A stretch of DNA of 63,765 bases, counting the filler, from Octopus bimaculoides (Eukaryota): the NCBI RefSeq assembly GCF_001194135.2. It is 8 parts of 8 records of this genome, joined end to end, with 100 filler letters (N's around TTAATTAATTAA, not from the genome) between each part and the next. Parts side by side here need not be neighbours in the genome. Positions count along the whole stretch, not along the records: positions 55,845 to 60,081 come from NC_068987.1; 7 more parts are not named here. One strand, given 5' to 3'. Below, one piece after another: positions 1 to 63,765 of this stretch (positions within the stretch are counted from its first letter, which is position 1; the number at the start of each line of letters is the position of its first letter). The translations under genes and the position numbers were made by a program. The notes beneath the pieces are model-generated. The model worked only from the letters and a program-made list of their open reading frames with translations, was not told where the DNA came from and made no database searches.

Positions 1-2
1 TA

Positions 3-40
<38 letters not shown>

Positions 41-234
41 GTATATATATGTATGTACGTATGTATATATGTATACATGCATATATGTATGCATATATAT
101 GTATATATATGTGTGTGTGTATGTGTATTTATACATACATGTACGTACATATATGTGTGTGTATGTGTGTGTGCTTGTGTGTGTGCGCGCGAACGTGTAT
201 GTGTTTGTGTATGCATATATGTAAATTTGAATAC

Positions 235-272
<38 letters not shown>

Positions 273-300
273 GCACACACACACACACACACACACATCT
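1..300. repeat. (TA)n/(TG)n/(CA)n compound microsatellite
   Basis: Dinucleotide arrays are directly visible. The ORFs here are YI/CV/HT repeats. Confidence 0.95.
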
Positions 301-558
301 ATTTCCAAGTGTTTTGTGATCCTGCCACCACCCCGCCATTCCTTCTGGTATTTTTGATTGATCACTCCTCTTATATATGGAATGGTTCAATAGAACGCTT
401 CGTTTCCCTTCCATTTTGACCGTCCGCCATCTTATGTGACCGCCACAAACACATAAACTAATCTGTTCAGATGGTGACAATACACACACACACACACACA
501 CACATTCACACACACACACACGTGTGTGCATGCATACATACCTACACATAGATACACA

Positions 559-735
559 TGCGATGGGGTGCTAAAACATTCCTGGCTTTAAGGGTGTCGG
601 GAAAAGCCTGGCTGGAGGATTACTGCAGTAAGTGTGTGAATCTGAGAGAGGAATATGTTGAATAGAATCATAATTAACTGATCCTCCTGTATTTTCTTTT
701 ACCCGAAGCCAGGAGCCTTTCAAAACCCCACATGC
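559..735 (+). mobile_element. Mariner-derived MITE / internally deleted mariner
   Basis: Imperfect ~30-bp TIRs (GGGGTGCTAAAACATTCCTGGCTTT ... GAAGCCAGGAGCCTTTCAAAACCCC). The interior encodes KCVNLREEYVE*, which resembles the mariner transposase C-terminus. Confidence 0.65.
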
Positions 736-1533
736 ATGTATGTATATATATGTGTGTGTATGTGTGTGCAAACGAATAGGCACATAAATATAGACACACA
801 CACACACANNNNNNNNNNNNNNNNNNNNNNNNNNNNNNNNNNNNNNNNNNNNNNNNNNNNNNNNNNNNNNNNNNNNNNNNNNNNNNNNNNNNNNNNNNNN
901 NNNNNNNNNNNNNNNNNNNNNNNNNNNNNNNNNNNNNNNNNNNNNNNNNNNNNNNNNNNNNNNNNNNNNNNNNNNNNNNNNNNNNNNNNNNNNNNNNNNN
1001 NNNNNNNNNNNNNNNNNNNNNNNNNNNNNNNNNNNNNNNNNNNNNNNNNNNNNNNNNNNNNNNNNNNNNNNNNNNNNNNNNNNNNNNNNNNNNNNNNNNN
1101 NNNNNNNNNNNNNNNNNNNNNNNNNNNNNNNNNNNNNNNNNNNNNNNNNNNNNNNNNNNNNNNNNNNNNNNNNNNNNNNNNNNNNNNNNNNNNNNNNNNN
1201 NNNNNNNNNNNNNNNNNNNNNNNNNNNNNNNNNNNNNNNNNNNNNNNNNNNNNNNNNNNNNNNNNNNNNNNNNNNNNNNNNNNNNNNNNNNNNNNNNNNN
1301 NNNNNNNNNNNNNNNNNNNNNNNNNNNNNNNNNNNNNNNNNNNNNNNNNNNNNNNNNNNNNNNNNNNNNNNNNNNNNNNNNNNNNNNNNNNNNNNNNNNN
1401 NNNNNNNNNNNNNNNNNNNNNNNNNNNNNNNNNNNNNNNNNNNNNNNNNNNNNNNNNNNNNNNNNNNNNNNNNNNNNNNNNNNNNNNNNNNNNNNNNNNN
1501 NNNNNNNNNNNNNNNNNNNNTACATATATATAC

Positions 1534-1575
<42 letters not shown>

Positions 1576-1697
1576 TAAATAAATGACAAAGGAACAAGAA
1601 TTACATTATGAACTTCATTAGCTTACAGCTGTTTCTGCTATCAGATGAATTGCAGTCAGAGCTGAGGTGTTTGTGCATCACTTTATATCCTCCTCAG

Positions 1698-1868
1698 GTT
1701 TGTGTCTGTACCTGCGTCTCCAATGCTGGTGTGTTTTGCGGTTCGACAAAAGTGCCCGATAGAATAAGTACTAGGCTTACAAAGAATAAGTCGTGGGGTC
1801 GATTTGCTCGACTAAAGGCGGTGCTTCAGTATGGCCACAGTCAAATGACTAAAACAAATAAAAGAAAC
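1698..1868 (+). mobile_element. SINE family A, 3' half
   Basis: Matches the 3' half of the full copy at 8627-9044 (GATAGAATAAGTACTAGGCTTACAAAGAATAAGTC...GTCAAATGACT). Confidence 0.85.
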
Positions 1869-1954
1869 AATACATACATACATATATATATGTATGTATG
1901 TATGTATATATATGTGTGTGTATGTGTGTGCAAACGAATAGGCACATAAATATA

Positions 1955-1990
<36 letters not shown>

Positions 1991-2039
1991 GTTGTCCTTG
2001 TTATAGCGGCCATATCTATTTTATTGAGTTAATGCAGGA

Positions 2040-2587
2040 TCTCAACGTCACTAACACCACCGCCATCGCCACCGTCACCGCCGCCGCTACCGCCCCCTCT
2101 TCCTCCTCCTCCTCCGCTGCCGCCGCCGTCGCCTTCCTCGCTTTGACACGTAACTCAATCCGATAAGCTGGGTTACTGAACCAACAGGGTGACAAGTTCC
2201 ATCTGAATGTTATTCGTACAACCCACCACCAACACCATTACCACAACGGTGCCAACACCACCAACACCACCACCACCACCACCACCACCACCACCACCAC
2301 CACCACCACCACCACTACTATCAAAACGATCCTCATCACATCTATCACAACCACCACCACCAATTTCGCAACAACTACCATCATCATCATCATCACCACC
2401 ACCACCACCACTATTACTTCCTTATAAACGCCCCAGACATACCACTTCCACGTCACTACAACCACCATACCACCACCACTACAACCTCCATAATCATACC
2501 GCATTCATCCCCCAGATGCTACCACTACCACCGATACTACTAAAGCTAAATTAATTAGTATCATGACAGACCGTTCTAAAAGTTTAT

Positions 2588-2641
<54 letters not shown>

Positions 2642-2690
2642 GGATGGATGGATGGATGGATGGATGGATGGATGGAGAAATGCGGATACT
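2040..2690. repeat. (GCC)n/(CCA)n/(TCA)n trinucleotide and (GATA)n/(GATG)n tetranucleotide arrays
   Basis: Directly visible. These arrays produce the poly-Pro/poly-Val ORFs. Confidence 0.9.
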
Positions 2691-2769
2691 CATTTATGCT
2701 TAAATCCATGCTTCTGTACATGCGTATGTCTCTCTGTATGTTGGTGATCTTTTTCTCCCAACTCATCAA

Positions 2770-3140
2770 TGTTGTGATACGCAACACTTGTTAATCTCCC
2801 CCGAGAACGCCGCAACCAAAGAGTTTTGAACGGAGACTAAATACATGACCATCACTAAAGATAAAAGCCACCGATTGGTTCCAACGATGACATACAACAC
2901 AAGAAGTTCTGTGACTTCCAAGTACGTTGTGTTCTACGTCGCTGACGATGTGAAAGACTTCCTCACTCGCAAGGGACGAGTTTCCAGTCTCTGCTCCAAG
3001 CCTCCAAACTTCCGCCTGTCAAGTATTACAAAGTCGAAACAGTTTGCTTTCGCCAGAGCATGTTTACCAAGCATCTTTTTGTCTCTGTGGAGTTGAAAAT
3101 TGGACAATGAAGAAAGGGCTTCGAGATCGCCCCAATACAG
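2770..3140 (+). mobile_element. Decayed RTE-clade LINE reverse-transcriptase C-terminal fragment
   Basis: Frameshifted peptides TETKYMTI, DF-KYVVFYVADDVKDFLTRKGR and LCGVENWTMKKGLRDR resemble the RTE motifs KTEYM, DFKYLGSYI..DF..RKG.AW and LLYG.ETWT. Confidence 0.6.
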
Positions 3141-3196
3141 AACCGGATTAAAACCCAAAGAGGCTCCAAGCACTTAAAGGACTATGGTGTTCCCAT

Positions 3197-3358
3197 AGGT
3201 TCAGTCATGGCTGTGTGGTAAGAGGCTTACTTCCCAGTCACATGGTTCAGGGTTCAGTTCCACTATGTAGCACCTTGGGAAACTGTCTTCTACTATAGCC
3301 TCGGGCCGACCAAAGCCTCGTGAGTAAATTTGGTAGACGGAAACTGAAAGAATCCCGC
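3197..3358 (+). mobile_element. SINE family A, 5' half (tRNA-like head)
   Basis: Aligns to 8627-8790. Confidence 0.85.
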
Positions 3359-3379
3359 TAATCAATATTTAATATTTCT

Positions 3380-3690
3380 AGGGCAGCGAACCGGCAGAAC
3401 CGATAACACTCCGAACAAAATGCTTAGCGGTCAGTATGTTCTGAGTTCAAATTTTAGCAAGGTCGGCTTTGCCTTTCATCCTTTCGGGATCGATAAATTA
3501 AGTACCAGTTGCGTATTGGGGTCGATCTAATCGATTGACTCCCCCCCCCAACACACACACAAAATTTCGGGCCTTATGCCTAGAGTAGGAAAGAATAAAA
3601 TAAGTACCAGTGACACACTGGGGTCGATGTAATCGACTCCTCCCACCCACGAAATTGCTGGCCTTGTGTCGAAATTTGAAATCAATATTA
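3380..3690 (+). mobile_element. SINE family B plus a duplicated partial 3' segment
   Basis: Contains GGCAG...GAGTTCAAAT (B box)...GCCTTTCATCCTTTCGGG.TCGATAAATTAAGTACC. A second 3' module spans 3597-3690. Confidence 0.85.
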
Positions 3691-3729
3691 AGTATTTCTC
3701 GAACGAAGATTCCAACTATTATTCAAATA

Positions 3730-4480
3730 TGCAAATAAGAAGGTCGTATCAAAGAGAAGTGCCGAGGAGGTTTGCGAAGCGGAGAAGAAATCAAAAACCA
3801 AAATTCATACAAACCTCAGCAAACGAAAAGGGCCATATATCTTTAAGAATGCTGTTCAACATGCTTTTTAGGTGGGGGTTGAGCATTTTAATGTGAGGTT
3901 GTCAAAACTAAGTGTTGATAAATGGCTGAAAAATCTCCATTACACATTCAAGAGGAGGAATGAGAATTCTGAAAGAGCTTCAACTTCGGAGAACATAACA
4001 TGGAGGATAAATTACGATGGAGAATTTCTAAACAGAAAAGTCTGGGAGGAATTTTTATTTTTTAATTATGATTTATAGCGACATCGTATTTCGTTATGCA
4101 TCCATAATATACTACAGAGTATGTTAAACGTTTTTAGAAGTCAATAGTGTGTTCTTCTGTGTTAGCAGTGCTGTTACATTGTTTGTTAAGGTTATCTCTA
4201 CAGATTTTCGATAGAAATTATGGCCAGCACTGATTTTTGTTGTTACGTTTTCACAAGTTCTAAATACGGAAAATGGAAAACAGACATTGTCCTTTGAGGA
4301 CAGCACACGGATTGCATACCCTGAATTATAAATATATTATTTGTGCCATTGGCAAAGATGGAGAAATCTACGACAAACAAAGAAACGGTGCCTTCAATTC
4401 TTCAAGCTTTTATGACTTTATCGACAAATTTCTTCATTACAGACAACTGCGGTATCCAACCTCCTGGGTTGACGACGTTG
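3730..4480 (+). pseudogene. Decayed IS630/Tc1-superfamily (DDE_3-type) transposase
   Basis: Peptides FNVRLSKLSVDKWLKNLHYTFKR..SERASTSENI.WRINY..EFL and IICAIGKDGEIY....NGAFNSSSFYDFIDKFL match the HTH-to-DDE segments of IS630-like eukaryotic transposases. Multiple stops and frameshifts. Confidence 0.6.
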
Positions 4481-4933
4481 GTGGTGGTGGTGGTAGCGGT
4501 CCATACATCAGTAACATGGCGGTGGTGATGATGATGATGATGACGACGATGATGACGATGCTACTGTTGGTAATGATGATGATGATGATGGTAATATTGG
4601 TGGTGGTGGTGGTGGTGGTGGTGATAGGGGGGATAAATATGGTGGGGGCTGATGGCAGCGTTGATTTTATTTTTCATAGGACGATTGGATAGAACCCCTT
4701 TACGTATTTTGAGGAGGAGGAAGATAGAGAGAGGATAACATTAGAAGAGGAGGATGGTTTGAAAAATACAGAGATGATCTATTTGTGTGTGTATGTGTAT
4801 TTATATGTTTATATATATATGCGTGTGTGTGTGTATGCATGTATGTGTATGTATATTTATAGGTATACGTGTGTATATATGTATATATGTTTGCCTGCAC
4901 GTGTGTGTGTGTGCATGTACATGTATGTATGTT

Positions 4934-4966
<33 letters not shown>

Positions 4967-5070
4967 ATGAGTGTGTGTATATATGCGTGTATATGTGTGT
5001 AAGTGTGTGTATGTCACAAAGAGAGAAAAACAGACAGACAGACAGACAGACAGACAGGCAGATTGACAGA
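4480..5070. repeat. (GGT)n/(GAT)n, (TG)n/(TA)n and (GACA)n arrays
   Basis: Directly visible. Confidence 0.9.
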
Positions 5071-5198
5071 CAGAGAGGTGCCAATTTTTTGTTCGCTTTT
5101 TAACAACGGACGGAAGTTTTGGCTTCTATTTTGAACAACGGCAAAACAACAATATTAACAACTCTGCCGCTTGTTTGAAAAAAAGAATGATAAACCCA

Positions 5199-5298
5199 NN
5201 NNNNNNNNNNNNNNNNNNNNNNNNNNNNNNNNNNNNNNNNNNTTAATTAATTAANNNNNNNNNNNNNNNNNNNNNNNNNNNNNNNNNNNNNNNNNNNN
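5199..5298. other. Artificial 100-bp scaffold spacer (44 N + TTAATTAATTAA + 44 N)
   Basis: The identical structure recurs at 36599-36698, 39139-39238, 45030-45129, 48886-48985, 55745-55844 and 60082-60181. Confidence 0.97.
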
Positions 5299-5382
5299 TA
5301 TATATATATATATATATATATGCACAAACACACACACATACATACATACATAGATACATACATACATACATGCATGCATGCA

Positions 5383-5417
<35 letters not shown>

Positions 5418-5424
5418 GTATATA

Positions 5425-5620
5425 CGAGCCGGCAGAAACGTTAGCAAGCCGGACGAAATGCTTAACGGTATTTCGTCTGTCTTTGTACTCTGAGTTCAAT
5501 TTCCTCCGAGGTCGACTTTGCCGTTCATCCTTTCGGGGTCGATAAATTAAGTACCAGTTGATCTAATCGACTGACCCCCCTCCCCCAAAATTCTCGGCCT
5601 TGTCCCTAGAGTAGAAAAGT
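5425..5620 (+). mobile_element. SINE family B
   Basis: Near-complete copy with B box and the tail CCTAGAGTAGAAAAG. Confidence 0.9.
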
Positions 5621-6813
5621 AGATATATATACATAAATAGTTAGATACACACATCAATGCATGCATATATGTATACACACACATACACACACAAAAATAC
5701 GTCTGTACATATATGTGTTTGTGTGTAGAGAAGTGTGCTGCCTTTTAGTATACCACATTATTTATTTACTTATTCATTTTTCCTTTTGTTATTGTACATG
5801 TCTTAAATGCCTTAGGAATTAAGTTTATCTCTGAATGTAATAAAATTGCGTCAACGAGATCAAGTTGTCGATGAGTGGAAGCTGTGTTCTGACTGTGGAG
5901 AAATTTTCTTTGGATAAATTGCCTGAAATCCTATCAAGACGGGTAGTATACACAAGAGCTCATGCGCAAAACTGACATTTTGTCTATCTACCTGGTTGGT
6001 GGACACACCCATGAAGCGTTGAACATTTTAAAGTTGTGTGTTTATTTCATGAGTTGATCGTGAATAAAATTGTAATGTCTGAGGAAGTGAATCAACTCTA
6101 AATTTAAATAAATTTGCTTGGTCAAAAGGTGGAACATTTACACAGCATCTCCAACACTTTGATAACCAGGTTCCTGCAAGAACCCGCTGCAGTGGTGTTC
6201 AACTTGATTTTAGCTATCCCCGCCATTCTATATATAAATTACACANNNNNNNNNNNNNNNNNNNNNNNNNNNNNNNNNNNNNNNNNNNNNNNNNNNNNNN
6301 NNNNNNNNNNNNNNNNNNNNNNNNNNNNNNNNNNNNNNNNNNNNNNNNNNNNNNNNNNNNNNNNNNNNNNNNNNNNNNNNNNNNNNNNNNNNNNNNNNNN
6401 NNNNNNNNNNNNNNNNNNNNNNNNNNNNNNNNNNNNNNNNNNNNNNNNNNNNNNNNNNNNNNNNNNNNNNNNNNNNNNNNNNNNNNNNNNNNNNNNNNNN
6501 NNNNNNNNNNNNNNNNNNNNNNNNNNNNNNNNNNNNNNNNNNNNNNNNNNNNNNNNNNNNNNNNNNNNNNNNNNNNNNNNNNNNNNNNNNNNNNNNNNNN
6601 NNNNNNNNNNNNNNNNNNNNNNNNNNNNNNNNNNNNNNNNNNNNNNNNNNNNNNNNNNNNNNNNNNNNNNNNNNNNNNNNNNNNNNNNNNNNNNNNNNNN
6701 NNNNNNNNNNNNNNNNNNNNNNNNNNNNNNNNNNNNNNNNNNNNNNNNNNNNNNNNNNNNNNNNNNNNNNNNNNNNNNNNNNNNNNNNNNNNNNNNNNNN
6801 NNNNNNNNNNNNN

Positions 6814-7035
6814 GGGGGGGGGTCTTTGTGTCAGTGTTTGTCTCCACATCACCGCTTCAGAACCGGTGTTGGTGTGTTTACATTCCCCGTAAACTAGCGA
6901 TTCGCCAAAAGGAACTGATAGAATAAGTACTAGGCTTAAAAAAATAAATCGATTTCTTCGACCAAAATCATTCAAGGCGATGCTCCAGCATGGCCGCAGT
7001 CAAAATGGATGAAACAAGTAAAAGAGTAAAAGAGT
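6814..7035 (+). mobile_element. SINE family A, 3' half (5' half probably in the gap)
   Basis: Ends in GAAACAAGTAAAAGAGTAAAAGAGT. Confidence 0.85.
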
Positions 7036-7714
7036 ACGGCTTTATTCTCACTCCAGCCTGTCACTAGTTGTAGCATCGATGTTCGTTTAGGCGATTCATT
7101 TGCTTTACATATTCATCCAAAGTACACATCCCTGTGCATTTTCTTCAAGGTTTTACCAATTCAGGTGGGTGAAAAGAACTGAGGATTCAAGTATTAGATA
7201 GTCCTTCTTAAAGTATACTCTAGACGAGGTATCATAAGACCTCAGGCTTCATTACTGTAGGGTTTGCGTTGAAATAATATATTGCTATCGTTCTGATGTC
7301 ATTTTAATTTTGAATGTCCCTTTAAGATATGAAGGGAACAGGCTATTTTATACGCTTAGTGACAGACAAACAACTTTAATTAGGTCAGGATGTATTCATG
7401 TTTCTGACCACCCGTATTCAGGACACTATGTTACCCTACACGTTAAATGGATAGCTTTAAAAGGAATCGAAAGAAAGAGAAAATAAACGTATCACTTAAT
7501 TGCTTATCTTCAACAATTCGGTATGTTCCTGTAATTTGGTGCAGTTAACCAGATCTGCATTATATCAAAGTACTAAGAAGATAACTGTTCCGATTCCAAA
7601 TCCCTTTTTTCTTTAACGTTTAATTTACGATTTATAGTCGCTGTAAAACCAGTACAGTGGATACAAAACGGAAACTTATATAGCGGAAGTCCGTAGTATT
7701 TCTTCATATATGTA

Positions 7715-7967
7715 TTGGGCTGGTGCATAATTATTGCGGCTTTTTTCCAACAAATCTTATTCAACAAAAACAATAACAATGTTTGACAAAAGCATCTTTA
7801 AATGACGGTCTGACCGTCGGTCAAGCAAATGGGAAGTACTAATTGAAGTAGATGGTGAATATATGCTCCGGAATAATCATTTAAAGATGTTTTTGTTGCA
7901 TGTTGTGATTGTTTTTGTTGAATAAAGTTTGTTGAAAAAAAGTTGCAATAATTATGCGCCAACCCAA
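7715..7967 (+). mobile_element. Mariner MITE (253 bp) with long TIRs and TA target duplication
   Basis: TA|TTGGGCTGGTGCATAATTATTGCGG ... GCAATAATTATGCGCCAACCCAA|TA, with ~85-bp inverted arms. The interior encodes SKWEVLIEVDGEY, a mariner C-terminus. Confidence 0.9.
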
Positions 7968-8269
7968 TATATATGTATGTACACATGTTTATATGCGGAT
8001 TTGCCGGAAGTAATGTAAAAATGAGCGTAACTTATGCTTTAACCGACACAGATCTTTTGCCGGTTGTATTACACTGATAAGAGAAAGCTGACGAAATTTA
8101 GGAAAGAGGAAACCAGCATTGAAAACAAACGAAACAGTGGGAGATAATCGACTACAACCACAGATACGAAACCCCACCGAGTAGACTAATTAATTCGTCT
8201 GATCAGACGAGTCTCAGACCGTGAGCGTGCTGCTAAACTGCAGTGAGGTCTCATTACATTACAGAAGAT

Positions 8270-8450
8270 GGTAGAAAATGTGGGCTCTCGGGTGTATGCA
8301 AAGTGGGTACCTCGGCTGTTGATGTCAAATTTGTTGAAGGTAAAGCAGAACTTCTGGAAGCGTTTGAAGAGAATGAAGACATATTTTTCCAGAAATTATG
8401 ACAAAGGGTGAAACTTTCCACATTCAATACAACTATGAAAAATATTTGAC
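8270..8450 (+). pseudogene. Mariner transposase remnant
   Basis: VYAKWVPRLL (the WVPxxL motif), then ELLEAFEENEDIFFQK and IMTKGETF, which resembles IVTGDETW. Confidence 0.7.
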
Positions 8451-8626
8451 AATGAATCAGGCAATCAGCAGGCTTGGCCGCCGGTCAGTTGTCTCCGATC
8501 TACCATAAAGCTTGTGTCTAGAACACTCTGAGTTCATCAGTTTCTTTTTTCCAGTTATAACAGAGACGAAATGAAGATAACTGTGAATAAGTAGATGCAA
8601 CGGTGCACATCAGAATTATTTTTAAA

Positions 8627-9044
8627 GTGCGCAGGAGTGGCTGTGTGGTAAGTAGCTTGGTTACCAACCACATGGTTCTGGGTTCAGTCCTACTGCGTGG
8701 CACCTTGGGCAAGTGTCTTCTACTATAGACTCGGGCCGACCAAAGCCTTGTGATTGAATTTGGTAGACGGAGACTGAAAGAAGCCCGTCGTATATATGTG
8801 TATATGTATATGTATGTGTGTGTATATATCTGTGTGTCTGTGTTTGTCCCCCACCAACATCGCTTGACAACCAATGATGATGTGTTTACGTCCCAGTTAC
8901 TTAGCGGTTCGGCAAAAGAGACCGATAGAATATGTACTACGCTCACAACGAATAAGTCCTGGGGTCGATTTACTCGACTAAAGGCGGTGCTCCAGCATGG
9001 CCGCAGTCAAATGACTGAAACAAAAGAGTAAAAGAGTAAAAGAG
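8627..9044 (+). mobile_element. SINE family A, full length (~420 bp; tRNA-like head, internal TA/TG tract, (AAAAGAGT)n tail)
   Basis: Pol III-like head GGAGTGGCTGTGTGG...GGGTTCAGTCC, a CACCTTGGGCAAGT segment, an internal microsatellite and a tandem tail. At least 12 related copies lie in the window. It resembles described Octopus SINEs (from recall). Confidence 0.9.
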
Positions 9045-9502
9045 AGTCGTAGTCAACAATGACGCAAATTCACTGCTTGAGATGGAGACCTTGTTGAATA
9101 GTGTCTTTGCGTAGACGTAGTGGTATACTATAAATGTGTAATTTCAACGACCTCTATCAGTTAATGAAGTTATGCGCTCATTTCTTTAATTTCAAGATAA
9201 GCTTCGTATATGACAACTAATATTTCTAATTATTTAGGTGTTCATATATCTGCCAAAGCCTCTGTATATTTGCTTCTTTATATGCACTTCTCTGTTGCTT
9301 TATGCGTCTACATATACAAGTATATCTAGAACGGTTTATTTATGTGGAGGAGATTAGATAATTACCATATGCAGTTAAACTCATGGCAACAAATCTAAAC
9401 ATAATAATCAATTTTGAAATGAATAATTAGTCGTTAATTATTATTAATTGAAGAATTAAAATATTACGAATTCAATTTATAACATTAACGGCAAAAACAA
9501 CA

Positions 9503-9533
<31 letters not shown>

Positions 9534-9972
9534 TAGCAGCAGCAGCTGCAAGTATGATGATGTGATAGTAGGCAATAATCTATAGAAGAAAAATATCAAA
9601 AACAAAAATAACTATTTTGAGCAATATAACCGATTTTAAAATTATGGTATAATGTTTTATATAAATTGTTTTTTCTAAATTGCTATTATATTGTCTTTTT
9701 AGCGTTGTTGCTCGATGCACATGAAGTGAGTCTGCTCATTTCTAGTAATTAATACGTCAAGAGTTAATGTTCCTCATGTTGTCATCTTGTGACCAGTTCA
9801 GACTTCTTATTTAATAAGATATACTTTTTTTTTTAATATGAAGTTCCTTTTAACATATGAAGTTATTAAGTAGAATTGCATTGCTATTCTTATTTTTATT
9901 CTTTTACCACTATAGATTTTATTTCAGCTTGGCACACACACACACACACACGAGCACACACATACACACGAG

Positions 9973-10010
<38 letters not shown>

Positions 10011-10057
10011 AACACACACACAAACACACACACACACACACACAAAACATACACACG

Positions 10058-10474
10058 TGTATTCTTTTCTACTCCTGGCACAAGGCCCGAAATTTTTGGG
10101 GAGTGGGGGGGCCAGTCGATTAGATCGACTTCAGCAGGCAACTGGTACTTAATTTATCGACTCTGAAAGGATTAAAGGCAAAGTCGACCTCGGTGGAATT
10201 TGAACTCAGAAGGTAAAGACAGACGAAATACGCTAAGCATTTTACCCGGCATGCTAACGCTTCTGCCAACTCACCGCCTTATACACACGTATATTCTTTT
10301 CTACTCCAGGCACAAAGCTCGACATTTTAGGGCACGGGACCAGTCGATTAGATCGACCCAATACGCAACTGGTACTTAATTTATCGACCCCGAAAGGATG
10401 AAAGCCAAAGTCGACATGAAATAACGCTAAATATTTCGCCCGGTGAGCTAACTTTTCTGCCAGCTCGCCGCCTT
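10058..10474 (-). mobile_element. Two head-to-tail SINE family B copies
   Basis: Copies at 10058-10281 and 10289-10474, separated and flanked by ATACACACGT.TATTCT-like repeats. Confidence 0.9.
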
Positions 10475-10604
10475 ATATTCACACTTATATTCTCCCCAAT
10501 AAGTACCGACTGATCATATCAATGATGAATGATTTGTCAGAATTTTTGATTGACAAAGGAAGAGGCAGTAATTTTGACCTTTTGTCAAATTTGGAGTTTC
10601 AGAG

Positions 10605-11146
10605 TTATTACCTCTGCCTTCTACCTCCGCCTTAACGAAGGCAGAGGTATTGTTTTTCAGTCGCGTTTGTTTGATTGTTTGTCCGTGGACTAGATAGATA
10701 TCTCAAGAACCGCAAGATGGATTCGGATGAAACTTTTAGGGATGTTTGGCCTCGTGACTGACACGAACTCACTAGATTTTGGTATCAATCCGGTAGTGGA
10801 GAAAGATTCTGGATTATTTGTTGTATTTACTTTACATGATTACGATCTTACGTTAACTTTCTCAATTATCTCCCTTTAGGCTGTAACTATTTTGAATGGT
10901 GAGTTTATTACTGTTACTAAATGTTCTACAGTCACCTTCACATTCTATGACTACCAATGGGATCGATCAGGTACCGGACAAGGATTCTGGATTATTTTTC
11001 CTGTTTTTTTTTACTTAATTTCTTTGAGAGCGGTCGGGTTCATTTTGAGTATTCTCGTTTGTGAGAGCAGTCGAGTTTATTTCAGACATTCTCATTTTAA
11101 AATCCCCGACTCCTGTTGCTTTGGCGGTTCTCTGAGTGCTCTTGTT
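10605..11146 (+). mobile_element. Helentron-type (DINE-1/HINE-like) non-autonomous element
   Basis: The 5' end is TTATTACCTC(C/T)GCC with the hairpin ACCTCCGCCTT-AACG-AAGGCAGAGGT, followed by a GTTT microrepeat. An internal module is repeated (GATTCTGGATTATTT at ~10804 and ~10984). The 3' end is TTGGCGG...CTGAGTGCTCTTGTT. Confidence 0.65.
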
Positions 11147-11237
11147 TACGTTTCTATTTGATTTCCATTATCACATTAAACTAAGCTAGCAAAATTTGCC
11201 ATATATTTATTATAGATAATCTTCGTTAAGCTTCGCT

Positions 11238-11276
11238 TTATTACCTCCGCCTTAGCGAAGGCGGGGGTTATTGTTT
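11238..11276 (+). mobile_element. Second 5' terminus of the same Helentron-type element (stub)
   Basis: TTATTACCTCCGCCTTAGCGAAGGCGGGGGTTATTGTTT. Confidence 0.7.
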
Positions 11277-11310
11277 GATGGCATGCACTAATCTCTCACT
11301 CAATAATAAC

Positions 11311-11348
<38 letters not shown>

Positions 11349-11363
11349 TAATAACAATAATAA

Positions 11364-11851
11364 ATGACCTGATACAGTACCAAGCATTGGCTTTCATGGT
11401 TTCTGATCTTAATTGATTGGAAGTGTTATCATGTACATGTTATTTGTCATGGTATAAAAGATGGGCTACAGCAAATATTCTGTTCAGTACCACAGATCTG
11501 ATAATCACTTGCTTGACTTTAACCAGTTGAACATAGCCCATGTGGCTGCCGACATGTGCATCTCTGATCACGGGCAGAAGTAGTGGGGTAGCGTCTTGTG
11601 TTGAAAGGAATACTCTGGAAACATGAGTGCTTTGTTCAACGTCCTTAACCAACTCTTATTCAGAGACCTTTTGCGCTACTCGACCAGGTCATGCGCTGAT
11701 TTATCTGCATATAAGATCACCATAGCGCACACATATGGTTGTGATGTATGTGCCTGGTGTACCTTTATCAGACGGATAGTTATGATGGATTTATTAGGTT
11801 TCGTATAATTGTACCCGTGTCACTTTGTCCGCATGCGCTGCTTTCTCACTG
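11364..11851 (+). mobile_element. ~490-bp non-coding interspersed element embedded in (AAT)n arrays
   Basis: Flanked by (AAT)n at 11302-11363 and 11852-11962. A second copy of its terminus lies at 11274-11301. Confidence 0.6.
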
Positions 11852-11878
11852 AATAATAATAATAATGACGATGATGAC

Positions 11879-11919
<41 letters not shown>

Positions 11920-11922
11920 TAT

Positions 11923-11959
<37 letters not shown>

Positions 11960-11960
11960 A

Positions 11961-12112
11961 ATAATGGTTTCAGATTTTGGCACAAGGCCTTCAATTTCAG
12001 GGAGACGTATGAGTCGATTGCATTGATCCCAAAATCCATGTAACCAATTTAGTTTTTCACCTCGGAAGGATTGAGGGCAAAGTTCACTCCGGCAGGATTT
12101 GAACTCAGAACC
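11961..12112 (-). mobile_element. SINE family B variant (diverged, 5' truncated)
   Basis: GGTTTCAGATTTTGGCACAAGG...GGCAAAGTT...TTTGAACTCAGAAC. Confidence 0.75.
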
Positions 12113-12568
12113 TAGTGAGTCGTGGTCAACTTTGGTGACGTCACTCCAGGGTCGATAAATAAAGTTTCATTCTCTCCCCTCTATCTCTTTTTCTCTCTCT
12201 CGTTACTCACACGTGATCATCGTCCATCTGTCTTTTCTTCACGGGATCATCTTTCTTTTCCTTCAAGACTGTCCTAAGGGATGGACGTATTCTATCTCTC
12301 TCTCTCCTATCTTTTCTCTTTTCAAAAGAAATATTTCTGCAGCGTTCGCTATTTTACCCTCGTTCTGGTCTAACGACCCGCCATGTTTGCTTTCGTTTGG
12401 TTTCCTTGCATGTTTCCACTGTCCTGTTTTTGTACCTAACTTTGACCCACCATAAATCCACAAGGTCGATTTTTGTGTTTCCCTCGTTATTCGCGTACTT
12501 AACTCGCTTGTTTTCATATTTCATGCTGTTTACTTTTGGTGATGTCCTGTACCCATATATGCATATGT

Positions 12569-12620
<52 letters not shown>

Positions 12621-13250
12621 NNNNNNNNNNNNNNNNNNNNNNNNNNNNNNNNNNNNNNNNNNNNNNNNNNNNNNNNNNNNNNNNNNNNNNNNNNNNNNNN
12701 NNNNNNNNNNNNNNNNNNNNNNNNNNNNNNNNNNNNNNNNNNNNNNNNNNNNNNNNNNNNNNNNNNNNNNNNNNNNNNNNNNNNNNNNNNNNNNNNNNNN
12801 NNNNNNNNNNNNNNNNNNNNNNNNNNNNNNNNNNNNNNNNNNNNNNNNNNNNNNNNNNNNNNNNNNNNNNNNNNNNNNNNNNNNNNNNNNNNNNNNNNNN
12901 NNNNNNNNNNNNNNNNNNNNNNNNNNNNNNNNNNNNNNNNNNNNNNNNNNNNNNNNNNNNNNNNNNNNNNNNNNNNNNNNNNNNNNNNNNNNNNNNNNNN
13001 NNNNNNNNNNNNNNNNNNNNNNNNNNNNNNNNNNNNNNNNNNNNNNNNNNNNNNNNNNNNNNNNNNNNNNNNNNNNNNNNNNNNNNNNNNNNNNNNNNNN
13101 NNNNNNNNNNNNNNNNNNNNNNNNNNNNNNNNNNNNNNNNNNNNNNNNNNNNNNNNNNNNNNNNNNNNNNNNNNNNNNNNNNNNNNNNNNNNNNNNNNNN
13201 NNNNNNNNNNNNNNNNNNNNNNNNNNNNNNNNNNNNNNNNNNNNNNNNNN

Positions 13251-13312
<62 letters not shown>

Positions 13313-13454
13313 AGTTGCATGCATGTGTGTATGCCGTATCACACATGTGTATATGAGACTTTGTAATCTTAAATACACGTACATATGAGCAGGTATATGT
13401 ATACGTGTATACATATGTATACATAAGTATATGTGTATGAGTGTTCTCGTATCG

Positions 13455-13493
<39 letters not shown>

Positions 13494-13519
13494 ACTCCTA
13501 CTCTCTCTCTCTCTCTATC

Positions 13520-13560
<41 letters not shown>

Positions 13561-13799
13561 ATATATATGCACATACACACAGAGATATGTGTGAATGTGT
13601 TTACCTATAAATACATACATATATACATACATACATACATACATGTAAATGTTCCCCCGTCGGTTCAACGAAAAGGATTTAGTTTTTCAAACAAGCGAGT
13701 TATCTGCTCTTGAATTAACGTGTGACTGAGGATTCCTCAGACACGTGGAAGCAGAATCATTTCGACACAATCTATTACAATTGTTCAGTACCAGATACA

Positions 13800-13975
13800 A
13801 TCCAGCCGGCAGGCTTCCTGACAATTCCCGTCTACCGAACTTTACTCCCAAACCGTCACCACGGCCGAGCCTATTAACAAAATGATGACACCCCAAGATA
13901 CCAAGCATTAAGATCGAATCGAGGACCTCCTTCTTGGGAAGCGAACATATAAGCCATTCGGGTACATAGTGTAAC
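13800..13975 (-). mobile_element. Old SINE family A-related 5' half
   Basis: The minus strand TTCGGTAGACGGGAATTGTCAGGAAGCCTGCCG resembles the family A segment TTTGGTAGACGGAAACTGAAAGAAGCCCGTCG. Confidence 0.6.
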
Positions 13976-14056
13976 ATATACACACACGTGTGTTTGTATG
14001 TGGGGGTATACACATGTGTGTGTCTATGTTTGTATATGTATGTATGTGTGTATATA

Positions 14057-14102
<46 letters not shown>

Positions 14103-14103
14103 T

Positions 14104-14139
<36 letters not shown>

Positions 14140-14174
14140 GCTGCTAGCCACCTTCGTTATTTTATACATACATA

Positions 14175-14206
<32 letters not shown>

Positions 14207-14322
14207 TGTGTATACATATATATATGTGTCTAATTACTTCTACTCAGGTATGCATACATATATGTATTCGTGTGTATATGTATGTATATAGAAATATCTG
14301 GGAGAGAGAGAGAGAGAGAGAG

Positions 14323-14399
<77 letters not shown>

Positions 14400-14943
14400 A
14401 AGGGGAGCAGAGAGCGACAAAAAATGAGAATATGAGATAGTTATATATTGGTTGACAGAAGTATTAATAGACGTACTGGTACAAATTAATGACATACGTG
14501 CATAGATAAACTTTCGACTTAGAGTAAGCAATAAATTGATTGACAGCTACGCCCTGAGAAACGTAAATGAATAGACAGAGATGTATGTGACAATATAACG
14601 ATAGATAGATAGACACATACGTATAAATAATTCGATAGACATATAAGTAAAGATACACAAATAGAGTTTATGTTATAGGAAATAGCCTTTTGATTGAGTC
14701 CATGTCAAGCGGAAATGTATAGATAAATATTAATGTGATTCTCTGTATCAATGTGTTTCCATAAATGTGCATATGTGTATTTCTGCGGTTTTCCTTTCCT
14801 CGTTGATACATATATATGTTTGTGTATATATACATATATTTTGTTAATTTATGCATTCATAATTACACACATGCACACACATACACATGTGTATACATAT
14901 ATATGAGTGTGTGTATATATGTATGTATAATATATATATATGC

Positions 14944-14987
<44 letters not shown>

Positions 14988-15882
14988 GCATATGTGTATG
15001 TATATATGTATATCCGAACCTACAGGCATTTGTTTATAGCAACAGGAAATGGCAACCGCTAACATGCATCCGTATGCACACTAATATATAAAGACATTCA
15101 AGGAGTTACAAATTCATGAGCAATTATTTATCTTTAGTGCTGTATTTTTTATACATTTATCATTTGCAATTATTTTTTTTCCAATGATTGACCATTAATA
15201 ATTATCTTATGTTATAAATATGACATCTTAAATATAATAATCAGTTACGTGCTCAGCGACTGAACGCGTAATTCTGAGTAACATCTTTCTAATAAAGTTA
15301 CTACATAGTATTTCTGTTCTGAGTACTTTAATCTTGTTTGTAAACTTAAATACTTATGGCCACTCTCATATGTACACATATATACACACGCAAAACAAAA
15401 CAGACACATAGAACTGCATTTGCACTGATTCCAAATATTTGCATTTATACACATGTATACGTACAAGAACCCTGTCCAAGTTGTTGAAATTTCATTGAAA
15501 TTTCCAATACATTGGATCTAGGTTAGAAACGGGCTCTTTCTCTATTGGCAAAAATCTAGAAAGAAAATTTAATAATAACATCACATATATCTTTAAACAT
15601 ACACGTAGCCCCACTCGCACACACAGAGAAACACATAAATATATAGGGATAGTATATACACAAACGCACGCACTCGTATATANNNNNNNNNNNNNNNNNN
15701 NNNNNNNNNNNNNNNNNNNNNNNNNNNNNNNNNNNNNNNNNNNNNNNNNNNNNNNNNNNNNNNNNNNNNNNNNNNNNNNNNNNNNNNNNNNNNNNNNNNN
15801 NNNNNNNNNNNNNNNNNNNNNNNNNNNNNNNNNNNNNNNNNNNNNNTATATATATATATATATATATTTATATACATACATA

Positions 15883-16214
15883 TATTCTTTTATTCTTTTA
15901 TTCGTTTCAGTCATTTCACTGCGGTCACGCTGGAGTACGGCGTTTAGTCGAACACATCGACCCCAGCGCTTATTCTAACGGTTCTGTTGCCGAACTGCTA
16001 GTTAAGGGGACACCAACGTCGGTTGTCACGCGATGTTGGGTGGATAAACACAGACACACAAGCATCCCCCCCCCATATATATATATATATATATATACGA
16101 CGGGCTTCTTTCCGTTTCCCTCTACCAAGTCCACTCACAACGCTTTAGCCGGCCCGAGGCTATAGTAGAAGACACTTGGTGGTAAGCAAGCTACTTACCA
16201 CACAGCCACTCCTG
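15883..16214 (-). mobile_element. SINE family A with internal deletions
   Basis: Reverse complement of 8627-9044, with an internal poly-C + (TA)n tract. Confidence 0.88.
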
Positions 16215-16558
16215 TATATACACTTAAACACATACACACTCATATATACACCCACCCACTACAAGCGCACACAACGTTTTTATATTGACCCGAACATTCG
16301 TGCTTGTGTGTGAGAGCATATAAATCTGCATGTATACGAGGAAGCCACTAACCAAGGGAAAGACGTCTAACTTGATAGTTAGACATAAAGAACAGATAAA
16401 CCTCCTTACATGATCACATTTCAAAAATATCAGAAGTAAATTGGATAAGGCAGCCCTTGATTACTCTATGAATGCAGGTTGAGAGGGCCGCAACACTGAT
16501 TGCAGAACTTTTCAATGAGAGATAATGCACGTAATTCTTATGTATAAACGCACATGGA

Positions 16559-16590
<32 letters not shown>

Positions 16591-16609
16591 ATAGATATAT
16601 AATACATAA

Positions 16610-16873
16610 TAAAGAAAAAATAAATGTGCCCGTTTTAAAGCCTAGCCAGGCTCATGGGCCAGGTTTCCCGGTTTCAATGGCGTATGTGTTCCCCAGCTGG
16701 ACGGGACGGCAGTCCATCGCAGTGTTACTCATTTTTGGTAGCTGAGTAGACTAGAACAACGTGAAATGAAGAGTTTTGCTCAAGAACACAACGCGCCGCC
16801 CGGCCCAGGAATCGAAACCACAATCTTACGATCATGGTGCTGACACCCTAACCACTAGGCTACGCGCCTCCAC
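16610..16873 (-). mobile_element. SINE family C (tRNA-derived, ~260 bp)
   Basis: On the minus strand: A box TAGCCTAGTGG, B box GGTTTCGATTCC, body TGTGTTCTTGAGCAA...CTGCGATGGACTGCCGTCCCGTCCAG...GAAACCGGG and a T-rich tail. Confidence 0.85.
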
Positions 16874-18094
16874 ACATTATACATATTAACATACATATCT
16901 AACTGAAAACACAGGGTCACCACCTGTCAACATCTTTGTGCAACATGGAGCCTCGTTATACTCCAATGAGTGATCGCTTCAGTAACCTTACATGAATATA
17001 AATATACATACATGTTTACATAGCCAAAATATATTTACGCACACATTTACACACACACATACAAACAAGTATGTATAGTTTATTTGATAATACTAGTTTC
17101 GTATTTAATATATATCAATAGACGCGTATGACCCTACGTAGCCGTGCTGATTCGTTATAAGGACGTTGTAAGCTTGTAATTGAAACTTCATAGAATGTTT
17201 ACATCTAAATTTTGGCATAAGCCGCCAATGCGTACGTATATAAGTGTGTGCGCTTGCATTAGTGTGTTTGTGTGTGCTTTCATGCATATGTGTGCATGTG
17301 CATGCGTGCCTCTGTGTGTGTGTGTGTGCGTGTATGTGAGTGTGTGTGTATGTGTGTATGTGTGTCAGCGTTGGAGACAAACTTGTGGTGAGCGAGTTCG
17401 CGTAACGAATAGAGGTAGCGATTGAAATTTCGTGTAAAAACGGCTGACTGCTGGGTCTTGTGTATAAATTTATAGAAAAACACTCACCTTATAATCTTCT
17501 TTCTTCACGGAAAGCAGTCGTGGAGTATATGTTTGTGGTATATGAACCAACACACATGAATCTGTGCGTGTGTGTGAGAGTTCATATGAACGTTTGTATT
17601 GTATCTGTGTATACGCCTATGTATGTATGTACGTACGTATGTATGTATGTGTGTATGTATGTATGTATGTACGTATATATGTATGTATATATGGCTGTAT
17701 GATATGATACGATGTGGTTTATGTTTTGGTTTGTGTCTGTGTGTCTGCATACGCTTGTTGACGCGGTTTCCTGTTTTCCTTAGGAATCGCTTTACGTCGA
17801 TATTTTCGGCAGTAAATAATGTTAAGAAATACGTTCTCAACTACCTTCTCTTCCTTACTCTCTTAACTCTCTTACTCTCTGTGGCTATCTCTCCCTCATA
17901 AACTCTATCGCTCTATCGTTCTCAATTTCTTTCAAAACCAAAATATATATCAACACTCAGTAAGTCTGTTGTTTCCTTTCTACTATATTCATAAGAAGTG
18001 AGCGCTCTAGATGGCGTCACGTGTATTTTGTTTTGTTATGGTGCGCTTGATTTGTTTGGCTTTTTGCACGACATATCCTTTCTCTCTATCGCTT

Positions 18095-18139
<45 letters not shown>

Positions 18140-18230
18140 GGAAACAGTCTCTCTCTCATTACACGTACATGTATACACACATACGCAACACATACATATA
18201 TACACGTGTGTATCTATCTATCTATCTCTC

Positions 18231-18263
<33 letters not shown>

Positions 18264-18304
18264 GCGCGTGTTTGCGTATGTTTATATACATTTAAGCATT
18301 TATG

Positions 18305-18336
<32 letters not shown>

Positions 18337-18989
18337 AGTATTATATGCGTATGTATGTATGTATGTATGTATACATATATATACATATATATACATATAT
18401 ATATATATATNNNNNNNNNNNNNNNNNNNNNNNNNNNNNNNNNNNNNNNNNNNNNNNNNNNNNNNNNNNNNNNNNNNNNNNNNNNNNNNNNNNNNNNNNN
18501 NNNNNNNNNNNNNNNNNNNNNNNNNNNNNNNNNNNNNNNNNNNNNNNNNNNNNNNNNNNNNNNNNNNNNNNNNNNNNNNNNNNNNNNNNNNNNNNNNNNN
18601 NNNNNNNNNNNNNNNNNNNNNNNNNNNNNNNNNNNNNNNNNNNNNNNNNNNNNNNNNNNNNNNNNNNNNNNNNNNNNNNNNNNNNNNNNNNNNNNNNNNN
18701 NNNNNNNNNNNNNNNNNNNNNNNNNNNNNNNNNNNNNNNNNNNNNNNNNNNNNNNNNNNNNNNNNNNNNNNNNNNNNNNNNNNNNNNNNNNNNNNNNNNN
18801 NNNNNNNNNNNNNNTATTAATTCTCCCATGAAACAATCCCGATTTTATTTGCACAATATACACGCATCGCAGTATAAAACCGCATAGATTTATTTAGCAC
18901 CAAAAACCTTTAATCAAAATGAGTGATGTTATTCTCGGATTGTTTGCATCGGCGGAACGATTAGAAGACGCCTGTTGGCGCACACACTT

Positions 18990-19046
18990 AGGATAGTTGT
19001 CATGGTAGTAGTAGTAGTAGTAGCAGTAGTAGTAGTGGTGGTGGTG

Positions 19047-19094
<48 letters not shown>

Positions 19095-19320
19095 ATGGTG
19101 GAGCTGGTGGTGGTGGTGATGGAAGTAGTAGTAGTGAATGTGGTGGTGGAAGTGTTAGAGGTGGTGGTGGTGGTAGTAGTGGCGAAAGTTGTAGGAATGG
19201 TGGCGGTCGGTGTGGTAGTTATAATAGTAGTAATGGTAGTTAGTACTAATAGTAGTGGTGGTGTTGGTGGCAGTAGTAGTAGTAGTAGTAGTAGTAGTAA
19301 CGGCGGCAGCAGCAATGACC
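18990..19320. repeat. (GTA)n/(GTG)n trinucleotide array
   Basis: Directly visible. It is the source of the poly-Val/poly-Thr ORFs. Confidence 0.92.
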
Positions 19321-19782
19321 GAGTCAAACATCTCGATTTGTGAACATATTGGTTTGCATACGCGGGCTTCTAGGTACGGAAGTTTGTCAGCGTTTCCTTC
19401 AGTGAATGCTTATGCTTCTATAGAGACGAGCGAAGAAAATGAACGAATTTGTGGAAGTGCTTGTATGAATGGATACTTCTAAGTTGCGTATAGCAATCAC
19501 CGTGAGTGTTTAATATGTTTCTGTATGCATGTAGGTATGTATGTATATCAATACACGCGGACACGCAGGTGAAGGTGTTTAGGAATATATGGAAGTATAT
19601 ACATGTGTGTCATTTGTATACGTAAGCGTATGTATGTAGATGTACACATACCCACACACATAAACATATACATACACACGCACACACATATTCGCAGATA
19701 GACAGACAGGCAGACAAACAGATATATATTATACTTAGATAGACAGAGAGACAAGTATACACACACACACACACACACACAT

Positions 19783-20010
19783 ATATTCTTTTACTCTTTA
19801 ACTTGTTTCAGTCATTTGACTGTGGCCATGCTGGAGCACCGCTTTTATTCGAGTAAATCAACCCCAGGACTTATTCATTGTAAGCGTAGTACTTATTCTA
19901 TCGGTGTCTTTTTGCCGAACCGCTATGTTACGGGGACGTAAACACACCAGCATCGGTTGTCAAGCGATGTTGAGGGTGGGGGAATAAACACAGACACACA
20001 AGCATATACA
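19783..20010 (-). mobile_element. SINE family A, 3' half (runs into the gap)
   Basis: CTTTTACTCTTTA...GTCATTTGACTGTGGCCATGCTGGAGCACCGC. Confidence 0.9.
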
Positions 20011-20841
20011 CACACACACATACATACATATATATATATATATATANNNNNNNNNNNNNNNNNNNNNNNNNNNNNNNNNNNNNNNNNNNNNNNNNNNNNN
20101 NNNNNNNNNNNNNNNNNNNNNNNNNNNNNNNNNNNNNNNNNNNNNNNNNNNNNNNNNNNNNNNNNNNNNNNNNNNNNNNNNNNNNNNNNNNNNNNNNNNN
20201 NNNNNNNNNNNNNNNNNNNNNNNNNNNNNNNNNNNNNNNNNNNNNNNNNNNNNNNNNNNNNNNNNNNNNNNNNNNNNNNNNNNNNNNNNNNNNNNNNNNN
20301 NNNNNNNNNNNNNNNNNNNNNNNNNNNNNNNNNNNNNNNNNNNNNNNNNNNNNNNNNNNNNNNNNNNNNNNNNNNNNNNNNNNNNNNNNNNNNNNNNNNN
20401 NNNNNNNNNNNNNNNNNNNNNNNNNNNNNNNNNNNNNNNNNNNNNNNNNNNNNNNNNNNNNNNNNNNNNNNNNNNNNNNNNNNNNNNNNNNNNNNNNNNN
20501 NNNNNNNNNNNNNNNNNNNNNNNNNNNNNNNNNNNNNNNNNNNNNNNNNNNNNNNNNNNNNNNNNNNNNNNNNNNNNNNNNNNNNNNNNNNNNNNNNNNN
20601 NNNNNNNNNNNNNNNNNNNNNNNNNNNNNNNNNNNNNNNNNNNNNNNNNNNNNNNNNNNNNNNNNNNNNNNNNNNNNNNNNNNNNNNNNNNNNNNNNNNN
20701 NNNNNNNNNNNNNNNNNNNNNNNNNNNNNNNNNNNNNNNNNNNNNNNNNNNNNNNNNNNNNNNNNNNNNNNNNNNNNNNNNNNNNNNNNNNNNNNNNNNN
20801 NNNNNNNNNNNNNNNNNNNNNNNNNNNNNNNNNNNNNNNNN

Positions 20842-20874
<33 letters not shown>

Positions 20875-20882
20875 CTCTCTGT

Positions 20883-21105
20883 CTGGCGGAAACGTTAGCA
20901 CGCCAGGCGTAATGCTTAGCGGCATTTCGTCTGCCGCTACATTCTGAGTTCAAATTCCGCCGAGATCGACTTTGCCTTTCATCCTTTCGGGGTCGATTAA
21001 ATAAGTGCCAGTTACGCACTGGGGTCGATATAATCGACTTAATCCGTTTGTCTGTCCTTGTATGTCCCCTATTTGTGTAGCCCCTTGTGGGTAGTAAAGA
21101 AATAA
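20883..21105 (+). mobile_element. SINE family B subfamily with an alternative 3' tail
   Basis: Family B head and body followed by AATCCGTTTGTCTGTCCTTG...CCCCTTGTGGG.AGTAAAGAAATAA. The same tail occurs at 23381-23450 on the minus strand. Confidence 0.88.
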
Positions 21106-21205
21106 AACACTTTCTGTCTCTCTCTAAGCCTTCACACTTTATCTGTCTGTCTTTCCCCCTCTTTTTCCCCACACACTCTGTCACATGTTCTTTATTGCTC
21201 TAGAT

Positions 21206-21359
21206 CAGTACTCCGCAAGAAGTATGCCGCGGCACACTAGTGTGCCACGAGATGATATATATTTCCTTATACTTTTAGTTATATTTTTAGTTCATGTGTG
21301 CCACCGAATTTTTTAAAAATTATAAGTGTACCGTAAGTTAAAAAGGTGGCGGGGCACTG
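21206..21359. mobile_element. hAT (Charlie-type) MITE, 154 bp
   Basis: Termini CAGTACTCCGCAA...GGTGGCGGGGCACTG. The 8-bp TSD CTCTAGAT/CTCTATAT fits the Charlie NTCTAGAN preference. It contains the internal palindrome GCGGCACACTAGTGTGCCAC. Confidence 0.8.
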
Positions 21360-21396
21360 CTCTATATTGTATATAGTGACAGGATCAGCCAAAATA

Positions 21397-21488
<92 letters not shown>

Positions 21489-21632
21489 CTATTTATCTGT
21501 CTATCTCCCCTCTGTCTCTTCCTCCTTTCTCTATACATGTATATAGAAAGATTGAGAGAGATTGAGAGAGAGTGAGTGTGATAGTGTGCGTGTGCGAGAG
21601 AGTCAAGGACACAGAGAGAGAAACAAAGACAC

Positions 21633-21663
<31 letters not shown>

Positions 21664-21903
21664 GAGGGAAGGAGAGGGAGAGAAAGAGAGAGAGAATCAA
21701 TAGCTAGGCTGTAAACTCTCCATCGCTTTCAACGATGACTTCTAAGTTCTCAAATCAACCACGATATAGTTTCTGGTAAGAGTGTAGATACATAAGTAGA
21801 TCGATCTTTACATTTTTTTAATATTTCGTATGATAAATGTGCTTAAATCAACGTTTGAGAACCTCTTGAGATTACGGGAATTTCCTTGTTTCATTTCTTA
21901 CTT

Positions 21904-21934
<31 letters not shown>

Positions 21935-22039
21935 ACACTCTCACACACTCTCTCTCACACACACACACACACACACTCTTTCTCTCTCTCTCTCTCTATT
22001 TCTCTCTCTCTCTCATACACACATACTTTTTGCTCTTTA

Positions 22040-23620
22040 CATTCTGAGTTCAGATCTCGACCTGGTCAACTTTGTCTTTAATCATTTCGGATTCGATAAC
22101 ATAAAGCACCAGTCAAACACCAATAAAGCCTCTCTCCCTAAATTTGCCGGTGCTGTGCCCAAATGTGAAGCCATTTGTTATATTTTAAAATTTTCGCACG
22201 AAGTCAACAATTTCGTGGGGAAGGGATAAGTCAATTACACCGACCCCTGTGATCAACTGATATGTGATTTATCGACACCGAGGATGGAACGCAAAGTCGA
22301 CCCCGGCGGTATTTGGATTCAGAATGTAAAGTCGGACGACATACCGCTAAGCATTTCACCCGGCATGCTAACGATTCTGCCAGCTCGCCGCCTTAACCAT
22401 TAATAATTTTAATTTCAGATTTTGGAACGAGGACATTGATTTCGGTGGAGAGAGTAAGTCGATTACATCGAACCCCAGTCCTCAGCTGGTACTTATTTTA
22501 TAAACCTCAGTGCTCGACTGATACTCATTTTAAAGACCCCAGTGCTTGACTGGTCCTTATTTTATCGACACTGAAAGGTTGAAAGGCATAGTCGACTTTG
22601 GCAATATTTGAACTCAGAACATAAAGGCGTACGAAATGCTGTTATGTCTTTTGCCCAGCATCCTAACGAATCAGCCAACAATGTTAAGAAAAAGGCAGCG
22701 AGCTGCCACGGCCGTTAGTGCTTCGGAAAAAATGTGTGGAGGCGTTTTGCTTTTGGCTATTTACGTTCTGATTTTAAATTCTACCGAGGTCGACTTTGCT
22801 TTTCATCCTTAACCAGTCGATAAAATAGAATACCAGTTAAGTAATGGAAATCGATGTAATCGACTGTCCCCCTTTCCCCAAATTACAGGGATCTTGCTTC
22901 TAATTGAAAGAATAATTTTTATTTTTATAAAGCATCGGATATAATACCACAAAGCACTTAGTTGCATCGTTTTACTTTTACCTTCAAAATCCATTAGCTT
23001 CGACGTTTTTCTGTCATTCTACTGAGAGACGTTAAATTAGAACCAGTCAAGTACTGGGTTGACATAAACATTTCTTCCTCAACAACATTCAAGCATATCC
23101 AGAATTGATTACTTGAAAGAACATTATTATAATGTTGAATATGGTTCTGATATTTGGCTGAAATAAGGCGGTGAGCAATTACAATAAAGATAATCGTTTC
23201 TACTCTTGGCACACGGCCCGAAATTTCGTGGGAGGGGGCCAGTCGAGTAAATCAACCCGAATACGCAACTGGTACTTAATTCATCGACTCCGAAAGGCAA
23301 AGTCGACAGCGGCGGAATTTGAATTCAAAACGTAACGACAAACGAAAAACCGCTAAGCATTTTTCCCGGCGTGCTAACGTTTATTATTTCTTTATTGCCC
23401 ACAAGGGGCTGAACATAGAGGAAACAAACAAGGACAGACAAATGGATTAAGTCGATTACATCGACTCCAGTGCGTAATTGGTACTTAATTTATCGGCCCC
23501 GAAAGGATGAAAGGCAAAGTCGACCTCGGCGGAATAAGAACTCAGAACGTAACAGTAGACGAAATACCGCTAAGCATTTCCCCCGGCGTGCTATCGTTTC
23601 TGCCAGCTCGCCACCTTTAA
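22040..23620. mobile_element. Cluster of about 7 SINE family B copies in both orientations
   Basis: Plus-strand copies at ~22040-22175 and ~22692-22915. Minus-strand copies at ~22185-22397, ~22415-22690, ~23200-23380 and ~23381-23617, plus remnants near 23000-23180. Confidence 0.85.
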
Positions 23621-26600
23621 CTACCATAAAAATAATGAATTAAAGAAGACTCCTGAAACTATCCTTTGGCGGGTAAGAAGAAATAATAGTCGAGTATCCC
23701 TCAAATTAGACCTTAATCTGTCTCAAAACAAAGGTTGCCTGTCCTAACTGCATTATCTGAATAGTTGAATGGATAATCATAGGTGGAATATCTTTCAGAA
23801 CAATAACAATGATGGCGAGAATAACAAAGTTGATGAAGTCACCATTAACAACAACACGAATCTGAAGGCAACTGATTCTCGACCTCCTAGAAAGAGTAGT
23901 TAAAAGCCCCGAAAATCATGTGAAAACGCAAAAATTGAAGAAAAAATAAATGAGGAAAGGGAAAAGTCATCTTGGATGTAATGTAGAGATCCATAGTTTT
24001 GTAGCCTTGTGATTACAGATTTGTTTGATAAAGATTGAGCTGATCTAAATAACAACAGCAGTAACAATAACAAGAACAAGCACAACATGGGTGAACGTAG
24101 CAGTATGTGTAGAAACAGAACCACCAATATCCCCCCCCCCACCACCACCACCACCGCTCATCAACAACTAAAAAGTATTCGAAACCACGTGATCAATTGA
24201 TGTCCTAAAATTAGCAGCCATATTGCCCTTGAATAAGGATTTACTGCTTTAGAAAAGATATACTAGGTTATGCAATGTAGTATTTACGTACCTGCGCCGA
24301 AGAAGAATACGAATTGGTCTGGGTTGGAACACTTTTTATCATAGTTCTGCTTTATTTGGTATGATTTTGATGAACAGCAAAACCAACAACTATACCAAAA
24401 ACGACGAACGAAATAGGGGTCATTTATTCCGTCGTTTGATCTTTTCGAAGTAAGAAGAAAACCTACCTCAACTTACGTCCTACAGTCTTGGAAATAGAAA
24501 AAAAGAACAACACATATACAAAAAGGATGGCTCCGGATAAAATATGCTTTCTCGTTGGCTTACTTAATCAGTAAATACCTGGAAAATAAACAATAACCAA
24601 CAATTAAATTATATAAAAGAAAACGACAATAAAACCAACAACAAAAATTCGACAAATACTAACAAAATAAATGGTTCCCTTCCGAGTTTTGTCAGGTTTT
24701 GCATTGAATGAACTGGATTGATTGTCCGTACAGCGGACGAAATATAGGGTTCCCTGAGAAGGATAATCACATACAGTGAAGCAAAAAGTTTGAAAACGCT
24801 ATCTTGGTACATGCAGAGAAACACGGCTTAAAATACGGCATTTAAGTCTAAGATAAATGATAGACAGCACAAGTAGATGGTATCTTCGTGTGGCAGCTAA
24901 GACGAACGGAAACATTAAGAGATCCGTCAGTCTGAAAGAAAAGCATTTGTGCATTACTTTCCATTTAGGTGAATAGTCACTATACAAAAACGTTTATCAA
25001 AAGCATTCAATATTACTGAATTTCTGTTTACAACGTTGGGTCATTACTGGTAGGTATTTGGTTGCAATCCTTCTTGTGAGTACAGGTAAGGAAGAAAAAT
25101 GAAATACTTCTGTTTAATTATAGAAGTTGTATTTCAGAAGTATGCAGACTTTTTCAGGAGAAGAGACATTTTGTAATTTCAAAGAACTACAAAATTCTAA
25201 TCTTCAAAGTAGGCTCCTCTGACATCACAGAATATGTCGGGCTAAAATGAGAAAATTTACGTAGTCATTCCACTAAATATTCTCTAGATTTCGGATTGTT
25301 GGCGACATAAACCATAAGTATGGGATATATAAAATCAAATTAATTGAATATATAGACAGGAATCTAATTACTGCGAACAAGATGAGATAGCAAATAAATT
25401 TGCACAGCTTTTAGTTAATGTACTGAGAGAGCAACCTTTGTTCTTGGCAGTGTCGTGAGATTCGCAAACGTGAGTGCAATTCCTGTAAGGTGGCATCAAC
25501 TACAAATAGACCTTATATGAAATTTTATGTAGATTTAGTCATGATGGAACTACAAACATATTAGGTCAATATAGACTATGAAAAGATGCTTAAACCCAGA
25601 AGGTTAGATTTGGGTCTTAAGCAGTCGTATATCTACATTATAACGTGACGCGTGCATGGTTCTCTGAATAAATGATGTCCCATGGGAGCCGTTTTGCAAA
25701 GTACCATCGGTACATACAGGTATATCCTCTCAATGTATCATCTACGTTGTGGATCTTCAGGTTTTAATTACATAAGGTGAATGGACATTCTAGTCGAAGT
25801 GGGAAATGGAAATAGTTTTTCGAAATTGGATGATGACGTAAGCGCCATTCTGATGGTCTCCCCTTAAAACAGGAAACGAGATGGAAATAAGAGAACGGAT
25901 TGAAAATGTCAAAATTGTTGGCTTCAAAAGAAGAAAATCCATTCCATCTGCTACCGTTTGTCTCCGTATAGAATGTCCTTTTGAAATATTTCTATGCATG
26001 CTACAAATTAAAGCCTAAGTAGAAGAAACAGATATATAAATAAAAACCCTTACAAATGAAATGTTTAAAATTTCTGCGAATGGTTAATGCTATAACGAAT
26101 ATTTTGCAAACAGATATACACAATGAAGTAATAATACACAAAATATATTTTCAAAAATGCTATCAATTCGCATAAAGTGTAATACGTGAGTATGTTCATG
26201 CCGTAAACCGCGAACATTCTCTCCACAAGGATCATTTGCAAATGCTGGCTGTAATTGTAGGTCACATAATTGTGATATATACTGGTATCGATAAAACAGA
26301 CGGATGAGGAGAGATACGATTACTAATGAAGAGGTGATTTACCATGGTCCGTTTTGTAAGTTCGAATTTGCATCTACTAACTGTAACGATGAGTAATCTA
26401 AGATTAGATGTGGTGAAATAAGAAGGTCTGACAATGGGATTATTAAATACGAAGTATTAGTTGAGGTAAAAATTTGAAATATATTGAAGAATAACATAGG
26501 AAGAGATTTAACTTATAAAGAAAACGGTGGTGCACTTCTATTTTTCCTATTTGTGCTCTCTAAAACCATTATCCGTTTGGGTAGTTACGGGCGTAACTGG

Positions 26601-26904
26601 AAACATATTGTTATTTTTGGTAGTATAATGAGAAAGAGAGGTTTGTATTCTACGGAGGGCTTGATGAAAGTGAGTGCTAGACTTGTGGTTAGTCCTGTTA
26701 CCATCTTCAATAGAAACATAATCATTAACTTCAGTAATCATTTTATTAATATTTTCTTTTCTTCGCTATTGGAGTTATTTGGAATAGTCGTTGTATAATT
26801 GTAGCAAGGAATTAGTTGTTTCAAATGTCTTGAATCTACTGCTGTGAATATATGTTATTTTCGCAGAGAATCCACCAGAACGCAAACACACACAAACACA
26901 CACA

Positions 26905-27451
26905 AGATGCAAATTATGTCGTATTGCTGTGGAAGACATCACACATGTGATTATCAGCTGCAGAAAATGTCATGAAGGTACTTCTTCCCTGTGGACACGA
27001 CGTTGTCATTTAGGTAAAAAGACTATCCTGGAATAAATATAGGAAACCCCCTATTATTGATACATACACACACATCAACACAAGGAATACTGGCGCAACA
27101 TTCCCAGTGAAACATCTGTCAACATAACTTGTCGGATATTGTTGTTTGGGACAGACAAGAGAATGCGTGTACCGTCGAGAAGTCTGCTGTACTCCTGACG
27201 TGAATATCGCTGAAAATCAAAGAGAAAAAGGAAAGCTATGTAGAACTGCTTCGAAACCTCCTTCTTCTACAGCCAGGTTATGAATTCACACTTATACTAA
27301 TAATAATATGTGCACTTGATTTTGTGTGTAAATGACAGTCCAGATAAGCAAGGTTTTCTGAAAAAGAAATCAACTAATTCGTTCATTACAAATACAATTT
27401 GTAAGTGGAACACTGAAAATGCGCAAACCTTTTCTCAGGTTTAAAATGTGA
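26905..27451 (+). mobile_element. Decayed RLE-type (R4/R2-like) LINE C-terminus: CCHC knuckle + restriction-like endonuclease
   Basis: RCKLCRIAVEDITHVIISC, KEYWRNIP, HNLSDIVVWDRQE, ELLRNL...YEFTLILIIICALDFV and SGTLKMRKPFLRF, with frameshifts. Confidence 0.8.
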
Positions 27452-28424
27452 CATTGTTTTTGTTATTTACATTCCAGTGATGGAGTTTTGTATCTTTTAT
27501 TAGAAACTACCTTCCTTCCTTAGAGGAAGATTTTAAATGATTAAAAGCAGAAGAGAACATACATAACAACAGTGCATATTAAGATACAGGAAGTGGCAAT
27601 CTAAGTACAGTAACAATGGCATCCTAAATAGAGCTTCAATGGTAATACAGATAGCATTCAGTGGTAAGATAAAACTTGAGAGGTGGTACCATACCAAGAA
27701 GTAGATCTAAGAGATGACGAGTGAGTCCGAGAAAGGAAGAAGGTCAGTCAAGCAGAATCAAAATTATATATATGTGTGTGTGTGTGTGTGTGTATGGTTG
27801 ACCGCTGATTTTGAAAGTGAGTCAATTGGTTTAAATTGCCAGCTCATTCAATTAACCAGAAAAAGAGCTTACCATACCACAGATGCGTGGTGTCACTAGG
27901 CTGAAGATTGGAATTGTGAGTACAATCTATCTGATTGTTATCTATACGATATCCTTCACTCGAATTTCAATCAGAAAACTGAAGCTATAAAAGAGAAAAT
28001 ACACGAGCATTCGATCAAGCTCCCACTCTGTAGGGTCCAAACTGAGCCCCCACCACTCACAAACACAAACATAGACACGCACCCCCCCCCCACACACACA
28101 CAGCCTGACCCACATACATATACTCAGACTGTTGTAGGCAAGTATTTGTCTGCTTTTAGTTTTCAGATTGATTTTGTTGGTTTTTAAGTCATAAACTGTA
28201 AATATTGTTGGAATTCTAAATACAAAATTTACGTTTAAGTCAGCTTTTTGGTATCAATTCTTTCTTTACTATTTTTTTCCCTCCTTTTGACTAGTTTCTA
28301 ATTTTCTGCTAAGATGTCATATTTTTTTCAGCTAGTGAAATATTCACACTACTTGGCTTCTCCTGTAAATCATTTCACTGGTTAAAAAATATTTAATAAA
28401 ACTGATTTTTATATATATATTCCT

Positions 28425-28567
28425 GTAGTAGCAAATATTCGAACGAGACCTTCGAAGACCGAAGTGGAGAAGGGTTCCGTGCCAACGGCGGTCGAGCACG
28501 GGTCAGTCGGTCCTAAGAAGCGGGCGAAAGCTTCCACGAAAGGCGCCGGATCCGTCACGAAAGCGAT
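28425..28567 (+). rRNA. 28S rRNA: Dispersed 28S rRNA fragment (non-functional), region leading into the D7a segment
   Basis: GTAGTAGCAAATATTCGAACGAGACCTTCGAAGACCGAAGTGGAGAAGGGTTCCGTG...GGGTCAGTCGGTCCTAAG matches conserved eukaryotic LSU rRNA. It is a GC-rich island in an AT-rich context. Confidence 0.92.
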
Positions 28568-28893
28568 TGTAGCAAATATATACATTTTTCTACTTCTTTT
28601 TGATTTATTTTCTAATGTTTTGCTATAAAGTTCATGAAATAAGTTTGTGGCGATAAAGAAACTTTCTTGAAAGAATCATGCTCGAAACAACAGAACACTC
28701 TTTTACCTTAAGTCATAAAGACTTGATATTTTACGAATTTCGTTAACTATTTTATTCGATGTAGAACAACACTAGTTTTCTCTTAAATCTCTTTATTTAT
28801 TTATTTTTTCTGTTATACATTAACGTCGAGTTCTCTGTTGTCAGAACAGACCTGTATTCATAGAACCTCCGTCCTTTTGCGTGTATGTGTATG

Positions 28894-28956
<63 letters not shown>

Positions 28957-30360
28957 GAGAGAGGGAGAGACAGAGAGTGACAGTGAGAGAGAGAGAGAAA
29001 GGGGAGGTGTAGAGGGAGAGGGAGAGATATTTAATGTGAATCATGGACTATATGATCCAGTGAATATCATTTTATGACGATAGACGTAACCTGCATAATC
29101 GTTTGACGACTATTTTTGACAGGAGGCTCGACTATGAAAAGTTCAGTGGTATGACCCTAAGTGTAATTAGGCTGTTCAAATCAAAGTTCTATTTTCTTAC
29201 AGGTTTTAGTAGTGCTGAAATTACAACAGGGAGCCAAGAATCAAATATTTCAGATTTTATTATATTTATATATCCATATCCGTTTGTGTGTGTGTGTACG
29301 TGCATGCATCATTACATTTCAAATGTTGTTACATTCCGTGTGGAGAACAACATTTATCAACAAAACCTGTGACCAAAAGCGTTAGAGCCTGAGACAGACA
29401 AGCATTGCTTTACACTTTCCAAACAGTCTATCTACAAGTATATGATTTAATGTGGTCAACATTTCATAACATACGCGGTATAATTTGTAAAATATCCTAA
29501 AAATGTATATCTTCACCTCAGCAATATCTTATTGTATAAAGCTGCATCAGATAAAGGCTGATTCAAGAACCTTATTGCAGTCTCTCCGAGAATTACGGAG
29601 GAAAAGTTAGGACAGATTAATGATTCGACTGGTGCTCTTTTCTGAAATTTTGTTATTTGTGATAAACTGATGAAGTTAGCCATTCCAGAATAGATGTAAT
29701 ACACTCGATGCGATTTCGTTCACTTTCTGTTATTTTATGTTCATTCAAAAATCTGGACGCCTGAGGATAAGGAGGAAGGCGGTGAATCTAGTTTCAGCAG
29801 AACCAAAAATCCCGTAATTGCAAGACAAACTTCGTAACTCAATAATAAAGCTTAAGCCCAATCTGTATTATGGCATACTCAAGTGTATGCGTTTGAATGA
29901 AAGAGATGAAGATCGCCGAAAACCATGCTGTTACTTTGGTCATCAAATAAGCGTTCCCCCATGTCTGGAAAGTAGATCTTCAGTCAAAACGTTTTGATTA
30001 CTGTCTCCAACGATCTCTCATCTTTTTGATTGGTGAGTCCCCATCAAATTTTTTCATTGTTGCATATATTAACAGAGCTCTTTCTGGCCCATTTATAATC
30101 AAATTTGGCATTTCTTACTGTTATTTCTATCCTCAAATCTCTTCTTTCTAAAAACCAATCACCAATTTACCACATCAAAAAAGCGGCTATTCTTATGCTG
30201 TTGACGTAACTCGTTATTTGTTCCAACCTTCCCTTACCATGTGTGATCCACACATATACTAGGAGCCACACACCGAACCTGCATTAAATTCCATTGGTTG
30301 GTAGGGCTATGCCAAACTTACCTCTTGTAACAGCCAAAAAATCTCCTAAAACTCAAGTAT

Positions 30361-30540
30361 TATTCTTTTCTACTCTAGGCACAAGGCTCGAAATATTTTG
30401 GGGGAGGGGGCCAGTCGATTAGATCAACCCTAGTTGGTACTTAATTTATTGAACCCGAAAGGATGAAAGGCAAAGTCGACCTCGGCGGAATTTGAACTCA
30501 GAACGTAAAGAACGTAAAGTTTCTGCCAGCTCGCTGGCTT
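30361..30540 (-). mobile_element. SINE family B with a 17-bp TSD
   Basis: The TSD is AAAACTCAAG(T/C)ATTATT at 30348-30364 and 30541-30557. Confidence 0.92.
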
Positions 30541-31102
30541 AAAACTCAAGCATTATTGCAGTAAGAAAACATTTCTGCATCACACTGCCTCTAAACGTGA
30601 ACAGCACACAGTTAATCCTCTCGCAATATCGCAACAAATGCTGGACTACAACATCTCCAAACTCTTCTCTTTAGAAACAAAAGCCATATAAGTAACGTGG
30701 TGGAATCATTCCACTAAAATTCTTCAAGATGGTGTTCCAGCATTCCCACTCTAGCGGAATCATTAACTGCAGTCATTAATCATTAACTGCAATAACGGCG
30801 TCATTCTTGCCATTCGTAGAGAGTATACAAGAATCATGTGTTCTGATTTTTCCTCCAAACTAAGGAGGTTGTAAAAGAATGTTCCACTTAAAGTGTCTGC
30901 CACCAATGTTTGTAAATCTCTTTTTTTTTTATGGAAATGCGGAAATTCCATGAAAATTTGACAAGGTTCTTGTTATTCCTTTATTTTTTCTCGTGAATGT
31001 CGCTGCCTGGCGTCTTGCACCAAACTGTTTCAAATCTCTCATATTCAATTTGCAAAGACAACTCGTGAACAATGGCCATGATCTGCTGGCTGATGCTGTT
31101 GA

Positions 31103-31103
<1 letters not shown>

Positions 31104-31196
<93 letters not shown>
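31104..31196. repeat. (TAC)n(TAA)n array
   Basis: Directly visible. Confidence 0.95.
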
Positions 31197-31984
31197 TTGG
31201 TATTAGACAATCTAAGTTTGGTATATATATATAGAGAGAGAAACGCAACCCGACCACAGGGTAATTAATGTCAATTCATAGACCACCACCTGCTTGCATT
31301 CACTCGCAAAGAGGAACATGCACCTATGCTCAACACTACACGACGTTCTACAATACGACCTTTATATTTCGTCTCACTATTTTTTATGTCCCCAAACTGT
31401 GGGTACGTATGTAGTGCAAAAACACTACTCGTTGATTCTTCTCATCTTAAGCCTTAAAGATCAGGTGCGATCTTCTGCAAGTCCCATTTTCTTGTATGGA
31501 ACACCTATTTTATTACAGTTTCCTCCTGTATTGCAGGTATGTTGAAGCTCCCGTGTATCTTTGAAGAGGAGTTTATTACATTCCTCCTTGGTTATTGCTC
31601 AATTTCTAACCGTAGGCAAGAAGTCACCATTTGTTGTAACATACTTTTACCATGTTTGTTATTCTTCACTAAGAGCAGAAATATATCGATCATCTTTTGA
31701 TTAGCAATGCTAACAAAACTGCTATTGCTATTAACGTTGTTATAAATATCGTTGTTGTTTCCTTCTCATTTGTTAAGGCGAAATTATTTTCTATACCTTC
31801 TTGTTCACATGTATTTATTTTCCTGTTTAGTCTGTCATTTTTTTAGTCTGCGATATTGTTTACAAATTTTCTGTCGAAGTGCTTAGGGACATAATTGGTG
31901 CTACCCCATTTATTACAAGCAACTTTACCAGCAAATGAAGCAAAAATGAAACGGATTGGAGATATTTTACCATCTATCCTTTAT

Positions 31985-32140
31985 TTTTTTCAGTCAGTAG
32001 GAAGCGGCCATGCTGGAGCACCATCTTGAAGAATTTTAGTGGAATGATTCCACCACGTTACTTACCTTTGGAACCTTAAGCTGAACCGTTAATTTACGGG
32101 GACATAAAACACAAACAACGATTGTCAAGCTGTAGTGACG
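31985..32140 (-). mobile_element. Diverged SINE family A 3' half
   Basis: TTTCAGTCA...GCGGCCATGCTGGAGCACC..CTTGAAGAATTTTAGT. Confidence 0.75.
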
Positions 32141-33252
32141 GACATCACGGACGCAATCACACGCACACGCACATTCATATATACATAGATATATGCGTAT
32201 AAGTATATATATATATATATATATATNNNNNNNNNNNNNNNNNNNNNNNNNNNNNNNNNNNNNNNNNNNNNNNNNNNNNNNNNNNNNNNNNNNNNNNNNN
32301 NNNNNNNNNNNNNNNNNNNNNNNNNNNNNNNNNNNNNNNNNNNNNNNNNNNNNNNNNNNNNNNNNNNNNNNNNNNNNNNNNNNNNNNNNNNNNNNNNNNN
32401 NNNNNNNNNNNNNNNNNNNNNNNNNNNNNNNNNNNNNNNNNNNNNNNNNNNNNNNNNNNNNNNNNNNNNNNNNNNNNNNNNNNNNNNNNNNNNNNNNNNN
32501 NNNNNNNNNNNNNNNNNNNNNNNNNNNNNNNNNNNNNNNNNNNNNNNNNNNNNNNNNNNNNNNNNNNNNNNNNNNNNNNNNNNNNNNNNNNNNNNNNNNN
32601 NNNNNNNNNNNNNNNNNNNNNNNNNNNNNNNNNNNNNNNNNNNNNNNNNNNNNNNNNNNNNNNNNNNNNNNNNNNNNNNNNNNNNNNNNNNNNNNNNNNN
32701 NNNNNNNNNNNNNNNNNNNNNNNNNNNNNNNNNNNNNNNNNNNNNNNNNNNNNNNNNNNNNNNNNNNNNNNNNNNCTTAATTACAAAATAAGTACTGAAA
32801 AAACAAAAAAAACAAAACAAAGGGAATGATTTTCGTAGCTGAGGTGCAGGTCCTTATTGTGAATTGGATAAAGACAATGATGAATATGGGGAGCAGTAAG
32901 GCAAAAGCTGAATATACAACGATGTATATCAGTTCCAAATGCTCAGTTACGCTCAAAACAGCACATTTTAAAACGAATACAAAACTGTAGGCATGATGAG
33001 TATTTGAGAACTCTGATGAAGAATTTAAGAATGTATGTCGGAAGGCAAGACCTTTATCTGGGATCGTGTCCAGAAAACTGCATATGAATAGCGCAGAAAG
33101 ACTAAATGATTCGTAGTTTAGACTTTGTGAGATCGTCCGCCAGTAAGCGTCATTTAACCTTTTACGATATGAATGCGTTGAATGGCATAACAACAACAAC
33201 AACAATAATAAAATGGCAAAAATAATAAAACGGCAAAAATAATAAAATAGCA

Positions 33253-33963
33253 AAAACAAGAAGTGACGAAAATGACAGTAGACGGAGCCTTCCACCCAAA
33301 GAATGACACCGATAGTCAGTACATGTCCAGAAGAAAGGGTGAGAGAGGTTTGATGAGTTGCCAGGACTGTTTTGAAGGAGAACGAAACAGCCTAGTGTGG
33401 TATATAAAAAATGCAATGAAAAAAATTTAAAGAAGAAATTAACGAAAAAAAGAAACAGCATGGAAGGAGAAATAAATGTAAGGTCAGTTTGCAAGAGATG
33501 TGGACACTAAGAGAGATACGGAGGACCGTAGCTATGGATGGGAAAGAGTGATCTGAAGATAGAGACAGAAGCACTCATATGCGCAGCTCAAGAACAAGCG
33601 TTAAAGATAAACTTTAAGATGTGCAGAATAGACTAAACTACCGATAGCGACAAATGCAGAATGAGTGGTGAGAGGAGTGAAGCGGTATGGCACATCATTA
33701 GCGAATGCCCGAAATTGTCTCAACACGAATACAAAAGACGCCATGGCAATGTGGTAAGAATGATCCATTGGGAGGTCCGTGGAAATCACAGCCTACAAAG
33801 AGCAAAGACGTGGTATGTGCAAATCCTAGGAGTCACCGAGAATGAAAATTGCAAAATACCGTGGGATACAATGATTCATTGTGAGCACCTGATCAGACCT
33901 CAGAAACCGGACATTCTTGTGGTGAATAAACAATAAAGAACATACACGAAAACTGATATAACA
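33253..33963 (+). mobile_element. R4/Dong-like LINE, C-terminal part (thumb, CCHC, RLE endonuclease), decayed
   Basis: MTVDGAFHPKNDTD..YMSRRKGERGL, KSDLKIETEALICAAQEQAL, CRMSGERSEAVWHIISECPKLSQHEYKRRHGNV and KIPWDTMIHCEHLI..KPDILVV. Confidence 0.9.
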
Positions 33964-33965
33964 AA

Positions 33966-35225
33966 GGTAGAAAAGGAAACTACAAAATAAAGCGAAGATT
34001 TTAAGACAAAATCTGAGTAGAATAGAAGCCTGGAAACTGAACAAGTTAGGAAACACACGATGCAGATCATCCCTTGAGAGAAAAGACACTTAGTCAAAGA
34101 AAAAGGATTTGGGACAGTAATATAAGAGTTGAAACAGCGTAGCATAGCAGTAGCAGACAACATCTCCATATCAGAAAAGAATAAATCAGTATCAACAGAA
34201 TAGATTATTTGAGAGAGACCAGAACTGAAACAAACAGTAGTCTGTCCACTACAGGCAGAACTAGACATTTCAGTTGGGGAAGTGAAGGAAATGAGCAATA
34301 ACATGGGAAACTAGGAGGCCCTGGGACCAGATGGAGTTCAAGACTACATGATCAAATGATCTGGTGTGTATCATGCACGAATAGCTGTACAACACAACAC
34401 CTAGTTAAATGCCGACCAAGTAACACGAGAGTGCAGAAAAATATCGAAAAAGGCAATACGGTAGACAATTGTAGGTCGATATCCAGCTTGCCACTTATAT
34501 GGAAGATATTGACAGGAATACTTGCAGAGTCAATGTACGGAAATCTGGAAAAATAGAGTCCTGCCACATGAGCAGAAGGGGTGCAAGCGTAAGTGCAGAG
34601 GTACCAAGGCTCAACTCCTGGTAGACAAAACTGTACTTAGGGACTGCAAGATGCGGAAAACTAACTAAGCCTTGTCATAGATCGATTATCGTAAGGCGTA
34701 CGATATAATCCTACAATCTTGAATTATTGAATATATGAACTTATTTGGTATTGCATCGAATGATGAGCTTTTGTTTGGAAAAAGTATGGTGAATTGGAGG
34801 GCGGAACTGGCAGTATATGGAAGAAGTTTAGGGACAACAGGAATCAGAAGAGGCATCTTCCAAGGGACTGCTTGTCCCCACTGATCTTTGTACTGTGCAT
34901 GATAACACTAACGCAGATTCTGAGGAAAGAAAAGGCTGGGTAAGTATTCAAGAACCGCCAACAAAAAGTCAACCACTTGTTATTCATGGATGAACTCAAA
35001 CATTATGGTAAAGATGAAGCCCTAGTCAGTTCCCTCGTTGATACGGTGTATACCTTCAGTGCTGATATCAGAATGGATTTCGGACAGAGAAAGTGTGGTG
35101 TGTTAGTCTTGAAGAGAGGCAAAATCATATGTATGGACGGGCTAACGATATTGTCAGGGGAGGTTATGAAGCAGATAGAAGAGACGAGCTATAAGTACTT
35201 GGGGATTTTGGAAATGGATAATTTG
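33966..35225 (+). mobile_element. R4/Dong-like LINE, N-terminal region + RT, decayed
   Basis: [90 protein letters not shown] and YKYLGILEMD. Many stops and frameshifts. Confidence 0.92.
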
Positions 35226-35227
35226 AT

Positions 35228-35287
35228 ATATAGGACGGGCTTCTTTCAATTTCCGTCTACCAAATCCACTCACAAGGATCTATGGCC
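35228..35287 (-). mobile_element. SINE family A fragment truncating the R4-like RT
   Basis: GACGGGCTTCTTTCAATTTCCGTCTACCAAATCCACTCACAAGG. Confidence 0.85.
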
Positions 35288-36041
35288 ATTTCGGGAGCTC
35301 ACCTGCGCAGTTTGTTTACACTAAAGTGCAACACGGTGATGACCCCCGTCATCAGGATAAACAAGAAACAGAGGACACGCACAGTTCAACACTTTTTAAG
35401 GGATTTATGTGAGTGTTGAATTTGACCCGTGAAATATGCTCATTATGAACTTTTGGACATACCTGTGTGGAGGGATTAAAAGACTTCTTTCAAGATGTAT
35501 GTCAATTTGAGCTGTGGAAGTTTCTTTACTTATGAACTTTGGACGTACTTGTATGAGGGAAATAAAAGAGATTTTTCAAATATTTTTTCAAATATTTGAA
35601 TAAATTTTTTTTAATTTAAAAAAATATTTTAATCGTCTGATAAAACTTTTTTAGTCGGTAGATATTTGTTTAATTTTATTTTTACCTTTACTAATTTTAT
35701 ATTTATCTATGAGTTTTTTTCGGTAGTTTTTGAATTTTTAACCGTTTATATTTAACTTTTTGTTAGGCCGTTCTATTTGTATTTCATCCGATTATATACT
35801 TTTAACTTCTGTGATTTTATGTATATGTATTATTTTTTATGCGTTTGGGAACCATGGTGATTTTTATATATGATTAAATGTTTGAGGGGTGATCTTGTCT
35901 GTAAAGTCGTTGACCCAAATTTAATGTTTGTTCTATAGCCAAGGCTTCTTTATCTTTGTCTCATATACATTTGAGCACTTCTTTTGCAGTCCTATAAACC
36001 CTTTTGTTTCTATTAGAAGAGACAAATATTATTTCTTGTTG

Positions 36042-36129
<88 letters not shown>

Positions 36130-36723
36130 TGTGTATATAAGTATGTATATGTCACACACTCTCTCTCTCTCTATATATATATACACAAATACGTACACTT
36201 ATATGCATGCATATATATAAGCAATCCTATGTGAGAGAGTTTACTCATTTGAGAGTTTTCACCTAAATTTCTAGTTAAATATCACCTGCGTGTGTGTGGC
36301 AACCTAATAAGTCTCGCATGCATATAAAAGTATTGAATCCATGTGAATATGATTGCGTATGTATATATGTTCCTCGTATATAACATACTCATAAATAGAA
36401 TTCTATACATCTATAAGAATACTCACAACTGAGCTATAGAAGAGAAATATATAACAACCATATACACGTTAATATATATTAACATGTGTAATATATTAAC
36501 ATGTGTAATACACATGTGCATCTATATGTGATGTGTGTGTGCAAACACACGTAATATATACACACATGTGTATTATATGATTATATATATATATATATNN
36601 NNNNNNNNNNNNNNNNNNNNNNNNNNNNNNNNNNNNNNNNNNTTAATTAATTAANNNNNNNNNNNNNNNNNNNNNNNNNNNNNNNNNNNNNNNNNNNNAA
36701 AAAGGTAATTAAAATTCATTAAA

Positions 36724-49929: not shown

Positions 49930-50400
49930 CTTTTGGGTCTATTCTCTTAGTTTTTCTTTTAATATTTTACCCGGTATAGTTATTAATATAATTCCACTAT
50001 AATCGTCCTTCTTAACATTTCTGTATTTGTGTACCATAATACTTATTTCATTGATTCCTCTGTACGTGCAAATCTGTGTATCCTGAAAGCTAGTGATCTT
50101 TGTTTCTTTACTTAACGTATTTATGTCCCCCATTAATTTTCTTTAACCGCTTTATATATGTCTGAAGCCTACACGCCCTGAAGCCTGCAAGCTGTTTCCT
50201 ATTACACAAGTTGCTTGTGGATAATAACAGTAATGCTGAATATATTACATGCTTAAACTTGATACCCAGCTACAATGTTTCCGCAGACAGTATGTATTTA
50301 TTCTTTCCTGATGTAACATTTTTCTTTATAGATTGGTTAGTTGTTTATCGTGATCCATCTTCAGCGATACCCTTCTGTTCTATTGCATTATTTTCTCTTC
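49930..50400 (-). mobile_element. Highly decayed LINE RT N-terminal remnant (RTE/Jockey-like)
   Basis: KNVTSGKNKYILSAETL resembles KNNKAAG.DGI.AEML. HKYRNVKKDDYSGIILITIPGKIL resembles HKKGD...NYRGISL..IPGKIL. Confidence 0.5.
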
Positions 50401-50833
50401 TGTTAGAATCTTTGCGACGTTAACGCGAGTTCATTTGTTATAATGTGAGGTTTTATTATTTGTTTTAAATTATCGTTTCGAGTGTATCCTTTTTTCGTGG
50501 TAAATTATTGAACATCTTGTTCAGGGAATTCTACGTTCTCCATCCTTTTGCATTTTATGTCTTACATATTTATTTTTGTATAGAACTCACATTAAAATAA
50601 TTCTACGTTAGACAGTTCATTATACATTCTGAGATAACGAATAAGATTTTAGCTGCTATTTCATCTATGAATAAGGTTGATGAGTTTTGGGACTGCACAA
50701 GTCTTATCCTTTACTGCTTCCGTACTGATAAAATCATTTTGGCTTATTTTATTCGCCTTCGTTTTATCTTATTTGTTTAAATATTTTGTTCAGTTTATCC
50801 TTACTTTCTGCGAGCTTATTTTATTTAATACAT

Positions 50834-51290
50834 AAGCGCATGCGTGGCTGCATGGTTAGAAGTTTCTTTCCTAACCACATGGTTGCGTGTCCAGTCCCTC
50901 TGCGCGGCACCTTGGGCAAGTGTGATTCACTATAGCCTAGGACCGACTAAAACCTTGTGAGTTAATTTGGTAGACGGAAAATAAAAGAAGCCCGTCATAT
51001 TTCTATATTTGTGTGTTTATATATATGTGTGAGTGGGGGGATGGGTGGTGGTGGTGGTGGTGGTGGTGGTGGTGGTGATGTGCCTATGTGTCTGTGCCAA
51101 CCACTGCCTGACAACCGTTGTTGGTGTGTTTATGTACCCGTAATCTAGAGGTTGGGCAAAAGAGGCCGAATGAATAAATGCTAGATTTAAAAAGAAAAAG
51201 TATTGATGTGGAATCTTTGGATTAAAATTCTTCAAGGCGGTACTCCAGCATGGCCACTGTTCAATGAGAAAAACAAAGTAAAAGATAAAG
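50834..51290 (+). mobile_element. SINE family A, full length, diverged, internal (GGT)n
   Basis: Head, body and tail align with 8627-9044. Confidence 0.85.
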
Positions 51291-53089
51291 AAACGATGCC
51301 GTTCGACTGTTTAACCGACACGATGAACAAGCGATCGATAAGTTGCTTCGAAAGTTACCTAACCCATTGACTAATTATAATAAAGAAATTAAAGTTGGGC
51401 GTGCTTTATCTTTGTTGACATAATGACTTTCTTATGATACAGAAAAATCCTATGGCAAAAATGTTTAAGTTGAAATTTCCTATAACATGAGACCCGTTTG
51501 ATTTGGAATAATGGTGGAATATTTTGGTTTGGCAGAGTATCAGCTTTCTTCTCATGAGAATAATACGAGAATGTGATTTTAGATTGCGAGGTCTAATCAC
51601 ATGATGATATATCAAACAATTTCTATACCAGCTTAATTTTCAATAATACAAAGTATGTTGGTGATTTGGACGCCATTAAATATTTAAGTTACGGGTAGGA
51701 ATAAGTCCGAGGTATCTGCCTCTACGATACAGCAGCTACGCAAGAAAATACTACGGTTCCCCAAAACAATATAACCTCGAATTATGAAAGAATATAAATG
51801 GCAACAACAGGAACAACTTGAACGACCGGTTAAAAAACACATCATTGCATTTCAATTAAGTGACATGTCTTGCGTAACAAATAGCGTGGAACTGGCGTGG
51901 AGAAGCTATTCCGTGTACAGATCATCACATTTCTCATGTGTCGAGGACGTGTTATCAGGATAGCTCTTTCGATCAGATTTACAAGCGAAAATGTAAACTA
52001 ACTGGATAGTGAATGAGCCTACAGAGAATGGAGCGATCGTATCAGATCAGTTCGATGACAAAAAATGGGAAACAAAAATAAGCACAGGAATAACAGATGT
52101 GTAACAAAAACAAATAAAAACATCAATTGCAAAAACCATAACAAAAGTAGCAGCAACAGCAAAGTCAACAACAATAAACATTAAATACAGCACCGAAAGC
52201 AGTAACAACAAATATCCGTCAGTTTCTCTATTGTTTACAAGAAAAAACGGAAGTGATACAATTCAAACAAACGACGGAGTAGAAATAGATTAAAATAGGT
52301 GGAAATCCTCACTTAAGCGCCGAGTACAGACTTCTAATGAGGGAAACATCATGAGTATATCGACCCTTGCTGGAGAAATTCATTACACAACCATTCAAAA
52401 ATAAATCAAGCATCAACAATGCCGAAAGTGTCTTAAGTAAATTCAAAACAAAATTCACTCCAACGCCAACCCTGTTGGAAAGTCGAGAGTGAATTGCAAT
52501 ATAACTTGTAGCGTAATAGACATAGAAAACGTTGTTATCTTCTGAACTGCTTCAGGTCAATAGGCGTGTATATGTAAAATCACCTTTAGTAAGTACAGAA
52601 CTGTACTCGCTTCGAAAAGACAACAGGTATTTTGACTTGTGTAGTAGAACCAGATCAGGTGGAATTGAAGTCTTTTTGTAATATTTTGGATATCATTTTG
52701 TATTAGAATAGTATGTCAGTGTCTACATGTGTGTAGAAATAAAGACAATACCTTGCCTTTAGTGAATAACTATGCATCGGGCCGAGCGTGGTGGTTAGAC
52801 TACCTCAGACGTTTTACTGTGAGATTGGATATCCTAAGAGATTAGCTACACAGGCCACATATAGGTGACATACAGGGATGCATTTCTTAGAAGTTCCTTC
52901 ACTGCACAGAACACGCAAACCAGACCATCAGGGTAGTTAAACAGGAAGTGACGAAATAATCACCAACAGCAGATTAAAATATCATAGAAAGATAAATATT
53001 CGGGCATAACCTGACAGTTTTCTTGATGAAGTTACGATAGAGAATAATGTGAATATATATGAGTGTGTGCGTGTATGAGTGTGACTGCG

Positions 53090-53330
53090 TAGTAAGAAAC
53101 TTGTCTGTCCTTGTGGTGTCCACGTCTATGTTTAGGGCTTTATGCCTAATAAAGGAATCGGTATTTCGTCCGTCCCTATGTTCTGTGTTCAAATTCCACC
53201 GAAGTCGGCTTTGCCTTTCATCTTTTCGGGGTCGATAAATTAATTGCCAGTGAAACACTGGGGTCGATGTAATCGGCTGGTCCCCTCCCACCAATTTTAA
53301 GGCATTGTACTTATAGTAGAAAGGATTATA
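53090..53330 (+). mobile_element. SINE family B (partial) preceded by a subfamily tail fragment
   Basis: GTATTTCGTCCGTC...GTTCAAATTCCACCGAAGTCGGCTTTGCCTTTCATC. Confidence 0.8.
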
Positions 53331-53496
53331 TATATATATATAGAGAGAGAAAGAGAGATATGCATACCATTTATGTTTGATTATTTCATACGAAAATTAA
53401 AAACATTTTGGTAAATTGTCACTGCATCTACTGGCATTTTATTAAACTGCATCCATTCACCCACCTGTATTTAGGAGAGGTAACAATATCATAACA

Positions 53497-53698
53497 TTGG
53501 TTTCAAATTTTGGCACAAGAGCAACCATTTTGGGGGTGGGGGTAAGTCGATGACATCGATTTCCTCCCGTAGTGTTTTGCTGGTACTTGATTTCTCGACT
53601 CAGAAAGGATGTAAACTCAGATGGTAACAACGGCCGAAATACCGAAAAAAAAAAAAAAAATTCCAGCGCGCTAACGATTCGGCCAGCTCACCGCCTTA
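53497..53698 (-). mobile_element. SINE family B variant
   Basis: ATTGGTTTCAAATTTTGGCACAAG...GCTAACGATTCGGCCAGCTCACCGCCTTA. Confidence 0.8.
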
Positions 53699-54814
53699 AT
53701 ATTATAATACAGTAAACTATATTATAGTATTTTGGATTAAAAAAGAGAATAGAACATGCATACATACGTTCATACATATATGCATGCATACATGCAAATA
53801 TGCATACATACATTCATACATAAAAACTGAAAAACGTTAAGGAGTTGAACGCAATGTCATCGGATGAAACTTGAAAATCATGACCACTCAAGACATAGCT
53901 GAAGAGATATAAAGTTGAAAATAAAATTCCAACGAATATCTAAGATATTAACAAATACACGATAGCTATGTTGTGAGTAAAAGCACACATACTGGATCAA
54001 TTTTTTTCAAATTATTTTTACACCTTTAGATTTAGTGTGCTAATGAGCTGAGATTGTTGTTTTACAAACGAATTGTTTACAGATTTGTCGGCATCTTTAA
54101 AATTTCCGAATACATTTAATTCTCTACAGACCGTTATAATATTTCCCATTTTTCAAGACGATAATCTTTATCGATAAATTTTAATGTCGACTGAATTTTG
54201 ATATTATGAGATTATCATTTTTTTTGTTTGTTTAAAATGTATCTTAGATGTTTCTTCCCATTAAGGATAAACAAAATGTTTTCCTCTGCATGCATACACA
54301 CTCTTGTAAACAAATATCAAGTGAACACAGATACAAGAATTATGTATTTAAAAAGCAAAAAGTTCTGAAAAAATGTTAATGTTGAAAACGATTAAGAACT
54401 ATATTTATATATGAAAGCACATACATGCGTATACACAGACACCAACAAACACACGTTGTATGCATATGACATATCAAATGGAGATATTTGATTATAACCA
54501 TCATTTTTTTCCCTTTTTGTTGCAAAACATTACAACACGGAAATTTGCAGTCGAATAAGCTATAATCTAATGTATATATCTTCATAACTTGCACAAAGAT
54601 ATTAGGAAAGAAAAACACAGTACGTTTATAAAACTTTGCAAAAATATTTCAATCTCGTATCTTTGAATTGTCTCTGGAATTTCACAGAGCGTATATTTCA
54701 GTCTTTTTTATTGATACCTTATTTGAAGTTTCCAGAAATATAATGTAAGCATTTATTCTAAGAAATCTTTGTGTCTTTCAACAATGTTTTCTTGTAGTCA
54801 CGTATCGAATGGAT

Positions 54815-55232
54815 AAGGCGGCGTGCTGGCAGAATCGTCAGCAGCTTAATGACATTTCGTCCGTCTTTATGTTCTGTGTTCAAATGTCACCGAAGTTCAC
54901 TTTGCCATTCATCCTTTCACCTTCGATAAAATAAAATACCAGTTGAATACAGAAGTCGATATAATCGACTTACCCTTCCCTCAATATTGCTGGCCTTGTG
55001 TCAAAACTTGAAACCAATATTTATGTAAGGTGGCAAGCTTGCAGAATCCTTAGAAAGCCGGGTAAAATGCTTAGCGGCATTTCGACTTGCGTTCAAATTC
55101 CGCCAAGATTGACTTAGCCTTTTTATCCTTCGGGTCGATAAAACAATTATCAATTGAGCACTGAAATCGATAAAATCGACTTGTTCTCTCCTCCGAAATT
55201 TCAGGCCATATGCATATAGTGGAAAGGATTAT
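54815..55232 (+). mobile_element. Two tandem SINE family B copies
   Basis: Copies at 54815-55020 and 55027-55232, each beginning AAGG(C/T)GGC...GCAGAATC. Confidence 0.85.
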
Positions 55233-55465
55233 GTATCAGATGTAATGTCAAGTAATATGAACTTTTAACTTTTCGTTTTCAAAATTTAAAAGCCTCAAAA
55301 TCTCTGTAGAACATTTAGAATAGTTTATATAATTTGTATTCCGACGTTGTTAACATATGATGGAGCAGAAGAAATTAATAATTATGTTGAACATTTATTC
55401 TTACTATCAATCTTATTTGCCCAAATGTTCAAGATTTAAGACATAACGAACACATCAAGCTCGTC

Positions 55466-55496
<31 letters not shown>

Positions 55497-55499
<3 letters not shown>

Positions 55500-55696
55500 C
55501 TTTTATTCTTTTACTTGTTTCAATCACTTGACTGCAGCCATACTGGAGCACTGCCTTTTGTCGAACAAATCGACCCCAGGACTAACTCTTTGTAAGCTTA
55601 GTACTTATTCAATTGGTCATTTTAGCAGAAACGCTAAGTTACGGGACGTAAACACACCAGCATCGGTTGTCAAGCAATGTTGTGGGGACAAACATA

Positions 55697-55700
<4 letters not shown>
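55497..55700 (-). mobile_element. SINE family A 3' half (runs into (CA)n and a spacer gap)
   Basis: TTCTTTTACTTGTTTCA...GTTACGGGACGTAAACACACCAGCATCGGTTGTCAAGC. Confidence 0.9.
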
Positions 55701-55744
<44 letters not shown>

Positions 55745-56527
55745 NNNNNNNNNNNNNNNNNNNNNNNNNNNNNNNNNNNNNNNNNNNNTTAATTAATTAA
55801 NNNNNNNNNNNNNNNNNNNNNNNNNNNNNNNNNNNNNNNNNNNNTTCATGCAACGAGCCAATTTCTGTTATTTATTCAGTCTGGTGCCACAGTGTCCAAG
55901 TGTCAGAATCCAGCCTCTGAATCCGTTAACAAAAGAAAAAAATATTTACTGAAATAAGACTATCAACATGAAAATAAAAGAAAACAAGGAAAAGCAAACT
56001 GCAGACATAGTCTCGATACCAAGAAATTTGATCAGGACAAAAAACGGAAGTCGGAAAAAAATATTTGTATAAATGAACAAATAAATGAAATCAACAAAAT
56101 AATATATTTCCAATAACGATAAATATTTGGTAAATAATTACAATAACAGTGATAAAAATGTCCAAATCGTGCACAACATCACGAAATTGATAAAGATGCA
56201 GTCGGTTTGTTTGATTCCAGCACATGGCCGCAGTCAATTTTTTTTTAGATAGAAATGAAGGGAAAACAATATCTTCGCTTTTGACAAAATATCTTTACAC
56301 ACACAGACGCGTGCGTGCATGCACATACGCGCGCGCGCGCACACACGCACATATCCACACAGATACTCACATTCACTCCTTCACACCACACAGATACACA
56401 CACTCATACACGTACACACACACATACACACACACATACGCATACATAGTCATGTACATATATTCGTGTGTGCCTATACGTATAGATGGATAAGTAGAGA
56501 GATATACAGACAGACAGATAGACAGAC

Positions 56528-56591
<64 letters not shown>

Positions 56592-56901
56592 TGGGCATCT
56601 TAGCGTGGATATACTGTTAGAAAGCTGCATAACTGCGATTTCAATCCCGATAGAGCATCTCGTATTGAAGTATACAGCTAACAAACACAGCAGCATTATC
56701 AGTAGCAGACGAAAAGTATCAAGCGGCAGCGGGAGAATGGCTTAATCTAGATTTCTACTCCCTTGCGTGTCATCAGTAGCAGGTATTCACTAGAAACTGT
56801 ATACTTAGGCAAAAACAGTGATTAACAAATCACTGGTGCTGCAAATAGCTGGGTGGGGTGGATAAAAATTCTACAGCAGCTTTAGTGTCCGTCGCTTTAG
56901 A

Positions 56902-56943
<42 letters not shown>

Positions 56944-56953
56944 NNNNNNNNNN

Positions 56954-57192
56954 ACAAAATTCTGTATATATATATATTACGGAGATGTACTTGCATAGCA
57001 AGTGACCTGATCTCTGAGATCGTGTGCTGGAACGAAGACAATTGCAGCGTGGAAGGTGTTTATAAGCCATTTAAAATAACACACAAAATCCGTTAGATTC
57101 ACTTCAGCATTTAAATTTAATTTGTCAAAATATTTTCGTCGCTTTGAGACCGCAACCTGTTCACTGACAAAATTCTGTATATATATATATTA
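56954..57192 (-). repeat. 213-bp period repeat unit bounded by an identical 26-bp direct repeat, containing a hammerhead-like motif
   Basis: ACAAAATTCTGTATATATATATATTA occurs at 56954-56979 and 57167-57192. The left copy abuts a 10-N gap. Confidence 0.85.
57121..57171 (-). ncRNA. Candidate minimal type I hammerhead ribozyme with a G3-C8 swapped core
   Basis: Minus strand: TTTGTCA-GTGAACA-G-GTTGC[GGTCTCAAA]GCGAC-GAA-AATATT-T/TGACAAA. This gives a 7-bp stem I, a 5-bp stem II and a palindromic stem III. Confidence 0.7.
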
Positions 57193-57344
57193 TGCTTACA
57201 TACAAACATATATGTATATACATATATATACATATACATATATGTATGTGTGTGTATTCCAAGTTGTACATATTGATTTTACTTTAAGGACATATTGATA
57301 TATTGTGTAGGACAATATAGCATTAAAATGAAACAATTCTGAAA

Positions 57345-57391
57345 GCCTTGCGAGTGGATTTAGTAGACGGTAACTACTGAGAAAGAGCACG

Positions 57392-57450
<59 letters not shown>

Positions 57451-57650
57451 TGTATTTGACCACACACCACTATTGTTTAACAACCGGTGCTGGTTTGTTT
57501 ATGTCCCCGGAAATTAGCGGTTCGGCAAAGTGACAGACAGAACAAGTACCAGAACCAAAATCAAAATAATTAAGTACTGGGATCGATTTGTTTGACCAAA
57601 ACCCTTTCAGGTGCCGTCCAGCATGGCTGCAGTCTAATGACTGAAACAAG
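57345..57650 (+). mobile_element. SINE family A, 3' two-thirds, internal (TG)n
   Basis: GAGTGGATTTAGTAGACGG...TTAGCGGTTCGGCAAAG...CAGTCTAATGACTGAAACAAGTA. Confidence 0.85.
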
Positions 57651-58009
57651 TATAGATACTAGAGTGTCATCTGTCATGTGACGGGTAACTCTGGAAGTTC
57701 ACTTTCGCCACCATAGGTAATGTCAAAAAATAAAGCATACGTACAATAATCATCATTTAACCTTTATCAAATTTCTTGATGCTTATGCAAATTGATGGTA
57801 TGAATACTCATTTCCAAAGAAATATTTATTACCTTACAATAAAATTAAATAAAACAAATTTCTCGTTGTATGACTCCTCCCATAACTACTCGGTAATTTA
57901 CTCCTCGTTCTCCACATGTGTTAATTCTTTTTTTCTTTTTTCTTTTTTGCTTTCTTCCTCTCTTTTCCTCTATATATACTTGATGTAAAATGTTACTGCA
58001 GAAATTATA

Positions 58010-58670
58010 GATATATATAATGTTACATTCCTAAATGTAACTACACGTGGTCCGTTGGCGATTTTTCTTTCTCCTGCTTCCTTTTCCTTTTGGGCTTTCC
58101 TATGCTTCCTGTTTCCGAAGAAGAGCTGTGCTTGAAATGTAAAACAACCACTCTTTTCCTTCTCGAGCGTCTTATTAATNNNNNNNNNNNNNNNNNNNNN
58201 NNNNNNNNNNNNNNNNNNNNNNNNNNNNNNNNNNNNNNNNNNNNNNNNNNNNNNNNNNNNNNNNNNNNNNNNNNNNNNNNNNNNNNNNNNNNNNNNNNNN
58301 NNNNNNNNNNNNNNNNNNNNNNNNNNNNNNNNNNNNNNNNNNNNNNNNNNNNNNNNNNNNNNNNNNNNNNNNNNNNNNNNNNNNNNNNNNNNNNNNNNNN
58401 NNNNNNNNNNNNNNNNNNNNNNNNNNNNNNNNNNNNNNNNNNNNNNNNNGATCAAGCAAGAAAAAACAACAACATGAGGACGTAGAATATGTACAGTGTT
58501 ATTGGACGCTCAGGAAAGGAAAGAAAAGAAAGAGGATTTCACGTTTCGAGCGGAGCTCTTCATTAGAAATATAAAAAAAAGTCCAAAGAAGGGAAAACGG
58601 AGAAAGGAAATCGCCAACGATACACACGCGGTCACATATTTAAAAAAATATATATATATAACGCCCGTGC
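58010..58670. mobile_element. Inverted pair of Penelope-like terminal-repeat sequences around a gap, each with a decayed minimal hammerhead
   Basis: Arms ~58010-58179 and ~58497-58670 are imperfect reverse complements. Hammerhead-like motifs lie at 58111-58145 (+) and 58536-58570 (-). Confidence 0.7.
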
Positions 58671-59364
58671 CTGTATATAAATGTGGTGGATGCCGCATTA
58701 TCTTCAAGGATTCTTGGCAGATTTATCCAAAACAATATCTCCTAATTTGATTTATTGTAGAGGGGCTTAGGATGTCAACTTATACCTCCTATAAAAGTTG
58801 ATGGCTGATATAAGTGCTAATATCCAGTAGGCTGCTCAGGGTATTGATGACGAAGTACTCAGCAGCCGTTTCCAGAACAGATTCACGTCAAGACTTATGG
58901 ATACTTTTCATAGACCTTAGGCTGCCATTGTCATCGTGGAATATAGGCGCAACAATTTTATCAGTCTAAAGACGAAACTGTTCTCTTCATCGCACTTTTG
59001 ATTCAGTAGTAGCACTCAACATGCCCCTCTTCCTGCCAAATTTTCGAAAATAAAAAATCTACAAAGAACTACTGAACATATAACATTTTAACATATAGAC
59101 GGGGTTTCAAGCACATATATTTACAGTTACAATTTGAAAAGCCACAGAAATATTGAACACTTGATCTTAAATGACAAAACAGTGTCATTTAATAACGAAG
59201 TGCCAAAGGCAACTTTGATTCCTCTTTTGCTAGCGTTGCAACTCAAAGGGAGATTGCCGACATGAAACGGCTCCAGACAAAAACATATCTGTGAAAGCAG
59301 TTATGTAACAAAAGAGAGTACATTATTGAGAGTACATTATGATAAAGGAAAGAGAAACATGTTT

Positions 59365-59824
59365 TATTTTTTACTTGTTTCAGTCATTAGAATGTAGACA
59401 TGCATGGGCACCATCATGAAGAATTCCTAGTCAAACAAATCGACCCCAGTACTTTTTTAAAGACAGGTACTTATTCTATCAATCTCTTTTGCCGAACCGC
59501 TAATTTACAGGGACGTAAATACACCAACACCGGTTGTCAAGTAGTGGTAGGAGTGGTAGGGATCACAGACACAAACACGCGCGCGCGCGCACTCACACAC
59601 ACACACACACACACACTTACACACACACATTTACACACACACACACACACACACGCACACATATATGACGGACTTCTTTCAGTTTCTGTCTACCAAATCC
59701 ACTCACGAGACTTTCGTCGACCCGAGAGCATAGTAGAAAACACATGCCCGAGGTGCCAGGCAGCGGACTGAACCTAGAACCATGCGGTTGGAAGCCAAGC
59801 TTTTTAACACACAGCTACGCTTCC
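59365..59824 (-). mobile_element. SINE family A, full length
   Basis: Reverse complement of 8627-9044 with an internal (CG)n(CA)n tract. Confidence 0.9.
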
Positions 59825-60322
59825 ACCTTTTTGTTTTTTTATTTTTTTAAGATTACCATATGCTCTCGATAGAGAAGCTGGAGGTAGCCTTGAATTTAGA
59901 TTTAGGATGTACTAAATGACGCGAGCAAAATGTTGCAATAAATTAAAATTTGCCCCTTAGTTGTAGTAAGACAAGAAAAGAAAAACAACTGCTTTCACAA
60001 GAGAAAAAGTAATTTCCAAAAATTAAGGTTCTAATTTACATAAGATTTAATTTTCATTTCTAGCAGGAAAAAGGTGAATTTNNNNNNNNNNNNNNNNNNN
60101 NNNNNNNNNNNNNNNNNNNNNNNNNTTAATTAATTAANNNNNNNNNNNNNNNNNNNNNNNNNNNNNNNNNNNNNNNNNNNNAAATATGTTTAAAAAAACC
60201 TCATTTTAAAATATATTATAAAATTATATATACATATACACAAAAAAATACTCTAAACATACAAAACACCATACACACACGCATATACGCATACATACAT
60301 ATATACATATATATACATGTAC

Positions 60323-60359
<37 letters not shown>

Positions 60360-60515
60360 TACACACACATACAAAACATCACACAACATATACACACATA
60401 CACACGCACACACACACATATATATATATATATATACACATATACATACATATATGCACATATACATATATATATATATACATATACATATACATATGTA
60501 TACACATACACACAC

Positions 60516-60546
<31 letters not shown>

Positions 60547-63140
60547 NNNNNNNNNNGTATACCCATGCATATGTATATACACTTGCACATGTATATGAAC
60601 AGATGTACGAATATAGGCATAATCACACTCCGCTCCTCCTCTAGGAATTACGTCCATAATATAGCTTTAAAGAATTTTTTCATTTCGAGAGTTTAAATTA
60701 TGTTGGGAACATTTGGAAAATACATGTAGATGATAGTATCCGAATCACCCTCTTTAATAATGTATACTTTCTGTTGCGCATCTTCAAACTTTTAAGAACA
60801 AAATAATATTAATAATGTAGAAACTCGAAACTTTATATACATATCCATGCGTGTGCTTGTGTTTGACTGTGAATTCAATTAAATTAAAGCTAAAGAAACA
60901 TTTATGCTTTAATTATGCATAATATAACGAACAGGATGAAGCTAATACTTTCCAATATCGAAGTGCATAAATTGTTTCCCGCTGAATTAACAAATTAATA
61001 TTTGTAGCTTAAAAACATTATAACACATAGAAATCTTGTTAATATCATGGAACAATGTTCCAAATCATTGTAAGTTGTTGTTTTCCTGTAGAATTGTATT
61101 ACTTATGGCAGTATGATATGTGTGTTTTCAAATGGGTGACGTTGTATGTTTGCAATCAAGTCTGAAAATATAATACATTTCAGATGCCTTGTTATTTAAT
61201 CTGTCAGTGGTATATTCACTTTTAATACATATACTTAAAATATAACGAAATCTTAGATTATCTTTGTTCAATCCAAATTTATTTGGCACCAAATGAATTT
61301 AATTTACAGTTTTGTCCTATATGGTTTGACATTATATATCAGGGATGTCAAGTGATGTAGAAGAAGAGAAATTACGTTCGAAAAACTTGTTCTTACACAG
61401 CACTGAATGTTCGAAGTTAGTGGCTAAACTGAATATAGTAGCAAGGCAGATATATTCAATACGTCAGTATCACACACAAAGTAACCAACAAGAAGAATAG
61501 TTTAATGGAGCATGACAAATAAAGTGTGAAAGGCATGGTAGTTGAAAGACATAGAGAAATATATGGAATGAAAATAAGAGGTAGAGTTTATGTGACAAGA
61601 AAGCATTACTATTAACTGTTATTCGTTTAAGCTTATGTTGGTAAAATACCTGTTTGCAGAGAAAGCAGAAATGAGTTTTATTCCCAGCTAATCTAATTAT
61701 TTGATCCCAAGGTAGTAGGGTCGATTGTGAAAGCTTGCTTTGGAACCGGTCAGCAATGTCTAAAGTTATTATCGCTTAAATGTTTGTTTTAACCAACTAT
61801 ACTTACTAGATTCAATGCTGATCTGTCTCACTGATGCGTTATATTATTTAATTTGCTCTCATTGTCAAACACACAGGAAGGAAAATATTCAATAAATATA
61901 TATTTCTCTAGGAAACTGTGAGCCACCAACTCTCTAACCGAGAAATAATCTGGGGGTCAGGTTCTACTAACTACCAAATAGTCGGTGCGTGGTACATACC
62001 AGGAGTGAGTATACTAGTTTACTCTCTAATTTCTCTAATCAATGGCAGAACTGACCATGCTACAATTAAAATCAATCCACAATCACATTAGATTTTCTCA
62101 TACAGATCGAATGTGAACAAAAAATACATACGGCAAGGTCATCAGCGTATTGGAACATGTCTTGAAAGCACATCGATACTTACTCGTAAATTACAGTATT
62201 GCTTCAGTACCAGCAAGAAAAACTACTCAAAATACAAATATGGGCTAAAATATAATCGAAATAATAATAACTTTTAAAGGCGTAACCATGACCCTGCTTC
62301 AATGAAATAGCTGTTCAGTCTCAAGAGGAAAATGATAAATTTCCATATTTCGGAGAAAAAATGGTGGAGCATGTGGGTCAGAGAAAAAAGGAAAAAAACA
62401 CCATATCAGTTTAGCAGCTGGTACTGCAGCCTTAGCAAAAGAATATGCTACATTTAGAAAATATAATAGTGAAATTATCAACATAGATTCATTTTCCAAC
62501 ATTCATGATAACTACAGAACAATCTAAGCGTGCGAATTAGGGACGTTATTCGCTGTTCAGAAAAGTGCTTTACATTCTACAGATTCAATTAGGAAAATCG
62601 TGAGTGTTACGAACGAAAATCTTGGGAGGATTGCAAATCATGAAATTATACTGTCAAATGTAAAATATCTGCAAATGAATTGTTTAGTCATGTGGAACAA
62701 CAGCTTTGCTCTTTACCTCTATAAAATATTCCCATGCATAGTGAAACGCTCAGTAAAAGAGAAATCAAAGGACTGCAAAATGGTCTTGCTCAGTACCAGA
62801 ACCATAATATCGAAAGCATGAGTTTGACTGACGAAAGATAAAGAGACTGGCAGGATGGTGCATCATGTGCTAAACTTCTTTGTAATCTCTGTCATATAAA
62901 TACTACAGCAAACTTATTAACGTTTTGGATTAGTAAACTGAAAATTTACCTTATCTTGAATTCATATGTTGCAGGCTAGTGTAGCAAAGTTGAGAAAAAA
63001 TATATCCAAAGTTATAATATATGTTTGAGGAAAGTAGAAATGAATTCATATTATTCCCCCACCTGTATAATAAATTTTATAATTCATAAAGGCTTATAAC
63101 ACACGAGAGACTAAATATGCACTACAGTGAGCATTTTTCA

Positions 63141-63765
63141 CACATCATAGTTCTCCAGGCTATAACAGAGGAATTCAAGACAGGATGCCCCTGGGAGCTC
63201 CTCTATGCTGATGACCTTGCACTAATTGCTGAGTCACTATCACAATTAGAGAAGAAGTTTCAGGTATGGAAGCAATGACTAGAATCAAAGGGCCTTAGAG
63301 TCAACCTAGCTAAAACCAAAGTCCTCATAAGTAGGAAGGCAGACAAAACACAAACCCCTTCAGGTAGATGGCCCTGCTCGATCTGTAGAAAAGGAGTGGG
63401 AAGTAACTCTATAAGATGCACCCAGTGCAAGCTATGGACACATAAGAGGTGCAGCAATATCAAAGGAAGGTTAACTAGGAAGTTAGTTTTTGTTTGCAAC
63501 AGATGTTCTGGAGCTATAAATACAGGAAATGTGCAGAAAACAACTTCTGTCACATTCCAGGGAGAAAAACTAGAAGTGGTTGATAGCTTCCGCTATCTTG
63601 GAGACCAAATTAGCAGTGGAGGTGGGTGCGCTGAAAGCGTAGCTGTTAGAATTAGAATAGCCTGGGCAAAGTTCAGAGAGCTCTTACCTCTGCTGGCGAC
63701 AAAGGGTCTCTTTCACAGAGTAAAAGGCAGATTGTATGATGCATGTGTACGAACAGCCATGCTTC
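63141..63765 (+). mobile_element. RTE-clade LINE RT core (YADD) with an inserted PHD finger; one nonsense codon; continues past the window
   Basis: WELLYADDLALIA...KGLRVNLAKTKVL, the C4HC3 finger at 63375-63506, then VDSFRYLGDQI...RIAWAKFRELLPLL...YDACVRTAML. TGA at 63276. Confidence 0.95.

What the first reader, a model, noticed from the sequence alone, without database searches (positions are those of the whole stretch)
56954..57192. Retrozyme-like 213-nt unit carrying a hammerhead with a compensatory G3-C8 core swap
Seen: the minus strand of 57121-57171 folds exactly as a minimal type I hammerhead. Stem I is TTTGTCA/TGACAAA (7 bp), the core is G-U-G-A-A-C-A in place of C-U-G-A-N-G-A, then one extra purine, stem II GTTGC/GCGAC, GAA, a stem III that is only the palindrome AATATT, and a UUU cleavage triplet (predicted cut between 57128 and 57127). 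Both departures from the core consensus (C3G, G8C) fall on the two partners of the C3-G8 tertiary Watson-Crick pair, so they look compensatory. Downstream on the same strand the unit ends in CAGAATTTTGT, the start of the next ribozyme, at a 10-N gap, giving a 213-bp period. Established: Penelope-like elements and animal non-LTR retrozymes carry minimal hammerheads with palindromic stem III that cleave as dimers, and the C3G/G8C double change rescues activity in vitro. Inference: this is a collapsed head-to-tail array whose transcript could self-process into ~213-nt monomers or circles, i.e. a cephalopod retrozyme family with a non-canonical core that consensus-based searches would miss.
Basis: partly seen in the sequence, partly recalled or inferred. 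Interest (0 to 1): 0.88.

Follow-up and report, generated by a model that had tools for sequence, protein, structure and literature searches.

The report
Possible hammerhead ribozyme with swapped core pair
A 51-base stretch in an octopus-type genome fits the small self-cutting "hammerhead" RNA that Penelope-like jumping genes carry, but with the two partners of one core base pair exchanged; this is one copy with no relatives found, so it is a lead, not a demonstrated ribozyme family.

Summary
The minus strand of 57171..57121 draws as a type I minimal hammerhead. It has a 7-bp stem I, the core GUGAACA, one extra G, a 5-bp stem II, GAA, the palindrome AAUAUU and U17. A 26-nt exact repeat 213 bp apart abuts a 10-N gap.

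The match is better than chance for one window: about 5e-4 per 60 kb for stems this good, and about 6e-6 with a palindromic stem III. The motif also sits in a (TA)n microsatellite.

No Rfam hammerhead model scores it. The 213-nt unit folds no better than shuffled sequence. Only one complete ribozyme is assembled. No second copy, array, RT gene, conservation or activity could be shown, because the collections hold almost no DNA of this organism (controls).

Best reading, at about 0.5: a short PLE/retrozyme-type insertion carrying a natural G3-C8 hammerhead variant, copy number unresolved. Chance resemblance is about 0.3, and an active circle-producing array about 0.15.

The parts
57121..57171 (-). 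Hammerhead-like motif, type I topology with minimal (PLE-type) architecture. Predicted cleavage is 3' of U17 (57128), between 57128 and 57127.
   Evidence: Sequence reading. MFE fold equals stem I plus stem II. It is the only descriptor hit in the piece. Chance rate.
57165..57171 (-). Stem I, 5' strand UUUGUCA. It pairs with 57121-57127 (UGACAAA) in 7 Watson-Crick bp.
57158..57164 (-). Core box G3-U4-G5-A6-A7-C8-A9, where the consensus is C-U-G-A-N-G-A. U4, G5, A6 and A9 are kept; positions 3 and 8 are swapped to G and C.
   Evidence: consensus and numbering from PMC4209133
57157..57157 (-). Unpaired G between A9 and G10.1, a conserved trait of PLE minimal hammerheads.
   Evidence: PMC4209133 discussion and results
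57138..57156 (-). Stem II GUUGC/GCGAC (5 bp, one G-U, G10.1-C11.1 at the base) closed by the 9-nt loop GGUCUCAAA (57151-57143).
57128..57137 (-). G12-A13-A14 (57137-57135), the palindrome AAUAUU (57134-57129; A15.1...U16.1), and U17 (57128). The palindrome cannot close as a hairpin (2-nt loop), but two copies can form a 6-bp helix III between them.
   Evidence: dimer principle from PMC4209133
56954..56979 (.). First copy of the 26-nt exact direct repeat ACAAAATTCTG(TA)6TTA. On the minus strand it ends CAGAAUUUUGU, the first 11 nt of a second ribozyme. It is cut off by the gap.
57167..57192 (.). Second copy of the 26-nt repeat, 213 bp from the first. It overlaps the stem I 5' strand.
56980..57166 (-). 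Body of the 213-bp unit (36% G+C), with no protein-domain match and no similarity to the rest of the piece.
56944..56953 (.). 10-N assembly gap. It hides whether the left repeat continues into another unit.
56905..56943 (.). (TA)19.5 microsatellite left of the gap. Degenerate TA/CA repeats also lie right of the unit (57178-57247), so the unit sits inside a (TA)n tract.

Best explanation
The 213-bp unit is most likely a short non-autonomous copy of a Penelope-like-element (PLE) or retrozyme-type retroelement that landed in a (TA)n microsatellite. It carries a minimal type I hammerhead whose C3-G8 tertiary pair has been replaced by G3-C8. Transcribed from the minus strand, two such motifs (neighbouring units or two transcripts) would pair their AAUAUU palindromes into a shared helix III. 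Each would then cut 3' of U17 (between 57128 and 57127), with G12 as general base and the ribose of residue 8 as acid, as in other hammerheads. Cutting is expected to be slow: the swapped pair gives only partial activity in vitro, and stems I and III are A-U rich. At this locus only one complete ribozyme is assembled. The extra 26 nt may be a PLE-style short terminal extension or partial tandem, or the edge of more units hidden by the gap. A solo copy would be an inert relic. Shown: the motif, its hallmarks, the repeat, the microsatellite setting and the chance rate. Inferred: retroelement origin, dimer cleavage, and any activity.
For: (1) All invariant hammerhead positions except 3 and 8 are present in the right order, with a 7-bp stem I and a 5-bp stem II. 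(2) Chance rate for this stem quality with a C-G or G-C 3/8 pair is 4.7e-4 per 60-kb window. It is about 6e-6 if stem III must be palindromic, and about 4e-7 if G10.1-C11.1 is also required, assuming independence. (3) Traits that Cervera & de la Pena list as emerging hallmarks of PLE minimal hammerheads are all present: a nucleotide between 9 and 10.1, G10.1-C11.1, and palindromic 15.2-16.2 (PMC4209133). (4) A natural covariation of the same pair (U3-A8, about 1,300 copies) exists in Schistosoma PLE hammerheads. [quoted passage not shown] (5) The motif lies inside the only non-microsatellite direct-repeat structure of the piece, with a 213-bp unit at 36% G+C. That is within the 150-450 bp, <50% G+C range of metazoan retrozymes. 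(6) PLEs favour microsatellite targets ((TA)n for Naiads), insert next to earlier copies, and often carry a 30-40 bp extension at one end (PMC8557442, PMC6765202, PMC11167929). (7) The host is an octopus-like cephalopod, and Octopus vulgaris has Penelope-clade PLEs with recent insertions (PMC13282606).
Against: This is a single locus; no second copy, conservation or covariation could be examined. No Rfam hammerhead model matches at E<=10, even on a 98-nt query. The 51-mer is not unusually stable (z -1.49), and the 213-nt unit is less stable than its shuffles. No RT or GIY-YIG remnant occurs in any frame of the piece. Stem II is shorter (5 bp against 6-8) and loop 2 longer (9 nt) than typical PLE minimal hammerheads, and stem I is longer (7 against 4-5). 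UUU is a poor cleavage triplet (my own knowledge). About 0.02 to 20 chance motifs of comparable quality are expected per octopus-sized genome. No paper in the library reports a natural G3-C8 hammerhead.
Confidence: 0.5

Rival explanations
1. Chance resemblance: ordinary A+T-rich intergenic DNA next to a microsatellite happens to contain a 7-bp inverted repeat, a small hairpin and the short boxes UGA..A and GAAA in hammerhead order. The G3/C8 'compensation' is a rationalisation of two core mismatches.
For: No Rfam hammerhead hit at E<=10. Fold stability is ordinary. With relaxed stems the descriptor fires 0.05-0.2 times per window, and about 21 motifs with stems this good are expected per 2.7-Gb genome. 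A poor G3/C8 hit also turns up by chance in 24 kb of Octopus vulgaris. No homologue supports it.
Against: For one window the expectation at the observed quality is 5e-4 to 6e-6. G10.1-C11.1 (7.5% by chance), the 9/10.1 bulge, the palindromic stem III (1.2%) and the position inside the only 213-bp repeat unit of the piece (about 6% of its length) are independent of each other, and all point the same way.
Confidence: 0.3
2. One reading: a collapsed multi-unit head-to-tail array (a non-LTR retrozyme) whose transcripts self-process into about 213-nt monomers that are ligated into circular RNAs.
For: The unit ends with the first 11 nt of a second ribozyme exactly at a gap. A repeat whose first 26 nt recur at its end is what a collapsed tandem cycle looks like in a de Bruijn graph assembly (inference). 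Unit size and G+C fit metazoan retrozymes. A palindromic stem III needs a second copy nearby.
Against: [quoted passage not shown] TRF finds no 213-bp period. DNA left of the gap is (TA)n followed by unrelated sequence, not unit sequence. The same layout arises from one unit plus a short terminal repeat. The monomer shows no excess structure. No expression data are available.
Confidence: 0.15
3. The 26-nt repeat is an assembly artefact, such as a mis-joined or redundantly placed contig at a microsatellite. In that case there is no repeat unit at all, and the hammerhead-like motif stands alone.
For: The first repeat copy begins at the very first base after a 10-N gap. Both copies are 100% identical, including the (TA) count. 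(TA)n tracts are typical break points for short-read assemblies, and PLE insertions are noted to cause assembly problems (PMC8557442).
Against: The usual gap artefact duplicates sequence immediately on both sides of the gap. Here the second copy is 213 bp away and continues seamlessly into unique flank. The artefact would not explain the motif itself.
Confidence: 0.2

Closest known systems
Minimal hammerheads (min-HHRs) in the pseudo-LTRs of Penelope-like elements (Cervera & de la Pena 2014, PMC4209133)
   Same: Type I order; no hairpin helix III but a palindromic 15.x-16.x segment that requires a dimer; an unpaired nucleotide between A9 and G10.1; G10.1-C11.1; no loop-loop tertiary contacts; mostly found as single dispersed motifs from truncated elements; low activity in vitro.
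   Different: G3-C8 instead of C3-G8 (or U3-A8). Stem II is 5 bp with a 9-nt loop (typical 6-8 bp), and stem I is 7 bp (typical 4-5). No PLE ORF or pseudo-LTR is recognisable nearby. Family membership by homology is untested.
U3-A8 core covariant of Schistosoma mansoni Cercyon PLE hammerheads (PMC4209133)
   Same: A natural replacement of the C3-G8 tertiary Watson-Crick pair by another Watson-Crick pair, missed by consensus descriptors.
   Different: That variant is supported by about 1,300 copies and by linkage to a PLE. This one is a single locus with the transversion pair G-C.
Metazoan non-LTR retrozymes (Cervera & de la Pena 2020, PMC7229834; Li, Clavereau & Pollet 2026 preprint)
   Same: Unit of a few hundred bp (213), G+C below 45%, a type I hammerhead per unit, a head-to-tail junction, and a proposed link to PLE pseudo-LTRs.
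   Different: Only 1.12 units are assembled. There is no second complete hammerhead, no evidence of a multi-copy family or circRNA, and no excess secondary structure.
Engineered C3G/G8C double mutants (Martick & Scott 2006; Anolis Poseidon PLE hammerhead, PMC11167929)
   Same: The same two substitutions. Single mutants are dead and the double mutant partially restores cleavage, which is the biochemical basis for calling the swap compensatory.
   Different: Those are laboratory constructs in otherwise optimal ribozymes; here the swap would be natural and sits in a weak, A-U-rich scaffold.

Membership tests
Hammerhead ribozyme (type I) | Three helices around the core in the order I(5')-core-II-GAA-III-H17-I(3') | tested here: met
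   Sequence reading and MFE fold; descriptor hit. Helix III exists only as a palindrome that needs a second copy.
Hammerhead ribozyme (type I) | Invariant core C3 U4 G5 A6 N7 G8 A9 / G12 A13 A14 / A15.1-U16.1 / H17 | tested here: not met
   9 of 11 fixed positions match. C3 is G and G8 is C. The pair they form is kept as G-C, which is partly active in vitro, but the strict consensus fails.
Hammerhead ribozyme (type I) | Match to a curated covariance model (Rfam Hammerhead_1/3/II/HH9/HH10) | tested here: not met
   No hammerhead family at E<=10 on 4.2 kb or on 98 nt. Whether these models detect PLE minimal hammerheads at all could not be calibrated.
Hammerhead ribozyme (type I) | Conservation of the core and compensatory changes in stems across homologues | tested here: inconclusive
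   No homologue is reachable: no unit ORF in the protein collection and no DNA match in metagenome or viral contigs. Controls with the abundant SINE also found nothing, so these negatives carry no weight.
Hammerhead ribozyme (type I) | Site-specific self-cleavage | not testable with these tools
   Needs in vitro transcription of monomer and dimer constructs.
PLE-type minimal hammerhead | Unpaired nucleotide between 9 and 10.1; G10.1-C11.1; palindromic 15.2-16.2 / loop 3 | tested here: met
   G57157; G57156-C57138; AAUAUU at 57134-57129. Criteria from PMC4209133.
PLE-type minimal hammerhead | Location in a PLE pseudo-LTR or a truncated PLE (RT / GIY-YIG ORF nearby, or homology to one) | tested here: not met
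   No Pfam domain in 22 of the 24 segment-by-frame translations of the piece; two minus-strand frames of 55845-56943 were not submitted. Homology to octopus PLE pseudo-LTRs could not be tested.
Metazoan non-LTR retrozyme | Tandem repeat with at least two consecutive units, each with a complete hammerhead | tested here: inconclusive
   One complete motif plus 11 nt of the next, then a 10-N gap. TRF finds no 213-bp period. Criterion from the 2026 preprint.
Metazoan non-LTR retrozyme | Unit of about 150-450 bp with low G+C | tested here: met
   213 bp, 36.2% G+C; ranges from PMC7229834.
Metazoan non-LTR retrozyme | Multi-copy family; expression as linear and circular RNA of unit length | not testable with these tools
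   No genome-wide or RNA-seq search of the host is available. The monomer shows no excess structure, which is weak evidence only.

The most novel reading that the evidence does not exclude
Octopus genomes harbour a lineage of PLE/retrozyme hammerheads that naturally use a G3-C8 core pair. It would be the first natural transversion covariant of the hammerhead's tertiary pair. It would be invisible to CUGANGA-based descriptors and Rfam models, and still able to cut as a dimer.
Probability: 0.25. Interest if true: 0.6.

Novelty: new variant of a known kind. Interest (0 to 1): 0.4.

Why it matters
If a family stands behind this copy, it would be natural, evolutionary proof that the C3-G8 contact is a true Watson-Crick pair that can be inverted in vivo. 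That would extend the single known natural covariant (U3-A8). It would also show that consensus-box searches undercount hammerheads in animal genomes. It would give cephalopods, whose genomes are rich in PLEs and SINEs, a first ribozyme-bearing mobile element to study. If no family exists, the locus is a reminder that relaxed ribozyme descriptors produce convincing single hits at the scale of a genome.

Tried and rejected
1. Rfam at E<=10 on the whole piece and on 98 nt found no ribozyme family, only microsatellite-driven miRNA noise.
2. Looking for other copies in the piece by blastn-short, Smith-Waterman against shuffles, and TRF found nothing beyond the 26-mer and TA runs. The shared 9-mer CGTCGCTTT at 56890 is within noise.
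3. A protein-route search for copies in public assemblies found nothing: no exact ORF and no hit with a 66-aa read-through frame. The control with an ORF of the abundant SINE was also empty, so the collection does not hold such non-coding ORFs.
4. DNA pattern scans of metagenome and viral contigs found 0. The SINE control was also 0 in metagenomes but 2 in the window, so those collections hold no DNA of this organism.
5. I guessed that 58760-59030 is a decayed Tc1/mariner transposase. Pfam gave no support, so the guess is dropped.
6. The third protein search went to a squid rhodopsin query to fetch real octopus DNA. It confirmed the host group through the SINE, but 24 kb is far too little to test for a family. 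A PLE reverse-transcriptase query would have been the better use, since the tool does print organism names.
7. The Lunse, Weinberg & Breaker (2017) paper on small PLE hammerhead variants is not held, so I could not check whether it already lists G3-C8 variants.
8. A dimer cofold of two 51-mers gave only a trivial strand-swapped structure and is not informative about helix III.

Full report
OBSERVATION. The piece (55845-60081) is A+T-rich, microsatellite-rich, non-coding animal DNA with two assembly gaps. On the minus strand, 57171..57121 reads UUUGUCA-GUGAACA-G-GUUGC-GGUCUCAAA-GCGAC-GAA-AAUAUU-U-UGACAAA. I mapped every base to hammerhead numbering:
- stem I: 57171-57165 with 57127-57121 (7 Watson-Crick pairs)
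- core: G3 U4 G5 A6 A7 C8 A9 at 57164-57158
- one unpaired G at 57157
- stem II: 57156-57152 with 57142-57138 (5 bp, G10.1-C11.1 at its base)
- G12 A13 A14 at 57137-57135
- the palindrome AAUAUU at 57134-57129 (A15.1...U16.1)
- U17 at 57128
RNAfold returns exactly stem I plus stem II as the minimum-energy fold, but the energy is ordinary (z = -1.49). The 26-nt exact repeat (56954-56979 and 57167-57192, 213 bp apart) and the 10-N gap directly before its first copy are also as described.

IS IT MORE THAN CHANCE? I wrote a descriptor for type I hammerheads. It requires N3-UGA-N-N8-A, 0-1 inserted base, stem II, GAA, A15.1...U16.1, H17 and stem I. It finds this motif and nothing else in the piece on either strand. 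I then ran it on 4.11 Gb of first-order Markov sequence with the piece's composition:
- The loosest version fires 0.2 times per 60-kb window.
- With a C-G or G-C pair at 3/8, stem I >=7 and stem II >=5, it fired 16 times. That is 4.7e-4 per window, 3e-5 per piece, and about 21 per 2.7-Gb genome.
- Only 1.2% of core-matching hits had a palindromic helix III, and only 7.5% had G10.1-C11.1.
Multiplying these (independence assumed) gives about 6e-6 and 4e-7 per window, or 0.3 to 0.02 per genome. For one window the match is therefore not expected by chance. For a genome-wide or very large scan, one or a few such hits would be. I do not know how much sequence the first stage read, and a free-form reader can rationalise other deviations, so chance is reduced but not excluded.

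WHAT THE LITERATURE ADDS. Cervera & de la Pena (PMC4209133) defined the minimal hammerheads of Penelope-like elements (PLEs). These have no hairpin helix III and act as dimers. [quoted passage not shown] All three are present here. The same paper reports a natural covariation of the C3-G8 pair (U3-A8, about 1,300 motifs in Schistosoma), so core-pair variants in PLE hammerheads have precedent. In the Anolis Poseidon PLE, the single C3G and G8C mutants kill the hammerhead and the double mutant partly restores cleavage (PMC11167929, citing Martick & Scott 2006). I found no paper reporting a natural G3-C8 hammerhead. The most relevant paper (Lunse, Weinberg & Breaker 2017) is not held.

Several PLE insertion habits fit the setting. 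PLEs prefer microsatellite targets ((TA)n for Naiads). They insert next to earlier copies, giving partial tandems. They often carry a 30-40 bp extension ('tail') at one end, which is explained by two reverse-transcription start sites (PMC8557442, PMC6765202, PMC11167929). Here the unit sits between (TA)19.5 and a degenerate TA/CA tract. It carries a one-sided extension of 26 nt or more that repeats its own start. Metazoan retrozymes have units of 150-450 bp and G+C below 50% (PMC7229834). This unit is 213 bp at 36% G+C.

WHAT SPEAKS AGAINST.
- No Rfam hammerhead model matches, even at E<=10 on a 98-nt query. I could not calibrate whether those models see PLE minimal hammerheads at all.
- The 213-nt monomer, linear or circular, is less stable than its dinucleotide shuffles (z +1.26 and +1.16), so there is no sign of a compact circular RNA.
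- Only one complete ribozyme is assembled. TRF sees no 213-bp period, and the DNA left of the gap is (TA)n followed by unrelated sequence.
- None of the 22 frame translations scanned has an RT, GIY-YIG or any other Pfam domain; two minus-strand frames of 55845-56943 were not scanned.
- Stem II is shorter and loop 2 longer than typical PLE motifs, and stem I is longer.
- UUU is a weak cleavage triplet, and stems I and III are almost all A-U (my own knowledge and inference).

THE REPEAT AND THE GAP. A contig that starts with a 26-mer recurring 213 bp later can arise in two ways. It can be a tandem array collapsed into a cycle. It can equally be a single unit flanked by a 26-nt direct repeat. A graph-based assembly cannot tell these apart without coverage (inference). 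[quoted passage not shown]

RELATED SEQUENCES.
- The unit's longest open frames are absent from the protein collections, and the ribozyme pattern is absent from metagenome and viral contigs.
- Controls show these negatives are empty. An ORF of the abundant SINE in the piece also finds nothing. A SINE pattern that hits twice in the window hits nowhere in the metagenomes.
- To place the host, I retrieved the Octopus vulgaris rhodopsin locus (24.3 kb of OX597836.1). It contains three copies of the piece's composite SINE at 68-73% identity. The two copies within the piece are 75% alike. The piece therefore comes from an octopus-like cephalopod.
- O. vulgaris carries Penelope-clade PLEs with recent insertions (PMC13282606).
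- The 24 kb hold no copy of the unit, and only one poor chance-level descriptor hit. This is too small a sample to say anything about a family.

VERDICT. My best explanation (about 0.5) is a short PLE/retrozyme-type insertion carrying a natural G3-C8 variant of the minimal hammerhead. It would cut only as a dimer, and slowly; at this locus it may be a solo relic. Chance resemblance remains substantial (about 0.3). If confirmed genome-wide it would be a new variant of a known kind, next to the published U3-A8 variant, not a new class. The decisive test is a genome-wide search of octopus assemblies with the unit and with G3-C8 against non-pairing descriptors; it is simple but not possible with the collections available here.

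Noticed in passing
window 57335-57650 (+) and 59370-59810 (-): Two inverted copies of a composite tRNA-derived SINE with an internal (TG)n/(CA)n tract, 75% identical to each other; the first is 5'-truncated. ARAGORN calls no tRNA. Related copies at 68-73% identity lie beside the Octopus vulgaris rhodopsin gene (L001 19342-19693 and 20160-20498), which places the piece in an octopus-like cephalopod.
   Followed up: partly
window 58030-58179 and 58470-58640: Inverted-repeat arms of about 150 nt (75% identity) flank the 290-N gap. This is either a foldback-type element or inverted duplication, or an assembly problem at a hairpin. PLE insertions are known to form inverted-repeat structures, but no hammerhead motif is found in the arms.
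   Followed up: partly
window 56290-56590, 56905-56943, 57178-57262, 57393-57453, 59565-59660: Very high microsatellite density: CA/CG-rich tracts, (GATA)n, (TA)19.5, degenerate TA/CA and (TG)30. These tracts produce all the sub-threshold miRNA 'hits' in Rfam and most of the repeat families reported.
   Followed up: no
L001 23666-23728 (+): A weak hammerhead-descriptor hit, also with G at 3 and C at 8, in the O. vulgaris rhodopsin flank. It has stem I of 5 bp, stem II of 3 bp with G-U at 10.1/11.1, and an unstructured 27-nt helix III. About 0.3 such hits are expected by chance in 24 kb, so I take it as noise.
   Followed up: partly
window 56980-57166 (-): One minus-strand frame is open across almost the whole unit (about 70 codons, one stop per unit). 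It has no Pfam match and no homologue, so it is probably meaningless in A+T-rich DNA.
   Followed up: partly
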